Source of the DNA: a virus
Lineage: Duplodnaviria > Heunggongvirae > Uroviricota > Caudoviricetes
Length of the DNA: 64,000 bases
Direction: 5' to 3' (one strand)
IMG/VR virus record: IMGVR_UViG_2529293038_000017
Span: 1 to 64,000 of that record
In this document: positions 1 through 64,000 of the stretch, piece after piece
Layout of the letters: each line of letters starts with the position of its first letter
Numbering within the stretch: position 1 is the stretch's first letter
The notes under the pieces: model-generated
The model's input: the letters and a program-made list of their open reading frames with translations, nothing else
Databases searched by the model: none
What the model was told of the DNA's origin: nothing
Program-made: the position numbers and the translations under genes

Positions 1-19
1 AAACTTAAGGGTTATTGAA

Positions 20-100
20 CATGATCAATTTACCTGTAAATCCATACAGTTCAATACCTTATCAGGTCAAATAGTGATCACTTGATCATTTGATCAAGGT
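20..100. promoter_or_regulatory. Cluster of four GATC (Dam) sites upstream of cra/cre; candidate methylation-sensitive promoter region
   Basis: GATC at 23-26, 76-79, 84-87 and 92-95, seen directly. P1 cre is reported to have a Dam-regulated promoter (from memory). Confidence 0.35.
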
Positions 101-161
101 TGCGCTACGTAAAATCTGCGAAATGTTGGCGGTGTTAGTCCTACAGATTTCGCGTAGCGCA
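101..161. repeat. Near-perfect 17-bp inverted repeat pair (GCGCTACGTAAAATCTG / CAGATTTCGCGTAGCGC) with a 25-bp spacer
   Basis: Arms at 102-118 and 144-160 are reverse complements with 2 mismatches. Position suggests an operator or RNA hairpin upstream of cra. Confidence 0.5.
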
Positions 162-192
162 CTTAGCACCACCAATCAATCAGAGGTGAAAA

Positions 193-414
193 ATGGGATA
201 TTCAGCTGCTAAAGTGTCCACTCATCTTGAGCTTGAGAAAAACCGTGGTTACTGGCGGGCAAAAGGGTTTGAGCGTGATAGTTACCAATTGTCATTATCT
301 CGCGGTGAAGAGAAAATAGAACGCACGCACGGTCGCTGGCGTTTCTATGACGAGAACCATAAACAGGTAAAGGCAGAGACGATCCTGTACACTTTACTTA
401 AAACCATTATCTGA
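193..414 (+). CDS. cra: Cra-like small protein (73 aa) upstream of cre
   Basis: ATG preceded by GAGGTG. Size and position match P1 cra as I recall it. Confidence 0.6.
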   Translation: MGYSAAKVSTHLELEKNRGYWRAKGFERDSYQLSLSRGEEKIERTHGRWRFYDENHKQVKAETILYTLLKTII

Positions 415-421
415 GTGTTAA

Positions 422-1453
422 ATGTCCAATTTACTGACCGTACACCAAAATTTGCCTGCATTACCGGTCGATGCAACGAGTGATGAGGTTCGCAAGAACC
501 TGATGGACATGTTCAGGGATCGCCAGGCGTTTTCTGAGCATACCTGGAAAATGCTTCTGTCCGTTTGCCGGTCGTGGGCGGCATGGTGCAAGTTGAATAA
601 CCGGAAATGGTTTCCCGCAGAACCTGAAGATGTTCGCGATTATCTTCTATATCTTCAGGCGCGCGGTCTGGCAGTAAAAACTATCCAGCAACATTTGGGC
701 CAGCTAAACATGCTTCATCGTCGGTCCGGGCTGCCACGACCAAGTGACAGTAATGCTGTTTCACTGGTCATGCGACGGATCCGAAAAGAAAACGTTGATG
801 CCGGTGAACGTGCAAAACAGGCACTGGCGTTCGAACGCACTGATTTCGACCAGGTTCGTTCACTCATGGAAAATAGCGATCGCTGCCAGGATATACGTAA
901 TCTGGCATTTCTGGGGATTGCTTATAACACCCTATTACGTATAGCCGAAATTGCCAGGATCAGGGTTAAAGATATCTCACGTACTGACGGTGGGAGAATG
1001 TTAATCCATATTGGCAGAACGAAAACGCTGGTTAGCACCGCAGGTGTAGAGAAGGCACTTAGCCTGGGGGTAACTAAACTGGTCGAGCGATGGATTTCTG
1101 TCTCTGGTGTGGCTGATGATCCGAATAACTACTTGTTTTGCCGTGTCAGAAAAAATGGTGTTGCCGCGCCATCTGCCACCAGCCAGCTATCAACTCGCGC
1201 CCTGGAAGGGATTTTTGAAGCAACTCATCGATTGATTTACGGCGCTAAGGATGACTCTGGTCAGAGATACCTGGCCTGGTCTGGACACAGTGCCCGTGTC
1301 GGAGCCGCGCGAGATATGGCCCGCGCCGGAGTTTCAATACCGGAGATCATGCAAGCTGGTGGCTGGACCAACGTAAATATTGTCATGAACTATATCCGTA
1401 ACCTGGATAGTGAAACGGGGGCAATGGTGCGCCTGCTGGAAGATGGCGATTAG
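422..1453 (+). CDS. cre: Cre site-specific tyrosine recombinase (343 aa)
   Basis: Translation MSNLLTVHQNLPALPVDATSDEVRKNLMDMFRDRQAFSEHTWKMLLSVCRSWAAWCKLNNRKWFPAEPEDVRDYLLYLQARGLAVKTIQQHLGQLNMLHRRSGLPRPSDSNAVSLVMRRIRKENVDAGERAKQALAFERTDFDQVRSLMENSDRCQDIRNLAFLGIAYNTLLRIAEIARIRVKDISRTDGGRMLIHIGRTKTLVSTAGVEKALSLGVTKLVERWISVSGVADDPNNYLFCRVRKNGVAAPSATSQLSTRALEGIFEATHRLIYGAKDDSGQRYLAWSGHSARVGAARDMARAGVSIPEIMQAGGWTNVNIVMNYIRNLDSETGAMVRLLEDGD matches the P1 Cre sequence as I remember it. Confidence 0.97.
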   Translation: MSNLLTVHQNLPALPVDATSDEVRKNLMDMFRDRQAFSEHTWKMLLSVCRSWAAWCKLNNRKWFPAEPEDVRDYLLYLQARGLAVKTIQQHLGQLNMLHRRSGLPRPSDSNAVSLVMRRIRKENVDAGERAKQALAFERTDFDQVRSLMENSDRCQDIRNLAFLGIAYNTLLRIAEIARIRVKDISRTDGGRMLIHIGRTKTLVSTAGVEKALSLGVTKLVERWISVSGVADDPNNYLFCRVRKNGVAAPSATSQLSTRALEGIFEATHRLIYGAKDDSGQRYLAWSGHSARVGAARDMARAGVSIPEIMQAGGWTNVNIVMNYIRNLDSETGAMVRLLEDGD

Positions 1454-1470
1454 CCGTTCATTTGCGCTTG

Positions 1471-1487
1471 ATTGCTCTAATTATTTG
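1471..1487. promoter_or_regulatory. C1 repressor operator-like site (ATTGCTCTAATTATTTG)
   Basis: Matches the P1 C1 operator consensus ATTGCTCTAATAAATTT at 15/17 positions, just downstream of the cre stop. Confidence 0.55.
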
Positions 1488-1503
1488 ATATTTATGGTGA
1501 CGC

Positions 1504-1815
1504 ATGCGGAAGGGTTTCAAAATAGACGGAAAATATGTGGTGCTGTCTGTAAGCTCTCAAATTCAGTCACCATCTGTCATTGTCACCGTAAAGTTGAGCG
1601 ATAGGATGCCTGATATCGACTCGATATCTGTTGCGTTCCCCGTTAAAAGCATGCGGAGTGCTGAACATTTTGTGATGAATGCAACGGAGGAGGAAGCGCG
1701 GCGCGGGCTTACTAGAGTGATGGTGGAATTTGGCGAACTCCTGGGTAAGGTAAACAATGCCCTTTCAATCAGTTCAGCAAGATCCAAAGCGTTAACAGCT
1801 TCCATGATGAAATAA
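1504..1815 (+). CDS. Hypothetical protein (103 aa); possible c8-region gene
   Basis: ORF between cre and ref ending directly at a hairpin. No recognisable motif. Confidence 0.3.
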   Translation: MRKGFKIDGKYVVLSVSSQIQSPSVIVTVKLSDRMPDIDSISVAFPVKSMRSAEHFVMNATEEEARRGLTRVMVEFGELLGKVNNALSISSARSKALTASMMK

Positions 1816-1840
1816 AAAAAGCCTGGCAAGGAGCCAGGCT
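1813..1840 (-). terminator. Rho-independent terminator for leftward transcription
   Basis: Stem GCCTGGC/GCCAGGC (1821-1827/1833-1839) followed on the minus strand by a U7 run (plus-strand A7 at 1814-1820). Confidence 0.6.
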
Positions 1841-1946
1841 GCACAAAAGAGCGGGTTTGTATTCCGCATCCAATCAATCAAGAAGGAGTATAGCACACAG
1901 GTACTGAAGTGAAAAAATGTGATTCGCGATTAACAAAATATCTACC

Positions 1947-1974
1947 ATTGCTCTAATTGATTGCTATAATTAAG
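1947..1974. promoter_or_regulatory. Tandem overlapping C1 operators upstream of ref (Op2a/Op2b-like)
   Basis: ATTGCTCTAATTGATTG (1947-1963) overlapping ATTGCTATAATTAAG (1960-1974). P1 ref is C1-controlled (from memory). Confidence 0.65.
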
Positions 1975-2030
1975 CCGCAGTTTTTGTCAACTACGAAGAC
2001 GTTGCCATTACTTAACTCCTTGACATCATT

Positions 2031-2056
2031 GGCGGCCATTAGGCCGCCTTTTTTTT
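2031..2056 (+). terminator. Terminator-like hairpin plus T8 run 5 bp upstream of the ref start codon
   Basis: GGCGGCC-ATTA-GGCCGCC followed by TTTTTTTT. No Shine-Dalgarno between it and the ref ATG. Confidence 0.5.
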
Positions 2057-2061
2057 GCCAT

Positions 2062-2622
2062 ATGAAAACAATCGAACAAAAACTTGAACAGCGCCGCGAG
2101 TGGCAGAAGGCAGCCAGAGAACGAGCGATCGCTCGGCAACGGGAAAAGTTGGCTGACCCCGCTTGGCGAGAATCGCAATATCAGAAAATGCGGGATTCTA
2201 TCGACCGCCGTATCGCTAAACAGAAAGAGCGCCCACCAGCCAGCAAAACGCGGAAAAGTGCGGTAAAGATAAAATCTCGTGGCTTAAAGGGGCGAACATC
2301 GACAGCGGAGGAACGGAGCATCGCCAATGCTCTTGGCGCTCTCCCCTGCATTGCCTGCTACATGCATGGAGTAATATCTGAAGAGGTATCTCTGCACCAT
2401 ATCTCCGGTCGTACCGCGCCGGGTTGTCACAAAAAGCAATTGCCCCTTTGTAGATGGCACCACCAGCATGCAGCACCGGCTGAAGTAAGAGAAAAATACC
2501 CCTGGCTGGTCCCTGTTCATGCCGATGGTGTGGTTGGAGGCAAGAAAGAATTCACCTTGCTGAACAAGTCAGAGATGGAGTTGCTGGCTGACGCCTATGA
2601 GATGGCAAACATCATGCACTAA
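2062..2622 (+). CDS. ref: Ref recombination-enhancement HNH-family endonuclease (186 aa)
   Basis: Starts MKTIEQKLEQRREWQK; C-terminal Cys/His cluster (CIACYMHG...HHISGR...CRWHH). Size and position match P1 ref. Confidence 0.85.
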   Translation: MKTIEQKLEQRREWQKAARERAIARQREKLADPAWRESQYQKMRDSIDRRIAKQKERPPASKTRKSAVKIKSRGLKGRTSTAEERSIANALGALPCIACYMHGVISEEVSLHHISGRTAPGCHKKQLPLCRWHHQHAAPAEVREKYPWLVPVHADGVVGGKKEFTLLNKSEMELLADAYEMANIMH

Positions 2623-2773
2623 TAAATATATTATTTTTAATCTGAAATAATTGACAACTGACAAGTGACTTCAGTCAGAATCATCACACGCCCGGTACGG
2701 ATGGATCCCTTTTCAAATATTCCATGGACGGCACAGTCTGAGTACCGGGCGCTACCTTCAGTTGTATTGCTAA

Positions 2774-2799
2774 GCCGCCGCTGGTGGCTTTTCTTTTTT
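2774..2799 (+). terminator. Rho-independent terminator or attenuator immediately upstream of mat
   Basis: GCCGCCG/CTGGTGGC hairpin followed by TTTTCTTTTTT; an AGGGG Shine-Dalgarno and the mat ATG follow within 12 bp. Confidence 0.5.
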
Positions 2800-2810
2800 G
2801 TAGGGGCGCT

Positions 2811-3452
2811 ATGGATAAGAAAATATGCGTTGTTTCGATGAGCGTCGGCAAACCGGCGTCAATGACTGCTGCATGGATCAACAACGAGCTGATAATGGCT
2901 GAGCGGACCAGCTACCCTGAACGCCGCCGCGATATGGAACTCCAGTTGCTGCGCGAATTGCGTGAGAAAGAGGAAAAAGGTTTTATCGTGCTGGTGGAAG
3001 AGGAAAACAGCTTTATTACCGGTAGAGTTGGCCAGCGTGTAAGGTTGCGCGATCCCTTCATGAACGGCAGGCCGGTACTAATTGAGGCAATGCAGATTTA
3101 TAAGGAGCTGGAACGCCAGAAAGCAATCAAGTTACCGCGCAAGGAATCCGGCAAATACATCCTCCACCAAAGCATCTTCGATTCCGAACACGACAAAAAA
3201 GGCGATGAATTTTTCAACATCAACTGGAGCGAAATAACGACAGAGCATGTTCTGACGTTACTATGTTGCTTTGCGACGGAATACAACAACGTTGCCAGCG
3301 CAGACTACATCAGGGCAATGGCTGGAGAAGTTGAGGCACGCCAGGAACCATCGTTACTAAGCCCTCTGATTAACATAATTCGCGGAACCCAAACGCTGGC
3401 ACAAAAACAGGTGCCTAAGGGAGTATTAACAGGAAAAGGAAATTATCTATAA
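2811..3452 (+). CDS. mat: Mat-like protein (213 aa)
   Basis: ATG at 2811 with AGGGG Shine-Dalgarno (the ORF-track start at 2784 lies inside the terminator). Position matches P1 mat downstream of ref; identity is from synteny only. Confidence 0.5.
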   Translation: MDKKICVVSMSVGKPASMTAAWINNELIMAERTSYPERRRDMELQLLRELREKEEKGFIVLVEEENSFITGRVGQRVRLRDPFMNGRPVLIEAMQIYKELERQKAIKLPRKESGKYILHQSIFDSEHDKKGDEFFNINWSEITTEHVLTLLCCFATEYNNVASADYIRAMAGEVEARQEPSLLSPLINIIRGTQTLAQKQVPKGVLTGKGNYL

Positions 3453-3508
3453 ACGTCAATGCATTAGGGTATACTTCTCCGTAGAACTATAAGTAAATGG
3501 AGTAAGTA

Positions 3509-4333
3509 ATGAGCGAGTATATAGAAATTGCCTATGCAGCAGCTACACATAGGCTGTGCTTTCTTACAGGCACTGGATTTTCAAAGGCTGTTTCTGATGA
3601 TAAAGCCCCAAGTTGGCAATCTTTATTGGAGCAACTGTGCGGTTTATTGAAGGATGGTGACTCACTCAAAGAGGAATTATTTCCTGATGGAAAAGCAAAA
3701 GACCTTAGCCTTGAAGAGGCTGCTCAGGTTATTGCACTAAAATTTATACTTTCGGGGAAAAATATTTACCAGGAGATTGAGAAAATCATAGCCTCAATCG
3801 AACTTGATCCATCAATTGAATATATTCAAGACTTTTTCAAAGAAAACACATTTAAAGTAATTACGACAAATTATGACAAGTTAGCAGAAAAACTGGCTGG
3901 AGAGAATCGAACGTGTACAATCACCCCCGGCCTGCCAATTCCAAAATATAATTGTGAGGTTAAAGTCTACCATGTTCACGGCTCTATAGACTCCCCATCA
4001 GATATGGTTGTTACTAGCGAGGATTATTTCAGATTTATAAATGGTAATTCTTACTTTTCAAATAAACTAAGCACAGTTCTACATGAAAACACTATTGTTA
4101 TTCTTGGCTATTCTCTAAGTGACGCGAACCTCAAGGCGATTATAAATGAATATAAGGTATTTTCACGGGACAACGTAATGTCCTCCAATATTTTCCTTAT
4201 TTCCCGAGGGAAACTATTGCAACCTATTAAAGATTACTATTTTTCCTGCTTTGGGATTAGGGTTATAGATAAAACAGAGGTGTCTGATTTCTTTAGAAAA
4301 CTTAACAAGAAAATTCCAGAAGCAAAAAAATAA
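3509..4333 (+). CDS. SIR2-like (sirtuin-fold, predicted NAD+-consuming) protein, 274 aa; candidate defence effector
   Basis: GGAG Shine-Dalgarno 6 nt before the ATG. Motifs in SIR2-family order: FLTGTGFSKA (Rossmann GxGxS), VITTNYD (catalytic Asn), VYHVHGS (catalytic His). AT-rich relative to flanks. No database search run. Confidence 0.75.
   Translation: MSEYIEIAYAAATHRLCFLTGTGFSKAVSDDKAPSWQSLLEQLCGLLKDGDSLKEELFPDGKAKDLSLEEAAQVIALKFILSGKNIYQEIEKIIASIELDPSIEYIQDFFKENTFKVITTNYDKLAEKLAGENRTCTITPGLPIPKYNCEVKVYHVHGSIDSPSDMVVTSEDYFRFINGNSYFSNKLSTVLHENTIVILGYSLSDANLKAIINEYKVFSRDNVMSSNIFLISRGKLLQPIKDYYFSCFGIRVIDKTEVSDFFRKLNKKIPEAKK
4324..4333 (+). promoter_or_regulatory. Candidate -1 frameshift site: slippery heptamer A_AAA_AAA followed immediately by the TAA stop
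   Basis: Codons GCA AAA AAA TAA; the -1 frame (AAA AAA ATA AAA GAC AAA TTG...) is open into the 4342..4812 ORF. Confidence 0.3.
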
Positions 4334-4341
4334 AAGACAAA

Positions 4342-4812
4342 TTGAGGCACTCAATCAAATCGGTAATAAAAAACGGAAGAGAGTATAAAATAGAGTTCTT
4401 GAAGTTAGAGGATTCTTTTTATCATATCATTTCCTCCATTTCATCATCTGGATATAGCTGGAATGATGAAAAGGTATTAAATGTTTTTTGTGATATAATA
4501 GATAAAAAAATAGATCTTACTAAAGAGTCTGGCGCATGGGAGCAGTATGAACACCTGGCAAAATGGCTTATTTATTTCGGTAGTTTATTTGAAGTAAAAG
4601 GAACCAACTTTGAGAAAAAATACATACATGCGGTTGAACACTCAATGACTTATATGAATAAACCTTACGAAACAGGCTACTCATGGCGAGCATATCTAGC
4701 CTGGAAAACAAAATGGCCTTCACTGACAGCATCTAACCGCTCTCTTATTAAGAGTAAGATGGAAGAAATCCCGCTACAACAGATTCACGATATTATATCT
4801 AAGTTTATATAG
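4342..4812 (+). CDS. Hypothetical partner protein (156 aa), or C-terminal domain of a frameshift fusion with the SIR2-like protein
   Basis: ORF directly downstream of the SIR2-like gene in the -1 frame. The only start is a TTG with no Shine-Dalgarno. AT-rich; no recognisable motifs. Confidence 0.55.
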   Translation: MRHSIKSVIKNGREYKIEFLKLEDSFYHIISSISSSGYSWNDEKVLNVFCDIIDKKIDLTKESGAWEQYEHLAKWLIYFGSLFEVKGTNFEKKYIHAVEHSMTYMNKPYETGYSWRAYLAWKTKWPSLTASNRSLIKSKMEEIPLQQIHDIISKFI

Positions 4813-4820
4813 TATATTTA

Positions 4821-4849
4821 TCTCCGGCCTAATCTCCCTAGGCCGGAGA
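4821..4849. terminator. Strong 11-bp stem hairpin separating the SIR2 cassette from lxc
   Basis: TCTCCGGCCTA (4821-4831) pairs with TAGGCCGGAGA (4839-4849) around a 7-nt loop. Confidence 0.55.
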
Positions 4850-4853
4850 GTTC

Positions 4854-5102
4854 TTAATCAGCATTCAGGAGCAATGCGTTATCTATGATGATCTGCTCCC
4901 ATTCCTCGAATGCCCGGTCGCGGACGCCCTGGGGAACGCTGTTAGTTTTGAAATCGACGACCGTCCGCCATTTCCCGTCCGGACGGTACATGCGCAGAGC
5001 TTTACTTCCCCCTTCCCTGCGCACCTCAACGTTATGCTTGTCAGCAAACTCTTGTAATGCTCGTAGCGTCCCATGCTTTACTGTGTAGTATCGCTTTTTC
5101 AA
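4854..5102 (-). CDS. lxc: Lxc/Bof-like C1 co-repressor modulator (82 aa)
   Basis: 82-aa ORF directly downstream of ulx, overlapping it by 4 bp. Size and synteny match P1 lxc (from memory). Confidence 0.6.
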   Translation of the reverse strand: MKKRYYTVKHGTLRALQEFADKHNVEVRREGGSKALRMYRPDGKWRTVVDFKTNSVPQGVRDRAFEEWEQIIIDNALLLNAD

Positions 5103-5539
5103 GTTTTCTCTCCAGCCTGTGCCAAGGCTTCAACTTCCAAATCGTAAGACTCAAACTCATAGTCCTGGTCGTCAACTTCTTCAGGCACTGGCAGTAAATG
5201 CCAGGCTGAGTATATCTGACCATTATCAAAACGCTCCTGGCTGTAGAGCGTCGCGGCTATGAGTGTTAGCGCCGGGCGGTCATAACGGTAAATTTTGCGA
5301 ACGTCACGGTCAACGAGACGACCGAAATTACCATAACCGCGCTCCAGTAATAATTTTTTAATTTCCGGCCAGTATGGACCATAGCTGCGGTACAGGCGGG
5401 GATTTTTCAGTAATCGCCCGCGTAGCCCTGACAGGAAGAAATCAACGTATTCGTCTTCTGTCTTTCCTAACAACGCTGTACGGAGTACCGCCTCAAGATA
5501 TGTTTTATTCGGTTTTATTGTATCAGATAGTGTGGCCAT
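5099..5539 (-). CDS. ulx: Ulx-like protein (146 aa)
   Basis: Lies between darB and lxc in the same orientation, as P1 ulx does. Confidence 0.6.
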   Translation of the reverse strand: MATLSDTIKPNKTYLEAVLRTALLGKTEDEYVDFFLSGLRGRLLKNPRLYRSYGPYWPEIKKLLLERGYGNFGRLVDRDVRKIYRYDRPALTLIAATLYSQERFDNGQIYSAWHLLPVPEEVDDQDYEFESYDLEVEALAQAGEKT

Positions 5540-5572
5540 ATTATGCGACGCCCGGCGAACCGGGCGCTCCTG

Positions 5573-8500
5573 TTATGCGTATTGTTGGATGACGGCCAGA
5601 ACGTCCGCCACGTTGTGTTTTGTCTCGATAATCCACCAGTTACCCGGGAAATCGCTGTTCTTCGCCTTCGCTGGCAGCCAGCGAGCGCCGAATTTCGCCT
5701 TGATTGCGTCTTTCGCACGGAAAAGAACGCCTTTCATGCCTGAGGCTTCCTGAAGCCCAAATACCTCGCCAGCGGCGAATTTTGGTGCGTACATCATCTT
5801 CAGGTCGGCGGTGGATACGCGATAATTCAGACCAAGAGACTGAGCTATGCTGGTGGCATCACCCTGTATTGATGATAACTCTTCTTGTTTCTCGTTTCTG
5901 GCGGCAATCTCTTCCTCCGTGATGTTGCCAAGGGCCAGGTTTATCCGATCAGCGTCGGCCTGTTTCTCTTCATCGGTGCGCCCGGCAAGAACCGTGTTAA
6001 TTCTCTGCAATATCTCCACATGATTCTTGCGCATGCTGAGCAATTCCGGCGTAACCTCGTTAAGATCCACCAGCCCAAGGATGGCAAGGTCGGAAAACAT
6101 TGATACCAGGTTGTAGGTCATGCGATAGCTGAGTTGACCATAGGCTGATGGCAACTGCACCGCATCCATTTTATAGGCATCCATAAATTTAGAGCCGTCG
6201 TTTACGACATCCGCAATTGCCGGTGTGATTTTTCCTGTGGTGGCGGCCTCCCTGATTGCTGTTACCCACGATTGAGTCAGCGCGGAAACTGCATGATTCA
6301 GATTGGCTTTGCGTTCTGCTGCAATGCGCGCGCTTGCAGCGTCCATTGACTGTTTGATCTCGTCTTTATTGCTGTAAATGCCAATGGTGCCAAACTGTGC
6401 TGTGGTGATCTCATAATCTGACGCCCGGAACTCATTGGTACCGAAAATAGCATTGGTGACTTCAAGTTCAGAATCCCCGTTACGAGTAGCCCCCTGGCTT
6501 GTTTTTTCCGGCATTCTGGCGATCGCATCCGCTATTTTCTCCTGAATTGCTTCAGGGGATAGCGTATCTCCGTATGACGCGATTACATCGCCATAATTGG
6601 AGCCAAACAGTTCAACCAGGAATGTTTCTGCCGAACGGATCTGGCGGTTATTCCCTTCCGACATCATACCAAGCACCCATTTTGCAATTGACGACTTCAG
6701 CGCGCCGTCACGGCGATCCGGGTAAACCGCATGCTTCAGTGGGTCCGTATAGGTACCAACAAAATCGATGCTATAGCCTGACTCTGTAGTCTGAACGCCG
6801 TATGAGTCAGTGATTTTGATCATGCCGCGCTGCTGGAAACGGTAGAAATCGTCACAGGAAATGATGTCGTTAATCCCGGCGATGGAGACGCCACCACTGA
6901 TTTTCTGCATAACAGCATCTTCATCGGGAGTTACATCAACCTGTTTATCCAGCGTCTTCACATCCCAGTTACCCGATTTGGTGCCTTTGAAGGTAAAGAT
7001 GATCTCCACGTCTGCGCGCTGGCTGTCGAAGTCCAGCGACTTAATGCGAACGATATCACCGGCACAATCGTAGTATTGGCCTACACGCCATGAGCGATCG
7101 CCGATAACAAGGAACTCATTCGCATGGTTAACCAGATCAGGATCAACATCCAGAATGCCTTTATTTATTGCATCCTCCACCAGCGGGCGCAGGCGTTTGA
7201 TATCCGTCGCGGCCTTCTGAGTACGGTTCAATAATTTCTCATAGCGGGAGATGGCTTGAGAGATATTAGCCTTGCGCTGAATGGCGCTTTTCAACGACGC
7301 GCGATACTGTGCTAACAACGTACGGTCTGTGTGATGGACGCTACCCCAGCGGGCTTTCCAGTCTGCGTTATCAGCTGCTTTGGCCATTACCGCCTGTTTG
7401 AATTTAGCTACCTCGGCGGTGGTCTTTTCAAGTTCCGCTTTGTTTCGCTCTAATTCAGCGGTAAGTACCTCCACATCCTCGCCAGCTGCGTGCTGCGCCT
7501 TGATGTAGTTCTGAAGGTCGATAGTAGCCTGTTCTTTCTGGCGAGCGCGTTGCGCGGCTTTCGCCTTATCCATTTGAACCTGCATCATTGCCAGACGTTC
7601 GCCATCATCCTTAGCGGTATACATCTGCATTTCGATCATATCGTTGGCGTCGGCGTTCTCCATTTCTGACTTATCTGAACGGAGGATATCGGAGATCCAG
7701 CCTGCTTTACGCTTCAGCGTCTTCAGTCGGTATTCATCGAAAGAACCCTTGCCGCAGTAGTAATGAACGCGAACGCTTGCACGGTTGGAGCCAACTCGGG
7801 CACCGCGACCGTTACGCTGTGCGATACTGGCTGGTGTCCATGGCAACGTCAGATGATGGATGTCAGTCGTTCCTCGATGCAGGTTGATACCCACCTCTGC
7901 CTTTTTGTTGCAGATGATGATCGGAGTCCGGCCCTCCTGGAAGTCTGCTGCAATCTTTTCCAGACCGCCCAACGACATTTCATTTTGCTGCGCGATATAG
8001 GCGTCATACAGAGCCATTTGCTCGTTGTATTTCGCTATCTGTGCATCTGTTGGTTCATCAGGTAACTCTTTCGGCGGTTTAACCGCTTTCAGTTTCTTAC
8101 CGGTTTTACCTGCCTCGGCAACCGTCTGAGCATTCAGGATCCCCACCTTTGAAGGTTCAAGGTTAAGAGCATTGCAGATAATGCGCTTGAGCTTCTGGTG
8201 CTGCGTTTTTTCGTCCGTGAAGATGATTTGCTTACCTTCCGGGAAAAACTCCTTCAGCGTGGCGATCAGCTTCGCGTATTTGGGTGTAACGGGGTGAGTT
8301 ACGGTCTGTTCGTCAATGCCAAACCTGGCCAGGCGCTTATTCACTTCCTGCTCGAACGCTTCCGGAACCTGCAACTGAATAAACTCGCCCTTATCTATCA
8401 GGGAGTATTGCGATTGCTGCGTGATTGAATCATCACTGTCGTCGTCTTCGCTGGTGGCTTGTTTAGGCAAACTGTCCGCCAGCTGCTGCACCGCATCGGC

Positions 8501-11500
8501 GTACTCCGGCAGGAAACGATAGGTGATCCGGCGATAGTACAGGTCCATGTCAGTACATACGCGGTCCATATCCCTGATTATTGAGAAGATCGGACGGGCT
8601 TTCTCGTGCTCAATCACGCCGTCTTCATTAACCGAGGTCGTTACGCCATTGTTGGCTTTTGCTGCCGCTTCCGCCTGCTGACGTAATTCTTCATACGCCG
8701 CCAGTTGTTCTTCAGTAAGTGGTGCATCCTGCTGGTGTTCGTCCAGTTCCGGGATCTCCACGGTATCCTTAACGTCTTCCGCCGTTTTAAGCGTTGTCCA
8801 GCGATGGAATATGCCGCGCAGCGCATCAAGGTTTTCAAAGCCCACCAGCGCCATTTTTTCTTCAACTTCACCGCTGATTTTCTGTACCGTTTCCAGCCTG
8901 GTCTTGCCGAAGAATTTAACGAAGTCATCAGGACCGTAGATCCCCATCTTCTGCCAGTATTCCTTCGGCAGAACATGAGAAAGCATGTTGTATGCATCGA
9001 TCGGGGTGTTAACGACTGGCGTTGCAGTCAGGAGAACCGGTCCGCGCCCGCCATTCTTTTTCATCAGGTACGCGTTTTTGATTGCCATATCTCGCGCCGA
9101 TTGCGCCACCGCGCTGGTGGGCAGATAGGCCAGCTGTGACGATTCGCGACCATTTTTATAGCTATTGCGGTAGTTGTGGCCTTCGTCAGCAATCACGCTG
9201 TCGAAGCCCATATCCTCAAAGTACGGATACTTCTCTGCTTTTTCGGTACCGGTATCTGAATACTCCGACAATACCCGGCGACGCGCCGCCTCTTTGCGAT
9301 GGGAATCGGAGTCCATTGCGCTGGCCACACGCCCGGCAGCAACGAAGTCATAAAGCATGTCTTGTGCATGCTCATCTACGGTGTCATCACGTAGCGGAAT
9401 GCGGGCGTATTGTTCTTTGGTAAACACGACTGCACGGTAATTTGAGTGCGGGATCGCGTTCATCCGCGCCGTGATAGTGGCTTCATCTGCCAGTTTTAGG
9501 GCATCGCGCATAACTGGAGTGCCATCTGCACCAACGACAGGTTTACCGTTCTCATCGAGCACCGGCACCTGGCGAATCTGATCGCCATCCATCAGCACAT
9601 CAAGACCGACGAACAGGTAGTTACTGAATGCCTCTTCACTCAGAAACTCTTTTGCTTCGTAATACCAGTTTTCCAGCACTGATTTAGGCACTACATACGC
9701 AGTACGGGTGGAACGACCGTTCTCATAGTTGAACGCCTCAAGCGCCAGCGCGGTCGTGGTTTTACCCAGCCCGGTACCGAAGCCCAGGATGCCGCGCCCA
9801 TCTTCGGACAGTCGGCGCACCTCGCTATTCTGGTAATCAAATGGCTGTCGCTTACCGCTTAATCCCTTCAACCCAAGCGGATCGCCAGAGTGTTCATACG
9901 GGATATTGCTATTGAACACATCGTTGTATTTGGCAACCAGCTCATCGTAGCGATCGTGCGTCTTGATCCACTTATTGAACTGGTCCTCAAGCAGTGCCAT
10001 CTGCTCACGATAGCCGTTCGCCGTCGCGCTATCTTTGCCACCGATACGCGCACCATTGAGATACTTTTCCAGCTGTGCCGGGAACCCGGTCGCGTTTTCT
10101 CCTGATTTACGGTCCCACTCGTAGCGGATCTCGCCTGTTTCTTTATCCTTGCGCTGGACGACACCGTATCGGTGCCCGACGAACAGGCCATCACCACCGT
10201 GATAGGTGTCAGAAACCATTTCGTCGCCTTCCAGCTGCACTGACTGCACATAGCGCAGATCCGGATAGCCGTTTTCCTGCAAAAACTCCAGAATGACGGA
10301 ACGGTCGAACCAACGGCTATTGAGCTTAAAGCGGATATTCTCTGCTGGCGTCTTGATGCGCTTCTCTTCGATCGCTGCCAGCTGATTAAGGACGTTGTTC
10401 TTTACTGGACCGTCGGGGAGCGTGGCGAGGAATTCCTGTTTTGGAGCCACTATCTCGTTAATGTCGCCGCTGGTGGCGCGGGCGAACGGAACAATCCCGC
10501 CATACGGTGAAACCGCAATGCCAGGGGTGCTGGCCAATAAATTAAGCAACTCGTCATCACTGGCTGGCAGTTCGCCGGTAAACGCAAGGCGGAAATCATC
10601 GAGCTGGATTGGATCGCGAGTGAGATCACTGTAGAGATAACGCAGGGTGTCCTGATAGCTGGTGGAGTCATAACTGGCGCTGGAATCATGCGTAACCAGC
10701 TTTCCTGTCAGCTCGTCAGAAATAGTACCATCCAGCTTAATTGCACCACGGAAAGCAAACCAGGCGCGCGCACCGCTCCCCGATAATTTCGCTATCGGAC
10801 CGCGACCGGGGTTACCAAAACGGTCAATCTCTGCCTGCAAACGGGATACCAGGGAAAGGCGCTGCTGTTCGATTTGTTCAGCACTATGCCCGGCGGCCTT
10901 CATATCCTGATATTCAATTAACATCCGGCCAATCATCGCCCCGCGATACAAGCGTTCACGGTATTTTTCAGGCTGGCTGTTAATCCAGTCCACCAGCTGC
11001 ACCATATCGTCGCTGATTGATGTGGTGTACTTATCGCGGACATTTGCCATCTGGGTAAATGTCATACCGAGACGGCCTTCTGTTGTAGTCAGGTTACGCT
11101 GAAGAGCCTCCCAGCTGTCCGCGCCATAACTGGCAACATCAATCTTCAGCTCCTTCCCGGCATCAGATTCAATCCAGCGACCACCAGCATATTTTTGCCA
11201 TACGCCATTAATCAGGCGCATTTCCCCTTCATCAACAACGTCTGCGGTCGGTGACGGTTCAGCCATATCGAACAAAGACCAGTCGATACGACTTTCGAAA
11301 CGATGAATCAGCTTCGCTTTAAGAGCCTGGTTATCAATCTGCCCGTCGGCACGAACCTCAATACGCCCCTGGAATCCCTTCTCCTGGGTGCCATGAACAA
11401 AACGGCGGCCGTCCTTTTCAAACCACTTGCCAGAAATAAACGTTGGCCAAAGCACATTTGCCGATTCAAGAGTGCCTTCATCCACCAGGGGGATTTTCTC

Positions 11501-12340
11501 AGCCATCTCCGCCGGATGTTTGCGCATCAGCACCACGTCAACGACCGTACTGGTCCCGTTTGCGTCAAAAGTACCGGTAGGCAAGCGGTGGGCACCAAGA
11601 AATTCAGCTTTCCGTGATAGGCGCAGGCGTAACCGCTTCATGTTTGAACCTGAAACAATGGACGGCGGCACAATCACACACATGAATCCGCCTGGCTTTA
11701 TCTTGTCCAGCATGCGGAGCATGAAGTAAGACCCCATATCCGTTTCTTCTGCGTAAGGCTTATCGATGTTGCGTGTGTTATCACGACCGCCGAACGGAAC
11801 GTTACCCACAACATGGTCGAATGAATCGTTAGGCGTGCTTACAGCCAGTTGTTCGAACGGGGAAATCTGTACGCTGTCTTCCGGATGTAACAGCTGGTTT
11901 ATACGACCGGAAACACTGCTGATCTCAGTCGCGGTCATCACCGTACCAACCGGTTTTGTCTCATTAAAAACGCCGGTGCCCGCCGATGGTTCCAGAGTGT
12001 TACCTACGTCCGCGCCATAGAGCTTCATGATCTCCCAGACGCCTTCAGCGATAGGCTTTGGTGTGTAATATTCGGAGACGGACCCGCCAATGCCGCCTTC
12101 ACCAGTGTACCCGGCCAGGATCTGGCGCTGTTCATCTGTCAGTGTCGCGCCGTCCACCAGCGAATTAAGCAAATCTATCGCCTTCTGATTCGCCTCCCGG
12201 CGCAGCCGGTCATAGCTTTTGCCTTCCACCTTTTCCACGCCGTATCTAATCGGCGCTCGATGAGATGTTATTGCCCTAATGTATTTCAATATTTCGCTGA
12301 CACTTGAACAGCGAAACAACCCCATAGATAGCTTGTTCAT
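5573..12340 (-). CDS. darB: DarB antirestriction protein (2255 aa) with N6-adenine methyltransferase and DExH helicase domains
   Basis: Length identical to P1 DarB as remembered. MTase motif HVVGNVPFGG, Walker A GFGTGLGKT, DExH box VIADEGHNYRN. AAGGA Shine-Dalgarno 8 nt before the ATG. Confidence 0.9.
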   Translation of the reverse strand: MNKLSMGLFRCSSVSEILKYIRAITSHRAPIRYGVEKVEGKSYDRLRREANQKAIDLLNSLVDGATLTDEQRQILAGYTGEGGIGGSVSEYYTPKPIAEGVWEIMKLYGADVGNTLEPSAGTGVFNETKPVGTVMTATEISSVSGRINQLLHPEDSVQISPFEQLAVSTPNDSFDHVVGNVPFGGRDNTRNIDKPYAEETDMGSYFMLRMLDKIKPGGFMCVIVPPSIVSGSNMKRLRLRLSRKAEFLGAHRLPTGTFDANGTSTVVDVVLMRKHPAEMAEKIPLVDEGTLESANVLWPTFISGKWFEKDGRRFVHGTQEKGFQGRIEVRADGQIDNQALKAKLIHRFESRIDWSLFDMAEPSPTADVVDEGEMRLINGVWQKYAGGRWIESDAGKELKIDVASYGADSWEALQRNLTTTEGRLGMTFTQMANVRDKYTTSISDDMVQLVDWINSQPEKYRERLYRGAMIGRMLIEYQDMKAAGHSAEQIEQQRLSLVSRLQAEIDRFGNPGRGPIAKLSGSGARAWFAFRGAIKLDGTISDELTGKLVTHDSSASYDSTSYQDTLRYLYSDLTRDPIQLDDFRLAFTGELPASDDELLNLLASTPGIAVSPYGGIVPFARATSGDINEIVAPKQEFLATLPDGPVKNNVLNQLAAIEEKRIKTPAENIRFKLNSRWFDRSVILEFLQENGYPDLRYVQSVQLEGDEMVSDTYHGGDGLFVGHRYGVVQRKDKETGEIRYEWDRKSGENATGFPAQLEKYLNGARIGGKDSATANGYREQMALLEDQFNKWIKTHDRYDELVAKYNDVFNSNIPYEHSGDPLGLKGLSGKRQPFDYQNSEVRRLSEDGRGILGFGTGLGKTTTALALEAFNYENGRSTRTAYVVPKSVLENWYYEAKEFLSEEAFSNYLFVGLDVLMDGDQIRQVPVLDENGKPVVGADGTPVMRDALKLADEATITARMNAIPHSNYRAVVFTKEQYARIPLRDDTVDEHAQDMLYDFVAAGRVASAMDSDSHRKEAARRRVLSEYSDTGTEKAEKYPYFEDMGFDSVIADEGHNYRNSYKNGRESSQLAYLPTSAVAQSARDMAIKNAYLMKKNGGRGPVLLTATPVVNTPIDAYNMLSHVLPKEYWQKMGIYGPDDFVKFFGKTRLETVQKISGEVEEKMALVGFENLDALRGIFHRWTTLKTAEDVKDTVEIPELDEHQQDAPLTEEQLAAYEELRQQAEAAAKANNGVTTSVNEDGVIEHEKARPIFSIIRDMDRVCTDMDLYYRRITYRFLPEYADAVQQLADSLPKQATSEDDDSDDSITQQSQYSLIDKGEFIQLQVPEAFEQEVNKRLARFGIDEQTVTHPVTPKYAKLIATLKEFFPEGKQIIFTDEKTQHQKLKRIICNALNLEPSKVGILNAQTVAEAGKTGKKLKAVKPPKELPDEPTDAQIAKYNEQMALYDAYIAQQNEMSLGGLEKIAADFQEGRTPIIICNKKAEVGINLHRGTTDIHHLTLPWTPASIAQRNGRGARVGSNRASVRVHYYCGKGSFDEYRLKTLKRKAGWISDILRSDKSEMENADANDMIEMQMYTAKDDGERLAMMQVQMDKAKAAQRARQKEQATIDLQNYIKAQHAAGEDVEVLTAELERNKAELEKTTAEVAKFKQAVMAKAADNADWKARWGSVHHTDRTLLAQYRASLKSAIQRKANISQAISRYEKLLNRTQKAATDIKRLRPLVEDAINKGILDVDPDLVNHANEFLVIGDRSWRVGQYYDCAGDIVRIKSLDFDSQRADVEIIFTFKGTKSGNWDVKTLDKQVDVTPDEDAVMQKISGGVSIAGINDIISCDDFYRFQQRGMIKITDSYGVQTTESGYSIDFVGTYTDPLKHAVYPDRRDGALKSSIAKWVLGMMSEGNNRQIRSAETFLVELFGSNYGDVIASYGDTLSPEAIQEKIADAIARMPEKTSQGATRNGDSELEVTNAIFGTNEFRASDYEITTAQFGTIGIYSNKDEIKQSMDAASARIAAERKANLNHAVSALTQSWVTAIREAATTGKITPAIADVVNDGSKFMDAYKMDAVQLPSAYGQLSYRMTYNLVSMFSDLAILGLVDLNEVTPELLSMRKNHVEILQRINTVLAGRTDEEKQADADRINLALGNITEEEIAARNEKQEELSSIQGDATSIAQSLGLNYRVSTADLKMMYAPKFAAGEVFGLQEASGMKGVLFRAKDAIKAKFGARWLPAKAKNSDFPGNWWIIETKHNVADVLAVIQQYA

Positions 12341-12347
12341 TGGTAAT

Positions 12348-12372
12348 CCTTAACAAGTGACTAGTGTTAAAT
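12348..12372. promoter_or_regulatory. Palindromic element TTAACAAGTGACTAGTGTTAA between divergent darB and prt; candidate late-promoter element
   Basis: Perfect palindrome centred on ACTAGT. The core GTCACTTGTT recurs near other operon starts (about 2670, 16088, 50447). Confidence 0.35.
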
Positions 12373-12406
12373 TCCGTTCAAACACGATGCGAATTATTCT
12401 AATTAA

Positions 12407-15137
<2,731 letters not shown>

Positions 15138-15140
15138 CCA

Positions 15141-15170
15141 CCAAAAATAACCCCGGCGGCTGCCGGGGTT
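15141..15170. terminator. Bidirectional rho-independent terminator between pro and the lyz operon
   Basis: AACCCCGGC/GCCGGGGTT stem at 15148-15169, with a U-run on the minus strand. Confidence 0.65.
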
Positions 15171-15181
15171 ATCGTTAACTA

Positions 15182-15442
15182 TTATCGCCTTCGTCTGCGT
15201 GCCATATATTTGCGCACCGCGCGACGTGGGCAATCTGAAGCGGTTTCTTTCTGCTGCATCAATCTTGCAGCCATGCTCAAAAATGTCAGGCACAGCCGAA
15301 GCCCGGCATATAATAGCGGTTCCAGTGGCCACGTCTCATTGAGCACATATACCGCCATGAAAATCGAGTCAAAAACTATCGCCGCCAGCGATAACTTCAT
15401 TGTCGAAAGTCGGCGGAGCTGCCGGAGTTTATTCATTGACAA
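15182..15442 (-). CDS. Small membrane protein (86 aa) downstream of lyz; candidate lysis accessory protein
   Basis: Two hydrophobic segments and an Arg-rich C-terminus. Overlaps the lyz stop and ends just before the terminator, consistent with co-transcription. Confidence 0.45.
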   Translation of the reverse strand: MSMNKLRQLRRLSTMKLSLAAIVFDSIFMAVYVLNETWPLEPLLYAGLRLCLTFLSMAARLMQQKETASDCPRRAVRKYMARRRRR

Positions 15443-15986
15443 GCCCCGTCAGGCAAAGCTGGCGTTCTTCTTCACGGCGAATCTTTAACCCGGGCAGGGG
15501 GACGCCGTTACTGTTCACAAAATCAGGGAGATGGTTACACATATTCACCCATTCCCCTTTCTGCGCCCACTTGTGGATGGACGTTTCGACTCGCATGCCT
15601 CGCGCTTTGCTGTAGTAGGTCCGTAAACTATTGCATCCCATATTGAATGCCGCGCTTGTCATTGCGCTGAAGGCATTATCGGGCATGTCTTTGCCCCGGA
15701 AGTGCTGGTTAATACAGCGTTCAGCGATCAGGATATTCTTTTCCCAATCAGCGGCGATTTGCTGGTCGGTTTTTCGCACGCCAGGCGTTACCCCGTGTGT
15801 ATTACCGATCCCGTCGGTCCATACACCCGCCGGGCACTTGTATGGATCACGTCGGCAACCTTCAGCGTTTCCGATAAGCTCAAGCCCCGCCTGGTTGGTT
15901 CGCACATTGCCATTATCCATCACGATGGTAATCATCATCGCGATAGCGCAAATTGCACCGCCTCCTGCGGCTGTTTTTCCCTTCAT
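15429..15986 (-). CDS. lyz: SAR-type endolysin Lyz (185 aa)
   Basis: Start MKGKTAAGGGAICAIAMMITIV (signal-anchor-release style N-terminus) with GAGG Shine-Dalgarno. 185 aa matches P1 Lyz. Confidence 0.85.
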   Translation of the reverse strand: MKGKTAAGGGAICAIAMMITIVMDNGNVRTNQAGLELIGNAEGCRRDPYKCPAGVWTDGIGNTHGVTPGVRKTDQQIAADWEKNILIAERCINQHFRGKDMPDNAFSAMTSAAFNMGCNSLRTYYSKARGMRVETSIHKWAQKGEWVNMCNHLPDFVNSNGVPLPGLKIRREEERQLCLTGLVNE

Positions 15987-16119
15987 AAAGACCTCATAAG
16001 CGAATTTTTTACGCTCCAGGACAAACACCCATTCACAGCCAATACCGACTGACTCGATCCCTTTAGAAGGCACAGGATAATGCAAATCACTTGTTAGCTA
16101 CGTTTCAAAGATATACATT

Positions 16120-16136
16120 ATTGCTCTAATTAATTT
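16120..16136. promoter_or_regulatory. C1 operator (ATTGCTCTAATTAATTT) upstream of ssb
   Basis: 16/17 match to the C1 operator consensus, about 20 bp upstream of the ssb start. Confidence 0.65.
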
Positions 16137-16155
16137 ATTTTATTAGGTAAGATAA

Positions 16156-16644
16156 GTGGCACAACGCGGTGTAAACAAAGTCATCCTGATTGGTACCCTG
16201 GGGCAAGACCCGGAGATCAGGTATATACCAAATGGCGGAGCGGTCGGAAGACTCAGCATCGCAACGAATGAATCATGGCGCGACAAGCAAACGGGCCAAC
16301 AGAAAGAGCAAACAGAATGGCATAAAGTCGTTTTGTTCGGAAAACTTGCTGAAATTGCGAGTGAGTATTTACGAAAAGGTTCTCAGGTCTACATCGAAGG
16401 GAAACTTAAAACCCGTAAGTGGACAGATGACGCCGGTGTAGAACGTTACACGACGGAAATTATCGTCAGCCAGGGCGGCACCATGCAAATGATCGGCACT
16501 CGTCGTGACGATTCACAGTCCTCAAACGGCTGGGGGCAATCAAACCAACCTCAAAACAACCAGCAATACAGTGGTGGCGGTAAACCTCAGAGCAACGCCA
16601 ATAACGAACCTCCAATGGACTTTGACGACGATATTCCGTTTTGA
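16156..16644 (+). CDS. ssb: Single-stranded DNA-binding protein (162 aa)
   Basis: [30 protein letters not shown]... aligns closely with E. coli SSB, including the acidic C-terminal tail [11 protein letters not shown] start. Confidence 0.95.
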
Positions 16645-16841
16645 ATGAGTAAAAAACGATTGAAAGAAAAGCGGTGGTCCAGACGCCAACAAAAGCACGA
16701 ACTCGCTAAAAAACGCCAAAGTTGGCAATGGCACGCGCTTTTCACGAAAAGAACACCCCGAGATATTGCTTTCGCTGGTGGGAAAACATTCCTGACCCAC
16801 CTGAAGGCGCAATACACCAGGTTTTAAGCAGAGGAAAGACT

Positions 16842-17519
16842 ATGAATAATATGACAACGAAAGAGCTTTTGACGGCACTTCCAAAATACAAAAGCCATAA
16901 AATAGTTCGTGCCTCAAAAATCAAAGATATCGAAATTATCGCCCTAATGGATGTGGTCCTTCTTTGCAACATCGAAGTCGTTGAGCCAGAAGGGGTAAAA
17001 GTCCATGTTGATAAAATGTTTTTGCAAAAACACCGACCAGAAATTGGCGGATATCTGGTCGCTTATGAGGACGGATCTCTGTCCTATTCACCAGAAAAAA
17101 CATTTGAAGAAGGCTTTAGTCGGACTAACGACTTCTTCGAAAATGGGGCATTGCTCAGCATTGAAGGTCACAATGGGGTGACATTCATTACAGCCAGGGA
17201 CGTAACTATTTCTGCTGGCGGTATCGCTACTCTACAAGAAGAAATCGACCTTGAAGCAGCCGACTTTTCTGACGCGCTGATGTGGCTGAAGGATGGCAAG
17301 AAAGTTGCTCGACGCGGGTGGAACGGCGAAAACCAATTCTGCTGGCTGGTTCCTGAAGGACAGTACCCGGCACGAATGGAAGCCATTAAGGGATATTTCC
17401 CCGGCGACCTCGTTCCGTATGGTGCTTATTTCGCCTTAAAAAATGCACAAGGTGTAGTTGTTCCGTGGGTTCCTTCTGTAGGCGACTTACTGGCATGTGA
17501 CTGGTTTGTAGTGGAGTGA
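16842..17519 (+). CDS. Hypothetical protein (225 aa)
   Basis: ATG with GAGGAAAG Shine-Dalgarno. C-terminal Trp/Gly-rich segment (ARRGWNGENQFCWLVPEG...); no confident family assignment. Confidence 0.55.
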   Translation: MNNMTTKELLTALPKYKSHKIVRASKIKDIEIIALMDVVLLCNIEVVEPEGVKVHVDKMFLQKHRPEIGGYLVAYEDGSLSYSPEKTFEEGFSRTNDFFENGALLSIEGHNGVTFITARDVTISAGGIATLQEEIDLEAADFSDALMWLKDGKKVARRGWNGENQFCWLVPEGQYPARMEAIKGYFPGDLVPYGAYFALKNAQGVVVPWVPSVGDLLACDWFVVE

Positions 17520-17525
17520 TTTAAC

Positions 17526-18308
17526 GTGGAAAATACTAAAGCAATTCAATACCGCCTGCGTAATGGTCAGAGTGTCGAAGTGACCATCAATAATGATGGT
17601 GTGCCTGGCGAAAAGGTTTCGATCTCTGATCTGGCTATCGAAAAAACCATCATGTGCCACCTTGGCTTTACTGAAGAAGTGAGCAAAAAGCATGGTGTAG
17701 CAATCTGGAGCGCAATGGATACTGGTATGCGCAGATTCATTACTGCTCGTACCCCAGGGATGACCATGATGGACCTCATGCAGATTGCGCCGCTGTTTGA
17801 ATGTGAGCCTTTAGATGTATTCAGCAATCCAGCTCTCTGCCAGCAGTTATATGGTGAGATGAAACTCGCGGTTACCCCCATTGTGCTGCATGAAGGATCG
17901 CTTGCTGGCGTGTGGAAAGTGGAGCGTATTTCAAGCTACATGCCTTTCCATGTCAACGGCGTAATCACTGGTGAAAATCAACCTGTTTCCGTTATAAAGT
18001 CAGACCTCAAGCGCGCAATTCTTGAAGCAAGTTGTCGAGTTGTCGGCCTGGGCAAACAGTCTTATGTTTCCTTCCCGGCTGGCCCTGAAGGCCCGGCAGA
18101 AATTCTGATTATGGATGCCGATCTGCTCTGGCAAATACAGTTTCTGATTGGCAAAAGCATCATCCGCGCTGAAGAACTCGATCAGTACATTACCTGCACG
18201 ATGACGGATGAAGTCAAAAGTGTGGCTATAGCCAATGCCCGGAACCTATGTCGTGCTGCATTAACAGAACTGCAAGAAAACACCACGGAAGAGGTGGAAA
18301 GTGATTAA
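17526..18308 (+). CDS. Hypothetical protein (260 aa)
   Basis: GTG start 7 bp after the upstream stop; uninterrupted ORF in the same operon. Confidence 0.55.
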   Translation: MENTKAIQYRLRNGQSVEVTINNDGVPGEKVSISDLAIEKTIMCHLGFTEEVSKKHGVAIWSAMDTGMRRFITARTPGMTMMDLMQIAPLFECEPLDVFSNPALCQQLYGEMKLAVTPIVLHEGSLAGVWKVERISSYMPFHVNGVITGENQPVSVIKSDLKRAILEASCRVVGLGKQSYVSFPAGPEGPAEILIMDADLLWQIQFLIGKSIIRAEELDQYITCTMTDEVKSVAIANARNLCRAALTELQENTTEEVESD

Positions 18309-19395
18309 TCGTATACAGAATGAATCTGCCTGGTTAGCACTGATAGAACGGTATAAAGACAATTGGGAACTGGCAGCAAAAGAGTTACTTGATATTGAGT
18401 TAACACCTCATCAAGCAAAAATTATTAACGCGATAAAGAACACCGGAGCCAAAGTCACTGCCACCACACCACATGGTATTGGGGAAACCTCTATTGTGGC
18501 AGTGATTAGCATCCTGCAAACAATACTGTATTCGTGTTCCCGTACAGTGGTTGTTTCTCCTGCGATTAACGATAGTCGAAAAACAATAATTGACTATATG
18601 TTCCGTTATTGGGAGCGAGTTACCCAAAAACACCCTTTTCTTGGCAATTATTTCAGAATACACCCTGACAAAGGGTTGGTGCATATCAGTGAAACATGGG
18701 GATGCGTCTATATAACCTATTGTCTGAATAACGAAGAGTCTCTGGCTGGTTTTACTGGACCGCACGATCTTTTCATCGTTATTAACTCGGCGGAAATCAG
18801 CGATCGCGCTCATGCAGTGATAACTGGCAATTTAACCAATTATGACTCGCGCCTGCTGTTGCTGTCGAAACCATCGGAACGCGAGAAAGGGTACTTTTAT
18901 GATTCGCATCACCGGTTGGCCCATAGTAAAAACAATCCTGCTGGTTTTTTCACGGCGATAACTCTAAACACAGAGGATTCACCTCTCGTTTCTGAAGCAT
19001 ATCTTGAATTCAAAGCCAAAGAGTTTGGTGGGCGCAATAGCGATGAATATCGCCGATTGATCTTGGGGAAATTCCCCGGGATTCGGGAGTTGATGGAAAA
19101 GTCATCTGTTCCCCGTAATATGCACTTCACAATGACTGACGGTAGTAAATGGGTAGTGCCTACGATCGTGATCGCCAAACACCATGCGAAACATCACGCT
19201 CAAAAACACAACTCCAGCACATTAGACTGGCTGAAGGCCTATACAATACCGTTATTCTCGGCAAACCATAACGCTATAACTGAATGGGCTAAACAAATCC
19301 CCTGGCAGGATGTGGCTGAAGAGGCATTTGTCGAAAAACCACCAAGAGATTTGCACGAGCACTGTTGGCTGACATCAGAAAAAAGCTTCTCGTGA
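18301..19395 (+). CDS. Hypothetical protein (364 aa) with degenerate P-loop-like motif
   Basis: GTG start overlapping the upstream stop. TPHGIGETS resembles a Walker A with Glu replacing Lys; LFIVINSAE is Walker-B-like. AT-rich. Confidence 0.55.
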   Translation: MINRIQNESAWLALIERYKDNWELAAKELLDIELTPHQAKIINAIKNTGAKVTATTPHGIGETSIVAVISILQTILYSCSRTVVVSPAINDSRKTIIDYMFRYWERVTQKHPFLGNYFRIHPDKGLVHISETWGCVYITYCLNNEESLAGFTGPHDLFIVINSAEISDRAHAVITGNLTNYDSRLLLLSKPSEREKGYFYDSHHRLAHSKNNPAGFFTAITLNTEDSPLVSEAYLEFKAKEFGGRNSDEYRRLILGKFPGIRELMEKSSVPRNMHFTMTDGSKWVVPTIVIAKHHAKHHAQKHNSSTLDWLKAYTIPLFSANHNAITEWAKQIPWQDVAEEAFVEKPPRDLHEHCWLTSEKSFS

Positions 19396-19398
19396 GGT

Positions 19399-19426
19399 AA
19401 AAATCCCGCCGATTGGCGGGATTTCT
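19399..19426. terminator. Bidirectional rho-independent terminator
   Basis: AAATCCCGCC-GATT-GGCGGGATTT with T-rich flanks on both strands, between convergent genes. Confidence 0.7.
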
Positions 19427-19738
19427 TCAATATACGATCTGGTCTACATGATCACCAAAATCATCGTCGTCGTCGTCCTCATCGCCACCATCTACTGCTG
19501 GCCAATCAACAAACCAGCCAGCGTAAAGATGTAGCGTTCGGAGAACATCACTTGCGGGAGCATCAAGGGTGTTAACGAATCCCATATAGCTATTGGGATT
19601 TGCCCCAGCTATGGCTTCAGCGATCATGTCCTCGGTAATGTCACCGGAAATAATGCTTAAACGCCCGGAAACTTCTTCATTATCATCAAATTCGATAATG
19701 GCATCTCCGCCTAATGGCGCTGCGATTTTAATCTGCAT
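19427..19738 (-). CDS. Small acidic protein (103 aa) downstream of ddrB
   Basis: ORF ending with an Asp-rich tail (DGGDEDDDDDD), overlapping the ddrB stop. Confidence 0.5.
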   Translation of the reverse strand: MQIKIAAPLGGDAIIEFDDNEEVSGRLSIISGDITEDMIAEAIAGANPNSYMGFVNTLDAPASDVLRTLHLYAGWFVDWPAVDGGDEDDDDDDFGDHVDQIVY

Positions 19739-22715
19739 TATTTAGCTCCTTTGCCACACCTAATAACAGTTCCAGCAATCCGTCACCATTCATCAGTGAT
19801 GCGGCAGCGGCCTCTTTGTCATGATACAATTGAAGAGCCATAGAGAATACTTCCGTTGCTGACGTTTTGGAAATAGTCGGTGATTTCTGCCGAATTTTCC
19901 CGGTGTTACTTACTGAGGCTGGCGGGTATACCTTCGCCATATAAATATTACTCAATCGAGATCTGAAGCACCATTCAGGCTTGCCACGCCCACCGATATT
20001 GACGAAAGATGGCTTATCCCCTTCAACATTGGCCTTCAGGAATGACCGGGCTTTCTCTAACAAACCAGGGTTACTGTACTCAAGATGATGACCCAGCTCG
20101 TGCCACAGTGCACTTGCATTTTCATCGTTCAAATTGACAGCAACAACACCATTAAGATTTGCATATGCCCTTCCCTGGTGGTGAACTACCTTTGATAAGG
20201 TCGATATTTTCCCGCCGGTCAGGCGATAAATATCAGCAAGTTCCTTGCGCAGGTCTATCCCACCATTCTGTCCAGCGCGGACTTCTTCCACTTCTTCTGT
20301 GATAAAAGAGTCGGCCCACTCAAGAGCTTTTTCTTCAGATACGGATGAGTTTGCGATCGCACTGTTCATGGCAGATAACACTTTCTCGTGGACCGAACCC
20401 ATACTTCGCTGATTCATTTGCCAGCGTATCTGCGGGTTATATGAGAATCGCTTAAGTAGTTGGTCAAGCTGCTCAAGTTCTTCTTCACTGACATACTTTT
20501 TAGCCTCACCAATAATGCCAGGGAGAATATTGCCGTTAGGATTAAACGCTCGCGAAAGGAAGAGTTTCAGCGCCCCCATGCCCTCCGATGCTTCAATATC
20601 ACCAATAACCCGGTTAACAATGGCCGCACTCTTCGGATTAGCATCCGCCAACGCTCTGGCTACGATTTGCAGGGACGATACGACCTCACGCTGCATATCA
20701 GTCCTGATCTCATCAATAAACTCTGGCGTTATGCCGTGCTCTTTAAGAATATCCCGGCCTTCCGCCGTTACCCCATCGATATCACCGACATGTTTATTAA
20801 CACGACTTTGCAATGCCTTAAATGCCTTCAGAATTCCACGGGCATCATCCGCTTTACTAACGGCCTTCCTGAATGCTGGCAAGAAGTCTGAGTTAACCTC
20901 ATTTTGTTGATCGGCCCACTGAATGGAGGCTTCTTTCATCTCGTCCAGAGTCAGATCACCCAACGCGGTATGGTCTGTGAATATGAGCGACAACCTCTGA
21001 ACCATTTCTGCCAATGGTGATGCCGAATGCGCCGCGCTAAGGAATGCTTTCACCCTGGTTGGGCGAATGGAAAACCAGTCAATAGCTGGTGGCATATCTC
21101 CGTTTTTTATCGCCTGCGCTATCTCGTCAAAGCCATCGCGCCCAAGGGAGGATGCGTGATTTAACAAGCCGCGAAGTAACGAATTGCTGATACCGAATAA
21201 TCGGCACCATTTTTTCACGTCGGCAACAGGCATTCGAACAAAATGCGCAAGCACTTGTACAAGCTGTTCATCCTGGGGATCTGTGCGGGAAAGCAGCCTG
21301 ATCAGATGAATAATGTCTTTGATGCCGGATGCCCGATGTAATAGCAAACTGGTATACGGAGCAACACCGTTGTAACTACCGCCGGAAACGGACTCGAAAA
21401 GACCGCCGGATATCCCTTGCATGCCTTCGTTTTCCAGTTCCTGAGACACCTGGCGAAGGATATCCTGTAACGACACATCGCCGCCGCCAAACATATCCCC
21501 CAGCGCCTGGCCCTGGTGCTGTAACTCATCATTGATACGTTGAGCCATCAACTTAAAGGCGGTGGCCATACGCTTCGCGCTACGGTTATTCGCGACGATG
21601 AACAACGCGAGTGCTTTCACTTCCGGGGCCGTTTCGCTGAACATATCCCCCTGAGCAATAACATCGGTAATATGCTGGCCTGACTCCTTCGATTGCCTTA
21701 CCAGGTCTACCGCATCTTTCAATGCCTCCAGCGCCTTTTTATCGAGGCTATCCGCTGTCTCAATGCCATCAACAATAGTTGTCACAGCCTGCTTGTGCGC
21801 TTCTCCTGATAAAGCCTGCATCTGGACAAAATCATTGGCTGCCGCATTAAGCGCCGTCAGAACATTACGCATATCCGGATCAGGTTCTTCTGCAACCATC
21901 CTTACCAGGCGCGCATCCTTATATGCCTTGGCAAAGATCGCGTTTTGTATACGGTCTACAAGTTGCCGTGTTGGTCGCCCATCTTCAGTTACAAGGCCAG
22001 CCGCCTGTGTGGCACCAACTTGCGTCATAAATCCGCGAATAAACGCGTCATTACTGCGGCTAAGCAGATCTCCGCTTTCTGACGGGTTAAAAAGCGCCAT
22101 CATCGCCGGTGTTATGCTGTCGGCATCAACAAAAGCTTTTTCACTGGCTGCCATTTCCTGAAGATCAGAAATATTTGAGTCCTTGGCAAACTGAACGCGG
22201 TCAACCTTAGTTAACCGGCGGCGCACCAGTACCGGAGCCGTCATTGATTCAACCTTTTCAGGAGGTATGCCGAATTCGGTCGCATGTTCAATCAGGTACT
22301 CACGATACCGATCCGCATTGCCGTCCTGATAGGCTTTGATGATCCCCATGGTCCGTCCATTACCTGACTCAACGGCATTGTCCTCACCAATTATCGGCGC
22401 ACCATGGCTGGATAAACCGGAATCAGTAAGCTGAGCTGGCCGCAAATCTTTGGATATCTGGTTAACCTGAAGAAGGCTGGATGCGCGGGTCCGGTCGCGC
22501 GGCTGAAGTTCCTGGGGATAGTCAGGATTAATTTTCCCATCCAGAGTATTGGATACCAAAAGAGCTGAGGCATCGACGATATCAAACGCTGTTTTTACCT
22601 CGTCTCCCTTCGCTGTCACCACATACGAAACCCGCCCATAATCGGGCAGGTTCTTTAGCAGCTCGATCAGCGTTTCTATGCTGGTGGCCATTACCACCTG
22701 ATCGCTTAAGCTCAT
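19728..22715 (-). CDS. ddrB: DdrB-like antirestriction-system component (995 aa)
   Basis: Large ORF after ddrA in the darA operon. Contains an HExxH motif (WHELGHHLEY) near the C-terminus. Confidence 0.75.
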   Translation of the reverse strand: MSLSDQVVMATSIETLIELLKNLPDYGRVSYVVTAKGDEVKTAFDIVDASALLVSNTLDGKINPDYPQELQPRDRTRASSLLQVNQISKDLRPAQLTDSGLSSHGAPIIGEDNAVESGNGRTMGIIKAYQDGNADRYREYLIEHATEFGIPPEKVESMTAPVLVRRRLTKVDRVQFAKDSNISDLQEMAASEKAFVDADSITPAMMALFNPSESGDLLSRSNDAFIRGFMTQVGATQAAGLVTEDGRPTRQLVDRIQNAIFAKAYKDARLVRMVAEEPDPDMRNVLTALNAAANDFVQMQALSGEAHKQAVTTIVDGIETADSLDKKALEALKDAVDLVRQSKESGQHITDVIAQGDMFSETAPEVKALALFIVANNRSAKRMATAFKLMAQRINDELQHQGQALGDMFGGGDVSLQDILRQVSQELENEGMQGISGGLFESVSGGSYNGVAPYTSLLLHRASGIKDIIHLIRLLSRTDPQDEQLVQVLAHFVRMPVADVKKWCRLFGISNSLLRGLLNHASSLGRDGFDEIAQAIKNGDMPPAIDWFSIRPTRVKAFLSAAHSASPLAEMVQRLSLIFTDHTALGDLTLDEMKEASIQWADQQNEVNSDFLPAFRKAVSKADDARGILKAFKALQSRVNKHVGDIDGVTAEGRDILKEHGITPEFIDEIRTDMQREVVSSLQIVARALADANPKSAAIVNRVIGDIEASEGMGALKLFLSRAFNPNGNILPGIIGEAKKYVSEEELEQLDQLLKRFSYNPQIRWQMNQRSMGSVHEKVLSAMNSAIANSSVSEEKALEWADSFITEEVEEVRAGQNGGIDLRKELADIYRLTGGKISTLSKVVHHQGRAYANLNGVVAVNLNDENASALWHELGHHLEYSNPGLLEKARSFLKANVEGDKPSFVNIGGRGKPEWCFRSRLSNIYMAKVYPPASVSNTGKIRQKSPTISKTSATEVFSMALQLYHDKEAAAASLMNGDGLLELLLGVAKELNNAD

Positions 22716-22727
22716 CCCTGTTACGCC

Positions 22728-23093
22728 TTATGCTGCCTCTTTAATGTTGGCGGCTATCCATGCCGCCGTGTGCTGTTTAACCTGGTCCAGGTCGATGTAT
22801 GTGCCAACATATTGACTCAAATCCTGCAAGGTACCGATAAATGCATCGGTGCTCTGATCGACGAATTTATCAGCCAGGAAATCAGCAACCAGTTTTGGCA
22901 CACCATCATGTACCGAAGGTTGTTTTTCCTCGCCACTACTGCCGCCGGACACACCGTACCCCATCTGTTGCATGATCTGGTCAATTTCATCGCTGATATC
23001 CAGCAACTCCATGCCACTCGCGGTAGCCGCTTTGGACATCAGAGCATCCAACTTATCGCTGAGATCCATTAACTCAATAGCTGATAGTGTCAT
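22728..23093 (-). CDS. ddrA: DdrA-like protein (121 aa)
   Basis: Position between darA and ddrB; overlaps the darA stop. Confidence 0.65.
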   Translation of the reverse strand: MTLSAIELMDLSDKLDALMSKAATASGMELLDISDEIDQIMQQMGYGVSGGSSGEEKQPSVHDGVPKLVADFLADKFVDQSTDAFIGTLQDLSQYVGTYIDLDQVKQHTAAWIAANIKEAA

Positions 23094-25009
23094 GCCGCTA
23101 CCCCCGCTTTCTGGATTGCTACCAACAGATCAGCCAGGTGGCGAGCTGCGCCGTTAACCAGCTCTTCGTTTTCCTCAAAACGTCCGGCAGCCTGAAGGGC
23201 TGCAATCGCTTCCCGGACATTGCCCCGGGCGTTACGGATCTCCGCCATGTCAGTGCTTTGTATATCCATCACGTTATTGAGATATTCAATGGCTTTATTA
23301 GCCTCTGCATCTGCTTCGCTAACCGTTTCATCAGGCTGTGCCGGGGCCGGTTCTGGCTGAGTAATCTCACCGACTTCGGCCTGCAATGCATTGATCATGC
23401 TCTGCACCATTTTCTCGGTGCCAGCGCCCCCAGGAAACGCAATATTGGGGAAAGTTTTTTGAAACTGAGTTTTCAGCATTACGCGGAACTCGTCTGGTGA
23501 GCTGGTGGCCAGCTCCAGAGCTTTTTGTGCATATTTGCCAAACGGACCATTAGTAAGTGTCTTCGCCAGGAAGTCGAAAGAATCCTCGCGAGGCAATAAC
23601 TTCAGGTCGTACTCACTCATTTGCTGATCAGAAAGCGGGGTATCGTAAGTAGCAATGCCGTAGCGTGCATATTCATAATACGGGTCACCTTCATCAGGGC
23701 GCGGCAGAATTGCTTTGTTACCTTCAGGTATTGCGCCAGGGGCCGCCGGACGCATTTGCAGGGCATATCGATATGCACCTACAGAGACTTCTGGTTCAGG
23801 CGAAGAGCTACCGGTATCCTCCGCTGGTTCAGGTTCGACGTTTTCCGGTTTATGTTCTTCTGGTTGGACCAGGTATTCCGATACATTACCCGCTTTATAG
23901 GCTTTAAACAGCTTGCCGATCGCATCTGCCATGTCCACACCCTGTATGGATTTAGCCTTGATCATGTATACGCTGCCATCCGGATCGGTTAACTGGATAT
24001 ACCCTTCGCCGCCCCCAATGAATTGCTTCATTGATGCACCATTACTGAGCGTCACTTCCCCGTCCATATGCATACGATTTTTGATACTGGCAAGGCGATC
24101 CGTCAGCGCGCGAGAGTGCCCACCAGTCATCCCCGCTGGAGCAATGGTATCGCGCCCACCAGTGCGATTGAGCTGATTAATCTCCGTCTGCAAACGCTCA
24201 TTCTCTTCATAAAGAGAATCCGCTTCCGATGCAACAGCGTTAATTTTCTGCTCCAGATCTGCCTTCTGCCCTTCTACCGCTGCCACCTGATCCGCGAGGT
24301 CGCTCATGGCATCCTCTTTCTGGTCACTGTCAGCCTGTAGTTGGGTTATTTCATCAACAAGGGCTTTTTTCTTCTTCTGCGCACGCTGGAATTTTGCCGA
24401 GTTTTTCTCTGCAAGGTTGGCAAGTTTCATGGTGACCTGCGCCAGCGTCATATCACGTCCACTCATCGGAGCAACGGTGTGAGTAACGTCTTTTTTATTC
24501 AGTAAGAACTGGAAAGCAACCAGCGTATCGCTATTGGTGATCCGGTTTTCCGCTGTCGGGCTATGAAACAGAATGCTGATAGTCTGACCATCACTGAGCG
24601 GAATAATGGCTGGCAAGACCGGCAGCCCGTTAACGTTACGTGCCCGGCCAATTTCAGCGCCGCCGATCGCGCGCGCGCCGCTCTGGGCCACATCCCCCGT
24701 TTTATCACTCCCCGCAGAGATTCCGGTACCATTCAGCTTCTGGTTCAATGCCCGGACAAATGCCTGCATGGTCCGGTGTAACTGCAAACGAGTAGAACTA
24801 ATCGCCTCCAGTAAATCCGTAGCACACCAGTGGATCGGCGTGTCATAGAAGAACGTAGCCTCGATTTCCTCCAGGGTGTTGGATTCCGTCATCAGATAGC
24901 GGTCCTCACCGGCCATTAATGCGCGATATTCATCATCAGTCACTGGCGGGGGAAGCACGTCAAGCCCAGGCTTGATCGTCACCCCTTTATTGATATTGAA
25001 CTGTTCCAT
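23090..25009 (-). CDS. darA: DarA antirestriction head protein (639 aa)
   Basis: AGGAAA Shine-Dalgarno. Size and order (hdf-darA-ddrA-ddrB) match the P1 dar operon as recalled. Confidence 0.75.
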   Translation of the reverse strand: MEQFNINKGVTIKPGLDVLPPPVTDDEYRALMAGEDRYLMTESNTLEEIEATFFYDTPIHWCATDLLEAISSTRLQLHRTMQAFVRALNQKLNGTGISAGSDKTGDVAQSGARAIGGAEIGRARNVNGLPVLPAIIPLSDGQTISILFHSPTAENRITNSDTLVAFQFLLNKKDVTHTVAPMSGRDMTLAQVTMKLANLAEKNSAKFQRAQKKKKALVDEITQLQADSDQKEDAMSDLADQVAAVEGQKADLEQKINAVASEADSLYEENERLQTEINQLNRTGGRDTIAPAGMTGGHSRALTDRLASIKNRMHMDGEVTLSNGASMKQFIGGGEGYIQLTDPDGSVYMIKAKSIQGVDMADAIGKLFKAYKAGNVSEYLVQPEEHKPENVEPEPAEDTGSSSPEPEVSVGAYRYALQMRPAAPGAIPEGNKAILPRPDEGDPYYEYARYGIATYDTPLSDQQMSEYDLKLLPREDSFDFLAKTLTNGPFGKYAQKALELATSSPDEFRVMLKTQFQKTFPNIAFPGGAGTEKMVQSMINALQAEVGEITQPEPAPAQPDETVSEADAEANKAIEYLNNVMDIQSTDMAEIRNARGNVREAIAALQAAGRFEENEELVNGAARHLADLLVAIQKAGVAA

Positions 25010-25010
25010 G

Positions 25011-25622
25011 TTAATTTCCTGCTTTCAGTTGCTTAAGACGGCGTTTGAGTTCGCCATTTCGGGCCTTTTCGTTATTGAGTCGGCCTGTCTCCTTATCCAG
25101 CTTCGCTCGCAAATCAGTGATCTGCTGTTGATTGAAAGACACCGAGTTCTGCGCTGATTTATAAGCGGCAACCACCTGAGCATTCCGCTGTTTTGCCTCT
25201 TGCAGGCGCTGAAAGTTGGATTTTACTGCCGGTTTCTTGTCTACCGGATTGGCAACACGTTTCGCTTTGGCGATCAGTGATTTCTGGAATTTTGCGGAGT
25301 TTTTGCGGGCCGCTTGCCCCATGACGGTACCAAGCGTCTTGATATCCGGCGATTGAGCGTTAGGAATAGCTTTTCCATTCAGCCTCACAGACGATATATC
25401 GCCAGTATCGTTTACCTGTATGGCAAGAATTTGTCCGTCGTTAAGAACCAGCTTTGCGGTTTTAACTTTAACGCCATCTTTCGTTGTTGCGCGGTTGCTG
25501 GAGTCAACCTCAATTACCGTAACACCGGTTTTATTGATCGCCGCGATAAGGGATTTCAGCCCCTTTTCATTAACCTGGTCAAAATCGACCGTTGCATACT
25601 TATTTTTCGTCATCTGACACAT
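25011..25622 (-). CDS. hdf: Hdf-like protein (203 aa)
   Basis: Position immediately upstream of darA. Confidence 0.6.
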   Translation of the reverse strand: MCQMTKNKYATVDFDQVNEKGLKSLIAAINKTGVTVIEVDSSNRATTKDGVKVKTAKLVLNDGQILAIQVNDTGDISSVRLNGKAIPNAQSPDIKTLGTVMGQAARKNSAKFQKSLIAKAKRVANPVDKKPAVKSNFQRLQEAKQRNAQVVAAYKSAQNSVSFNQQQITDLRAKLDKETGRLNNEKARNGELKRRLKQLKAGN

Positions 25623-26043
25623 CCTGTGCGAGATTTATTACGTAACTTCTGCGGATTTGCTGAGTAACAGGGAAAATCCGATACAACGGGTTAATGAACG
25701 AGTCGCCATGCGTAACCATGACGTTGAAATGCCACAGTCGCTCTCCTTTACCCATATATTCAGTGGGTATGTACAACCATTCACTGTTTTCGCCCTGTTC
25801 AGCCGACGTCAAACAACGTTGTTCGCCTTCAATCACTGTCGTCGGCTTCTGAACATCGCGGATCCAATATCTGACCGTTGCGCCGCGCAAAAACGGGAAT
25901 TTAGACCGGTATTTGAACGGCACCCGGATGAAACCCGGTTTAATTTCCACATCACCAAGTTCTAAATGCGTGATGTCCTTGCGTTTTAGCAAATAGCGAT
26001 CGGCTAAGGCTAACGCAAGAACGCATACACCCCAGCCAATCAT
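25600..26043 (-). CDS. lydB: LydB-like protein (147 aa) with hydrophobic N-terminus
   Basis: N-terminal hydrophobic segment MIGWGVCVLALALA. Size and position after the holin-like gene match P1 lydB (from memory). Confidence 0.5.
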   Translation of the reverse strand: MIGWGVCVLALALADRYLLKRKDITHLELGDVEIKPGFIRVPFKYRSKFPFLRGATVRYWIRDVQKPTTVIEGEQRCLTSAEQGENSEWLYIPTEYMGKGERLWHFNVMVTHGDSFINPLYRIFPVTQQIRRSYVINLAQDVSDDEK

Positions 26044-26369
26044 TTCCCGCCTCCCTTTTTCACCAAACTTGTAAGAACATTCAGAATGCTATCGATATTC
26101 ACTCGTTTCATCCCTGAAATCACCTCATGACCGTTATTGCTGGCTATCGTTACCATTAAGTACGTAATTGATAACTCCCAGCCCTCGTGTTGCCCCAATA
26201 GGTACGCCACCGCGCCAGCTGTCACTGCAACAAAGATCTCCGTAACCAATCCCAACAAATTGCCAGACTGGCGACCGTCTCGGACATCCATCAGGAACGT
26301 GCCTATCCCACCAATTACTGAAAGCAGGAGCGCAATAGCAACTGGAGCTAATTCCTGTGTGTCAAGCAC
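26040..26369 (-). CDS. lydA: Holin-like membrane protein (109 aa), LydA-like
   Basis: Multiple hydrophobic helices (VAIALLLSVIGGIGTFL, IFVAVTAGAVAYLLG). Position at the head of the dar operon. Confidence 0.5.
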   Translation of the reverse strand: MLDTQELAPVAIALLLSVIGGIGTFLMDVRDGRQSGNLLGLVTEIFVAVTAGAVAYLLGQHEGWELSITYLMVTIASNNGHEVISGMKRVNIDSILNVLTSLVKKGGGK

Positions 26370-26443
26370 AAGTTCCCTCCTACGTTGTCAGGAGGTAATG
26401 GTATGCAAAGTAACTTCTCAACCGGTTATGTTGCATAAGAGAC

Positions 26444-26707
26444 TTACCTATTCAACCGACTTTTGGAACCTTCAATAATAAGCCTGCTATTGGCGCTGAA
26501 AATAAGAACCATGCAGCTCTGAAGGCTTTCATTCATATCCTTATATTCCGCGAGATACATGCCAATAAAGCCAGCAAGTACGGCGGAAATACATTCGGCC
26601 AGCAATTTCTTGCATGAAGACTCGTAACGGTTTTCACATAGCCCACTCAAATACGAATACACCCCACCAAGAAGGGATAACATCACGATATGTACATAAA
26701 ATGTCAT
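26444..26707 (-). CDS. Small membrane protein (87 aa)
   Basis: Hydrophobic segments; upstream of the lydA-like gene. Confidence 0.4.
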   Translation of the reverse strand: MTFYVHIVMLSLLGGVYSYLSGLCENRYESSCKKLLAECISAVLAGFIGMYLAEYKDMNESLQSCMVLIFSANSRLIIEGSKSRLNR

Positions 26708-27142
26708 TTTTTACCTATACAACAGTAAGTTGAACAACATCTGAGAACGGTATGCACTTTGTGATTTCCACACACACTGGTTTTGTTAATTAAAACCTGT
26801 AGCTTGCAATAAATAACGATAGTGGGCAGAAAATATGCTAATAGGCTATGTACGCATATAGACAAATGAACAAAACACAGCTATGCAGTGAAAAGCACTT
26901 GAAAGCGCAGGATGTGAGCTAATTTTTGCGAATAAGGCGAGCAGCAAAAAGGCTGGGCACCCTGGGTTAAAAAAGGTTCTGCGTATGCTTTCCAGAGGTG
27001 ATACCCTAGTCTCGGGCTAGGGACAACATTTCGAGGACAGTTTTCATTAGCGGTCAGCAGGCGCTAGATACATCGAATTGATGTGCCGCGCGATAAATGT
27101 ACCTATTCTATCAAGATAAATTACACCGACGCGGCATTAGAA

Positions 27143-27712
27143 TTACAGCTCAGATTGAGTTTGGCGCTTCTCTACAGGATGATAACGATAAATCGTCGAT
27201 ACACCGATATCGTAAATAATTGCCAACTGTTTCCTGCTGTAGCCATTTTCGATCAACCTCGCTATTTGCTCATGTTGTTCTTTTGTCAACTTCGGGCGAC
27301 GTCCGCCAATGCGTCCCTGTTCGCGTGCAGCTGCCAGTCCGGCCAGTGTTCTCTCAACAATTAATTCACGTTCCATTTCTGCTAAAGCCCCCATGACGTG
27401 AAAAAAGAAACGCCCCATGGGTGTTGATGTGTCAATACTGTCTGTCAGACTACGGAAATTAACACCTTTTTCCCGCAACTCCTCTATAAGCGTGATAAGG
27501 TGTTTCATACTTCTGCCAAGCCTATCCAGCTTCCAGACAACCAGCGTATCTCCTTCTGATAACGTTCTGAGCAGCTTTTTCAAGCCTGGTCTGGCTGACT
27601 TTGTTCCGCTTATTTTATCTTCAAAAATCAGTTCACATCCTGCGCAGTTCAGTGCATTTCTTTGTAAATCTGTGTTTTGGTCATTTGTTGACACACGAAT
27701 GTAGCCAATTTG
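27143..27712 (-). CDS. cin: Cin serine DNA invertase (about 186 aa)
   Basis: MQIGYIRVSTNDQNTDLQ... resolvase/invertase N-terminal catalytic motif and C-terminal HTH (GYSRKQLAIIYDIGVSTIYRY). Adjacent to the invertible segment. Confidence 0.9.
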   Translation of the reverse strand, partial: QIGYIRVSTNDQNTDLQRNALNCAGCELIFEDKISGTKSARPGLKKLLRTLSEGDTLVVWKLDRLGRSMKHLITLIEELREKGVNFRSLTDSIDTSTPMGRFFFHVMGALAEMERELIVERTLAGLAAAREQGRIGGRRPKLTKEQHEQIARLIENGYSRKQLAIIYDIGVSTIYRYHPVEKRQTQSEL

Positions 27713-27769
27713 CATGAAAAACAACCTCTTTGTTTAGTTAAAAATACATCGTTGGTATAGGTAGGGATT

Positions 27770-27795
27770 AAGACTAAAACGTTGGTTTGGGAGAA
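27770..27795. promoter_or_regulatory. cix-like recombination site (AAGACTAAAACG-TT-GGTTTGGGAGAA)
   Basis: Resembles the Gin/Cin crossover-site pattern (AAACC-NN-GGTTT core); sits at the junction where the Sv and Sv' reading frames diverge. Confidence 0.55.
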
Positions 27796-28284
27796 GGCTC
27801 TGCATTACCTGTTGGTGTCCCTGTTCCGTGGCCTTCAGCCACTCCGCCAACAGGCTGGCTGAAATGCAACGGTGCGGCTTTTTCTGCTGAAGAATACCCG
27901 GAACTGGCAAAGGCTTACCCGACAAATAAATTGCCTGATTTACGTGGTGAGTTCATTCGTGGCTGGGATGACGGGCGCGGGATTGATCCAGGTCGCTCTA
28001 TTTTAAGCGAGCAAGGATATGCAACGGAGGATCATGCTCACGGATTACCGTCAAAATCAACCGTAGCAACTGACAGCTCAATTAATTTCTACTTTGACGA
28101 GGCATGGGCTACTAGTGGTAATACGGGAGTTATCAGATGGGGGAACACAAGCGATGCAGGATTGCCAGCCCCTAATTATGGAACTTTTAAAACATATAAA
28201 CAGTCCGTAGCTAATTTAGGTACTGCTGGCTTAGAAACCCGCCCTCGTAATATTGCATTTAATTATATTGTGAGGGCGGATTAA
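27787..28284 (+). CDS. Alternative tail-fibre variable C-terminal segment (Sv'-like, 165 codons), silent in this orientation
   Basis: Open frame beginning at the cix site with no independent start signal. N-terminal 33 residues nearly identical to an internal stretch of the S protein. Confidence 0.6.
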   Translation: MGEGSALPVGVPVPWPSATPPTGWLKCNGAAFSAEEYPELAKAYPTNKLPDLRGEFIRGWDDGRGIDPGRSILSEQGYATEDHAHGLPSKSTVATDSSINFYFDEAWATSGNTGVIRWGNTSDAGLPAPNYGTFKTYKQSVANLGTAGLETRPRNIAFNYIVRAD

Positions 28285-28289
28285 TTATA

Positions 28290-28901
28290 TCAACTGGCTG
28301 TAGAAAGTTGTTTTTCAGGCCAGTTGAGATCTGGTGCCGTGGTTAAATCCATCGCGTTCAGCTCGTCTATATAATCTAGCACGGAGTTAAGCTGCGTGGT
28401 TTCTGCCTGCGTCAACTTCCGTCCAGCCCGTAATTTCAACTGAATCAGACTAATGGAATCCATCGCAGTATCAATCAATGACTGACGTTTTGTTTCTGCT
28501 GCCTCTACAGCTGCACTATGTTGAGCCTCAGTATCAACCACCCATTTCTCTCCATCCCATTTGTCGTATGGTGTTAGCGGGGCGATAGTGGTTGTATTTT
28601 CCGGATAGTCACCCAACACCGTGATTTCTTCGGGATTCCCTGTGTCAATGCTATAGACAGTTTCGCCACGATGATCTGGCACATACTCCCATGAACTTAA
28701 ATCCTCTGAACGGAGAATCGCATAACCTGCTTTATGTGAGCCTGGAGCATCCAAACAAGAATGTGCCGGAATACCAACGCCAACAGCAAGATATTCAGTT
28801 GATGCAGAAATATATTCCCGATTACCACCATCATAGTTATAAACGATAATGTTTCCTGCCTGTATGGCTATAAGTTCGCTATTTAATATCGCATTATCCA
28901 T
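28290..28901 (-). CDS. U: Tail-fibre assembly chaperone (U/Tfa-like, 203 aa)
   Basis: Directly downstream of S; C-terminal region resembles Tfa-family chaperones. Confidence 0.7.
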   Translation of the reverse strand: MDNAILNSELIAIQAGNIIVYNYDGGNREYISASTEYLAVGVGIPAHSCLDAPGSHKAGYAILRSEDLSSWEYVPDHRGETVYSIDTGNPEEITVLGDYPENTTTIAPLTPYDKWDGEKWVVDTEAQHSAAVEAAETKRQSLIDTAMDSISLIQLKLRAGRKLTQAETTQLNSVLDYIDELNAMDLTTAPDLNWPEKQLSTAS

Positions 28902-30580
28902 TATGCTGCTCTCACAATATAATTGAAGGCAATGTTACGTGGGCGGGTTTCATTCCCCCCAGATAACTCCGTTCTGTATTGACTGGTAAATTTACCATTA
29001 ATCGCTCCTTCTTGGACGGCGTTATCTGTCGACAACAGGCTATCCCCCCCTCTGTCATTTGGCACCAATACCGTGTTATCCCACGCGTCCCATGACCGAA
29101 TATTATGATAATGACTTCCTGTTAACCACCCCTGTATGCTTAAGATGACCCTTCCCGCATCCACACCTCGCCCATCATCCCAACCACGGATAAACTCACC
29201 GCGTAAATCAGGTAATTTTAACGTTGGGTAAACCTTTGCCAGATTTGGGTACTTTTCAGAAGAAAATGCTGCTCCGTTACATTTCAGCCACCCCGTTGGT
29301 GGTGTGGCTGAGGGCCATGGAACAGGTACACCAACGGGCAGCGCCGAGCCTTCCCCTAAACCAAGGTAATTAAGAACGCTCTGAATACTGGGCTTACTAA
29401 GAATTGCACGTCCAACACTTGTCAGTGCAGTTAACGCGGCACGATCAACCCCTGTGAAATAAGGGAGTTTATCTGCTGCGGTAGCTAGTGCCGCTAGAGC
29501 AGTGAGCGTAGCGTCTGCCGCTTGCTTTCCATTAGCCAAATCATATGCAGCCTTGACAGCTTTCGGTGTAGCGGCCAGCACTTCAGACGTGCTGTTAGTG
29601 GCACTACTGAGCTGAGTGATGCCTTTCGCTGTCAATGAAGCTGTTGGCACACCAGTAATCTGATTCCAGGGATGTGTATGACTGGATGGTGCCTTTCCGG
29701 CTGCTAGATCGTATGCAGCTTTAACCGCTTTTGGCGTTGCAGCTAATGTTTCAGAAGTGCTGTTGGTGTCGCTACTGAGCTGAACTATCCCTTTTTGTGT
29801 CGTGGTTGCATCCTGGGCTGTATACTTCCCGTTAGCCAGGTCATATGCAGCCTTGACAGCTTTCGGTGTGGCGGCCAGCACTTCAGACGTGCTGTTAGTG
29901 GCACTACTGAGCTGAACTAATCCCTTTTGCGTTGTGCTTGCATCCTGCGCCGTATACTTGCTTTTCGCCAGATCGTAGGCTTTTTTAACTGCCAGCGAAC
30001 TCGCAGCAACATCACTTCTGGTACTGGTTACAGAGTCTGAAATATCAATGCCGATCGTGCGGTTGATACGCTCGGATGTATCAATCATCTCTTGAGTAAT
30101 GGTAGATACGCCAGCAGGGATATTCACCGTACAAACCAGCAGTTCCCCATCACCTAACTGATATGAATCGGTATAGGTTCTGGCAACAAATTCAGCTGCA
30201 TGAATATGTGACGCGGTATTCACCTGATAGGTATCTTCTCCAAGAAGGTATCTTCCCTTCAGCACAATTGCATATTTCTTGCCTGCGTTAAGTGCAAGAG
30301 AGATATCCTTACGATGCTGAATAGTTACCTGGTAGAATTCACCAATATCCACTGACGCCGCGCCAGCGGTTTTATCTCCATCCACTGAGGTGATTAACAG
30401 GTTCATCCCACCGCCAGGCTTAGGCAAGAAACCAGCATAAAATCCCGGGTCAACAATTCCCCTGAATTTTCGGTTTAGAGCGGCTGACAGATATGGTTCG
30501 TGGTATTGCACATCAGCCACCAGAGCCAACGACTCGGGTGATGGGTAAGTAACCGATGTAACAACTGTAACGTCATTCAT
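28901..30580 (-). CDS. S: Tail fibre protein S (about 559 aa)
   Basis: ATG at 30580 with AAGGA Shine-Dalgarno, 12 bp after the R stop. Internal 45-aa tandem repeats; C-terminal part lies inside the invertible segment. Confidence 0.75.
   Translation of the reverse strand: MNDVTVVTSVTYPSPESLALVADVQYHEPYLSAALNRKFRGIVDPGFYAGFLPKPGGGMNLLITSVDGDKTAGAASVDIGEFYQVTIQHRKDISLALNAGKKYAIVLKGRYLLGEDTYQVNTASHIHAAEFVARTYTDSYQLGDGELLVCTVNIPAGVSTITQEMIDTSERINRTIGIDISDSVTSTRSDVAASSLAVKKAYDLAKSKYTAQDASTTQKGLVQLSSATNSTSEVLAATPKAVKAAYDLANGKYTAQDATTTQKGIVQLSSDTNSTSETLAATPKAVKAAYDLAAGKAPSSHTHPWNQITGVPTASLTAKGITQLSSATNSTSEVLAATPKAVKAAYDLANGKQAADATLTALAALATAADKLPYFTGVDRAALTALTSVGRAILSKPSIQSVLNYLGLGEGSALPVGVPVPWPSATPPTGWLKCNGAAFSSEKYPNLAKVYPTLKLPDLRGEFIRGWDDGRGVDAGRVILSIQGWLTGSHYHNIRSWDAWDNTVLVPNDRGGDSLLSTDNAVQEGAINGKFTSQYRTELSGGNETRPRNIAFNYIVRAA
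29341..29366. promoter_or_regulatory. cix-like recombination site inside S (TTCCCCTAAACC-AA-GGTAATTAAGAA)
   Basis: Inverted relative to the site at 27770-27795; marks the constant/variable junction of S. Confidence 0.5.
29510..29990. repeat. Tandem repeats of about 150 bp within the tail-fibre gene (three copies)
   Basis: Identical 80-bp cores at 29541-29620 and 29841-29920, with a diverged middle copy. Encode the repeated peptide TAQDA.TTQKG.VQLSS.TNSTSE.LAATPKAVKAAYDLA. Confidence 0.8.
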
Positions 30581-30591
30581 CAAGCATATCC

Positions 30592-31026
30592 TTATGCTGT
30601 AGTCGAGTTTATGGCCATAACTGCGGTATATGTTTTGCCCACATACAGCGAGTCTTCCTGGACACAAATAATGGCGATTGGCTTATTCTCGTTATCCAGA
30701 ACAACCAGAGTGTTGAATGGGTAGTTTTTCCCTTCCTGCAACTGACTTTGATCAAGGTCCATTCGGACAGTAATTATCCCGCCTGAGTAGGTTGGGACGA
30801 GGTTGATGGTGCAAAATTGACTGGTCAGTTCTGCCAGATCGAAAGCCTTTGGCAGTTCTCCAATCTCATAAGTGCCATCTCCTTTCTTAGTAACCAGTGA
30901 ACTGGTACCGAAAACGGCCTTGCTGATTAAAAATCGAGAGCCTTTGTTAATGGACGATTCAGCGCGCCGCTGATAGTAATAGTCCAACAACTGACTCTTA
31001 TAGAGGTTTGTTGAGACGTCAGACAT
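30592..31026 (-). CDS. R: Tail-fibre/baseplate-associated protein (R-like, 144 aa)
   Basis: Immediately upstream of S in the same operon. Confidence 0.55.
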   Translation of the reverse strand: MSDVSTNLYKSQLLDYYYQRRAESSINKGSRFLISKAVFGTSSLVTKKGDGTYEIGELPKAFDLAELTSQFCTINLVPTYSGGIITVRMDLDQSQLQEGKNYPFNTLVVLDNENKPIAIICVQEDSLYVGKTYTAVMAINSTTA

Positions 31027-31104
31027 GATTTTCCCTAATCAATGTTGTGAAGCCTCATTGTAAGATAAGTAACTTGTCACCCCGCCCTGCGGACGGGGTG
31101 ATTG

Positions 31105-31944
31105 TCACGCATCGCTATCCAACAGCAAATCATCTGCGCGGGTGCGATCAAACGTAGGCGTTGCTTTCACAATAGTGCCGCCCGGCGTTGCAGTGATCGG
31201 GGCGTTAATCGACGTAACTTCAGTAAGCGAAGTTGTATCCGAAGTTTCAAACCAGCAGAATGCTTTTTCGGTATCAGAAATCTCATTCAAAGTGATCATG
31301 TCGGCCTGTTCATTTACAACAACCGACAAATAGAGCGTAAGCCCATCAAACACTATATGCAGTGGCAGTAGAGGCTTTACGAACTGATTAAACTTTCTGA
31401 GAATTTCTTCTGTAATTGCGGACTGATCTATCGTTCCAGTAATACCCATTGTCCGGGCCAGGTCGTTTATGGGAATACTGATCATTCCTCTGGAAGTCAG
31501 AAACATCTCGCCGAATGTGCCGCCGGTGGTTTCCAGTGTGCTTTCTGGAATCAGGACCGTGCCATAGGGATGACGTTCAAAGTCCACCGGAGCATATATT
31601 GGATCCCATAAAACCGATATACCGTTAAATTCGCGATAAATTGTCTGGTTTATAGGGCGTTCAGTACCCTTAAAATGGATCTCATCAAACCGCTGTTGTA
31701 ACAACATCGGAACGGAAGATGAATTCGACGTTCTGATAGTAAAAAACTGGCCAAGTTCATTTGTCCTAGTCTCCAGATCCTCCTTGCTCATGGAGAAAAT
31801 AGACTTCCGGTTGGTAATTCGCTCCAACCATGGGTCAACAAAGGTGTCCATCATTGACTGAACCAAATCAGCCAATGATTTATAAAGTAATGACTTTTGC
31901 TTAGCTGATGTAAGCCGGTTATTAAACCAGGAACGCTGCATCAC
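31105..31944 (-). CDS. Baseplate-associated protein (279 aa)
   Basis: Tail-operon position; stop overlaps the upstream baseplate gene. Confidence 0.55.
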   Translation of the reverse strand: MMQRSWFNNRLTSAKQKSLLYKSLADLVQSMMDTFVDPWLERITNRKSIFSMSKEDLETRTNELGQFFTIRTSNSSSVPMLLQQRFDEIHFKGTERPINQTIYREFNGISVLWDPIYAPVDFERHPYGTVLIPESTLETTGGTFGEMFLTSRGMISIPINDLARTMGITGTIDQSAITEEILRKFNQFVKPLLPLHIVFDGLTLYLSVVVNEQADMITLNEISDTEKAFCWFETSDTTSLTEVTSINAPITATPGGTIVKATPTFDRTRADDLLLDSDA

Positions 31945-33374
31945 TCCTCCTCATACGAAATATTAAAGGTGGAGTTTTCTGTATCCAGATAAACGAAATC
32001 GTAAAAGCCGTTGGACTCATTCCACTCGACAAATTCCAGATAAAAGTCGCGGAAATAACCCAGCGTTTCGATAAATGCCCAAACGTCTTTTTTCTTGATT
32101 AGGATGTACTTGCCGACACGGTTCGGATCAAAGAAAGTTGAGTCACGCCCAAATTTTGTTTCCAGTGCCGACTTCAGCTCATCAGTCACGTTCTCAATGG
32201 TCAGGCTTGCCGATATCCGCCCAGTGATAGTGATCTTAAAGGGGAGTTTTCTGACCTCTTTATACGAGAATTTCTTGTTCAACTCATTCGGCACCTTCTT
32301 AAAGGCAGCCAGGATCACTTCTTCAAGCTCTGACTGGCTTTTGTTTGGATGCCATCCTGAAATAAATATCTTATTGATATTCCGAACATTATAAGCACCA
32401 TCTAATTTCTCTTGCTGGCCTTCGCCCCATGCCTTTACCCAGGACAGTCCCGGGATGTTACGCACCAAAAAATACGTATAGTCCCCGCCCCATACGACCT
32501 GATCATCATAGGCAAGGTAATATTGTGCACGATTACGTGTGATCTCCGTTGTTTCGGCATCGGTACCTGCGGTTATGGGTGTCGTTGTCTTAACTGAAAT
32601 CAAATTAGCTAAATTAGCCGCAGAATCGACAGGCGTCAGGTTTTGGCCAGCAACCAGGGTTATATCTCCGTTGGTGCACCATACCTTAAGTGTAATGGTC
32701 GAGCCTTCTGGCGGTATTTGCCCAATTAGCCCATCACCGAATCGAACCCCCAACTGCTCGGATGGCTTATAAAACTCAACGTAGACCTGGCTTTTACTAC
32801 CGGCTAACCGGAACATAGTGCTGGAAGACCACTGCGTGGTCTTACCATCGGTCGTCACGAATACTTCCAGCTTATAGCAGACAGCAGTGAGAGCCTTTGA
32901 TAACACGACTTCCAGAAATTCTTTGGCTGCCGTAACGGTATATGTCACCTCCTGGATTTCCAACTGTGCCACTTCTACCGTACCGGTGCCGTCAACCAAC
33001 CTGCATACATCCATAGTCATGTAAGGGTACTGGTCGTCAGATATTAAAGGCATATTTTTGGGGATTACCGCTGGGGCATCTTCACTTGTGGCGGTGATCT
33101 CAATCATCCCCGATGACGGTGTTGGCTTGGTACCAACGTAACTATTCGTTTCTGCCGCTGCCAGGATAGAGGAACGCCGCGTCGCGGTCGATATAAAGCC
33201 TTCAGCCAGCGCCGCATCGGCATACTGAAAGCACCTGTAGACAATCTGGGTAATAAACAATGTCAGCATCGAGACAAATTGAGAGCCGACAAACTTCGAC
33301 CAGAATGAATCTTTCTCGACAAGCTCTTCAAACTCTGCACGAATACTGTCTTTAGTCGGTGTTGTTTTACTCAT
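31941..33374 (-). CDS. Baseplate protein (477 aa), bplA-like
   Basis: Size and position within the tail/baseplate operon; translationally coupled to neighbours. Confidence 0.6.
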   Translation of the reverse strand: MSKTTPTKDSIRAEFEELVEKDSFWSKFVGSQFVSMLTLFITQIVYRCFQYADAALAEGFISTATRRSSILAAAETNSYVGTKPTPSSGMIEITATSEDAPAVIPKNMPLISDDQYPYMTMDVCRLVDGTGTVEVAQLEIQEVTYTVTAAKEFLEVVLSKALTAVCYKLEVFVTTDGKTTQWSSSTMFRLAGSKSQVYVEFYKPSEQLGVRFGDGLIGQIPPEGSTITLKVWCTNGDITLVAGQNLTPVDSAANLANLISVKTTTPITAGTDAETTEITRNRAQYYLAYDDQVVWGGDYTYFLVRNIPGLSWVKAWGEGQQEKLDGAYNVRNINKIFISGWHPNKSQSELEEVILAAFKKVPNELNKKFSYKEVRKLPFKITITGRISASLTIENVTDELKSALETKFGRDSTFFDPNRVGKYILIKKKDVWAFIETLGYFRDFYLEFVEWNESNGFYDFVYLDTENSTFNISYEEE

Positions 33375-33730
33375 AGCACCACGTCCTGTGTGATAGTTAT
33401 ATCCCTGATACGAATGGATATTTTCAACTTATCAAAAGCATCTCCCTCGGCTACTGACAAGCCAGAAATCGGTATGTCAGGTAAATCTACCGTCAGTTTT
33501 TGCAACAGCATTGCCTCAACCGCAATTTGAACATGCGACAAGTTGGTCGGTTCGTGTTTAAACTGCGGTAAAACATTGCCCCATGACGGATCTCCGTATA
33601 CCTCACCCTGATAAGTGTTTAGCCACTCATATAAACGAGCGCCCCAGGCCTCCTCCTGGGACTCATACGTTTTTACGCCGGATAACTCCAGCGTCAGCAA
33701 AGGATCAATTTCGTTATTGTTGGCCATCAA
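33371..33730 (-). CDS. Small baseplate protein (119 aa), gpW/gp25-like
   Basis: Size and position immediately downstream of the Sit-like gene. Confidence 0.5.
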   Translation of the reverse strand: MMANNNEIDPLLTLELSGVKTYESQEEAWGARLYEWLNTYQGEVYGDPSWGNVLPQFKHEPTNLSHVQIAVEAMLLQKLTVDLPDIPISGLSVAEGDAFDKLKISIRIRDITITQDVVL

Positions 33731-36717
33731 TCAACTCTCGCGTAGTCATTCATCAACGGATCATCAATTGACAGTGGTACCGTGCGCATAACGCCCGGCT
33801 GAGGCGTGCTGACCTTTACGACAGTTCCCTGGCCTTTCGCCGAGTCTTTGGTGTGCTCTTCAATCCTGGCAAGCAATGAGGTCATCTGCGCAAACAGCCG
33901 CTTCGTTTCACCATCAAGTGAAACGGTATTATCAGCCAACTGCATTGTCGGCTTGGCACCGGAACCGCCAAGGTCACTAATAACCTGCCCGTCTATCTGC
34001 ATACGACCGGTTGGTTGCTGCAAATCGTTGGCGGCAGTCGTCACCTGGGACGTGGAGGCTGGTTCAGGCGCATTATTTTTCCGCATCCCCGGCGAGTTGC
34101 GGAGTTTATCGAATAGTCCATCAATCCCCATTTGTGCGCCGAGATGGTCAAAGTAACTTGAGTTGTTGGCCACCGGACGCGCCTCTTCAACTGGCATCGG
34201 AGTATCAACATACACATTGCCAGCTGCTGTTGCGGTCCCCTTCTCTCGTGCACGTTCTTCTAGCGTTCCCTGAACGACTTCCCGACGCATCCCCCGGCCA
34301 TTCATGAATTTGTTGACCAGATCGTTAACGCCAACAGCATTGCCGATTTTGTCGACCAGACCGCCTTTCTCAAACGGGCTATCACCAGGGGTAAACGCCA
34401 GGCCAGTATACTGATCGATAACAGCGTTATCAGGCAGTGGTCCCCTCACTCCATATTGCGCCCCACCCTGTGCTCCTGCTCCAGGTGTATAGATTTCACC
34501 ACCTAAATAGCGAGCACGATGAGTATTGACCTTGATCGCGTACTCACGGTTTTCTTTCGATAAGTCACCGGTGCCTTTTTTCCACTTATTAATAGTGCCA
34601 AACCCAGCATTATATGCAGTGATGGCCTCGTTTAAGTCTCCATTGGCTTGCTTAAGATACTTGCTCATGAGAAGAGCCGCAGCTTCTGCCGATTTCACAG
34701 GATCAAACGATTCACCTTCAGCTAAGCCAGTCTCTTCACGAGCAATCCCCGTGAACTGAAACATCCCCAGAGCACCGGTTTGGGATTTTGCATACGGATT
34801 ACCACCAGATTCAGTTGCAGCAATCGCGTAAAGAGTGCCTTCTGGAAGACCGTATTTATTCTCTAGTTCGGCAAAATACGGAGCCAACTTATCGAGATTT
34901 GCCTTACCTTCAGCGCCAAGACTTCCGACTTTTACATCTAAGTTGCCATTGTTGTAAGTATCCGCAGCTTTCTGAATGTCATTCCTGGTGCCAGTGGTAT
35001 TAAGCGACGATGATGACGAGCTATTTTGACCAATAGCTTTATCAATTTTCTGCAACGCGCTATTGCCCGTTTCTACGGCATTTGCATTGATAATCTGATT
35101 GGCAGTTTGTTTAACTGTTTTATTGCTATCTTTCGCTGTGTCCAGTGCCGCATTTATCACGCGGGTAGCAATATTACTCTGTTTGGCATCGGATTCAGTT
35201 TTAGAATCAGACGTCTCCTGGTGGCTATTAACCGGAGCTTTTAACTCCGGAGTGATTTCTTTCGCATTAGCCTCGCCGATCGGATTGGGTATTTTTGATA
35301 CAATCATTGCCGCAGGGGTATTTTTAACGGCATCAACCGCTGCATCTAATGCTTTACCAGGTAAATTTTTAACCCCATCCCAAATATTACCAGCCGCCTC
35401 TTTAATGTGTTTCCCTGGGTTCTTAATGAAATCAATTGCACTATCAATTGCATCACTGAAAACCTGTTTCAGGTTATCAACAGTAAAGAAGTCTTTGATG
35501 GCATCCAGCTTTTCAAGCAGCTTATTAGATGTATCGCTAAACCATGCTGAAACAGCATCACCAATCTTTGCTGTGTAATCTTCGAACTTGGTAGAAATGG
35601 TGTCGCCAAGGTTAGAAATATATGTTTCTAAGTTGGTAATCCCACTATCAATGGCCTGGGCAATACTTTCCGTCGAAAATGATTGCAACATATTGCCGAT
35701 ATCCTCAAATCCAAGTGATTTGAGAACCTCACCAATGGCGCTGCTAATACCAGATACCAGTCCCCCCATATCAAGAACATTGGCTAACGTATAAGCGGCT
35801 TTTTGCTGGAATGATGGCTCTTGTCCTGATTTAAGCCCAAACGCTCGACGTTGCGCTTCTGTATCATTCCAACCGGTTACCGCATCATAAATACCTCCAG
35901 CCACTGTGCCGACTAAGGGAATTGCGCGTAACGCCCCTTTACCAACTGCCTTTAATCCAAATTTACCTGCTGCCCGGGCAGCCAAATCTCCACCTTCATG
36001 GGCGATAGTCTTCTTGCCACCACCGCGTAGCATTCCTACAAGTTTCTTTGCCCCCAGAGCGCCAAAAGCGAGTGCTCCAGCTTTTTTCAGCATGCCACGC
36101 CCCATTAACAACGACGCGACGCCACCGGCCCCCTTCCCTAACAGGCTAAATAGTTTGGACAGCAAGCCGCCCTTCTTTTTCCCGGTGTTTTTGGCTATCT
36201 GATCAAGGGCGCTGAGAATCTTGTCATTGCCCTCTTTAATTTCGCTGGTCTGCTCCTGAAGTTCCTGAACCGTCCGTTTTTGGGTGTTAACCTGAACGAC
36301 ATCGGCACTATTTTGCGATTTACGCCTAAAAAAACCTTTTCTACGGCTGTTATCGTCATTGCCACGAATCACATCGGCAATAGACTTTCTGGCGCCATTA
36401 AGCGATCCACCAACTTCTTTTGATATCCCGCCAAGCTCCTTCCCTGCTGCCCACAATGGACCAGCAACGGCATAACCTAACGCATCGACGGCACGAGTCT
36501 CTGAAGGGTTACCTATGCCTTCAGCTACTTTTGACAGTTTTTTTAATAAACCTGATTCAGCATTTAGACGCTCATCATCCTCTTTGCGCCTGGCCTTTTC
36601 AGCACGTTCAGCACGGGCATCTTCCGCTGCGGCCTTACTCCCTGACTTTCCAATAAAACGACCACGCGCATCGCGTTGGTTTTGGCTTTTTTGCGCACCG
36701 CCTTTTTGATCGAACAT
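33727..36717 (-). CDS. sit: Sit-like tape-measure / structural injection transglycosylase (996 aa as annotated)
   Basis: Lytic transglycosylase motif (AIAATESGGNPYAKSQTGALGMFQF), Gly/Ala/Lys-rich low-complexity regions, no Shine-Dalgarno at the annotated ATG. Confidence 0.75.
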   Translation of the reverse strand: MFDQKGGAQKSQNQRDARGRFIGKSGSKAAAEDARAERAEKARRKEDDERLNAESGLLKKLSKVAEGIGNPSETRAVDALGYAVAGPLWAAGKELGGISKEVGGSLNGARKSIADVIRGNDDNSRRKGFFRRKSQNSADVVQVNTQKRTVQELQEQTSEIKEGNDKILSALDQIAKNTGKKKGGLLSKLFSLLGKGAGGVASLLMGRGMLKKAGALAFGALGAKKLVGMLRGGGKKTIAHEGGDLAARAAGKFGLKAVGKGALRAIPLVGTVAGGIYDAVTGWNDTEAQRRAFGLKSGQEPSFQQKAAYTLANVLDMGGLVSGISSAIGEVLKSLGFEDIGNMLQSFSTESIAQAIDSGITNLETYISNLGDTISTKFEDYTAKIGDAVSAWFSDTSNKLLEKLDAIKDFFTVDNLKQVFSDAIDSAIDFIKNPGKHIKEAAGNIWDGVKNLPGKALDAAVDAVKNTPAAMIVSKIPNPIGEANAKEITPELKAPVNSHQETSDSKTESDAKQSNIATRVINAALDTAKDSNKTVKQTANQIINANAVETGNSALQKIDKAIGQNSSSSSSLNTTGTRNDIQKAADTYNNGNLDVKVGSLGAEGKANLDKLAPYFAELENKYGLPEGTLYAIAATESGGNPYAKSQTGALGMFQFTGIAREETGLAEGESFDPVKSAEAAALLMSKYLKQANGDLNEAITAYNAGFGTINKWKKGTGDLSKENREYAIKVNTHRARYLGGEIYTPGAGAQGGAQYGVRGPLPDNAVIDQYTGLAFTPGDSPFEKGGLVDKIGNAVGVNDLVNKFMNGRGMRREVVQGTLEERAREKGTATAAGNVYVDTPMPVEEARPVANNSSYFDHLGAQMGIDGLFDKLRNSPGMRKNNAPEPASTSQVTTAANDLQQPTGRMQIDGQVISDLGGSGAKPTMQLADNTVSLDGETKRLFAQMTSLLARIEEHTKDSAKGQGTVVKVSTPQPGVMRTVPLSIDDPLMNDYARVD

Positions 36718-36755
36718 TTCGCGAGCGTGTTCGGCTGCTTCGGTCCGTTGTGCCT

Positions 36756-37415
36756 TTATATCCTCTGATATAGCCTTCCTGCGTCTTTTTTACCCTTTGG
36801 TGTAGTTGATTTGGCCTGCTGTTCCTGTTGAGCAATGCCCTCCTGAACTACACGAGAAACGTCCCCTAAATTAAGCCGTTTCATTGCGTCAACAATAGGG
36901 TCTACTGATGGCGCATTGGCCACAAAGTCTGGCCGGGAATTTTCGATTGTTCGATTTAATGCCGACACACTGCGAGATACTGGGTCAACCGTTGCAACGC
37001 GTTCCCCTTTCAAATCACGAGCGAGTTTGACCGTTTCTAACCGCTGTGCTTTAACATCCTCTGTTATTGCCTCTCTTCGTCTATTTGGGGGATTGTGCGC
37101 TGTTGGTGCAGCCTGCTGTTCACGGTTAGTGACTTTGTCCTCCCGTATACGAGAAACGTCCCCTAAATTAAGCCGTTTCATTGCGTCAACAATAGAGTCC
37201 ACTGATGGCACATTGGTCACAAAGTCAGGACGTGAATTTTCGATTGTGCGATTTAATGCCGACACACTGCGAGAGACAGGATCAACAGTTGCAACTCGTT
37301 CCCCTTTCAAATCTTCAACAGCTTCCCGAATACCTGCAAGCTCTTCCAGCTCTTTCGCGCTGGCGGTTTCAACTGTCCTTATAACATCGTCAATATTGGC
37401 GTTTTTTCTTTCCAT
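36756..37415 (-). CDS. Repeat-containing protein (219 aa) upstream of sit; possibly the N-terminal part of a frameshift-split sit gene
   Basis: Carries two copies of an approximately 80-aa repeat. Ends 38 bp upstream of the sit ATG in another frame; an A6 run lies at its 3' end. Confidence 0.55.
   Translation of the reverse strand: MERKNANIDDVIRTVETASAKELEELAGIREAVEDLKGERVATVDPVSRSVSALNRTIENSRPDFVTNVPSVDSIVDAMKRLNLGDVSRIREDKVTNREQQAAPTAHNPPNRRREAITEDVKAQRLETVKLARDLKGERVATVDPVSRSVSALNRTIENSRPDFVANAPSVDPIVDAMKRLNLGDVSRVVQEGIAQQEQQAKSTTPKGKKDAGRLYQRI
36810..37400. repeat. Tandem duplication, two copies of about 298 bp
   Basis: Copy cores 36851-37016 and 37149-37313 are about 90% identical. Confidence 0.8.
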
Positions 37416-37496
37416 GATCTTATCGCCTACCGTTTCGGTTTAAGTTTTTCTTCCAGTTTCTCCAACAGGAAAAACGCATAGGATTCAGTAAGCCTT

Positions 37497-38378
37497 TCAG
37501 CGTCCTGAATCGGTATACCCCCATACAAAACCAGGTTGGACACTAAGGTCTGATAGCTTTTCAATCCCCACCTGTGGAATGAAGTCGGTAGCCCGAAAGG
37601 GCACCCACAGACGGGTATACGCACCCTCTGTGGACTCCTTTGTATCCTGGTTTGGGCATTTGTGCGGCGGGAGACGAAGACGCATTTCGCCTTTATCGAT
37701 GTAGCACGGTAAACCATGTTCGAGCTTTTCATTAGCCAGCCGGATGTGTGCCGCCAGCTTCATAAATTCAGTATCAATGGCCATCCGTTTGATCGTTTCA
37801 TAACGACGCTCAGCCTGCTCTTCACGAGTACCGCTAACATCGTTATAAAGTTCACACTGATAAGCGAATTCCCAAAAACGCAAATCAACGATCGCTTCTT
37901 TGAATTCCGCGTCGTCTTCAGGTGGCAATGCTGCTCGGCGCATCTCCAGCATTTCCATTGCCCAACCATCAAGCGGCACGATACGCCATTGATAAGGCAC
38001 GCCCTCTACAGACACCTCAATATCGTCAATGAACGGTTCCACTTCCAGGACCTGGATATCTTCAGCCAGAGCATTCATATCGCAATCGTAATAATGCTCT
38101 TTACCGCAATGTTTACAGGTGTAGGTAAATGTCTCGATCGGTGTTTCGCGGGAGCCAGTAAATATCCACCATAACGCGGTAATCCGGTCCTGTGCCGTCC
38201 ATTTCAGTGGATCATGTTTCGCAGCTTCAGCCAGCAAGGCTTTTAAATACGCTGTTGTCTGCTGTTCTTGTTCCTCCGGTGTTATCGAGTTGAAACGCAT
38301 CGCATCAGCAATATTTGGCTGACGGAACTGGATTAATTCAGTTGGCCGCGATGGTAGCGGGAAAAGGGGTAAAAGCAT
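37497..38378 (-). CDS. Hypothetical tail-region protein (293 aa) with CxxC...C motif
   Basis: ATG at 38378 with AAGGAG Shine-Dalgarno; CKHCGKEHYYDC motif. Confidence 0.55.
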   Translation of the reverse strand: MLLPLFPLPSRPTELIQFRQPNIADAMRFNSITPEEQEQQTTAYLKALLAEAAKHDPLKWTAQDRITALWWIFTGSRETPIETFTYTCKHCGKEHYYDCDMNALAEDIQVLEVEPFIDDIEVSVEGVPYQWRIVPLDGWAMEMLEMRRAALPPEDDAEFKEAIVDLRFWEFAYQCELYNDVSGTREEQAERRYETIKRMAIDTEFMKLAAHIRLANEKLEHGLPCYIDKGEMRLRLPPHKCPNQDTKESTEGAYTRLWVPFRATDFIPQVGIEKLSDLSVQPGFVWGYTDSGR

Positions 38379-38392
38379 CCTTGCTCCTTAAT

Positions 38393-39004
38393 TTAAAGAG
38401 AAAAACTAAAGCCCAGAAGGGAAGCCAAAGAACTTGAGGATTGGTTAAACGTGCTGTGCAATGCGAAGGTCATTGGGAATGACTTAAATTCCGTGACCTG
38501 ATCCCGCGCATAGGTGACATCGCCGGTAGTAACCGGGAATACCGTCATCTCATTTTCCAGTTTGGTTAAACCGGAAGACAGCAACCGATAAATACGCACA
38601 TTGAGCAAATATTTAGACGGTATATTCCCAGTACCGTCCGGATTGATCACCCGACTTTTTGCCGTCTTAAACCAGTCCAAAACGAGGCCATCAACGGTAT
38701 CCCTGACCATCATTGTTATCTGCCCAGGCGAACGCTCCGTTGGTTGAAGGATATTCCCTCCGCCGATTTTAATCGTTTCATATTCGATGCTGTAATCGTG
38801 GTAGGTAATATCTTTGGCAAAGAAGTCTGCCCCCTCCAGTCCATCAACTTCGACAGAGAACTGCCATCCTTGCGCGAACAACATTTTGTTCATGATGATT
38901 GACGTCAGCTTACCAACTTCCCGCTCACCAACGCCGGAGCCAAATAATGTCGTCGTTAATGCCGAAGATACATAAGACTTTACTGAAGCAACATTAAGCC
39001 CCAT
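38393..39004 (-). CDS. Tail tube-like protein (203 aa)
   Basis: GAGGGAG Shine-Dalgarno. Size and position consistent with a tail tube gene; assignment is tentative. Confidence 0.5.
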   Translation of the reverse strand: MGLNVASVKSYVSSALTTTLFGSGVGEREVGKLTSIIMNKMLFAQGWQFSVEVDGLEGADFFAKDITYHDYSIEYETIKIGGGNILQPTERSPGQITMMVRDTVDGLVLDWFKTAKSRVINPDGTGNIPSKYLLNVRIYRLLSSGLTKLENEMTVFPVTTGDVTYARDQVTEFKSFPMTFALHSTFNQSSSSLASLLGFSFSL

Positions 39005-39014
39005 ATCAGCTCCC

Positions 39015-39605
<591 letters not shown>

Positions 39606-39639
39606 TTAACCGATTCTACGAGTAGTCATTTGTGACAGG

Positions 39640-40116
39640 TTATTTTGCGCGCTTCAGGCAGCCATCTTCAGGTGCCGCGTTGAAAAGCTCTGCGGCCTTA
39701 CGTAGCGTAAATGTTGCGATTTTTTTTCCGTCTACGTATGCATCGAATGTTTTAACTTCCATATCAGGGGTATCTGACCAAAAACCATACCAGTAACTAT
39801 CACCCACAGAGGAACCGATAGAACTGATAGGATATTCATCATCACCAACTTTCAGCGTTATTTGTTCTTTTTTAGCATCAAATGACTCACCGCCAGGTTC
39901 TGTTTTCATGAGAGTGAGTAGTCGTGTTCCTACTTGATTGGGATCCGTATTATTAAATCCAACATCGCACTCAAATGTAAGCGTATAATTATCTTTGCTG
40001 GAAACAGCATAAGAGCGAACGCCATGAGTCTCGCTGGTGGACCATTTGCTTACATTTGCCATTGATGAAAACGGAGTAAGCAAAGCAAGAATTAGAAAAT
40101 ATCGTTTGATGCGCAT
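39640..40116 (-). CDS. Secreted protein (158 aa) with signal peptide, sim-region-like
   Basis: N-terminus MRIKRYFLILALLTPFSSMA is a typical Sec signal peptide. Confidence 0.55.
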   Translation of the reverse strand: MRIKRYFLILALLTPFSSMANVSKWSTSETHGVRSYAVSSKDNYTLTFECDVGFNNTDPNQVGTRLLTLMKTEPGGESFDAKKEQITLKVGDDEYPISSIGSSVGDSYWYGFWSDTPDMEVKTFDAYVDGKKIATFTLRKAAELFNAAPEDGCLKRAK

Positions 40117-40167
40117 TAATTTATCTCCTTTGGATATTAATATTTTAATTAGTTAACCACCATATAT

Positions 40168-40815
40168 TCACCATTCATAGGGTAAATTAAGCGCTTTTAA
40201 ACCTTGCTGGAAAGTATTAAGAGAGCCGTTTTTTTGTTGTTCCATTTTTTCGCGTGCAGCTTTCTCATACTGCTCCATCCGTTGGTTATACTCTTGCAAT
40301 TCCTCCGGGGAGAGGTTTCCCATTGGGGAGTTTGTACCCGGCCCCCTGGCCCGTTCTTCAAGCGTACCCTGAACGTTTTGATGGCGCATTCCCGGGGCGT
40401 TTCTGATTGAATCAATGCCATTTCTTCCAACGTCTTCTTTATTAACGGCATTGCTCGCCACCAGTACGCCCCAGCTAGGGATAGCAAAATCAGGAGCGGT
40501 TTCGCATGCCTTTACCATATAATCGAAAGAGCTTCGATTGATCTCGTTTGCGTCGGGATTTAATAGGCGAGAATATTGATATTTAGCATTTTCGTTGGTT
40601 GCGACTTTATACAGTTCTTGCTGCACCATCGCTTCAGAAAGTTTAAGGCGTTTCATATCTGATAGTAACTTCTTGCGCATGGATTCGTCTTGACTGACAG
40701 CAAAACCGTAAACGTGCCCAAGGTATTTCGTATAATCGGTACAAATCTCCTTTACGCTTGATGCTGCATTAACAGTCCCAGCCATAAATAATAACGGTAG
40801 TAATAGTTTTCTCAT
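40168..40815 (-). CDS. Secreted protein (215 aa) with signal peptide, SimC-like superinfection-exclusion candidate
   Basis: ATG at 40815 with GGTGAGG Shine-Dalgarno; signal peptide MRKLLLPLLFMAGTVNAASS. Confidence 0.55.
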   Translation of the reverse strand: MRKLLLPLLFMAGTVNAASSVKEICTDYTKYLGHVYGFAVSQDESMRKKLLSDMKRLKLSEAMVQQELYKVATNENAKYQYSRLLNPDANEINRSSFDYMVKACETAPDFAIPSWGVLVASNAVNKEDVGRNGIDSIRNAPGMRHQNVQGTLEERARGPGTNSPMGNLSPEELQEYNQRMEQYEKAAREKMEQQKNGSLNTFQQGLKALNLPYEW

Positions 40816-40910
40816 TATAACCTCACCTGCCTTATAACTCATTTAGGGTACATATTTTCGCCTTTAAAAAAAGAGGTTATTAGATCCAATTGTGTATTTA
40901 TTAAGCATAT

Positions 40911-40927
40911 AATGCTCTAATAAATTT
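40911..40927. promoter_or_regulatory. C1 operator (AATGCTCTAATAAATTT), Op51-like, controlling the immI operon
   Basis: 16/17 match to the operator consensus upstream of the c4-icd-ant region. Confidence 0.65.
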
Positions 40928-41094
40928 GTATTTTTAAGTCGCGAATGCTATCTTTTCGCATCATATTGACCTTTTAATCGTTCAGGCTTATAGTTCCGCC
41001 GTCGTAGCAAATTCTGCGACCGGGTTTAGCAGCCTGAATGATTGTGCGGACAGCCGCAGATATCCGATATTGCGGTATTTTTGTGTCCGTAAAA

Positions 41095-41180
41095 CCGCGT
41101 TACGCCCAAATTATGGTGGGGCGTGATGGGGAGGCTTCGGCCTGCTGGTTTCACAATCGCCAGTCTGCTAACCCCGTCAC
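41095..41180 (+). ncRNA. c4: Putative c4 antisense RNA region
   Basis: Upstream of icd/ant. Contains CACAATC and TCTGCTAA, complementary to motifs (GATTGTG, TTTAGCAGC) that occur twice nearby at about 41016-41040 and 41186-41222. Boundaries are approximate. Confidence 0.35.
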
Positions 41181-41241
41181 GTCCTGCCACCTGTTTAGCA
41201 GCGGGTAGCAGGTTGTTAAACCTGATTGTGAGGCCGTAACT

Positions 41242-41463
41242 ATGGTTAATGCCAATCCTTGCGCACGCCAAGAATTCATCTGGCGTTTCTATTCCTGTAA
41301 AAAACACCACTATCACTTCGTTATCGCAGCAACTGAAGACGAAGCACGCTCTCAATTGCCTGATGGCCCCTGCATTTTTACTGCCCGTTTTTCAACTAAC
41401 TCGCGCAATTCACTTAGTTACTGGAACCTCCCCTTCTCTGCCGACGTTCAGGGGGTTTTATGA
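41242..41463 (+). CDS. icd: Icd-like protein (73 aa)
   Basis: 73-aa ORF whose TGA overlaps the ant ATG (ATGA), as in P1 icd-ant. Confidence 0.6.
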   Translation: MVNANPCARQEFIWRFYSCKKHHYHFVIAATEDEARSQLPDGPCIFTARFSTNSRNSLSYWNLPFSADVQGVL

Positions 41464-42497
41464 AAAAACCTCTCGTCACCCGTAATGACATAGCCGAAGC
41501 GATCGCCCTGCATACTGCCTGTATGCCGACACGGGAGATCCCCGGCGCAATTGCCAACTATTTCATGATAACCAGACGTTTTTATACCCGAACAGATAAG
41601 GCTGTGATCAACAGGCTACTGATAGCCGAGATCAGGGATTATTTGATTGAACAAGGACGTCTACGTTACGCAACAGTGGCAGCAGAAATGAGAAAGGAGG
41701 CACATATAATGACCGGTAATAATTTGAATGTTGAAAAACCAGCACCTGTTACGTCAGCTACGCCAGCACCAGCCGTGAATATTATCCCCAACACCGGAGA
41801 CACAATCGACAGCCTGACACTGTTAAAGATGGTCAATGAAGCGCGTAAGTTATGTGGGGAACCAGAGGTTCGGAACAACAAATTCATCGAAAAAATACTC
41901 GATGAGCTTGATGGTGAGCACTACACAAAAAGTGTAGTGGAAAAAATGAACAAAACATCAATGCTTGTCATAACCATGACTTTCAAACAAGCCCTGCGAG
42001 TCGCCGCGCGCGAGTCAAAAGCGGTCCGCCGTTCGCTGATCGACAAACTGGAAGAATTACAGCAGGCAAACTCCCCTACCCCATCGATCCCCCAGACATT
42101 ACCAGAAGCCCTACGCCTGGCTGCCGAGTTAGCAGAACAGAAAATGCAGTTGGAACAACAGCTGGTGGCCGCAGCCCCTAAAGTCGATTTTGCCGACCGG
42201 GTATCAGTGGCCAATGGAATCCTGATCGGGAACTTTGCAAAGGTCGTTGGACTTAAGCAAAACGCTCTTTTCTCATGGTTGCGCCAGAATGGCATTCTCA
42301 TGGCTTTTGGAGCGCGCAAAAACGTACCGCGCCAACAGTACATCAACGCCGGGTATTTCACTGTGAAAGAAGTGGTGCTGGATGATGAAAATGGCTACCA
42401 GATACGGCTGACGCCCCAATTAACGGGTAAAGGCCAGCAGTGGTTAACTCGCAAGCTACTTGATGCTGGTTTGTTAAAACCAGTAGCAATAGGTTAA
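41460..42497 (+). CDS. ant: Antirepressor Ant (345 aa) with KilAC-type C-terminal domain
   Basis: Position in immI; C-terminal about 150 aa paralogous to the KilA C-terminus (PEALRLAAELAEQK...GKGQQWL). Confidence 0.7.
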   Translation: MKKPLVTRNDIAEAIALHTACMPTREIPGAIANYFMITRRFYTRTDKAVINRLLIAEIRDYLIEQGRLRYATVAAEMRKEAHIMTGNNLNVEKPAPVTSATPAPAVNIIPNTGDTIDSLTLLKMVNEARKLCGEPEVRNNKFIEKILDELDGEHYTKSVVEKMNKTSMLVITMTFKQALRVAARESKAVRRSLIDKLEELQQANSPTPSIPQTLPEALRLAAELAEQKMQLEQQLVAAAPKVDFADRVSVANGILIGNFAKVVGLKQNALFSWLRQNGILMAFGARKNVPRQQYINAGYFTVKEVVLDDENGYQIRLTPQLTGKGQQWLTRKLLDAGLLKPVAIG

Positions 42498-42504
42498 CAA
42501 AAGA

Positions 42505-42535
42505 AAAAACCTGCCAGCAAACTGGCAGGTTTCTG
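42505..42535. terminator. Rho-independent terminator after ant
   Basis: AACCTGCCAG-CAAA-CTGGCAGGTT stem at 42508-42531. Confidence 0.6.
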
Positions 42536-42574
42536 AGCAGATCGACCAACCCGATCTGGATCGAGTTAGAAAAA

Positions 42575-42591
42575 TTTGCTCTAATAAATTT
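42575..42591. promoter_or_regulatory. C1 operator (TTTGCTCTAATAAATTT), Op53-like, upstream of kilA
   Basis: 16/17 consensus match about 70 bp upstream of kilA. Confidence 0.65.
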
Positions 42592-42660
42592 CGTTTTCTA
42601 AGTGCAAAGAATCACCATTTCGAGCTGGTGATTGAAGGTTGATGCAAATTTGGAGAAAAA

Positions 42661-43461
42661 ATGCAACAAACATTCAATGCGGATATGAATATATCAAACC
42701 TTCATCAAAATGTCGATCCTTCAACCACTCTGCCTGTTATTTGTGGTGTTGAAATTACGACCGACCGAGCTGGCCGTTACAACCTTAATGCTCTACACAG
42801 AGCGAGCGGACTCGGTGCCCATAAAGCGCCAGCTCAATGGCTAAGAACGCTGTCAGCTAAACAGCTCATCGAAGAGCTTGAAAAAGAAACTATGCAGAAT
42901 TGCATAGTTTCGTTCGAAGGCCGTGGCGGCGGCACTTTTGCCCATGAATTGCTCGCAGTGGAGTACGCAGGCTGGATTTCTCCCGCGTTTCGGCTGAAGG
43001 TAAACCAGACATTTATCGACTATCGAGCCGGAAGATTACAACCTGCTATTCCGAAGAGCCTCCCAGAAGCTCTCCGTTTGGCTGCTGACCTGGCAGAGCA
43101 AAAGCAACGGCTGGAGCAAAAAATGCTGATGGATGCACCTAAAGTCGAATTCGCCGAACGCGTTGCTACCGCCAGCGGGGTTCTAATCGGCAACTATGCC
43201 AAAGTGCTCGGCCTGGGCCAAAACTATCTCTTCACCTGGTTGCGTGATAACGGAATTCTGATCGCAACCGGTGAACGCAGGAACGTCCCCAAACAAGAAT
43301 ACATATCCCGTGGGTATTTCACCCTTAAAGAAACCGTGATCGATACAAGCAATGGAAGCAGGATTTCTTTCACGACTCGTATAACCGGCAAAGGTCAGCA
43401 GTGGCTGATGAAGCGATTGCTTGATGCTGGTGTGCTGGTACCTGTCGCGGCAACGCGCTAA
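42661..43461 (+). CDS. kilA: KilA (266 aa) with KilA-N and KilAC domains
   Basis: TGGAG Shine-Dalgarno. 266 aa as in P1 KilA; C-terminus paralogous to Ant. Confidence 0.7.
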   Translation: MQQTFNADMNISNLHQNVDPSTTLPVICGVEITTDRAGRYNLNALHRASGLGAHKAPAQWLRTLSAKQLIEELEKETMQNCIVSFEGRGGGTFAHELLAVEYAGWISPAFRLKVNQTFIDYRAGRLQPAIPKSLPEALRLAADLAEQKQRLEQKMLMDAPKVEFAERVATASGVLIGNYAKVLGLGQNYLFTWLRDNGILIATGERRNVPKQEYISRGYFTLKETVIDTSNGSRISFTTRITGKGQQWLMKRLLDAGVLVPVAATR

Positions 43462-43490
43462 CAGACGTAGTAAGAACCACCAGCATTGTA

Positions 43491-44069
43491 ATGCTGGCTA
43501 AAGTCACTTTCCTGAGCTGTATAACGATGAGCGATTTTACTTTTTCTGGCTATGAATTGGCCTGCTTTGTAACACACTCCGGTCTATCCCGTAGCGCCGG
43601 GCATATCCTGTCGCAATGTGCAAATCTCGCGGCAACAACCAGTGAATACTTCATTCACAAGCCTCACCGCCTGATCGCGGCAGAAACTGGTTATAGCCAA
43701 TCAACCGTCGTTCGTGCATTCCGTGAAGCTGTAAACAAAGGAATTCTGTCTGTAGAGATTGTTATCGGCGATCACCGTGAACGTCGCGCTAACCTGTACC
43801 GGTTTACACCATCCTTTTTGGCCTTCGCACAACAAGCCAAAAATGCGCTGATTGAAAGCAAATTAAAGATCTCTTCAGCGGCAACCAAGGTTAAAGCTGT
43901 TCTCGCTAAGACATTGGCTTTATTTAATTTTTTATCCACACCCCCATGTCAAAATGATACCCCCTCCCCCTGTCAGGATGACGTGGCAATAAAGAATAAG
44001 AAGTCACAAGTTAAAAAACAAAAAGATCAGTTTCCGGCGGTGCCGGAACGACCAGACTCAAAAAATTGA
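43491..44069 (+). CDS. RepL-like lytic replication protein candidate (192 aa) with HTH
   Basis: Follows kilA as repL does in P1; HTH-like segment YSQSTVVRAFREAVNKGIL. Shorter than I recall for P1 RepL, so the call is tentative. Confidence 0.45.
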   Translation: MLAKVTFLSCITMSDFTFSGYELACFVTHSGLSRSAGHILSQCANLAATTSEYFIHKPHRLIAAETGYSQSTVVRAFREAVNKGILSVEIVIGDHRERRANLYRFTPSFLAFAQQAKNALIESKLKISSAATKVKAVLAKTLALFNFLSTPPCQNDTPSPCQDDVAIKNKKSQVKKQKDQFPAVPERPDSKN

Positions 44070-44335
44070 CTTCATGGATCGCTGAGGCAAAAGCAAAGGC
44101 TGACAATCTGCGGTTATCCAAAAAACGCGCTCAAAAACATGAGTTCAAGCAGAAAGTAGAGGCGGCAGCGCGGAAATATGCTTACCTGAAGAACAAGCGT
44201 TCTCCTGATATTGGCGGGGTATCAAACTTCGATAATCTGCCGCATTGCATGACGGTAAACGAAGCTCTTAATGCGGTTTTAGCCAAAAATAAAGATAACG
44301 AACAATGGGGTATACCGGCAGGATTCAGAGGGTGA
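44066..44335 (+). CDS. Hypothetical basic protein (89 aa)
   Basis: ORF overlapping the upstream stop. Confidence 0.4.
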   Translation: MTSWIAEAKAKADNLRLSKKRAQKHEFKQKVEAAARKYAYLKNKRSPDIGGVSNFDNLPHCMTVNEALNAVLAKNKDNEQWGIPAGFRG

Positions 44336-44631
44336 TAGATTGCTCTAATCTGGAGTCACCTGGCGTTTTCAGTTTGAGGTCGGAGATGCAATCTGATTTT
44401 TTACAGTTAGCAATCGCTTTTGCAGGATATGTTTGTATTGGCTTCTGTGTATACATGATCAGCCGAAAAATGCTTGTCGATATCGACCGCAAAGAACAAG
44501 CAGAGAAGATCTTAGTATGGATTTTCTTTGGCGCGGTCTGGCCATTAGGGATCATGTTTGCTGCAACATTTCTTCTGATGTGGATATTCACCCTTCCAGG
44601 TGATTTCTATAGAAAAAAAGCCAGACATTGA
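44305..44631 (+). CDS. Small membrane protein (108 aa)
   Basis: Two hydrophobic helices. Contains a partial operator-like ATTGCTCTAAT at 44338-44348. Confidence 0.4.
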   Translation: MGYTGRIQRVIDCSNLESPGVFSLRSEMQSDFLQLAIAFAGYVCIGFCVYMISRKMLVDIDRKEQAEKILVWIFFGAVWPLGIMFAATFLLMWIFTLPGDFYRKKARH

Positions 44632-44739
44632 TACAATCGTTGCGGGTGCTTGAGGCTATCTGCTTCAGGCATTACCCGAAAAGCAGATAGAAGAAAGCCC
44701 CAGATAACATTACGCGTCCTGCAAGACGCTTAACATTAA

Positions 44740-44810
44740 TCTGAGGCCATATCTATGCTTAGCATACGTAGATTAGCCTCTTACCGACCAAAAGGTCAAG
44801 GAGAAGCAGG
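44740..44810 (-). ncRNA. sok: Putative Sok-like antisense RNA (location approximate)
   Basis: Inferred from hok/sok architecture only; no promoter or terminator mapped. Confidence 0.25.
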
Positions 44811-44961
44811 CTATGAAGCAGCAAAAAGCGATGTTAATCGCTCTGATCGTCATCTGTTTAACCGTCATTGTGACGGCACTGGTAACGAGGAAAGACCTCT
44901 GCGAGGTACGAATCCGAACCAGCCAGACGGAGGTCACTGTCTTCACAGCCTACGAATCTGA
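44755..44961 (+). CDS. mok: Mok-like overlapping reading frame (68 codons)
   Basis: ORF overlapping hok in another frame, as in hok/mok/sok loci. Confidence 0.5.
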   Translation: MLSIRRLASYRPKGQGEAGYEAAKSDVNRSDRHLFNRHCDGTGNEERPLRGTNPNQPDGGHCLHSLRI

Positions 44962-44968
44962 AAGGTAA
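44813..44968 (+). CDS. hok: Hok/Gef-family type I toxin (51 aa)
   Basis: Manual translation MKQQKAMLIALIVICLTVIVTALVTRKDLCEVRIRTSQTEVTVFTAYESER with AAGGAG Shine-Dalgarno; closely resembles E. coli Hok/Gef peptides. Below the ORF-track length cutoff. Confidence 0.85.
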   Translation: MKQQKAMLIALIVICLTVIVTALVTRKDLCEVRIRTSQTEVTVFTAYESER

Positions 44969-45043
44969 GAGACCTGGCGGGGAGAGATCTCCGCCACTCT
45001 TCGTGTGTCAGGTATCCTCAATGCACCCTTTCCTCTCCAAATA

Positions 45044-45067
45044 AAAAAGCTCCCGAAGGAGCTTTAA
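45044..45067. terminator. Rho-independent terminator (bidirectional)
   Basis: AAAGCTCC-CGAA-GGAGCTTT stem with U-runs on both strands. Confidence 0.7.
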
Positions 45068-45084
45068 AATACAAGGGATTACTA

Positions 45085-45594
45085 TTAATCCCACTCAATC
45101 CAGTTGTAGACGATACGAAGTGACGGGCGCACAGCGGCAGTCACATCTTCGGTACTAAAGTCGATTGCATCACTGTAGATTTTGCAGTCCAACATTTCAA
45201 TTGTTGTAGCAGCTTTTGTCACAGCGTTAACCCCGGAAGATTTGGATTCAGGGGTAGCAGCCATCGTGATATCAACATAGTCCTTCGCCGCAATGCGATC
45301 CTTGATGAACTGAAGAATATCGCCTTCGATAGTCTCCACGCACTGGACCTGGATTTCCCCAGAGTTTCGAATTGGTCCGTGCTGGTTGAACTTCACACCA
45401 TTCGGACCATAGTCCTCCACATCCTCGCGGGTCATTTCAGGAATTTGCGACGTGCGAACCAGTACGCTGATATCTTCATGGCCTGCAAAAGTGAGCTGGA
45501 ATTCAGAAGATACCAGTCGTTCGCCTTTGGCCGCGTTGGCAGTATAGCGGCCCTTAATAAATTTACGGTTTCCCTTAGTGTTATTGTGCCCCAT
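45085..45594 (-). CDS. Virion structural protein candidate (169 aa)
   Basis: First gene of the leftward late cluster ending at the terminator. Confidence 0.5.
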   Translation of the reverse strand: MGHNNTKGNRKFIKGRYTANAAKGERLVSSEFQLTFAGHEDISVLVRTSQIPEMTREDVEDYGPNGVKFNQHGPIRNSGEIQVQCVETIEGDILQFIKDRIAAKDYVDITMAATPESKSSGVNAVTKAATTIEMLDCKIYSDAIDFSTEDVTAAVRPSLRIVYNWIEWD

Positions 45595-45605
45595 ATAAAA
45601 TCCTT

Positions 45606-46187
45606 TTACTGGAACGCCCGAACAATATCGGAGCTGTTATATATCGAAGAACCGGTCAACTGGAGGTTGACGGTGTTTTTCAGGAAATGCCCATTGCTGT
45701 CCCTGGGCGCATCGAGATCGAAACTTATGTCCTGGATAGCGACATCAATGATGTTGATCCGGCGACCAATGTTTAGCGTCACACGCTCCGGGATTCGACC
45801 ACCAATACTGGCATCTTTAAGTTCCGGGCTAATCATCGCTGACAATGCGGCGATAGCGCCTGAAACCTCCATGAATGGGTCAAACAAAGCGATGAAAGTT
45901 ACTGGCAGCGTGAAAGTCGGCGGTGTTCCCCCCTCCCAAACCATTAAGCTGTTCCAACGGGCCACCGACGTTGTTTCAGTACCAACCTGCGCAAAACCAC
46001 TGAAAGCACCAGCAACAGACCCCATGGACATACCGGTAAACGGCGCTTCCCAATTCTGGGCCATGTTCATTGCCGCCCCCTGGCTGATATATCCGGTAAC
46101 CTGGTACTGAGAGTTCGTTAAAGTAACTTTCAGAAATGGTGATACACCGTCAGCCTGGCTGTAAACCCCATAAGGTATAGGTGCCAT
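45606..46187 (-). CDS. Virion structural protein candidate (193 aa)
   Basis: Uninterrupted ORF within the structural cluster. Confidence 0.5.
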   Translation of the reverse strand: MAPIPYGVYSQADGVSPFLKVTLTNSQYQVTGYISQGAAMNMAQNWEAPFTGMSMGSVAGAFSGFAQVGTETTSVARWNSLMVWEGGTPPTFTLPVTFIALFDPFMEVSGAIAALSAMISPELKDASIGGRIPERVTLNIGRRINIIDVAIQDISFDLDAPRDSNGHFLKNTVNLQLTGSSIYNSSDIVRAFQ

Positions 46188-46222
46188 TCAAGTTAAAGGC
46201 CGGAGTTCTCCGGCCTCCTCCT

Positions 46223-47038
46223 TTAGCCAAGGCGCTTACGGCGCAGTTTCATTGACTTTTTGCGGGCAAGTTTTGCCGCGCCGGTCTGGGCTTTTCGACG
46301 CGCTTTTTTCAGCGCCGATTTTTGAGCCGCAGTCAGACGTTTTTTACGCAGGCGTTTACGGATGAGTTTGATCTCACCGTTACGAACAACCTTCTTAAAT
46401 GCTTCAGTCAGCATTTCATCAGAAGTGCCAGCAACAACAAACGCCGCTTCCAGTTCGTCGCGGTCGTCGCTATCTAAACCAGCGATAGAGGCACCAACAT
46501 CAGCAGCAGCGTCGTCGTCTTCATCGTCAGCCAGTGCTTCGATCAGGTCATCATCTACACCGCATGCTGCGAGGAAGTCAGCAACATTTGCCCATGCTTC
46601 GTTATAGGCATCGTCCTGTTCTTCTGTAACTTCGGAGTCGTCGTCATCAGAGATACCAGCGATAGCCTGAACGAAACCATCAAGGGAGTCGAAAGTCAGA
46701 TCACCGCTATCAGCCCAGGAGAAAACGGCGTCGGCCGCATCACTCAACGCATTCTGCATAGCACTTCGATTTGCAGCTTCCAGAATCATCTGGTGCGCCT
46801 GTTCGACGGTCCATTCTTTACCGTCTTTCCCTTCCAGGATTTGCTCTGGAGCCGGGGCAGATGGAACGTTATCGTTAGTCTGTGCCGCCGGTTCCGGATT
46901 ATTATTAATAACCGGATCTGTTGGCGGTTCGGCGCTTGCTCGGGCAGACTCCATCAGCTGCACAGGATCAGAGTTCAAAGCGAAACGGGACAGTCCATTC
47001 CCCAAAAATGCCCCGGATTGAAAAAAGTTTTTGCTCAT
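46223..47038 (-). CDS. Acidic protein with basic C-terminal tail (271 aa); scaffold or internal protein candidate
   Basis: Asp/Glu-rich centre and Lys/Arg-rich C-terminus (KKRLTAAQKSALKKARRK...). Confidence 0.5.
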   Translation of the reverse strand: MSKNFFQSGAFLGNGLSRFALNSDPVQLMESARASAEPPTDPVINNNPEPAAQTNDNVPSAPAPEQILEGKDGKEWTVEQAHQMILEAANRSAMQNALSDAADAVFSWADSGDLTFDSLDGFVQAIAGISDDDDSEVTEEQDDAYNEAWANVADFLAACGVDDDLIEALADDEDDDAAADVGASIAGLDSDDRDELEAAFVVAGTSDEMLTEAFKKVVRNGEIKLIRKRLRKKRLTAAQKSALKKARRKAQTGAAKLARKKSMKLRRKRLG

Positions 47039-47047
47039 TGTATTCCC

Positions 47048-48637
47048 TTACTTAATAAGCAGCGGTACGCCCTGGATACGACGGGCTACGCCAGTCGGGC
47101 AGCAGGCCCAGACTACTTCCCATTTATCGAATTCCGCCTGCGTAACTTTCAGCACATACGGTTCTGTACCGTCAGCATCGGGATCACGAGGAGCCACCAG
47201 AGCGCCGGAGGCGACAAAGCGATCTAAAAGTTTGGTCATCCCTTTAGTCAGGCCAGCCGCAGTAATACCGTCCGGGCTATGCTTCATCTGTCGGGCTAAC
47301 TGGACAAAGAAACGACTGATTGCATTCATCAGGGATGGGACGTGCTGGAAGTGCAGATAGTTATCCTGCGTGCAGCAAGTTAAAGCATCGTCGATGATCA
47401 TCTGGCCAGAGGTGCCAACAGATACTTTATTGAGACGGCCCTTGACCATTGCTTCTTCGTCCGGGGTATCTTCCGGATACAGCGGTTGAATTGACGCACG
47501 AGCAATGACGGCACGTTCTTCACCAGCCGGTGAGTAATGCCAACCGCCGACATCAGAGTTTTTCTTGACGCCACGAGCTTTCGCCGCATACGCCGCGCCA
47601 GACAGACCGAAGACCACACGGGATTGGGTCCATTTGTCTTTGCAGGAGAACGGGTAGTGATAGACAGAACAGCTTACATAATCGGTACCAAGTAAACCGG
47701 TACCCTCAACAGCTGTTAGTGCTTCTGCGTACCTTAATGTCGGTTTGACATCAAAGAAGCCATCAATCAGGCGATCTGCACAGATTTTACCTAATGCGGT
47801 GATAGCCGCATTGTCATAGCAGCCCAGGCCAAGAACAGCGGTGTACATGTACGGCGCATTATTCAGCACTTTAACCGCACGCAGGTAAGCAGCGGTTGAG
47901 ATTTTCGACTGATCGCCATTGGTACCGCCAGTGAATGCCACCGATTTTTTATTTGTTACTTTCGCTGTAGAAATCAGCTCTTCATTAACAACCGCACGCA
48001 GATATTTAGAACGGGCTTCCAGAGCCGTAGGCAGATAACACAAGCGGCCCATGTCATCTTTCGCTTCTTCCGCCAAAGACACAGTGTGTGTCTCCAGGGT
48101 CGTTACCACACCGAGCGAAGTCGTCTGGGTCAGTTTTAAGAGGAAGCGTTCATTACCCGCGCTGTCCGCTGTTGCCGTTTCGATGGTTAACTCACGGGTA
48201 GGTGAAATACACGGATCACCATCATCAACGTAGATAGCAAAGGCTTCGCCGCTATCAAGTTCAATTTCAGAACCGTATGGCAACGCACTGTTAGCCGGTT
48301 CGCCTGATTCATCGAACATAATAATCGGGAACTTCGCATCATCCGGAACAGCACGGACAACATAACCAGACGTTTGCTGAATAGCTTCGTACACATGGCG
48401 AATTGGTTCAAACTGTGAGCCGGAAGACGGCTTCAGCGGTTCGCCAAGAACATCTTCGTAATTGGACTCAGTAACCGCAAGAACAGTAAACGGCTTGCCA
48501 CGCGCAAATACGCCAATACCAGCCCACAAGCTGCTATTTAATGCAACACCGGTAGATAACGTCGCATCGGCATTGATCGGGCTAACCGCGACGCCGGATG
48601 CATTACCTAATGACTGTTGAATTGAATATTGAGACAT
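47048..48637 (-). CDS. Tail sheath protein candidate (529 aa)
   Basis: Size and position next to the major capsid gene; P1 gene 22 (sheath) precedes gene 23 (from memory). Confidence 0.55.
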   Translation of the reverse strand: MSQYSIQQSLGNASGVAVSPINADATLSTGVALNSSLWAGIGVFARGKPFTVLAVTESNYEDVLGEPLKPSSGSQFEPIRHVYEAIQQTSGYVVRAVPDDAKFPIIMFDESGEPANSALPYGSEIELDSGEAFAIYVDDGDPCISPTRELTIETATADSAGNERFLLKLTQTTSLGVVTTLETHTVSLAEEAKDDMGRLCYLPTALEARSKYLRAVVNEELISTAKVTNKKSVAFTGGTNGDQSKISTAAYLRAVKVLNNAPYMYTAVLGLGCYDNAAITALGKICADRLIDGFFDVKPTLRYAEALTAVEGTGLLGTDYVSCSVYHYPFSCKDKWTQSRVVFGLSGAAYAAKARGVKKNSDVGGWHYSPAGEERAVIARASIQPLYPEDTPDEEAMVKGRLNKVSVGTSGQMIIDDALTCCTQDNYLHFQHVPSLMNAISRFFVQLARQMKHSPDGITAAGLTKGMTKLLDRFVASGALVAPRDPDADGTEPYVLKVTQAEFDKWEVVWACCPTGVARRIQGVPLLIK

Positions 48638-48697
48638 AACTTTCCCTGTTATGCGCCCCGCGCGGGGGCGCTATGTTAAACGGAGAGCTTCCCCTGA

Positions 48698-50425
48698 TTA
48701 CTCAGAGTCACCAGCATCAATCGTGTTACCGGTCAGGAAGTTAATTCCGCCATTTTTTGCCATAGTCAGAGTTACACGGGTGAAGTAGTCAGCACCGTTG
48801 CGTGGATGCATATCGTTGATAGCCGAACCCCACAGAGTGGTTCGGTTGACTAGTGCCGGGGTGGTCGGATGCTGGAATGGGACAGCCGGGACTGCATCAC
48901 CAGTTACGAAGCCCGCTTTGCCCGGATTTTCATCACGGACGTAGCACAGCACATCCATTGGGCTGAACTGGATACCGTCGGCGGTCAGGTTCGTACAAAT
49001 ACCTTCTGGTACTTCGAACACTTTGACGTTGCCGAACAGAGTGCCAATGTAGTGGACGTATGGGGTCTGGATGTAATCTTCTGCTGGCAGGAAGAAATCC
49101 TTCGGCAATTGTTTGAAGAAAGATGCCGCATCAGCACCGGCATACATCCCCATCGCACCAGAAGATTTAACACGCTCAATAATACCGCGATATACCGTCT
49201 GGAATTTGCCTCGAATGATGGTTGCCCACACATCAAAGGTCTGGTTAGCTGGTAGTGCAATATCAAAGGAGTCGGTCGCAAGAGTTCGCCAAATCATGAT
49301 ACGAAGACGAAGCATATCTTGCTCATGGGACAGGTATTCCTTCAGGGTGCGGAACTGTAGGGAGCCAAGATCCAGACCAAATTCACGCTGTGCTTCATAC
49401 GCCGCCTGTACCGTGTGCTCAGCCGCGATGACGAACTGGTTTGGGAACAGGGTGTAACTCTTCATTTCGTGGTTGATAAGTGGGATCAGCTCAGGAGCTG
49501 CTTCTATATTGATCTCCGCCTCAATGGCGATCTCAGTGCCTTTATCCGGCGCTTTGGAGAACGACAGGGCAATCTGACCAACGTTGTAATTCAAAGAGCA
49601 AGTAACAGTGATTTGTTCGCCTGCTTTGTTATTGAATGTGTGAAGCAGAGTACCGGAGCCGTTATCAACAACAGACTTAATACGGTTAACGTAGATGTTT
49701 GTGCGACCTTTGCGAATCGGGACATTCTGACCTTCGACATCTTCCATCTTGAAGGTTGCAGTTTTGCTGGTGCCGTCGGAGCTTGCAACCAGCACATAGC
49801 GGCGGCGCAACTGGCTGTACACGCCAACGGATTGCATGTCCAGAACATCACCAATAGCATAGGAGCCAAAAGAAGAACCCGCTACGTTAAAGATTTCATA
49901 GATTTCGGACTTGTCACGCGTAACCGGAATGAATGTACACGCATCAGCGGTAGCTGCCCCCAACTGAACAGGCAGGATCATCGCCAAGAATAAAGGCAGA
50001 CGCATAACCCCGTCAGAAACACTCATCATCTCTGCCGCGACTGATTCCAGCATCGCTTTATTGGTGGCGTCCATGCTATTGCGGGTGGACTCAATCAGGC
50101 AGTTTTCCAGCGTCTGATGGCAGGAGGCCAGAATTTCCGGACGTGGCATAGATTTATGTGTTGCGGCGTAGTCAGCCAGTGCACTTGCCCACGCTGTAGC
50201 GATTTGAGCGGTGGCATTATCAGAGATACCCGCAAAAATTGGGTCTTTACGTGCAGCTTCAAGGATAGATGCGGCACGCGCGGCATCATCTTTAATGAAT
50301 TGGTTATCAGTACCGAACTGCGCAGTGCTTGCCCAGCCAAGCACAGCTTTAGAGCGTTTTGCGATATCTGCAATACGATTCTGGTATTCGCGTAAGTTAC
50401 TCAATTTACTCTTCCTTAAACACAA
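48698..50425 (-). CDS. Major capsid protein candidate (about 568-575 aa)
   Basis: Large ORF adjacent to parS, as P1 gene 23 is. Start uncertain: TTG at 50425 or TTG at 50404 with AGGAAG Shine-Dalgarno. Confidence 0.55.
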   Translation of the reverse strand: MCLRKSKLSNLREYQNRIADIAKRSKAVLGWASTAQFGTDNQFIKDDAARAASILEAARKDPIFAGISDNATAQIATAWASALADYAATHKSMPRPEILASCHQTLENCLIESTRNSMDATNKAMLESVAAEMMSVSDGVMRLPLFLAMILPVQLGAATADACTFIPVTRDKSEIYEIFNVAGSSFGSYAIGDVLDMQSVGVYSQLRRRYVLVASSDGTSKTATFKMEDVEGQNVPIRKGRTNIYVNRIKSVVDNGSGTLLHTFNNKAGEQITVTCSLNYNVGQIALSFSKAPDKGTEIAIEAEINIEAAPELIPLINHEMKSYTLFPNQFVIAAEHTVQAAYEAQREFGLDLGSLQFRTLKEYLSHEQDMLRLRIMIWRTLATDSFDIALPANQTFDVWATIIRGKFQTVYRGIIERVKSSGAMGMYAGADAASFFKQLPKDFFLPAEDYIQTPYVHYIGTLFGNVKVFEVPEGICTNLTADGIQFSPMDVLCYVRDENPGKAGFVTGDAVPAVPFQHPTTPALVNRTTLWGSAINDMHPRNGADYFTRVTLTMAKNGGINFLTGNTIDAGDSE

Positions 50426-50539
50426 GGCACTTGTGTGAATCCCTTTTCGGAAGAGATTTTATTGAAAGTCACTTGTTGACTTTCTCGTGACAAGCAATTT
50501 TTTTATTTTTTTCGGGAGTAGGGGAGGAAGGTAAAATCC

Positions 50540-50628
50540 AAGGTGAAATCGTGGCGATTTCACCTTGAAATTTTAGAGTGATTTACTTTAAAAACAGTAG
50601 GTTAATAGTGAAATTTGAATGGCGAAAG
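50540..50628. promoter_or_regulatory. parS: parS partition site
   Basis: Heptamer boxes GTGAAAT/ATTTCAC and hexamer TGGCGA (50543-50563 and 50608-50625) around an AT-rich spacer, directly downstream of parB. Confidence 0.8.
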
Positions 50629-50629
50629 T

Positions 50630-51631
50630 TTAAGGCTTCGGCTTTTTATCGAGGCTCTTTCTAAGGATATGCCCAATCATCCTGTCGAGTTCTTCCTGTA
50701 GCTCTTTTGAAAGTCGATTAAACTCATAAGAAAATGCACGGCCTTTCACGCGCTTCCTTGCAAAGCGATCCTTGTCCTCAAATTTCCATAATTCAGTAAC
50801 TACGGACTTATCTTTAGAACCTTTATCCGTGAGTAGTGAGGCTTCCTTTGTTATCAAGCGCAGGATTTTATTTTTAACTTCATCTTCGGCCATTTCTTCA
50901 ATGGATAAGATGTCGTTTATTTCCGGGGATATGTTTTGAATAAGCTGATCAAACTCTAAATTCTTGTTCCCCATTTCGTCGCCAACAGCACAAAGCGTTT
51001 TGTAGTCCGAAAAGGTTAATTCCGACTGCACAGGGAAAAGGGCGACTAATTCTTCCGGAGCACTCGCTGCCTGGAGAGCACGCGTGACTTTCGCCTGAGA
51101 CAGCCCTTCCTTGGCTGCAATATCCTTCTGACTCATCCCATCATTTTTCATTCGCATCAAACGCAGACCTATTTCTCGAATGCTGTGCTGCAATGCTGTC
51201 TGAACGTCTTTCGCTAAATTTTGCGCTTCCTGAACGCTGATCTCCTGGTCCGTGACTAAAACCCGCAACCCTACGTTCTCTAAGATGGCAGAAGCTCGAC
51301 GCCGGGAACCATCCAAAATTTCAATTTTCCCTGTAGCCCGTCTAACACCTATTGCAGGGTAAAATTGCTGATGCTTAATAGTGCTTCGGATACTTTTTAA
51401 TGATTTTGGCGTAAGAGATGCCTGGTCACGCCCGTTGTTATGCTGATCAACAAAGGTATCGCTTTCTACCTGGTTCGGAGGTATTACCTCTTCAATAAAT
51501 GTGGCCTGGCGACCAGTTGATAACTTGAATACCTGCTCGACTCGATCGCCAGAGGCTGAAGAACTATCAAATCCGCTTAATATTGAAGGATTAAGGGTTC
51601 GCCCAATTGTTGGTCTGTTTTTCTTTGACAT
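50630..51631 (-). CDS. parB: ParB partition protein (333 aa)
   Basis: Length matches P1 ParB; HTH region; lies between parA and parS. Confidence 0.85.
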   Translation of the reverse strand: MSKKNRPTIGRTLNPSILSGFDSSSASGDRVEQVFKLSTGRQATFIEEVIPPNQVESDTFVDQHNNGRDQASLTPKSLKSIRSTIKHQQFYPAIGVRRATGKIEILDGSRRRASAILENVGLRVLVTDQEISVQEAQNLAKDVQTALQHSIREIGLRLMRMKNDGMSQKDIAAKEGLSQAKVTRALQAASAPEELVALFPVQSELTFSDYKTLCAVGDEMGNKNLEFDQLIQNISPEINDILSIEEMAEDEVKNKILRLITKEASLLTDKGSKDKSVVTELWKFEDKDRFARKRVKGRAFSYEFNRLSKELQEELDRMIGHILRKSLDKKPKP

Positions 51632-51647
51632 GGGGGTTTCTTACTCC

Positions 51648-52844
51648 TCAGTTAGATCTGATAAATTCAATACGGTCAAAAACTGCTTTAGCAAAATCTT
51701 CCGCGGCAATTCGCGCGTTCTTCAATGCATCAGCACTACCAACATACGTTGCCGGGTTAGCTGAAATAACAGTGTCAAAAGACTCGCCGCAACGTTCAAA
51801 ACCGTCAAGGCGAGGGAGGACGACATCGAGCATATCCCCACCGAACACTTCTTTAGCCAAGCTATGGCAATACTTATGATCTGCCTTGTTACTCAACTTG
51901 GACATAAAACCAATGTTAGTCGCAAGCTGGCACTCGCAGCCTTCATCCGAAATGAGTTTCACCAACTCAGGAAGGCGGGCAACGTATTTAAGCGATGAGT
52001 GGAAATCGACAGTTGCTGGCGGCAGAGGTGTAAACAGTATATTGGCCGAGGCCAAAGCATTTTTCAGGAAGGCGTCAAGGTGAGGACCACTATCAACGAG
52101 GATAAAGTCATAATCGCTCTTCAGCTTATCAATCACATTTTCTTTCAGGACAGCATGGATGTTCTGACCCGGTAGATGCTCATTGCACAGCTCTCTCCAA
52201 TCGGATGCAATAAAGGCATCGTCAATCGACGCAGGCATAACGTCAACCCCAGGTACAACAGAAGGAACAATAAACTCCTCTAACAGCTCTTCACGGCTTA
52301 CATTCTGCAACATAGCCTGTGCAGATGTTGCGTTTACGATACCAATAGAGTGTTTATGGCTTAAAAACATCGTTGCTGAAGATTGCGGATCAAGGTCAAT
52401 AACCAGAATCCTTAAATCTTCCATCAGAAGATGAGGGTGGGCACGCATTGCATGCGCCAGAGAAACCGTCGATACAGTTTTTGACACACCGCCTTTAAGA
52501 TTGGAGATGAAAATCACATACGCTTCGCTGTAGCGATCCCGGTATTTTGGCACTCCGCGATGTTCATATATGTCAATGATGTTCTGAATTGACATCGCAT
52601 ATTTCATTGAAGAGCCAGCAGGGCGTTTATCGAAAACATAGCCCTTTTCTTCCATTTCACTTACGGCATAGTCAACGTTCGCTCGAGTCAGTAGAGGCAA
52701 TTTTGCCAGTGCCGCTTTCGCATAGACCTGGTAAAACTCGTTCGCGTGTAGCTCATCCTTTTGCAACTGTACTTGTTCAGTCAGAACATTGAGCATTCTG
52801 TTTGCTCTTTGAGCAACCTTGTGAAGCTGGCTGGAATCACTCAT
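51648..52844 (-). CDS. parA: ParA partition ATPase (398 aa)
   Basis: Deviant Walker A KGGVSKT and ParA-type N-terminal DNA-binding extension; 398 aa as in P1 ParA. Confidence 0.9.
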   Translation of the reverse strand: MSDSSQLHKVAQRANRMLNVLTEQVQLQKDELHANEFYQVYAKAALAKLPLLTRANVDYAVSEMEEKGYVFDKRPAGSSMKYAMSIQNIIDIYEHRGVPKYRDRYSEAYVIFISNLKGGVSKTVSTVSLAHAMRAHPHLLMEDLRILVIDLDPQSSATMFLSHKHSIGIVNATSAQAMLQNVSREELLEEFIVPSVVPGVDVMPASIDDAFIASDWRELCNEHLPGQNIHAVLKENVIDKLKSDYDFILVDSGPHLDAFLKNALASANILFTPLPPATVDFHSSLKYVARLPELVKLISDEGCECQLATNIGFMSKLSNKADHKYCHSLAKEVFGGDMLDVVLPRLDGFERCGESFDTVISANPATYVGSADALKNARIAAEDFAKAVFDRIEFIRSN

Positions 52845-52849
52845 CGAAA

Positions 52850-52950
52850 GTCATCCTTTATGCTGTATTTTTGAATTTAATTAAAAATGCTGCATAAAAT
52901 AATAATGTATGCGTAGATGCTTGTACATAGCATTCTCTGCATGTTTACTC
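52850..52950. promoter_or_regulatory. par operon promoter/operator region
   Basis: AT-rich region with imperfect inverted repeats (TGCATAAAATAATAATGTATGC) directly upstream of parA. Confidence 0.4.
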
Positions 52951-53104
52951 CTTTGCCAAGTGTGTCACAACATGCTTTGGCATCCTCCACGTATAAAGGA
53001 CGCGGATTTCTTCTATGTTCAGGTTGTAGCCTGAATCATTTTGGTGATTTCCTGCTTCAACGGGCAGCCAGGCTTCACTCTCTATCAACTGGTGAGAACG
53101 GCTT

Positions 53105-53400
53105 GCCCGGCAGCTTCGATGTGTGCTGGAGGGAGAATAAAAGTCTAAGATGTGCGATAGAGGGAAGTCGCATTGAATTATGTGCTGTGGAGGGATCGCT
53201 GGTATCAAATATGTGTGCTGGAGGGAAAGACAGAGAATTACATGTGCGCTGGAGGGAAAAACTGATGGACAGATGTGTGCTGGAGGGAAAGTCTGGGCAA
53301 ACTGCGGGGCGTCCCCCTCCAGCGCACATCAAAAACAGGAAATTGGACAAGCCTTCCCGGCAGCACACATTTTTTGAATGCAGCTGCCCTCCAGCACACA
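53105..53400. repeat. incA: incA iteron array (about nine RepA-binding repeats)
   Basis: Repeated GATGTGTGCTGGAGGGAAA-like units in both orientations, downstream of repA. Confidence 0.85.
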
Positions 53401-53401
53401 C

Positions 53402-54262
53402 TTATTCGGGGAGTTTCAGCTTTGGATTGCGAGAATGGACGATTACAAAACTTTCCCGGCCTTTCTTCTCTATTGAACAGTCGAGATAGCCGATTGTTTT
53501 AAGCTGTTCTATCGCTTTCTTAATGATACGGTTTTGCTCGCCAACAGCTGACTGCAAAGCCAGGCGCTCACGGATTCGCGCGAACGATAGCGGCAACGGG
53601 TTCTGCGGAAGGCTTTCGATGAAAGTGTAAATGGCTTGTGCAGCTTCTTTCTTCGGAAGGGCACGCAAGGCGTGGTGTTGCAACAGAACGCGATAATCAA
53701 GCTGGAACAGCTCCCACAACTTCGAATCAGCCTCCAGCTCTATCAGATCAAGGTCAGCATCAAAACGCCCGACCTTCAGCAGACCAGTCTGATAGCCGCC
53801 TTTAGCATCTTTTCCGCGCTTAAAAGCGATACCCTTGTTACGCAAGCGTCCAAGTGATTCATGAATGGTTAAACGCAGTTTCGCATCCAGACGTTTTGAG
53901 GGGAAACCACAGGCTTTAGCGAATTCCTGAAACGATAACTGGATGGTGTTTGAGGACAAGCCGTATTTGCTGAACGCGTAGATGACACCGATCCACGTTT
54001 TGAAATCAGTATCCATATCGAGTCGAGGACCGGTGATTTTAATATCATCGTAACCCTCGGCTTTAGCTATCTCCAGCTGGGAAAACGCTTTGGTGGCATC
54101 AATCTCTTTACTTTCTCCTTTGCTCTTTGATGGCTTCGGCACGAATACCCCCAAGCGCATCAACGCTACAGGCTGCACAGTGTTGTTTGAATTAACTGTT
54201 AGTTCTTTTGCCTTACTTTCAATGTCTGCGTAAAGAATATCGGAGATAAATGATTGATTCAT
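53402..54262 (-). CDS. repA: RepA plasmid replication initiator (286 aa)
   Basis: MNQSFISDILYADIESKAKELT...; 286 aa; flanked by iteron arrays as in the P1 R replicon. Confidence 0.92.
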   Translation of the reverse strand: MNQSFISDILYADIESKAKELTVNSNNTVQPVALMRLGVFVPKPSKSKGESKEIDATKAFSQLEIAKAEGYDDIKITGPRLDMDTDFKTWIGVIYAFSKYGLSSNTIQLSFQEFAKACGFPSKRLDAKLRLTIHESLGRLRNKGIAFKRGKDAKGGYQTGLLKVGRFDADLDLIELEADSKLWELFQLDYRVLLQHHALRALPKKEAAQAIYTFIESLPQNPLPLSFARIRERLALQSAVGEQNRIIKKAIEQLKTIGYLDCSIEKKGRESFVIVHSRNPKLKLPE

Positions 54263-54309
54263 ATTACTTTTTCCGAATTGTGTGGATAGTTTTTATAAGT
54301 GGTGATAAC

Positions 54310-54545
54310 TACCCAGGCTTTCCCGTCAGCACACATCCTATATCCCGCCAGCACACATTAGCAACCCGTCAGCACACATTTTTATCCCTCCAGCACACAT
54401 CGTTTTCCCTCCAGCACACATCGCGATACACTTCTAAGCCAGACGTGGCGCGGCCTGCAACGATCAGGGATCTATATGGATCTAATTGGGATCTGTATGG
54501 ACCTGATTATTGGATCTACCCAGTGGATAATGTGGATAAGTGAAA
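54310..54545. promoter_or_regulatory. oriR: oriR plasmid origin (incC iterons, GATC heptamer cluster, tandem DnaA boxes)
   Basis: Five CAGCACACAT-containing iterons (54320-54425), five GATC sites (54462-54520), and DnaA boxes TGGATAA TGTGGATAAG (54521-54540). Confidence 0.85.
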
Positions 54546-54588
54546 AACCGGCCACTGAGGACCGATTTCTGTGAAGAGTTGAAGCGAA

Positions 54589-54990
54589 TTAGTTGTCGTT
54601 TTCCGTACCTACTTCTTCGATCAACAAACTACTTGTATAGATGCGTAACGTATCACCTTTGTAGAGGAATTGATAACCAACACCTCCTATGGCAGGGAGG
54701 TCGGGGAACATTTCAGAAGCAACCCCAGAGCAAATCACGGCGATACAGTCATCCCGCTGTACATCCTTACGCTCTGTACTCAAAGTTTGCTCTTCCCCGA
54801 TTGCCTTTGTCATCTCCTCATCTTCGTACGCAACAGGGATATATTCAATCGCATCAGGCGTTTTGATACCCAGTTCTTCAGCAATCTCGAACGCCTGTTT
54901 AAATTGATCTGACCCAGGATATCCAACGGTAATACTCTCAATTTCGAACAAAGAAGTAGCGTTGTTTATTTCTTGTTTAACCGCAAACAT
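54589..54990 (-). CDS. Hypothetical protein (133 aa), upf-like
   Basis: ORF adjacent to oriR; acidic. Confidence 0.5.
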   Translation of the reverse strand: MFAVKQEINNATSLFEIESITVGYPGSDQFKQAFEIAEELGIKTPDAIEYIPVAYEDEEMTKAIGEEQTLSTERKDVQRDDCIAVICSGVASEMFPDLPAIGGVGYQFLYKGDTLRIYTSSLLIEEVGTENDN

Positions 54991-55060
54991 GTTGTTTGTC
55001 CTTAGTGGCTTCCTGCCAAAGTAAAGTCATGAGTGTTGATATTACGATTTCTACAGTTGA

Positions 55061-55420
55061 TTAAATCTGCTCGCTGAGCTTTTGCTTCAGCAGATAACCT
55101 TCCAGCGGCCAGATTTTCTCAATGGCGTTCTTACGGGCCACCTTACGGCCAATCTCCGCGTCGAAATTTTCAGGGCTGGCACAGGCGCTTTCCCCGGTAA
55201 CAATGAATCCATTGCACAGCACCAAGACACAGATGGTCAGGCTACGCGTAGAGGGATGAACAGACAGCACCTCACGAACGCCTTCGTGCGCAGCGCGAAT
55301 GCCGTCAAAAGCTGTGAAATAATGCTCTTCGGCAATCACACTCTCGATGTGATCAGGAGTCAGGCGTGGTGCTGTTTTGCCTTTGGCCAGAATCTCTTTT
55401 TCAATTTCCATATCGGACAT
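55061..55420 (-). CDS. Hypothetical protein (119 aa)
   Basis: Uninterrupted ORF in the leftward operon. Confidence 0.45.
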   Translation of the reverse strand: MSDMEIEKEILAKGKTAPRLTPDHIESVIAEEHYFTAFDGIRAAHEGVREVLSVHPSTRSLTICVLVLCNGFIVTGESACASPENFDAEIGRKVARKNAIEKIWPLEGYLLKQKLSEQI

Positions 55421-55431
55421 AGTTTTTCCTT

Positions 55432-55683
55432 TTAGTTACCGCTGATAGCACGGTTGTAATCATTAACGTTGCGATTCTTCCTGTTAATCCCCTTCAGCAT
55501 CGTTTCTGTATCGAGGATATACGCTGGCAGATCATCAAAATATTCACTGCTAAACTCTGGCATTCTGCACATAAATGCACTTTTGGGGGCAGGGTGGTTA
55601 ACCTTTGTCGGCGTCGGCGTTAAATTCGCTGATCGACTCCCGGAGCAACCGCTGAGTGTCAGCAGGAATGCGCTGGCGAACAT
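55432..55683 (-). CDS. Putative lipoprotein (mlp-like)
   Basis: Signal peptide with lipobox MFASAFLLTLSGC. Start chosen at the internal Met; the longer ORF reaches 55764. Confidence 0.45.
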   Translation of the reverse strand: MFASAFLLTLSGCSGSRSANLTPTPTKVNHPAPKSAFMCRMPEFSSEYFDDLPAYILDTETMLKGINRKNRNVNDYNRAISGN

Positions 55684-56020
55684 TACCCGCCGCAACCAGT
55701 TGTTTCTGAACTTCAGCTTTTCGTTCCATTTGCCTGTCAGCATATTTGGCTTGTTCTGATTCATTTTTCACTTCCTGGCTGTGAAAATGTTGCTCTGCTT
55801 TGTTCATCGTCTCAATGGTCTGGTTAAGATCCATTATTGACTTATCACGTTCCTTAACAGCCTGATCAAGACTGCCAATTTTCTCCATGGCTTGCTTTAG
55901 CTGATGACGTTCCCATGCAAACCCAGCACCAACAAGTGCGCAAATCAGAACAAGAACACCAGTAGCAGCAAGTTTCTCCTTCAAAGACAAAGCTGTTTTT
56001 AACGTAGAAAAGAATGACAT
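55598..56020 (-). CDS. Membrane-anchored coiled-coil protein (ppfA-like)
   Basis: N-terminal TM segment ATGVLVLICALVGAGFAW; overlaps the lipoprotein ORF in another frame. Confidence 0.4.
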   Translation of the reverse strand: MSFFSTLKTALSLKEKLAATGVLVLICALVGAGFAWERHQLKQAMEKIGSLDQAVKERDKSIMDLNQTIETMNKAEQHFHSQEVKNESEQAKYADRQMERKAEVQKQLVAAGNVRQRIPADTQRLLRESISEFNADADKG

Positions 56021-56059
56021 GTCTTCCTCCTGAAGAAAAATTATCAATGAAGTCCTTTG

Positions 56060-56848
56060 TTACTGTGCCGCTTTGTTTAATTCATCAAGAACAGAATCAG
56101 GAACCAAAGCGGCAACTGCGCTGGCTGTGCTGACCTTATTTGCTGATGCTTCCGCAAGCGCGGTACCGATAGCATGGTTATAAGCAGTTATGGCTACGTT
56201 GGCGCTTTCATTCGCTCGTTCATACTGCTGTTGTAACGCAGTTGTGGGCGCTGTTGTCTGGTTGAAAACAACCCCAAACTGTTCAGTTGCTACTTTCAGA
56301 GATTCAATTTGCTCTTCTGTTAGTGCTGGTGGGGGAGTGGCAGTGCCGCCGCCTGAACCAGAGCCTGACGAGCTTCCTGAGCCAGTGTTAAGGGTCTGGT
56401 TAATCTCCCCCATAGCAGCGACTAAACTTGATGTATTAAGCGCGTTTACAGCGTCCTCAAGCGATTTAGTAATAGTCACATCACCAATGGCAATAGAGAT
56501 CGGCAGTTCTGATACTTCTCGCTCATTAGCACGACAGTAAACATCCCAACCAATATCGAGTTGAAGGAGCATTGACAGATCAGCATAACCAGCCAACAGG
56601 TCCGCGTGCTTAGTTGCCAGTTCTCCAATGTTCGTTAAGCCGGTTGTGGTTGTTCTGATCGTTGAAACATAGCTGGTAATAGTGTCGGGATAGACAATTG
56701 TATCCAGAATTAATCCGGTCAATTCTTCTGCAAGCAGTTTTGCTGTGTTAGCACTGTTTCGTGCCGATGTTATGGCACCAGGTGTTTTCATCCCACCGGC
56801 GGCGGCCAATTTTTTATATGCGGATAACTGGTAGTCTTTTTCCAGCAT
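56060..56848 (-). CDS. Hypothetical protein (262 aa) with Gly/Ser-rich linker, upfB-like
   Basis: ATG at 56848 with AGGAGAT Shine-Dalgarno. Confidence 0.5.
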   Translation of the reverse strand: MLEKDYQLSAYKKLAAAGGMKTPGAITSARNSANTAKLLAEELTGLILDTIVYPDTITSYVSTIRTTTTGLTNIGELATKHADLLAGYADLSMLLQLDIGWDVYCRANEREVSELPISIAIGDVTITKSLEDAVNALNTSSLVAAMGEINQTLNTGSGSSSGSGSGGGTATPPPALTEEQIESLKVATEQFGVVFNQTTAPTTALQQQYERANESANVAITAYNHAIGTALAEASANKVSTASAVAALVPDSVLDELNKAAQ

Positions 56849-56856
56849 GATATCTC

Positions 56857-57141
56857 CTAACTTACCTGAACCAGGCCGTCTCCGGACGCTACGGTAGATC
56901 CGCATGAAACAGGGTCACCAACGCATACGATCCCTTTACCATTGACGGTAAACCATGCCCTGGTTGATATAGCTTGCCCACCGTGCGTACTGTTTCCATC
57001 GGTATGCTGTGCATATTGCTTACCATCAACTAACACTTCGACTCCGTTGACTTTAAGTAGTGGTTCACTCTCTACAGGAGGCCTGGATGGGAATCCTCCG
57101 TGCCCCGAACAAATGCTGTCTTTTGTTGCAATACTTGCCAC
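56857..57141 (-). CDS. PAAR-like small protein (94 aa)
   Basis: Repeated SGHGG/STHGG and CVGDPVSCG motifs reminiscent of PAAR-repeat proteins. GTG start. Confidence 0.45.
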   Translation of the reverse strand: MASIATKDSICSGHGGFPSRPPVESEPLLKVNGVEVLVDGKQYAQHTDGNSTHGGQAISTRAWFTVNGKGIVCVGDPVSCGSTVASGDGLVQVS

Positions 57142-57221
57142 GTCATCACCAATTATTTGCTCTGGTTTTCGTTATTTTAACTTAGGTTACTTGTGGTCTA
57201 TATGGTGTTAACTATTGCATG

Positions 57222-57238
57222 ATTGCTCTAATAAATAT
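57222..57238. promoter_or_regulatory. C1 operator (ATTGCTCTAATAAATAT), Op68-like, upstream of uhr/hrdC/dmt
   Basis: 16/17 consensus match. Confidence 0.65.
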
Positions 57239-57309
57239 TGTTTTTTATGTCGTGTTTTCGGTACCATTCAGCCATCGCCCTTCAATGGGTATTTGTTTGG
57301 AGTCGTCAG

Positions 57310-57594
57310 ATGCAGATGGAGCTAATAAGCCGCAAAGAGTTCGATAGCCGTGTAACCAGCGGTGAACTCGACAACTTGCAGGCTATCAAGGTGAAAGAAG
57401 GCTTTTGCCTCATTGGGAATCAGAGCGGAACAAATCGCGTTTTTATGCTTCGCCGTACGGATTTGAAGCCATTTGTCTGGAAGAACGAAATTGGTCCCAG
57501 CTCATACGCTCAAACTAGGGGGTGCCTCAACCTGGCCTTTTTCTACAAAAACGAGCTTTCTGTGGTTGATATTCAAGGGTTACAACATGTTTAA
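57310..57594 (+). CDS. uhr: Uhr-like small protein
   Basis: ORF immediately upstream of hrdC; start uncertain (track start 57238). Confidence 0.4.
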
Positions 57595-58492
57595 GCACTG
57601 GAAAAACATTACTATTTATAAACTTTCTCGTGAAGCGGATCTGACCGACTTAGAAGATAAAAAGAAAATGATCCTTTTCACGCCATGCGGTAGTCAGGAT
57701 ATGGCCAAGTTCGGTTTTGTATCTCCATTTGGTGATAATTCCGAAGTTATCGCTATGCATGGAAATGGTTTTATCCTTGTTGAAGCAAAGCGCGAAACAA
57801 AAATCCTTCCCCCGCCGGTTATCCAGCGAGCTATTCAAGAAAAAATTGAAAAACTCGAGCAAGAACAAGCGCGTAAACTGAAGAAAACAGAGAAGGACTC
57901 CCTGAAAGACGAAGTTCTGCATTCTCTTCTGCCACGGGCTTTTTCAAAGTTTTCTGTTATCCAGGCGATCTACGACGGTTCAACTAAACGTATCTATATC
58001 AATGCCAGCGCGCGGCAGGCAGAGGATATGCTCGCGCTTATGCGTAAATCTCTGGGTTCTCTTCCTGTTGTTCCCCTAAGTGTTGAAAATCCCATTGAAT
58101 TAACGCTGACCGACTGGGTACGTGATGGTAGTGCTCCACAGGGATTTCAAATGGGGGATGCGGCAGAACTTAAGGCAGTGCTTGAGGATGGCGGTATTGC
58201 CCGAGTGAAAAAGCAGGATTTGGGAAGCGATGAAATTTCCACACACCTGGAAGCTGGCAAGCTCGTTACTAAGTTGGCACTCGACTGGCAGAACCGCATT
58301 AAATTTACACTGGACCATAACTTCAGCCTTACCAGCGTCAAATTTGCGGATGAATTGCTTGAGCAGAACTCTGATATTGATAGTGAAGATGTTGCGCAGC
58401 GACTGGACGCAGATTTCTTCCTGTTGACCAGTGAAATTTCGTGCCTGGTTGATGCTCTGGTAAATGCCCTTGGTGGAGAGGCTAAGCAGTGA
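57587..58492 (+). CDS. hrdC: RdgC-family recombination-associated protein (HrdC, 301 aa)
   Basis: Aligns along its length with E. coli RdgC ([15 protein letters not shown]..., [22 protein letters not shown]..., [11 protein letters not shown]...). Confidence 0.9.
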
Positions 58493-60507
58493 AAGAGCTG
58501 TGCTATGGATCTGTTTGCAGTGGAATTGAAGCCGCGAGTATTGCCTGGGAACCGTTGGGTATGCGTCCGGCGTGGTTTGCTGAAATCGAGCCTTTTCCAT
58601 CTGCCGTTCTTGCGCACCGCTGGCCCCATGTCGCCAACCTTGGCGACATGACAAAACTTGCCAAAAAAGTCCTGGCTGGGGAAATCGAATCCCCTGATGT
58701 GCTCGTCGGGGGTACGCCTTGTCAGGCATTCAGTATCGCGGGCTTACGTGGTGGGCTTGATGATGAACGCGGCGCGCTAACTTTGAAGTATGTGGAGCTT
58801 GCAAATGCAATTGACGACAAACGGTCTGAGTCCTTCCTCAAACCGACAGTTATCGTCTGGGAAAATGTCCCAGGAGTCCTGTCATCGGCAGATAACGCCT
58901 TCGGATGTTTCCTTGCCGGATTGGCTGGAGAAGATGCGCCATTTGAACCAGGTGATCGACCTGAATCAGGAAAAAGTAACGCGTTCTGGCGGTGGGATGG
59001 CAAAACCGGTTGCCATGCTCCAAAGTGGCCGCAGTGTGGTTGTATTTATGGACCGCAGCGAAAGGTGGCCTGGAGAATCCTTGATGCCCAATACTTCGGA
59101 GTGGCACAACGACGCCGACGCGTGTTTGTTGTCGCAAGTGCTCGAACAGACCTCGATCCCGCAACGGTACTTTTTGAGTTCGAAGGCGTGCGCCGGAATA
59201 TTGCGCCGAGCAGAGGCGAGGGGAAGGAAACTACCAGATATACTTCAAACATCGCTATCAGATCTTGCGATGATACAAACATAGTTGCCATGGCACATGG
59301 GCAAGGAGGGGCTGAGATAAAAACCGATAATTCGGCACCAACTTTGACATGTAACCATGAAGCACCAATTGTATTGCTCGTCGACGGTAGAATGCGCCGT
59401 CTTATCCCTGTCGAATGTGAAAGGCTGCAAGGTTTTCCTGATGGACATACATTGATCCCTACGGAAAAGCGTAAAAAAGTTTCTTCAGATGAACTGGCAT
59501 ACCTTCGCAAAAACTATCCTGATTTGAGCGAAGAAGAGGCCGCGATGCTTGCAGCTGACGGACCGCGTTACAAAGCGATCGGCAATAGTATGGCGATACC
59601 AGTAATGCGCTGGATTGGCGATCGGATTGCCAAGGCTGCATGTCGGCAGAAGGAAGGGAGTGAAACAAAAGAGCGAAAAGTTAAACCAGCGGCAGAATTC
59701 GAACGGTCCATATTCAAATGGGCTGGTGGAAAATTTGGTGTTCTGGAACAAATCTTTCGCTATTTGCCAGAAGGGAAGCGCCTGATTGAGCCTTTCGTTG
59801 GTGGCGGAGCTGTCTTCATGAATGCCGGATACCAGGAAAATCTGCTAAATGATGTGAATGCTGACCTGATTAACTTTTACAAGACTCTGCAACGCGAGGC
59901 GCATTCACTTATCACTCTGGCACATCGTTTCTTCCAGGACTACAACACGCAGGAAGGATACCTGGCAGTACGGAATGCGTTTAACAAACAAGTCTATGAT
60001 GATTTACATCGCGCAGCGGCGTTTTTGTTCCTGAACCGACATTGTTTTAACGGATTGACGCGTTACAACCAAGCCGGTGAGTTCAATGTCGGTTATGGGA
60101 AGTATAAAACTCCGTATTTCCCATTGCAGGAGATGGAAGCCTTCCTTGGTGCGGAAGGGCGTTCTGAGTTTGTATGTGGTGATTTTGCTGCGGTGATTGA
60201 AGCTGCCGGAGAAGGAGATGTCATCTTTTGCGATCCGCCGTATGAACCGCTCCCAAATACAGAGGGATTCACGAACTATTCCGGTCATGACTTTAAGTTT
60301 GAAGAGCAAAAACGCCTGGCGTCTCTGTTGACGGATGCTCATCGCCGAGGTGCAAAGGTTCTCATTACTAACAGTGGCGCGCCAAACATCAGAGAACTTT
60401 ATCAGGACAGTGGCTTCAGAGTGGAACCTCTTTTTGCCAGACGTTCTGTGTCTTGTAAGGGGGACACTCGAGGTGTTGCTCATGACGTTATAGCAATATT
60501 GCTCTAA
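58489..60507 (+). CDS. dmt: Bifunctional DNA methyltransferase Dmt: N-terminal C5-cytosine MTase fused to C-terminal Dam-like N6-adenine MTase (672 aa)
   Basis: GTG start overlapping the hrdC stop. m5C motifs [12 protein letters not shown] and WENVPGV; Dam-like motifs [19 protein letters not shown] and DPPY. Confidence 0.9.
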
Positions 60508-60514
60508 TAAATTT
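60498..60514. promoter_or_regulatory. C1 operator (ATTGCTCTAATAAATTT), Op72-like
   Basis: Perfect 17/17 consensus, overlapping the dmt stop codon. Confidence 0.7.
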
Positions 60515-60691
60515 ATTAGTGTAATATCGCCTCAATGAATCGTGATTTATAGAGCGATTTAGCTGTTAGCCGCGACAGGCGCGGCGGCAAGTATGGCGGG
60601 GTAGTGACTCCTTCCCCCTCATGACGCCGAGTTGCCAGGTTGACCATACGCCTAAGTGGCAACACCGAAGTGCGTTACGAGCTTCCAGTTT

Positions 60692-60717
60692 GCCCATCTT
60701 CGGGTGGGCGTTTTTTT
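60692..60717 (+). terminator. Rho-independent terminator
   Basis: GCCCATC-TTCG-GGTGGGC followed by G and a T7 run. Confidence 0.75.
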
Positions 60718-61182
60718 CAGGGTTTTCGTCATGGTTAGCGACTTTGCGGCGGTTTAGAAACTGACCATTAAAGTAAATGCAAACGATGATCTGATGATGG
60801 TAGCGGCCTAAGAAGCCAGACGCCACGGGGTATGAGTCGTCCCCCGTCAAAAAATCGACCGCAGAGTGTCCCCGTCTGTGTATTAGGGAACGGGGAGGCA
60901 CAACAGGTAAGGGCGCTGGTGTGATTAACCAGATGAACGAGAAGGGGCCATCTGTTGGTCAGCGTCCTTTCCTGTTGCGTCTTCTTTTCAGCGTAACAGC
61001 GGTGCTTAACAGCACTTTGGGTACAGTTCCACGAATTTACGGGTATATCCCGTCATGCTGAAAGCGCTAATCACGCTGGAAGCCAGGGTTATGCATCCCC
61101 TGTTACCGAATTGCAGCCAGGGCGCGGTGCGCCGAAAAGCATACGGAGGTGGAAGCCCTCGCCGGAGACGTACCCGGCAAGT

Positions 61183-61258
61183 GATGGTGTAGCTCAGCGG
61201 TTAGAGCGGTTGACTGTTAATCAACGGGTCGATGGTTCAAATCCATCCACCATCGCCA
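61183..61258 (+). tRNA. tRNA-Asn (anticodon GTT)
   Basis: Manual cloverleaf: acceptor GATGGTG/CACCATC, D-arm GCTC-AGCGGTTA-GAGC, anticodon arm GTTGA-CTGTTAA-TCAAC, T-arm GATGG-TTCAAAT-CCATC, encoded CCA. Confidence 0.9.
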
Positions 61259-61260
61259 AT

Positions 61261-61336
61261 GCCGGTTTAGCTCAGTTGGTAGAGCGCCTGCCTTGTAAGC
61301 AGGATGTCAGCGGTTCGAGTCCGTTAATCGGCACCA
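61261..61336 (+). tRNA. tRNA-Thr (anticodon TGT)
   Basis: Manual cloverleaf: acceptor GCCGGTT/AATCGGC, anticodon arm CCTGC-CTTGTAA-GCAGG, T-arm AGCGG-TTCGAGT-CCGTT, encoded CCA. Confidence 0.9.
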
Positions 61337-61340
61337 GCAC

Positions 61341-61447
61341 AACAGGTAAGGGTATTTTGCGACGTCGGAGATCGCCGAGCTTGGCAGAGGGTTCGAATCC
61401 CTACGAAGTACCCTTACCGTTGTGATGAATGCGCAGGCTGATGCGCG
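61341..61447 (+). repeat. Hairpin module a: tRNA-like pseudo-element with canonical T-arm
   Basis: 10-bp stem GGTAAGGGTA/TACCCTTACC enclosing GGTTCGAATCC, followed by conserved tail GTGATGAATGCGCAGGCTGATGCGC. No full cloverleaf could be folded. Confidence 0.5.
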
Positions 61448-61549
61448 AAAGACATTGCAGCTATTGCGGAAAAGAGCTGTTCGGCGGGGCAATTAAACGC
61501 CCGTGAGAGTCTGAAATAACCGCAAGCCGGAGATCAGCACCGGTCATCA

Positions 61550-61632
61550 CAACACAACAGGTAAGGGCATTCTCCCTTATGGGGCTTGGCTTAAATGCAT
61601 CGAGTGCTCTTACCGTTGTGATGAAGTGCAGC
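61550..61632 (+). repeat. Hairpin module b
   Basis: Stem CAACAGGTAAGGGCATTC / GAGTGCTCTTACCGTTG, then tail TGATGAAGTGCAGC. Confidence 0.5.
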
Positions 61633-61759
61633 TCTTTGAAGCAACCAGAAGATAAGCATCTGGCTTCACAACATAAACCGCAGGAACGACCAATAAACGG
61701 TAGTCCGTATGGAGAACACCCCGTTGAGGAAGAGGCCTGGCCGGAACCGTAACCGGCAC

Positions 61760-61877
61760 TACAACGTTGAGAACACTGGCGTAACGGGGTCATATCCCAA
61801 TCTACGAATAAATGTTGCGTTGCAGCGTGACAACCAGTGTTCTCAACATTGTGGTGAATGCACAGGCTGATGTGCCG
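61760..61877 (+). repeat. Hairpin module c
   Basis: 18-bp stem CAACGTTGAGAACACTGG / CCAGTGTTCTCAACATTG. Tail hairpin GCACA-GGCTGA-TGTGC shows compensatory changes relative to module a. Confidence 0.5.
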
Positions 61878-62035
61878 CAACTACAGTAGTGCGCGCTTTG
61901 CGGGGCTTGCTACAACCCTGTGTCGGAGTTCAGCACCGACCATCACAGTTTGATTCTCTGGCATGAGCATAACGCTGAAATAAGTCCAGCCTGGTGCGGC
62001 CCGATCACCCGCCGTTAGCTCCACGAAACGGAGCA

Positions 62036-62138
62036 CGTAACAGGTAAGAGCATTCTCCTGTAACGGGTTCATATCCCAATCTACAGGTCCACCAAGAATG
62101 CTCTTTCCGTTGCGGTGAATGCGGCTAAGCGCACGCGG
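62036..62138 (+). repeat. Hairpin module d
   Basis: Stem AACAGGTAAGAGCATTC / GAATGCTCTTTCCGTTG enclosing GGGTTCATATCCCAATCTACAGG, then tail GGTGAATGCGGC. Confidence 0.5.
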
Positions 62139-62264
62139 GGAAATGGTTATATCAGTCCATTCATTTCTCCTTGTTTCCCCGTCCACGGTGGATAACCAGC
62201 CAAAGGACACCGGGAGGCACCCGGCACCGCAGCTTTTTTATTCGTTAAATAATGGAGTGAGAGG

Positions 62265-64000
<1,736 letters not shown>

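Follow-up and report, generated by a model that had tools for sequence, protein, structure and literature searches.

A short segment between the repL and bplB regions of a P1-like phage-plasmid raises the question of whether this element carries a further, RNA-based addiction system in addition to the phd/doc system of P1. The segment lies in a 64-kb window (the whole stretch of DNA that was analysed), the backbone of which is that of a P1-like phage-plasmid (Punavirus), with flanks collinear with reference P1 (NC_005856) and with the C4 RNA and tRNAs present elsewhere. The original prediction, made from the sequence alone, had placed here an unannotated type I toxin-antitoxin locus of the hok/mok/sok type, and this identification is supported at the levels of the protein, the RNA family and the structural elements of the hok mRNA (Table 1). 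The best explanation of the locus, held here with considerable confidence, is an intact hok/sok module for post-segregational killing that supplements phd/doc.

Table 1. Features of the hok/sok locus and its immediate surroundings (positions in the window)
Feature	Position	Strand	Basis or remark
Replacement segment, 693 bp	44350..45042		blastn breakpoints against NC_005856
ORF81, 81 aa	44386..44631	+	ORF list; annotated by PGAP at 81 aa in CP069885
Predicted hok promoter	44610..44637	+	-35 TAGAAA, 16-nt spacer, TG-extended -10 TACAAT (44632-44637)
Full-length hok (mok-hok) mRNA	44644..45030	+	Putative 5' end from Rfam model start and promoter; 3' end approximate
tac (translational activator) GGGUGCUUGAGG	44644..44655	+	Fold partners
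tac partner in predicted metastable 5' hairpin	44662..44677	+	Folds of 110-nt nascent and 3'-truncated RNAs
Sok antisense RNA, ~77 nt	44687..44763	-	Ends mapped by alignment from annotated sokC (K-12) and sokW (933W)
ucb (upstream complementary box, anti-SD) AAAGCCCCAG	44694..44703	+	Pairs with mok SD region and with tac
mok Shine-Dalgarno GAGG	44743..44746	+	8 nt ahead of mok ATG; sequestered by ucb
Sok-target hairpin with mok AUG, loop CUUAGCAUA	44751..44773	+	Fold of 44743-44780; Rfam consensus helix
mok reading frame, 68 codons	44755..44961	+	ORF list; offset +1 relative to hok
Putative Sok promoter	44770..44799	-	-35 TTGACC (44799->44794), 18-nt spacer, -10 TAATCT (44775->44770)
dcb (downstream complementary box) GCCUC	44776..44780	+	Pairs with mok SD in open form; Rfam consensus helix
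hok Shine-Dalgarno AAGGAG	44799..44804	+	From sequence; 8 nt ahead of hok ATG
hok toxin gene	44813..44968	+	ATG start, 51 aa; Pfam PF01848; identical to RefSeq WP_023156625.1 'HokD'
3' UTR stem-loop, 9 bp, loop GAGA	44975..44996	+	Full-length fold; putative 3'-processing stop; IS186 target
fbi (fold-back inhibition) CCUCAAUGCACCC	45016..45028	+	Pairs with tac; conserved in 933W
P1-backbone hairpin, downstream of bplB	45046..45065	-	Minus-strand-only terminator-scan call; identical in reference P1

The candidate toxin gene that had been proposed, with its quoted peptide, its AAGGAG Shine-Dalgarno and an overlapping mok-like frame, was recovered in full from the sequence and the six-frame ORF list. 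The peptide, MKQQKAMLIALIVICLTVIVTALVTRKDLCEVRIRTSQTEVTVFTAYESER, matches Pfam HOK_GEF over the entire profile (positions 1-42 of 42) at 73.1 bits (E=1.3e-20, gathering cut-off 22 bits), bearing out the predicted family, and matches PHROG 251 'MokW-like host killing' at 107.8 bits (E=4e-31). It has the Hok/Gef layout of about 50 aa, comprising one N-terminal transmembrane helix (mean Kyte-Doolittle hydropathy of 3.07 over residues 6-24) and a polar C-terminal part with a conserved Cys, and its RKDLCEV stretch, including Cys30, is the same in HokW and HokC. The NCBIfam orthologue models gave scores under their curated cut-offs (NF007279, 46.5 bits versus 73; NF007290 (HokA), 36 versus 89), and thus membership of the family is secure while the orthologue name 'HokD' is unsupported by these models. 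Judged by its sequence, the 51-codon ORF is a Hok/Gef toxin.

Comparison with hokW and hokC, respectively, gave 4/4 and 12/10 synonymous/non-synonymous codon changes in the hok frame, versus 0/9 and 2/19 in the mok frame. The synonymous enrichment is confined to the hok frame, showing selective constraint on the sequence of Hok but none on that of Mok. The lack of conservation of Mok agrees with the published view that translation of mok matters, while its product does not (PMC9841398). Both frames are open, with no frameshift, and the locus contains no IS.

The leader of the hok mRNA is covered by a match to Rfam RF01794 (44644-44818, plus strand, 114.9 bits, E=7.9e-27, model positions 1-157 of 157, gathering cut-off 59 bits), the sole such match in the window. 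This family is named 'sok', yet the match is in the sense of the hok-mRNA leader and reaches as far as the hok AUG. Other Rfam matches nearby (CRISPR-DR46, ceN48 and sbrA) and a reverse-strand 'sok' match of 21 bits were far under the gathering score and were taken as chance. The hok promoter was called by a promoter scan, with 9 of 12 matches plus the TG, and the position of its -10 box is conserved (TAGAAT in 933W, TATAAT in K-12 hokC). Because the homology to lambdoid hok loci starts at 44632, the -35 box falls outside it, in foreign DNA that forms the end of ORF81.

The tac, ucb, dcb and fbi elements were all located, and their complementarities were followed in folds of the full-length, nascent and truncated RNAs. 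The full-length mRNA gives a predicted fold of -154.6 kcal/mol (z=-7.05) with its 5' and 3' ends paired, in which a tac/fbi stem of 12 bp plus one bulged U closes the minimum free energy (MFE) structure, and ucb, through positions 44697-44703, base-pairs with the region of the mok SD (44741-44747). Across the RNA folds, tac has three mutually exclusive partners, namely fbi, ucb and 44662-44677, as the R1 model demands (PMC9841398). It pairs with 44695-44701 of ucb in the fold of a 70-nt nascent RNA, as it does in the Rfam consensus, and the metastable tac hairpin is the MFE structure of the 110-nt nascent RNA. In RNA truncated after the 3' UTR stem-loop, enforcing the tac/ucb pairing leads to formation of the stem between the mok SD and dcb (GAGGC 44743-44747 with GCCUC 44776-44780), and the energy of this open form is -129.8 kcal/mol versus -132.4 kcal/mol for the MFE, a gap of 2.6. 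The unconstrained MFE of the truncated RNA (RNAfold) prefers the metastable hairpin over the tac/ucb stem. In these models, a switch following removal of fbi is energetically plausible, though the open form would not be chosen on MFE alone. In pSvP1, the direct repeat of IS186B matches positions 44981-44990 of the 3' UTR stem-loop at 9 of 10 positions.

The antisense RNA region is collinear with annotated sokW and sokC. The predicted Sok consists of a free 5' tail, a long hairpin and then the U-rich tail UUUCUUCUAU, and the hairpin folds with -31.9 kcal/mol (z=-5.0). Its promoter is, on present evidence, the least secure element of the locus. The -10 box matches the consensus at only three of six positions, and the promoter is absent from the output of the consensus promoter scan at the locus; it was therefore placed by homology and by eye. 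In this position it would overlap the hok SD and abut dcb, as in R1.

The surroundings of the locus are those of P1, with 98.3 % identity to NC_005856 over 42000-44349 (ant, kilA, repL; collinear) and 97.0 % over 45043-48000 (bplB, pmgG, 21, 22). The original prediction described an accessory module inserted between the repL region and the late structural cluster. A non-P1 cassette is indeed present between repL and bplB, but it constitutes a replacement rather than an insertion, with 693 bp standing for the 1,826 bp of reference-P1 positions 51586-53411 (the distal end of Orlf, a C1 operator, with rlfA, rlfB and pmgF). The expectation that reference P1 lacks hok/sok was borne out, NC_005856 having rlfA, rlfB and pmgF at this locus, and no hok copy was found elsewhere in that record, with one matching place only at the sensitivity of megablast. 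The right junction at 45043 is common to all P1-like variants examined.

The replacing segment is composed of ORF81 and a 411-bp hok/sok cassette (44632-45042), and thus holds a gene that the original prediction did not include. ORF81, which has an alternative upstream ATG at 44305 (giving 108 aa), shows hydropathy peaks at residues 8-26 and 42-60, corresponding to two predicted hydrophobic segments. It matches PHROG 3772 (unknown function, E=5e-54), is confined to P1-like phages in the phage collection, and has no match in Pfam, NCBIfam or PADLOC. On the other side of the cassette, a strong terminator had been assigned to the hok locus at 45044-45067. A hairpin does exist there, but the surrounding DNA is identical in reference P1, placing it in the P1 backbone and outside the inserted module, and it is the minus strand that carries its U-run. 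It has an 8-bp, GC-cored stem and, on the minus strand, a UUCG loop followed by UUUUAUUU, with a minus-strand fold of -14.3 kcal/mol including the U-run, whereas the plus strand has AAAAU after it. This hairpin is the backbone's terminator on the bplB side, and could also halt read-through from hok.

The distribution of the locus was examined with a junction query (44200-45200), counting matches of at least 80 % coverage. The hok arrangement was found in 216 plasmids of PLSDB; among 5,426 complete E. coli genomes, 199 have it. It is the commonest allele of the site in PLSDB, compared with 98 plasmids for the reference-P1 arrangement at the same coverage and 83 for a third allele. At this site, laboratory P1 is thus unrepresentative of natural P1-like plasmids, in which the hok allele outnumbers the rlfA-rlfB-pmgF allele. 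Owing to the presence of two addiction systems, natural P1-like plasmids, including those carrying resistance genes, may resist curing more than P1 does. Separately, a hok/sok-related match is present in 4,747 of the 5,426 E. coli genomes, most of which carry chromosomal hok/sok loci.

The description of the locus as unannotated held for the ORF track then available, in which the short frame had been missed, but not for public records, since RefSeq contains the identical peptide as HokD (WP_023156625.1). All of the top matches to the junction query have at least 99 % identity, and in almost every one the gene is entered as 'hokD, type I toxin-antitoxin system toxin HokD'. The closest match, CP069885 (99.8 % identity), codes for the very same peptide. 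Phage genomes differ in how they label the locus ('MokW', 'hypothetical protein' or no feature), one P1 record mislabelling the 51-codon ORF as 'MokW', and Sok is annotated in none of them. In the literature, eight hypervariable regions are listed, of which rlfA-rlfB-pmgF is one, and the best-conserved genes of P1-like plasmids include phd and doc (PMC9603915). Published comparisons list the site as a variable region with an "antibacterial toxin", and a 2026 preprint mentions a P1-like plasmid with TA modules of types I and II. A literature search for papers testing hok/sok function in a P1-like element found none. The locus is already known at the level of annotation, and its mechanism is textbook.

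Toxin-less remnants of the locus are present in the sibling P1-like phages 673R5, RCS47 and SJ46. Their homology to the window spans ORF81, the promoter and leader of hok and all of the Sok-coding region, and ends at about 44775-44778, at dcb and the Sok -10. Beyond this point, a different cassette replaces the toxin, the Sok -35, the 3' stem-loop and fbi. The replacing cassette contains one minus-strand ORF of 171-210 aa, and these ORFs have no match in Pfam, NCBIfam or PADLOC. The 77 nt coding for Sok in 673R5 are identical to the window (77/77), with the -10 box kept, and the Rfam scores on the remnants are 89.7 and 68.5 bits. The 673R5-type allele occurs in 83 PLSDB plasmids. Such a remnant could conceivably act as an anti-addiction element, allowing its carrier to displace an incompatible hok-bearing P1-like plasmid unharmed, a putative role that is unlikely but would, if true, mean that the site records a contest of addiction and anti-addiction between competing phage-plasmids. 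The putative expression of Sok by toxin-less remnants, with the protection it might confer, is only mildly novel, and is the one such possibility at this locus.

The 411-bp cassette is probably a complete and active hok/mok/sok system, and a mechanism may be proposed for it by homology with plasmid R1. A weak constitutive promoter would produce a stable hok mRNA of ~385 nt, in the nascent form of which a local hairpin would hold tac. In the full-length RNA, tac would be paired with fbi, and ucb would cover the mok Shine-Dalgarno, preventing translation and blocking the binding of Sok. Slow 3' trimming as far as the 3' UTR stem-loop would remove fbi, upon which tac would swap to ucb, freeing the mok SD and exposing the target hairpin. 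In plasmid-carrying cells, the short-lived Sok (44763->44687) would pair with this target, and the duplex would be cleaved by RNase III. In cells from which the plasmid has been lost, Sok would decay first, permitting translation of mok and the coupled translation of hok, and the 51-aa Hok would enter the inner membrane and cause cell death. The module would thereby provide an RNA-based addiction system beside phd/doc. Chromosomal Sok RNAs of E. coli might cross-protect against it.

Other readings of the locus concern whether the gene is real, whether it is expressed, and what it is kept for. That the frame is a meaningless chance ORF has a negligible probability: its shortness (51 codons) is the sole point in its favour, and it is ruled out by the Pfam, Rfam (E=7.9e-27) and PHROG scores given above, in addition to which RefSeq annotates the identical peptide. 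The locus could instead be an inert relic from which Hok is never made, like most chromosomal hok loci of K-12. This would fit the weak Sok -10 and the non-native hok -35, the existence of sibling P1-like phages that are without the toxin half and suffer no obvious harm, and the fact that IS186 strikes this locus in other elements. It is nonetheless very improbable for a locus in which nothing disrupts any element or either reading frame, synonymous changes are in excess in the hok frame, and the allele is the commonest at its site in PLSDB.

A different question is whether plasmid retention is what keeps the cassette in place, or whether its main value lies in blocking phages (abortive infection) or in competition. 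A superinfecting phage that stops host transcription would cause Sok to decay, and Hok would then kill the cell before the phage completes its cycle. Pecota and Wood (1996) reportedly found that the hok/sok system of R1 excludes phage T4. A second addiction module also looks redundant given P1 phd/doc, and the site is a hotspot at which accessory cassettes are swapped (PMC9603915), typical of defence or competition cargo. PADLOC, however, gives no match for Hok or ORF81, and the device would operate through the same RNA switch, making it an added role rather than a different entity; as the main reason for keeping the cassette, it is improbable.

The reference system is hok/sok (parB) of plasmid R1, reviewed by Le Rhun et al. 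(PMC9841398). There, the nascent RNA forms a metastable 5' hairpin, the full-length mRNA contains a tac/fbi stem and a ucb-sequestered mok SD, and the 3'-trimmed RNA contains tac/ucb and mok-SD/dcb stems; Sok binding is followed by RNase III cleavage. The same elements are present here, including an out-of-frame mok overlapping hok and a cis-antisense Sok. Unlike in R1, a conjugative plasmid, the carrier is a phage-plasmid, and the toxin appears to be of the Gef/HokD/HokW type rather than the R1 Hok type.

The hokW/mokW/sokW locus of phage 933W and other lambdoid cassettes share 86.5-91 % nucleotide identity with positions 44632-45028, the sole part of the segment with lambdoid homology (86.5 % to 933W and at most 90.8 % to a Rac-type locus). 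In 933W, tac is identical and fbi near-identical. Outside P1-like elements, the cassettes most closely related to the present one are those of lambdoid prophages, which are also its likely source. In contrast to the out-of-frame mok of the present locus, mokW and hokW share a reading frame in 933W owing to a 1-nt difference, which adds an N-terminal extension. Differences are also seen in the target loop and in the 5' tail of Sok (identity over Sok, 67 of 74 positions), which makes cross-recognition uncertain. The chromosomal hokC/mokC/sokC (gef) locus of K-12 resembles the present one in its peptide family and leader architecture, with sokC mapping to 44687-44763, but its 3' stem-loop is cut by IS186A and it has no fbi, whereas the locus described here is complete. 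K-12 hokD (relF) is not known to have mok or sok.

Within P1 itself, the rlfA-rlfB-pmgF genes of the reference phage (variable region 5) occupy the same slot, from repL/Orlf to the bplB terminator, with wholly different gene content. The P1 phd/doc system has the same presumed role, that of killing cells that have lost the prophage-plasmid, but is a type II system with a protein antitoxin, is located elsewhere in the genome and outside the window, and is present in almost all P1-like plasmids (PMC9603915). By comparison, hok/sok is RNA-regulated, accessory, and confined to one class of alleles.

The hok 3' stem-loop of the P1-like window coincides with a target of IS186 (see table). In E. coli K-12, hokC is interrupted by IS186A at the position of this stem-loop. 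For the IS186B copy of pSvP1, a direct repeat of 10 bp has been reported, and it agrees with the target in the window at 9 of 10 positions. The pSvP1 paper suggested that IS186B caused the deletion of rlfA-rlfB-pmgF, the P1 genes in whose place the hok cassette stands. The sequence comparison instead argues that IS186B probably struck a hok cassette already present in pSvP1, and that the deletion was probably not its doing. The left breakpoint of the replaced segment falls within the C1 operator Orlf, whose initial 11 bp (ATTGCTCTAAT) are retained in the window, with the final 6 bp changed (CTGGAG vs TATAAC in P1).

Coordinates of the features discussed (window positions unless another phage is named)
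Feature	Position	Remark
repL	43491-44335	one-A deletion after 44012
C1 operator Orlf (Op55)	44339-44355	contains left breakpoint of replaced segment
ORF81	44386-44631	81 aa; alternative start 44305
hok 3' stem-loop, GC-rich	44975-44996	IS186 target at 44981-44990
hok-leader/Sok remnant, 673R5	2826-3018	counterpart of window 44632-44778
hok-leader/Sok remnant, RCS47	4034-4207	counterpart of window 44632-44778
hok-leader/Sok remnant, SJ46	~3440-3589	counterpart of window 44632-44778
mokW/hokW region, 933W	1616-1828	compared with window 44755-44968

The sibling P1-like phages 673R5, RCS47 and SJ46 retain the hok promoter and leader, together with a Sok-coding sequence identical or near-identical to that of the window. 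The hok gene, the Sok -35 and the 3' element fbi are gone, and another cassette with one uncharacterised minus-strand ORF is in their place. The 673R5-type remnant occurs in 83 PLSDB plasmids, and such toxin-less Sok remnants might act as anti-addiction elements.

Annotation of these loci is inconsistent: the hok ORF appears in phage records as 'MokW', as a 'hypothetical protein' or without a feature, and Sok is annotated in none of the phage records inspected. The Rfam match to RF01794 (window 44644-44818), despite its name 'sok antitoxin', runs in the sense of the hok mRNA, with the hok AUG as its end point, so Sok is mis-oriented if its strand is read from this match.

The -35 region of the hok promoter comes from the 3' end of the upstream neighbour, ORF81. 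The ORF81 protein has two hydrophobic segments and belongs to PHROG 3772, a family of unknown function. Within the phage collection it is confined to P1-like phages and invariably adjoins repL. At the corresponding place SJ46 has a homologue with 44 % identity. In repL, the lytic replication initiator gene, an A-run is one A shorter than in reference P1 and in plasmid CP069885 (99.8 % identical), splitting the frame into ORFs 43491-44069 and 44066-44335; the missing base reflects either a sequencing error in the homopolymer or a genuine frameshift. Away from the hok locus, at 40988-41194 and 61183-61333, the window has standard P1 features: the C4 antisense RNA together with the a1/b1 targets, and a pair of neighbouring tRNA genes.

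In Stx phage 933W, mokW is in frame with hokW and forms an N-terminal extension of it, owing to a 1-nt difference (AAAGG-CAAGG vs AAAGGTCAAGG in the window). By contrast, mok in the window is out of frame with hok, as in R1.

Follow-up and report, generated by a model that had tools for sequence, protein, structure and literature searches.

The 5' leader of the P1/P7 ban operon carries a predicted structured RNA domain homologous to the region upstream of DicF

Introduction

The control region of the ban operon of phages P1 and P7 is already known. In the GenBank records of P1 (NC_005856/AF234172) and P7 (NC_050152), it is labelled with a divalent operator (Oban/Op72ab), the promoters P1ban and P2ban and a 'dicF-like region', and the note on the operator states that it 'controls expression of ban' and of tRNAs. 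In P1, the 'dicF-like' label is confined to the 3' part of the leader (about 60625-60727 in the numbering used here), and the annotation is silent on its fold; it lists the neighbouring tciA, tciB and tciC as possible division inhibitors.

DicF itself is encoded in the dicF locus of prophage Qin (ydfABC-dicF-dicB; Rfam RF00039), an early operon under repressor control, and its 5' end is generated when RNase E cuts the operon transcript (PMC9438474, PMC5069750). In the DicF literature, the sequence ahead of it is simply termed a 'long untranslated region'. In HK022 (put) and Bacillus (EAR), early or long operons carry structured, cis-acting RNAs close to the promoter, ahead of terminators that have to be passed; EAR contains a pseudoknot, measures about 120 nt and lies within an operon. 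P1 and P7 also produce the C4 antisense RNA (immI), a small, structured non-coding RNA from a C1-related circuit, for whose precursor the CCA end matters in RNase P cleavage.

Here we describe a leader located in a 64,000-nt stretch of a Caudoviricetes genome (positions 1 to 64,000 of IMG/VR record IMGVR_UViG_2529293038_000017), referred to as the window and used for all positions unless stated otherwise. The ban promoter-operator belongs to textbook P1 biology, and we add nothing to it; new is the nature of the leader, which comprises a DicF-linked structured domain with strong covariation support and without an Rfam family.

Results

The locus is the control region of the ban operon

The leader region of the window shares 99.4% identity with P7 and about 88% with P1. 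It does not differ essentially from the annotated ban control region: the operator pair and the promoter hexamers are identical, and terminator, tRNA-Asn and tRNA-Thr are the same (Table 1). Window positions were obtained by adding 57899 to those of our P1 locus sequence (L001, NC_005856), in which the two operators are found at 2599-2615 and, on the minus strand, 2610-2626. Membership in the ban operon and the promoters were taken from the annotation of the P1 and P7 records.

In a scan of the window for the C1 consensus, nine sites with at most three mismatches were obtained, compared to 0.29 expected from shuffled sequences (0 of 100 shuffles reached nine), and the site at 60498-60514 was the sole copy with zero mismatches. 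This perfect operator had been noticed in an earlier reading made from the letters of the window alone (the sequence-only reading), together with its overlap with the dmt stop, and both observations hold: the dmt ORF ends at 60507, and its TAA (60505-60507) lies inside the operator. An inverted partner overlaps the first site on the opposite strand, and the palindrome was also found as an inverted repeat. By sequence, Op72ab is a divalent operator composed of Op72a and the inverted Op72b. The annotated hexamers of P1ban and P2ban, for which promoter activity is predicted, lie inside or beside it. In promoter prediction, suggested as a check in the sequence-only reading, a simple consensus scan did not pick up P1ban because of its weak -35 element; both promoters were adopted from NC_005856. 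Transcription is expected to start near 60534.

Table 1. Features of the ban leader and its surroundings (positions in the window; paired segments are joined by 'with').
Feature	Position	Strand	Details and basis
Promoter P2ban (predicted)	60482-60513		NC_005856 annotation
C1 operator Op72a / Oban-a	60498-60514	+	ATTGCTCTAATAAATTT; 0 mismatches to consensus; same place as NC_005856 protein_bind feature
Promoter P1ban	60499-60527	+	-35 TTGCTC 60499-60504, -10 TAATAT 60522-60527; transferred from NC_005856 annotation, sequence identical
C1 operator Op72b / Oban-b	60509-60525	-	ATTACACTAATAAATTT; 15/17 matches; consensus scan and NC_005856 annotation; inverted partner
Conserved structured RNA domain ('pre-DicF domain')	60561-60683	+	Covariance model R1, homology to Qin
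Closing helix (weak, predicted)	60561-60568 with 60675-60683	+	AGCUGUUA with UUACGAGCU
Helix H1 (predicted)	60569-60574 with 60580-60585	+	95.7% of cells paired
Pseudoknot (predicted)	60591-60596 with 60644-60649	+	GUAUGG (H1-H2 junction) with CCAUAC (H3 loop); 98.8% of cells paired
Helix H2 (predicted)	60598-60601 with 60614-60618	+	GGGG with four of the five C
Helix H3 (predicted)	60629-60637 with 60657-60665	+	One A-A mismatch (60630 with 60664)
Intrinsic terminator	60692-60717	+	7-bp stem, UUCG loop, G, U7 (GCCCATC 60692-60698, TTCG, GGTGGGC 60703-60709, G, T7 60711-60717); pattern scan, folding, conservation; 3' end of predicted ~184-nt leader RNA
tRNA-Asn	61183-61258	+	ARAGORN, Rfam, P7 operator note
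tRNA-Thr	61261-61336	+	ARAGORN, Rfam, P7 operator note

The leader ends in an intrinsic terminator

The strong intrinsic terminator proposed in the sequence-only reading was recovered on folding a 187-nt leader, in which each pair of the stem (4 G-C, 1 A-U, 1 G-U and 1 C-G closing pair) had a probability of 0.96-0.97, and the hairpin is kept in P1, P7 and phage D6. The pattern scan by itself was not above chance, with 2 overlapping calls compared to 1.1 ± 1.0 in shuffles. In P1, the leader terminator is the only strong terminator-like site on the plus strand between P1ban and ban, and the plus-strand scan found no weighty additional terminators further down the operon. Such terminators would have demanded processive antitermination; the scan for them is blind to long-loop hairpins in phage Ayreon. 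The first cargo past the terminator are tRNA-Asn and tRNA-Thr, and tRNA-like repeats are also present in the operon. Phage D6 retains terminator and tRNAs behind an unrelated leader, and the terminator module thus works without the domain described below.

None of the three ORFs overlapping the interval (111, 47 and 49 aa) matches a Pfam family, and homologous copies of the domain measure 123-134 nt and fall into all three length classes modulo 3, which is a poor fit to a coding region. A coding explanation was therefore rejected for both strands, in line with the earlier impression that the interval holds no convincing ORF.

In lysogens, C1 occupying the divalent operator would cover both P1ban and P2ban. 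Upon derepression, RNA polymerase would start near 60534, transcribe first the ~125-nt domain, in which three hairpins are predicted to be locked by a 6-bp pseudoknot, and meet the strong terminator 8 nt past the domain, between closing helix and terminator stem. Derepression would thereby most likely yield two kinds of transcripts, a discrete, highly structured leader RNA of ~184 nt (from about 60534 to 60717) and read-through RNAs carrying tRNA-Asn, tRNA-Thr and, further on, ban; termination at 60717 would accordingly be partial. We consider it probable that this explanation, in which the region 60498-60717 serves the ban operon of P1/P7 as a promoter-operator under C1 repression and as its 5' leader and gives rise to terminated as well as read-through RNAs, is correct as a whole. 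Of the earlier suggestion of a short C1-repressed transcript or an attenuated leader, the leader part is borne out by the P1/P7 annotation, and the ~184-nt terminated product is compatible with the sequence.

The leader contains a homologue of the domain upstream of DicF

In BLAST searches, a stretch with about 82% identity to window positions 60570-60667 was found in 4411 of 5426 complete E. coli genomes. In Qin, this stretch is located between ydfC and dicB (3001-3097 of our Qin locus sequence, L003) and stops 25 nt before DicF as defined by Rfam (3122-3173), and the whole domain extends over 2987-3112. On this evidence, 60561-60683 is the homologue of a ~125-nt domain that directly precedes DicF in Qin-type prophages and DicF-type small RNAs in lambdoid early-left operons. 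A covariance model (R1), built from lambdoid and P1-type copies, matched window positions 60556-60689 over model positions 1-127 with 100.2 bits (E about 1e-30), a score that is partly circular, as the 31 training rows include the window sequence; the BLAST homology to Qin is the evidence independent of R1 training.

Rfam scans, using both E-value and gathering thresholds, returned no family for the domain. All matches in the leader were far under threshold (nuoG with 21.6 bits at a threshold of 33; RyhB, AgvB and isrB with 11-16 bits). No mention of the domain was found in searchable papers, and searches of the literature on P1 dicF, P1 ban and 'dicF-like' sequences likewise gave no relevant result. 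A search of a 596-Gb genome collection with the 16-mer CAGGTTGACCATRCGC, which is too short for a collection of this size, produced chance matches and a single real locus, in E. albertii; the copies considered here come from phages of Escherichia, Shigella and Salmonella.

Each phage has one copy of the domain, and none is found in the rightward operon. In 164 of 167 distinct loci, a hairpin followed by a T-run is found 39-99 nt after the H3 loop, and these hairpins belong to at least eight sequence classes; the domain is thus constant while its 3' hairpin varies, always within tens of nt. A U-rich GUUUG precedes the hairpin in DicF-type and P1-type copies alike. The distance to the promoter varies: in P1, about 27 nt separate the inferred start from the domain, and in Ayreon the domain follows PL at about 300 nt; whereas P1 and P7 have their own promoter directly upstream, the Qin domain lies about 1 kb inside its operon.

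Predicted fold and covariation

The domain is predicted to fold into a closing helix, three hairpins (H1-H3) and a 6-bp pseudoknot between the H1-H2 junction and the H3 loop, that is, a four-way junction with a tertiary loop-junction pairing; Qin shares the same helices and the pseudoknot. H1, H2, H3 and the pseudoknot can all be formed in the window. The GC-rich hairpin GCCGCG-ACAGG-CGCGGC (60569-60585), singled out in the sequence-only reading, corresponds to H1 of the conserved fold. It is one of four helices plus pseudoknot; that reading had not recognised the known ban promoter-operator, the second, inverted operator or the structured RNA family tied to DicF loci.

By free energy, the leader stands out only modestly (z = -1.98), which taken by itself is weak evidence; the case for structure rests on covariation. 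In 42 diverse copies, 94.0% of pair cells were paired, compared to 34-51% with the partners slid, and both-side changes occurred in 18 of 33 pairs, compared to 7.5 ± 1.7 in shuffles (0 of 500 reached 18), with at least one such change in every helix and in the pseudoknot. At the covarying pair of the pseudoknot, 36 copies have UA, 3 have CG and 3 have UG; the corresponding pair of the window, U60592-A60648, is C-G in P1 and also in one lambdoid copy (L342). Between the P1 and P7 alleles, of which the window carries the P7 type, compensated changes are found in H2 and in the pseudoknot. Loop and junction sequences are nearly invariant across the copies.

The closing helix is less certain. As defined for the R1 domain, it would comprise 8-9 bp and enclose the three hairpins; in P1-type copies it is 4 + 2 bp, formed by AGCUGUUA with UUAC(G)AGCU in a different alignment register and interrupted by a bulge and a U-U mismatch. 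Its 5' arm is missing from some lambdoid copies (pPE4, L131, L168), and with its weakness in P1-type copies this suggests that the closing helix may not be needed.

The leader contains no DicF

P1/P7 and the DicF loci share the upstream RNA domain and not DicF, whose place in P1/P7 is taken by the terminator and tRNA module. RF00039 did not match the leader at E-values up to 1 (59500-62600) or up to 10 (the 196 nt of 60530-60725), whereas the Qin and EHEC copies of DicF score 76.7 bits at a family cut-off of 48 bits. The loop GUUUUACUCCG, by which DicF pairs with the ftsZ ribosome-binding site CGGAGAGAAAC, is likewise absent. With RNAduplex, 60666-60717 and the ftsZ region (-70 to +30) gave a duplex of -25.6 kcal/mol, a value equalled or surpassed by 181 of 200 shuffles. 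As this test is crude on whole RNAs, ignoring intramolecular structure and ranking DicF itself 8th of 35 start regions, it shows only that the P1 leader lacks special complementarity to the ftsZ start region; targeting of ftsZ by the leader was rejected. The 'dicF-like' label of the P1 leader is misleading.

Discussion

The domain is found in most E. coli genomes, beside at least eight kinds of 3' hairpins and in phages of two unrelated types. This makes it worth study and argues that it probably contributes to making the respective transcripts, be it an early phage operon, a DicF-type small RNA or the tRNA and ban transcripts of P1. The operator, terminator, homology and fold are shown above; our preferred reading, held tentatively at slightly less than even chances, is that the domain acts in cis on events at the adjacent hairpin, either termination or processing. 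Going further, it is conceivable, though rather less than probable, that the domain represents a new class of phage cis-regulatory RNA, common to lambdoid early-left and P1/P7 ban operons, which determines what becomes of the transcript at the neighbouring hairpin (termination or read-through, or release of a small RNA). If true, DicF, after 35 years of study, would be only the 3' part, and the variable one, of a larger conserved RNA unit found in about 80% of E. coli genomes. P1 is the cleanest system for a test, as it offers its own repressible promoter, the domain, a single terminator and an easily measured cargo.

Among more specific functions, a platform for biogenesis or stability is possible, if somewhat unlikely. 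The domain would steer or protect processing by RNase E, RNase III or RNase P and so free the 3' hairpin as an Hfq-type small RNA, with the P1 copy being either a leftover of a DicF locus or a protection against decay. The constancy of the domain beside changing hairpins and the shared GUUUG agree with such a role, and the RNase E site that generates DicF falls into the linker right after the domain. In P1, however, the hairpin is a plain terminator without a seed-bearing loop, yet the domain is intact and the P1 and P7 alleles are compensated, which argues for a role that is independent of a DicF-type small RNA.

Processive antitermination in the manner of HK022 put or Bacillus EAR, by which the nascent domain would modify its own polymerase and carry it past the terminator to the tRNAs and ban in P1, or to dicB, kil and exo in lambdoid phages, appears improbable to us. 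In its favour, the domain is near the promoter of early operons (P1, Ayreon) and is always followed closely by a terminator, past which the genes continue in the same direction; in four phages or prophages, the ORFs from PL to the domain were inspected for an N-type antiterminator and none was found, and the near-invariant loops and junctions are as expected for contacts with a partner. Homology to put was nevertheless rejected, since R1, with filters off, reached at best 5.7 bits in the early region of HK022 (27600-34000, covering putL and putR), and the architecture of put differs, with two stems in about 70 nt (PMC9378689). The domain is single-copy, and an analogue of putR was sought in the rightward operon and not found. 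Termination at the DicF hairpin is reportedly efficient enough to yield the 53-nt DicF, and P1 has no further strong terminators downstream that polymerase would have to pass.

We regard it as similarly doubtful that the leader is a trans-acting structured RNA, an early ~184-nt product that binds or mimics a host partner. The predicted fold resembles a cloverleaf, in that the closing helix continues directly into H3, whose loop pairs with the junction in the manner of a tRNA elbow; this likeness is topological only, and neither ARAGORN nor the Rfam tRNA and tmRNA models recognise the domain. The primary terminated transcript of P1 would contain little beyond the domain, and real tRNAs and tRNA-like repeats follow later in the operon. 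In a study of P1vir, ban and trnA were exceptions in being raised in an hfq mutant (bioRxiv 10.64898/2025.12.28.696737), which would fit a role in trans. P1-type copies have UCCA after the closing helix, which may recall the CCA end of pre-C4, but this CCA is not conserved in lambdoid copies; location and fold of C4 differ from those of the domain, and the best match of the Rfam C4 and c4-a1b1 models (9.4 bits, E 5.7) was on the Qin copy.

An attenuator, in which the pseudoknotted domain would sense a factor or ligand and its folding decide on terminator formation, is still harder to sustain. The layout, with a structured domain followed closely by a terminator, is that of a riboswitch, and in the nascent fold, before the 3' arm of the terminator is made, GGCAAG (60586-60591) is predicted to pair with UUUGCC (60689-60694), in competition with both the pseudoknot and the terminator stem. 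This alternative pairing, however, comprises only 6 bp including one G-U, is weaker in P1 (GGUAAG) and has no counterpart in DicF-type copies; D6, which has no domain, contains its target as well. In the full leader the terminator has a probability of 0.97, and there is no Rfam riboswitch match.

That the leader is a functional DicF homologue, an antisense RNA blocking ftsZ translation and division upon induction, is very improbable given the missing DicF sequence, loop and ftsZ complementarity, despite the 'dicF-like' annotation, a position after the shared domain that matches that of DicF and the nearby tci genes.

Beyond the leader, a second, short patch of homology between P1/P7 and Qin is found at window positions 62111-62231, where an STnc100-like sequence precedes the next ORF.

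Identity of the locus and its C1 operators

The locus is the known, already annotated C1-controlled start of the ban operon, as the records of P1 and P7 annotate exactly this place. The window belongs to a P1-like phage-plasmid; over this segment its identity is 99.4% with P7 and about 88% with P1, and the flanks share about 97% identity with P1. At the locus, NC_005856 annotates the divalent operator Obanab (formerly Op72ab; 'controls expression of ban') and the sigma-70 promoters P2ban and P1ban, followed by a 'dicF-like region', trnA, trnT, further genes and ban; operators are annotated in the same way in the P7 record. The sequence-only reading of an operator-to-terminator leader downstream of dmt is real and correctly described, since operator, terminator and GC-rich hairpin are present (Table) and the three ORFs that overlap the interval, where no convincing ORF had been seen, are without Pfam match. 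Its attenuated-leader option agrees with the P1 and P7 record annotation.

Across the 64-kb window, only the first operator site matches the P1 C1-operator consensus without a mismatch; nine sites with up to 3 mismatches were found vs 0.29 expected from shuffles. As the dmt ORF ends at 60507, its TAA lies inside this operator, as described earlier; the overlapping site on the opposite strand had been missed. Four further operator-like sites carry one mismatch each (16120-16136, 40911-40927, 42575-42591 and 57222-57238), the last a short distance upstream of the operon whose final gene is dmt.

Features of the ban leader (window coordinates)
Feature	Position	Strand	Details
C1 operator (Oban/Op72 first site)	60498-60514	+	ATTGCTCTAATAAATTT; exact P1 C1-operator consensus
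Second C1 operator site	60509-60525	-	15/17 consensus; overlaps first site
P1ban sigma-70 promoter	-35 60499-60504; -10 60522-60527		TTGCTC; TAATAT; transferred from NC_005856 annotation
GC-rich hairpin	60569-60585		GCCGCG-ACAGG-CGCGGC
Pseudoknot	H1/H2 junction with 19-nt H3 loop		GUAUGG with CCAUAC; 6 bp
Intrinsic terminator	60692-60717	+	stem GCCCAUC/GGUGGGC 60692-60709, loop UUCG, one G, U7 60711-60717

Transcript and terminator

From the -10 hexamer, we infer a transcription start near 60534; transcripts ending at the terminator would then measure about 184 nt. The terminator matches its earlier description; with the whole leader folded, each pair of its stem has a probability of 0.96-0.97. 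In the record annotation, the tRNAs and ban are under the control of the operator, so some polymerases should pass this terminator; between P1ban and ban, P1 has no other strong terminator-like site on the plus strand. Derepression would yield two kinds of transcript: a discrete RNA of about 184 nt with a high degree of structure, and read-through products. In a P1vir transcriptome preprint (bioRxiv 10.64898/2025.12.28.696737), mutation of hfq raised ban, alone among the replication genes, and also trnA; the observation is circumstantial, and both genes lie behind the leader terminator.

From 60689 on, the terminator, a 460-nt spacer, tRNA-Asn and tRNA-Thr are common to P1/P7 and phage D6, whereas the upstream leader of D6 is unrelated. 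The latter (L250 1390-1490, L250 being the D6 sequence) contains a long hairpin, AAGAAAGAAGCCGACU...AGUCGGCUUCUUUCUU, and seems to represent an alternative module preceding the same cargo.

Relation to DicF

The label 'dicF-like' is wrong in substance. The Rfam DicF model gave no match, whether to 59500-62600 (E up to 1) or to 60530-60725 (E up to 10), whereas with the same library the DicF genes of Qin and EHEC reach 76.7 bits. The leader lacks the DicF segment responsible for pairing with the ribosome-binding site of ftsZ (PMC5069750), and pairing of the P1 leader 3' segment with the real ftsZ start region was no better than in shuffles (181/200 as good or better). On these three grounds, the leader was ruled out as a DicF.

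The homology lies in front of DicF. When 5426 complete E. coli genomes were searched by sensitive BLAST with 60528-60725, 493 contained most of the query, these being P1-like plasmids, and 4411 an approximately 82% identical match limited to 60570-60667. In K-12 and an EHEC prophage the match is located between ydfC and dicB (3001-3097 of L003, the Qin prophage dicF locus), and in Qin 25 nt separate its end from mature DicF (L003 3122-3173). In the alignment, P1 and P7 share this stretch and then diverge, with homology stopping near 60683. A second small patch homologous to the Qin dicF-dicB spacer was observed at 62111-62231 (26/28 nt identical in one stretch), with an STnc100-like Rfam match of 37.8 bits, below the 47-bit threshold. 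This patch and the placement of terminator and tRNAs make the P1 ban leader resemble a dicBF-type untranslated region; judged from sequence, it looks like one with a terminator and tRNA module where Qin has DicF.

A conserved RNA domain

The leader is a member of a widespread, previously undescribed RNA family with covariation support. Neither the P1 nor the Qin form of the domain matches any Rfam family, and no description of it was found in the papers searched. Copies were gathered from viral contigs, annotated phages and E. albertii, and their comparison yielded five paired elements: a closing helix, hairpins H1, H2 and H3, and the pseudoknot. When 31 copies were aligned with MAFFT, pairing was present in 91.7% of pair cells vs 34-52% with slid partners. 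For 42 diverse copies the values were 94.0% vs 34-51%, in an alignment fitted to the structure and hence biased towards it, with which the unfitted 31-copy alignment agrees. In the 42 copies, 18/33 pairs changed on both sides vs 7.5 ± 1.7 in shuffles (0/500 reaching 18), with at least one double change in every helix and in the pseudoknot; the covariation score was 0.195 vs 0.118 in shuffles.

Compensated variants of H3 replace GGGUUGUCA/UGACAACCC by GAGCUACCA/UGGUAGCUC (L284; L numbers denote sequences holding copies), GGAUCACCA/UGGUGAUCC (L302) or GUUGCCA/UGGCAAC (P1, P7), and in H1 CCGCG/CGCGG becomes CCGCA/UGCGG (L295). H2 occurs as GGGG/CCCC, CUGGG/CCCAG, CAGGUG/CACCUG and GGGU/ACCC. The two alleles of the P1 family differ by compensated changes, with H2 as GGGG..CCCC in P7 and the window vs CUGGG..CCCAG in P1; in the pseudoknot, P1 has C-G in place of the pair U60592-A60648, and L189 has an intermediate U-G form. 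Copies are 123-134 nt long and fall into all three length classes modulo 3, so a coding frame does not account for the conservation. The covariance model R1, built from lambdoid and P1-type copies, found a single copy per phage and no second one; a weak minus-strand match at 29187-29315 (14.2 bits, E 0.018 by rough calibration) is probably noise.

Genomic context and function

Lambdoid phages carry the domain in their early-left operon, adjoining the repressor gene. In phage Ayreon it is about 300 nt downstream of PL, in pPE4 it comes directly after dicA, in F1055 it lies behind one small ORF, and in Qin it is about 1 kb inside the operon. In 164/167 distinct loci, the H3 loop is followed at a distance of 39-99 nt by a hairpin with a T-run. 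These hairpins form at least 8 sequence classes, including canonical DicF, several DicF-shaped hairpins with other loops, a short seedless form (E. albertii type) and the P1 form. What stays constant is therefore the combination of domain, hairpin and U-tract, with the DicF loop as one variable insert among several.

As its position directly before a terminator-type hairpin is the sole feature kept in every context, we tentatively favour a role of the domain in cis at the adjacent hairpin, where it would set termination or processing; all versions together, we rate this at slightly under an even chance. A platform for small-RNA biogenesis or stability, which is rather unlikely, would suit the lambdoid loci but leave unexplained the retention of the fold in P1, whose hairpin bears no seed. 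In the four phages or prophages covered, none of the small proteins encoded from PL up to the domain matches a known antiterminator. The position of the domain and the absence of an N gene are consistent with a put/EAR-like antiterminator, which is nevertheless improbable given the lack of homology to put and the occurrence of only one copy per phage. We also assign a low probability to a trans-acting RNA: the tRNA-like topology of the fold and the UCCA after the closing helix in P1-type copies would agree with it, but tRNA and tmRNA detectors do not recognise the domain. A sensing attenuator is very unlikely, the alternative pairing found being weak and non-conserved. Beyond correcting the 'dicF-like' label, the analysis adds a new covariation-supported RNA family whose function is directly testable in P1.

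In phage vB_Apl-pPE4 (L245), the domain lacks its 5' closing arm and the 3' small-RNA hairpin is tandemly duplicated after it (2590-2760); the phage is labelled as infecting Actinobacillus, yet this region is almost identical to that of lambdoid prophages in E. coli.

Downstream features

The sequence GCACAACAGGTAAGGG is present three times (60898-60913, 61337-61352 and 61552-61567). After tRNA-Thr, an array at 61337-62136 consists of repeat units of about 200-280 nt, each forming a long hairpin (e.g. 61345-61357 with 61406-61418); some units bear the T-arm-like motifs GGGTTCGAATCCC or GGGTTCATATCCC. It overlaps the P1 ORFs 'plp' and 'upl', predicted on the opposite strand, varies in length among P1-like phages, and may represent tRNA-like non-coding units, not genes. 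Just after the leader and tRNA region, the minus strand of 62504-63936 holds ORFs of 260 and at least 217 amino acids, which by eye look like IstB and IstA of an inserted IS21-family element.

Follow-up and report, generated by a model that had tools for sequence, protein, structure and literature searches.

A co-oriented string of RNA modules beside the tRNA genes of a P1-like phage, and the very widespread phage RNA family to which it appears to belong

What does this P1-like phage encode around its two tRNA genes? In the classic model phage P1 the corresponding stretch has been labelled as two hypothetical proteins for twenty years, and the present data indicate a string of structured RNAs instead. 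The window (the whole 64,000-nucleotide stretch that was analysed) carries genes for tRNA-Asn and tRNA-Thr, and these are adjoined by a co-oriented string of non-coding RNA modules at ∼60900–62240 (Table 1). The array is located downstream of Pban and its C1 operator, inside the ban operon. Two module types alternate within it: H units, which are long hairpins, and T units, which are tRNA-shaped and contain a variable insert. A sequence-only reading of the region had described the modules correctly but ended the array at 62140, while the true end is at ∼62240, where the last unit runs into a U tract. The repeated tail GTGRTGAATGCRCAGGCTGATGYGC and the shared spacer motif AGCACCGRYCATCACA that it listed are both present but are really the 5' and 3' halves of one more structured unit, since GTTGTGATG (61419–27) pairs with CATCACAAC (61545–53). 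That reading missed where units begin and end, that the inserts are hypervariable and how very widely the modules are distributed.

Table 1. Features of the array and its surroundings, in window coordinates.
Feature	Position	Strand	Basis	Details
Pban promoters and C1 operator	60482..60527	+	offset from phage P1 annotation (L001 1483-1528)	context
'dicF-like region' of phage P1 annotation	60622..60717	+		context; closed by a strong intrinsic terminator (60691-60717); no match to Rfam DicF at E<=10
H0 hairpin	60901..60977	+	fold z = -4.5; repeat family D4	CAACAGGTAAGGGCGCTG / CAGCGTCCTTTCCTGTTG
Degenerate unit between H0 and tRNA-Asn	60978..61182	+	read from sequence	retains P3-like hairpin GCCGG-AGACGTAC-CCGGC (61161-61178); no match to model R1
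tRNA-Asn (GTT)	61183..61258	+	ARAGORN; Rfam 74.5 bits	
tRNA-Thr (TGT)	61261..61336	+	ARAGORN; Rfam 72.9 bits	
Ha hairpin	61340..61422	+	fold z = -5.6; inverted repeat I4	bulged A at 61344; interior has a small hairpin and T-arm-like hairpin AGGGTTCGAATCCCT
T unit a'	61419..61553	+	R1 model 38.5 bits, split by 79-nt insert	stem P1 61419-27 / 61545-53; AAU 61428-30; P2 GCGC-AGGCTGAT-GCGC, 61431-46; insert 61447-61525; P3 GCCGG-AGATCAGCA-CCGGT, 61526-44
Hb hairpin	61555..61618	+	fold z = -6.2	3' arm GAGTGCTCTTACCGTTG includes boxA-like GCTCTTA
Degenerate T unit b'	61615..61672	+	read from sequence; repeat families D1, D2	stem P1 strands and P3-like hairpin CCAGA-AGATAAGCA-TCTGG (61645-61663); P2 lacking; fold not significant vs shuffles
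Spacer	61673..61761	+	read from sequence	P3-like hairpin GCCGG-AACCGTAA-CCGGC (61740-61757), ACUAC at end; looks like the 3' half of another decayed T unit; homologous stretch in Citrobacter phage phiNP
Hc hairpin	61762..61851	+	fold z = -5.9; inverted repeat I1, 91% complementary	CAACGTTGAGAACACTGG / CCAGTGTTCTCAACATTG
T unit c'	61848..61949	+	R1 model 41.2 bits, E = 4e-9, full length	stem P1 61848-56 / 61941-49; P2 GCAC-AGGCTGAT-GTGC, 61860-75; insert 61876-61921; P3 GTCGG-AGTTCAGCA-CCGAC, 61922-40
Spacer	61950..62037	+	homologous in Klebsiella phages	ends in GCTCC-ACGAAAC-GGAGC hairpin (62018-62034), found 5' of many H units elsewhere
Hd hairpin	62038..62112	+	fold z = -7.2; inverted repeat I3	3' arm AGAATGCTCTTTCCGTTG contains TGCTCTTT
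T unit d' (STnc100-like)	62109..62240	+	fold z = -3.3; R1 18.3 bits, E = 0.01	closing stem UGCGGUG / CACCGCA; P3 CCGGG-AGGCA-CCCGG; then U tract (62234-40)
ORF, phage P1 'plp' equivalent	61461..61880	-		judged spurious
ORF, phage P1 'upl' equivalent	61881..62210	-		judged spurious

That the long imperfect hairpins are under selection for structure, as had been proposed, is borne out for five of them on the + strand (H0, Ha, Hb, Hc and Hd). None of 200 shuffles folds as well as the native sequence, and every long hairpin is more stable on the + than on the - strand (for Hb, -33.6 vs -22.8 kcal/mol). Minimum free energies for the whole region, informative for strand comparison only, are -545 kcal/mol (+) vs -517 (-). 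The lower stem of H units is conserved, with a bulged A, a U.U mismatch and a U.G wobble (kept in 40 of 49), and covaries at positions 11–18; the interior is variable. T-arm-like hairpins occur in a few H interiors, including that of Ha, at 0.9 per kb vs a background of 0.05 per kb. The T-arm noted earlier in module a (GGTTCGAATCC) is indeed there, as are GGTTCATATCC in d and GGGGTCATATCC in c.

In T units a 7-bp closing stem (stem P1) abuts a 5-bp hairpin (P3), giving 12 bp as in the acceptor and T arm of tRNA. There is also a D-arm-like 4-bp hairpin (P2) with an 8-nt loop, a 6-bp loop-loop kiss between P2 and P3, and an insert between the two hairpins. The 7-bp stem runs straight on into the 5-bp stem, positions 3–9 of stem P1 covarying and abutting P3. 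An insert of 12–264 nt of unrelated sequence stands where tRNA has its anticodon arm, and the P3 loop AGAUCAGCA has 9 nt rather than the 7 nt of a T loop (TTCRANY). This loop, lacking the T-loop consensus, counts against tRNA mimicry, as does a J1/2 of 3 nt, not 2.

Because model R1 splits units with long inserts, covariation was counted by anchored extraction. In 88 units from 104 loci of species-representative genomes, with the 3' strand taken blindly, stem P1 positions 3–9 are paired in at least 87%, and several Watson-Crick types occur at the variable outer positions 3–5. Across the outer five positions, 347 of 440 cells are paired, compared with 219 +/- 9.6 after shuffling (maximum 247 in 1000). 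Among 74 units found only via their 5' end, 26 P3 stems deviate from the consensus, by double compensatory changes (9), G.U/U.G wobbles (9) or mismatches (8, about half of them in the terminal pair). The closing pair of P2 is CG in 54 units, UA in 4, AU in 3 and UG in 1, with no mismatches. Compensation extends to the kiss: all three contigs with the P2 loop AGGCCGAU have ..CGGC.. in place of ..CAGC.. in the P3 loop, and one AGGUUGAU contig has ..CAAC.. there. Two kinds of P2-loop variant are uncompensated, C4->A (4 contigs) and G6->U (2 contigs), and were counted against the reading given below. Within the array, the compensatory difference GCGC/GCGC vs GCAC/GTGC in the tail hairpin is as originally described. 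Fold, strand and covariation across relatives, with compensatory changes in all helices and in the kiss, uphold the suggestion of a family of structured RNAs.

The T scaffold differs hardly at all among phages and prophages of Alpha-, Beta- and Gammaproteobacteria. Of 5426 complete E. coli genomes, 1332 (a quarter) have it, as do hundreds of phages, both temperate and virulent, including tractable ones (P1, HK620 and the BASEL collection); copies of T unit a' that are 96–98% identical occur in Stx2/lambdoid and Klebsiella phages. An exact scaffold 23-mer is found at 104 loci of a one-genome-per-species collection, across proteobacterial classes. Within the 64-kb window, R1 matches only the array and only the + strand. 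A tRNA lies within 600 nt of 28 of 130 units, on the same strand in 28/28, and in Massilia and one other genome T units are flanked by a tRNA on either side. Units that lack an H hairpin show an 11-fold enrichment of -10-like hexamers 2–5 nt 5' of stem P1, and some T units are followed by a terminator. The 3' tail is enriched for A-C-C (A 47%, C 56%, C 50%); the T units of the window have no ACC tail (a' ends ...CACA-ACAC, c' ends ...CACA-GUUU), a point also counted against. Neighbour clustering of 171 viral and 104 genome loci for a linked protein partner returned only generic phage genes, namely cI-like repressors, Q-like proteins, RecT-like recombinases and lysis genes.

The inserts group into more than 70 families unrelated to one another, each ∼95% conserved among its carriers, and identical flanks enclose different inserts in loci L075 and L156. 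Combining a constant tRNA-like scaffold with inserts that can be swapped freely is an unusual design. The inserts are without unusual structure and no targets were identified, which counts against the best explanation below; a search of about 3 Mb of phage DNA, a weak test on limited data, found no insert copies outside T units.

No Rfam 15 family covers H or T units, in scans at E<=10 for the region and two single units and at gathering thresholds for 38 loci; these yielded just tRNAs, sub-threshold STnc100 and a partial RydB hairpin. A literature search that included the scaffold sequence itself found no description. The modules appear to be members of a very widespread phage RNA family, which is absent from Rfam and is annotated as RNA in no examined genome record.

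Among the closest known systems are the prophage sRNAs STnc100 and PasD. T unit d' scores 37.8 bits against Rfam STnc100 (RF02076; gathering score 47, E = 5e-6), its positions 62111–62231 aligning to model positions 31–147 and also to the T model. It has the STnc100 plan, a closing stem around the first and last hairpins and then a terminator, here the U tract of Table 1. Common features are 5' ...GGUGAAU in the closing stem, two hairpins separated by a variable middle, the last of them being CCGG..CCGG and abutting ...CACC, and a habitat in the lambdoid late region beside tRNAs, TerB, Q and lysis genes. However, in the main T type, which comprises a', c' and more than 200 further units, the P2/P3 loops are different, invariant and kissing, and a', c' and 38 other loci gave no STnc100 match, with single-unit scans reaching E<=10. 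STnc100 and PasD are reported to be expressed, and PasD to be Hfq-associated (bioRxiv 10.64898/2026.05.13.724894; PMC12370729), while STnc100 itself has no known function (PMC12370729). The AgvB/AsxR anti-sRNAs (EcOnc01-03), a prophage family of 51–60 nt whose terminator-proximal 3' part is conserved (Tree et al. 2014, PMC4104026), also combine a conserved with a short variable part and occupy moron sites of lambdoid prophages. The window T 3' strand plus linker, CACAACACAACA, includes the GcvB R1 target consensus CACAACA, but the anti-sRNAs lack a tRNA-like fold, and at the 3' end of a T unit the Rfam AgvB model scores no more than 16 bits. RydB of E. coli K-12 (RF00118) has a hairpin GCCGGAGAUAAGCGCCGG almost identical to P3, with the same loop as unit b', but the match is to this hairpin only (13.7 bits vs a threshold of 50) and RydB has no P2.

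With tRNA, the acceptor/T-arm domain of tmRNA and Y RNA (YrlA), T units have in common the 7-bp stem and abutting 5-bp hairpin, a 5'-side 4-bp hairpin with an 8-nt loop, a loop interaction, an ACC-rich 3' tail and placement in tRNA operons. In tmRNA, as in T units, the anticodon arm is replaced by foreign sequence. Unlike tRNA, T units have neither an anticodon arm nor the T-loop consensus, and a 6-bp kiss takes the place of the D/T-loop tertiary pairs. Neither ARAGORN nor the Rfam tRNA model (RF00005) recognises them, both finding only the two tRNA genes of Table 1. For bacterial Y RNA (RF02553) the sole match, 25.6 bits vs a threshold of 69, spans the two real tRNAs. Ribozymes (hammerhead CUGAUGA/GAAA, or HDV-like as in tRNA-linked phage ribozymes) were rejected solely on misfitting topology and lack of an Rfam match.

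The best explanation, with roughly an even chance of being right, is that the array forms part of a polycistronic tRNA/ncRNA transcript from which tRNA-processing enzymes release stable small RNAs that mimic tRNA. The region ∼60900–62240 would be the non-coding part of a rightward transcript with tRNA-Asn and tRNA-Thr, from the C1-controlled ban operon. Stem P1 would mimic the acceptor stem, P3 the T arm and P2 the D arm, with the kiss replacing the tRNA elbow and an insert of arbitrary sequence in place of the anticodon and variable arms. Host enzymes may then release discrete stable RNAs of about 70–200 nt, by a putative RNase P cut at the 5' side of stem P1, further cuts within H hairpins and spacers by RNase III or RNase E, and trimming of the 3' end as far as an ACC-like tail; the RNase P step is proposed from the 7+5 bp geometry and ACC-rich tail only. 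The invariant scaffold may serve processing, stability and probably binding of a conserved tRNA-recognising host factor. The variable insert would be the payload; it could, for instance, act by base pairing or as a sponge, like the related Hfq-bound prophage sRNAs STnc100 and PasD.

For the proposed mechanism, phage P1 itself offers a precedent. The C4 antisense RNA of phages P1 and P7 is freed from a longer transcript by RNase P via an acceptor-stem-like helix. It has no sequence similarity to the array: RF01695 gives no match in 60000–63000 at E<=10, and C4 matches are found elsewhere in related lambdoid loci. If the tRNA machinery does process T units, this would explain many phage small RNAs from tRNA operons and operon leaders, and T units would be a natural counterpart of the engineered 'tRNA scaffold' used for RNA expression.

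A simple scan of 60400–62500 detected no sigma-70-like internal promoter, an absence that was counted in favour of the processing reading; the same scan also missed Pban. The terminator that closes the 'dicF-like region' is situated between Pban and the array and was counted against it. Also counted against it, the extreme conservation of the scaffold across proteobacterial classes seems beyond the needs of a mere processing handle.

A broader proposal is possible but is put forward tentatively: T units may be an undescribed, ancient class of phage RNA, a universal tRNA-mimic chassis that is base-identical from Alpha- to Gammaproteobacteria, carries more than 70 unrelated payloads, has H as companion module and engages a conserved host machine. 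Candidates for this machine are RNase P or another tRNA-elbow reader, a tRNA-targeting defence, and RNA polymerase with Nus factors. If true, this would amount to a general strategy by which phages make, stabilise or deliver small RNAs.

An alternative in which the scaffold itself is active and the insert largely irrelevant is unlikely. The T unit would be a tRNA-mimic decoy or inhibitor that titrates or blocks a host factor reading the acceptor or elbow, for instance an enzyme of tRNA processing or a defence toxin aimed at tRNA. The scaffold does stay invariant with inserts as short as 6–12 nt, and tRNA dimensions, an ACC-like tail and occurrence in temperate and virulent phages would all suit such a role. 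However, no defence or counter-defence gene is consistently linked, and the conservation of insert families among their carriers suggests that inserts matter.

A cis-acting transcription element (nut-, put- or rrn-like) that enables long untranslated tRNA/ncRNA leaders and the genes downstream of them is rather unlikely. In this reading the 3' arm of H would be a boxA-like NusB/NusE site and the T scaffold would make polymerase resistant to Rho or to terminators. The H 3' arm consensus UGCUCUUUCC has UGCUCUUU in common with the real rrnH boxA (TGCTCTTTAACAA), Hb carries GCUCUUAC as lambda nutR does, and the boxA core of nut/rrn sites, where a single-stranded GCUCUUUA-type boxA followed by boxB or boxC is expected, is found in Hb, Hd and many relatives. 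Both UGCUCUUU and GCUCUUA in H 3' arms stand just 5' of a GU-rich strand and hairpin; at the DNA level 37 of 110 viral units and 15 of 91 genome units have GCTCTT at most 16 nt 5' of stem P1, compared with <1% of control windows. Units are found in leaders of long operons, namely the Pban leader, the lambdoid PL leader with no N-like protein at the first downstream position, and the stretch after Q-like genes and a terminator, ahead of lysis genes. A universal machine as binding partner would suit the extreme conservation. The similarity to boxA is no more than a resemblance, however, as the motif is base-paired within H, is missing from many units (most non-enteric ones) and has no boxB, Rfam finding no boxB or put similarity. 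In addition, some T units apparently stand alone, with a -10-like hexamer just 5' and in some cases a terminator following, and four to five tandem copies would be redundant.

The sequence-only reading had also considered degenerate tRNA duplicates. T units are tRNA-shaped, a few hairpin interiors have T-arm-like hairpins (Ha among them), real tRNAs (Tyr, Ser) fill equivalent slots in the relatives Ro157c2YLVW, D6 and P7, and several units of the window (T0, b', b'') are visibly degenerate. Decayed tRNA copies with no present function are very improbable all the same. The scaffold is distinct, with its 9-nt loop, 6-bp kiss and missing anticodon arm, and does not represent decay of the neighbouring tRNAs. 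Its compensatory changes in all helices and the kiss already contradict decay, and together with conservation of the 23-mer at 104 species-level loci across classes they are not pseudogene behaviour.

Equally improbable is a DNA-level element, either a recombination or boundary sequence or a folded single-strand DNA signal, and the earlier idea of recombination sites finds no support as far as site-specific sites are concerned. Scaffolds do flank exchangeable inserts (L075 vs L156), and the repeats mediate module loss, phage P1 lacking exactly one 196-bp repeat, lost between 17-bp direct repeats. But G.U-type pairs are frequent and A.C rare in stem P1 positions 3–9 and P3, so that the folded strand is fixed, and it is that of the neighbouring tRNA in 28/28. 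Promoters just 5' of some units and terminators just 3' of some also argue against a DNA element, as does the lack of an integron-type core site or linked recombinase. The integron attC comparison was rejected: unit ends are GTTGTGG / CCACAAC and do not match the core sites GTTRRRY / RYYYAAC, and no recombinase is enriched nearby.

That the minus strand encodes the proteins Plp and Upl of the phage P1 annotation is hardly credible, despite an open frame of 125–156 codons in seven P1-like genomes and PHROG families for the upl-type ORF: variable sites across relatives have no third-position excess (16/15/25 and 15/23/24 by codon position), synonymous to non-synonymous changes are 18:40 and 19:47, the only Pfam match is weak and below the curated cut-off (E = 0.05, 13.8 bits vs 27), ORF ends shift with module gain or loss, the ORF overlaps tRNA-Thr in phage P1, and the region is blank in the RefSeq and P7 annotations. 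The two ORFs had been suspected of being spurious, and the same correction applies to plp, upl and similar gene calls, which have spread into phage protein families.

The features described in the sequence-only reading are all present, and they belong to two kinds of module beside tRNA-Asn and tRNA-Thr: long imperfect hairpins (H) and tRNA-shaped units (T) with three helices (P1, P2, P3) and an insert. Their order is H0, T0, tRNA-Asn, tRNA-Thr, Ha, Ta', Hb, Tb', Hc, Tc', Hd, Td' and a U tract; T0, b' and b'' are decayed T units. A single T unit has the conserved 'tail' GTGATGAATGCGCAGGCTGATGCGC at one end and the 'spacer motif' AGCACCGGTCATCACA at the other. In a', helix P1 (GTTGTGATG paired with CATCACAAC) encloses the P2 hairpin (GCGC-AGGCUGAU-GCGC, after an AAU linker 3' of the P1 5' strand), the insert, and the P3 hairpin (GCCGG-AGAUCAGCA-CCGGU), which is contiguous with the P1 3' strand. 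A covariance model of the T scaffold (the helices without the insert) scores c' at 41.2 bits, a' at 38.5 bits (split by the insert) and d' at 18.3 bits (E = 0.01), and finds nothing else notable on either strand of the 64-kb window.

Features of the array and its surroundings (window coordinates)
Feature	Position	Strand	Remarks
dmt methyltransferase gene	end at 60507		
'dicF-like region' (P1 annotation)	60622-60717	+	strong intrinsic terminator at its end, 60691-60717
H0 hairpin	60901-60977	+	fold z = -4.5
Ha hairpin	61340-61422	+	fold z = -5.6
17-bp direct repeats CTTACCGTTGTGATGAA	61413-61429 and 61609-61625		bound the 196-bp repeat absent from P1 (L001)
T unit a'	61419-61553	+	P1, P2, 79-nt insert, P3
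Hb hairpin	61555-61618	+	fold z = -6.2
Hc hairpin	61762-61851	+	fold z = -5.9
T unit c'	61848-61949	+	plan as in a'; 46-nt insert
Hd hairpin	62038-62112	+	fold z = -7.2
T unit d'	62109-62233	+	outer plan as in a', hairpins different; U tract after
62-aa membrane ORF	62265-62453	+	phrog_1130, 'moron' category; then istB/istA pair
IS21-family element (istB/istA)	62504-63936	-	

None of 200 shuffles is as stable as any of the five H folds. All five are weaker as minus-strand folds (Hb, -33.6 on + vs -22.8 kcal/mol), as is the whole region (-545 vs -517 kcal/mol), and this asymmetry, the signature of G.U pairs, points to + as the folding strand. Comparison of 49 distinct H-T pairs shows sequence conservation in the lower H stem (CAAC-A-GGUAAG ... 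CUUUCC-GUUG), irregularities included: a bulged A, a U.U mismatch in 35/49 and a U.G wobble in 40/49. Stem positions 11–18 covary, examples being AGCUGC/GCAGCU, GAUUAU/GUAAUC and GAAAGU/GCUUUC. The H interiors are variable (149 distinct sequences, mostly 28–100 nt), and a few contain T-arm-like hairpins, at 0.9 per kb vs a background of 0.05 per kb. An H hairpin typically links the 3' end of a tRNA or T unit to the next T unit, which it joins directly.

The end of the window is P1-like phage or plasmid sequence, and the stretch from 60507 to ∼62504 shows 97–99% identity to RCS47, phage P1 and relatives. The annotation of phage P1 has C1-controlled Pban promoters at the dmt end and a rightward ban operon ('dicF-like region', trnA (Asn), trnT (Thr), tciABC, trnI, ban), with two minus-strand ORFs, plp and upl, across the array region; that of RCS47 is alike. 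A strong terminator separates Pban from the tRNA/ncRNA array. In the 'dicF-like region' the Rfam DicF model has no match at E≤10, and no sigma-70-like promoter is predicted within 60400–62500. Where the window has the IS21 element, relatives have a serine protease or tciABC, tRNA-Met/Ile and ban, so the element is probably an insertion. A conserved counterpart of the segment directly 5' of H0 (60720–60897, +) is flanked, in an unrelated lambdoid contig, by an H-like hairpin and an H-T pair; the segment may be a further module type.

We consider it highly probable that the array specifies structured + strand RNAs and is not a protein-coding region. In the covariation counts each helix was located without its own pairing, against circularity. 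Among 74 distinct units found via the 5' 25-mer only, 26 have P3 stems off consensus: nine double compensatory (GUCGG/CCGAC four times, GCAGG/CCUGC twice, GCCAG/CUGGC, GCUGG/CCAGC and ACCGG/CCGGU), nine with G.U or U.G wobbles and eight with mismatches, about half of these at the terminal pair. The closing pair of P2, in 62 units found via the 3' 25-mer only, is CG in 54, UA in 4, AU in 3 and UG in 1, and is never mismatched. For helix P1, tested on 88 distinct units from species genomes, the nine bases after P3 were taken blindly as the 3' strand. Positions 3–9 are paired in at least 87% of units, the variable positions 3–5 show several Watson-Crick types (position 4: GC 49, AU 15, UA 12, CG 4), and 347 of 440 cells in the five outer positions are paired vs 219 ± 9.6 in 1000 shuffles (maximum 247). 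Wobbles outnumber A.C pairs about 8:1 at positions 3–9, which fixes the folded strand. An alignment of 80 scaffolds, where the 100% pairing of P2 and P3 is partly by construction, has 13 pairs with double changes, a number reached by none of 500 shuffles.

The loops of P2 (AG-GCUGAU) and P3 (AG-AUCAGC-A) have six-base complementarity. Both are highly conserved and variants are rare, with 6, 3 and 2 contigs in single-change scans of the P2 loop core. A U to C change in the P2 loop (AGGCCGAU) goes with ..CGGC.. in place of ..CAGC.. in the P3 loop in all three contigs, which differ mutually in their P1 and P3 stems, and one contig with C to U has ..CAAC..; the C to A and G to U variants have no compensating P3-loop change. 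We regard the loop-loop kiss as supported, less firmly than the helices.

A three-part mechanism (co-transcription with tRNAs, processing of the tRNA type, stable payload-bearing small RNAs) seems to us evenly poised between right and wrong, with every enzymatic step a prediction. The array would be transcribed together with the tRNAs; the T units, through their tRNA-like geometry, would be excised by RNase P and other tRNA-processing enzymes, and the H hairpins would be double-stranded spacers for RNase III or RNase E. In the resulting stable small RNAs the scaffold would serve processing and stability and would probably bind a conserved factor, and the insert would be the payload. Phage P1 itself offers a precedent: its C4 RNA is set free by RNase P. 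The first alternative is a cis-acting antitermination or anti-Rho element. At many loci, and here at 61602–61618 and 62095–62112 (+), the H 3' arm carries a boxA core (UGCUCUUA, UGCUCUUU or GCUCUUA, checked against real rrnH and lambda nut sequences), and GCTCTT occurs within 16 nt before helix P1 in 16–34% of units vs <1% of control windows. However, the boxA core is base-paired in H and is not universal. Further alternatives are a tRNA decoy made by the scaffold only, decayed tRNAs and a DNA-level signal.

Exact-pattern scans of IMG/VR gave at least 120 contigs for each scaffold end; the scaffold halves are near-invariant across them and the inserts wholly different, with at least 101 distinct inserts of 12–264 nt in at least 71 unrelated families, or at least 187 when genome loci are added (L075 and L156, for instance, have identical flanks and different inserts). 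Array pieces are present in 224 phage records. Copies of a' with 96–98% identity occur in lambdoid phages, those of the Stx2 type among them; there they occupy the leader that separates the cI-like repressor region from the first early-left gene. Unit a' is also found in a siphovirus of Klebsiella, downstream of a promoter-like -35/-10 pair (read from sequence), with an H hairpin before it and two tRNAs after. An exact scaffold 23-mer occurs at 104 loci in the scanned collection (one genome per species), including many Enterobacterales, other Gammaproteobacteria, many Betaproteobacteria (Janthinobacterium, Pandoraea, Achromobacter, Comamonas, Massilia, Thauera), two Alphaproteobacteria and, from other phyla, a few metagenome bins. 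Of 5426 complete E. coli genomes, 1332 carry the 5' scaffold, in chromosomes as well as plasmids; none of the matches listed has a RefSeq annotation. H-T pairs in HK620, the BASEL-collection phages Bas79/Bas80 and the virulent Klebsiella phage Magnus (∼157 kb) and Escherichia phage 'nithesis' (72.6 kb) mean that tractable experimental systems exist.

T units resemble tRNAs in plan. Helices P1 (7 bp) and P3 (5 bp), with no base between them, match the 12 bp of acceptor plus T arm; P2 (4-bp stem, 8-nt loop, three bases after P1) is comparable to the D arm, the predicted loop interaction to the tRNA elbow, and the insert takes the place of the anticodon and variable arms. In the bases that follow P1, A, C and C are enriched (47%, 56%, 50%). 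T units differ from tRNAs in a 9-nt P3 loop lacking the T-loop consensus, a 6-bp kiss and the absence of any anticodon arm. The scaffold is conserved base for base across bacterial classes. ARAGORN and the Rfam tRNA model give the two real tRNAs only, and call no T unit. In a Geobacteraceae metagenome bin one insert has a tRNA-like D arm (GCTCAACTGGTAGAGC) and T arm (CTGGTTCAACTCCAG), so tRNA-like pieces can nest inside T units.

Real Plp and Upl proteins are the weakest alternative, and the sequence-only view of these ORFs as spurious is borne out: across relatives, variable sites by codon position number 16/15/25 (plp-like) and 15/23/24 (upl-like), synonymous to non-synonymous counts (18:40 and 19:47) are as expected of unconstrained sequence, no Pfam family matches at its curated cut-off, the sole family matches are PHROGs made from like ORFs, the ORF ends shift with module gain and loss, one overlaps tRNA-Thr in phage P1, and RefSeq and P7 annotators called no gene there.

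Full-text searches of the literature turned up no account of the scaffold, and Rfam 15 holds no H or T family (E≤10 on the region and single units; gathering thresholds on 38 loci). The nearest is STnc100, to whose model positions 31–147 d' aligns at a sub-threshold 37.8 bits (gathering score 47). STnc100 itself has no known function (PMC12370729); the structurally related prophage sRNA PasD lies near Q and lysis genes, and its relatives PasA/PasC near TerB (bioRxiv 10.64898/2026.05.13.724894). In E. coli K-12 RydB (L211 2714–2781) the hairpin GCCGGAGAUAAGCGCCGG is almost identical to T-unit P3 and to the b' hairpin (61645–61663); the likeness is limited to that hairpin, and RydB might be a remnant of the T-unit family. 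The H 3'/T 5' junction is GU-rich, presumably resembling the GcvB seed. The Ta' 3' strand and linker (61544–61559, +) read UCAUCACAACACAACA, containing twice CACAACA, the GcvB R1 target consensus and the motif that AgvB, a prophage anti-sRNA, employs (PMC4104026).

A tRNA lies within 600 nt of 28 of 130 T units, always on the same strand, and a T unit sits between two tRNAs in a Massilia genome and one other. Arrays of P1 relatives differ by whole modules, with real tRNAs in T-equivalent slots (Tyr in Ro157c2YLVW, Ser-UGA in D6 and P7). Exactly one 196-bp repeat (Ta' + Hb), bounded by the 17-bp direct repeats, is missing from phage P1, which indicates that module number changes by recombination between scaffold repeats. 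In P7 the tRNA-Ser(UGA) found by ARAGORN (L215, about 1949–2035) is absent from the record annotation; in D6 (L212 1347–2052) the record puts three tRNAs opposite the tciA strand, and ARAGORN on it. At other loci, the neighbours most often found on the same strand are, upstream, cI-like repressors or Q-like proteins and, downstream, genes for recombination or lysis, and H-T pairs often stand between two terminators, one before and one after. T units that lack an H hairpin show an 11-fold enrichment of -10-like hexamers 2–5 nt before P1, so that some T units appear to be stand-alone small-RNA genes. Matches above threshold to C4 antisense RNA and IsrK occur in the antirepressor region of mEp460 and Stx2a_WGPS2 (L003/L004 415–670, -), ∼2.5 kb from a T unit, and Sib RNA matches lie ∼350 nt from a T unit in L154, with one also in L035.
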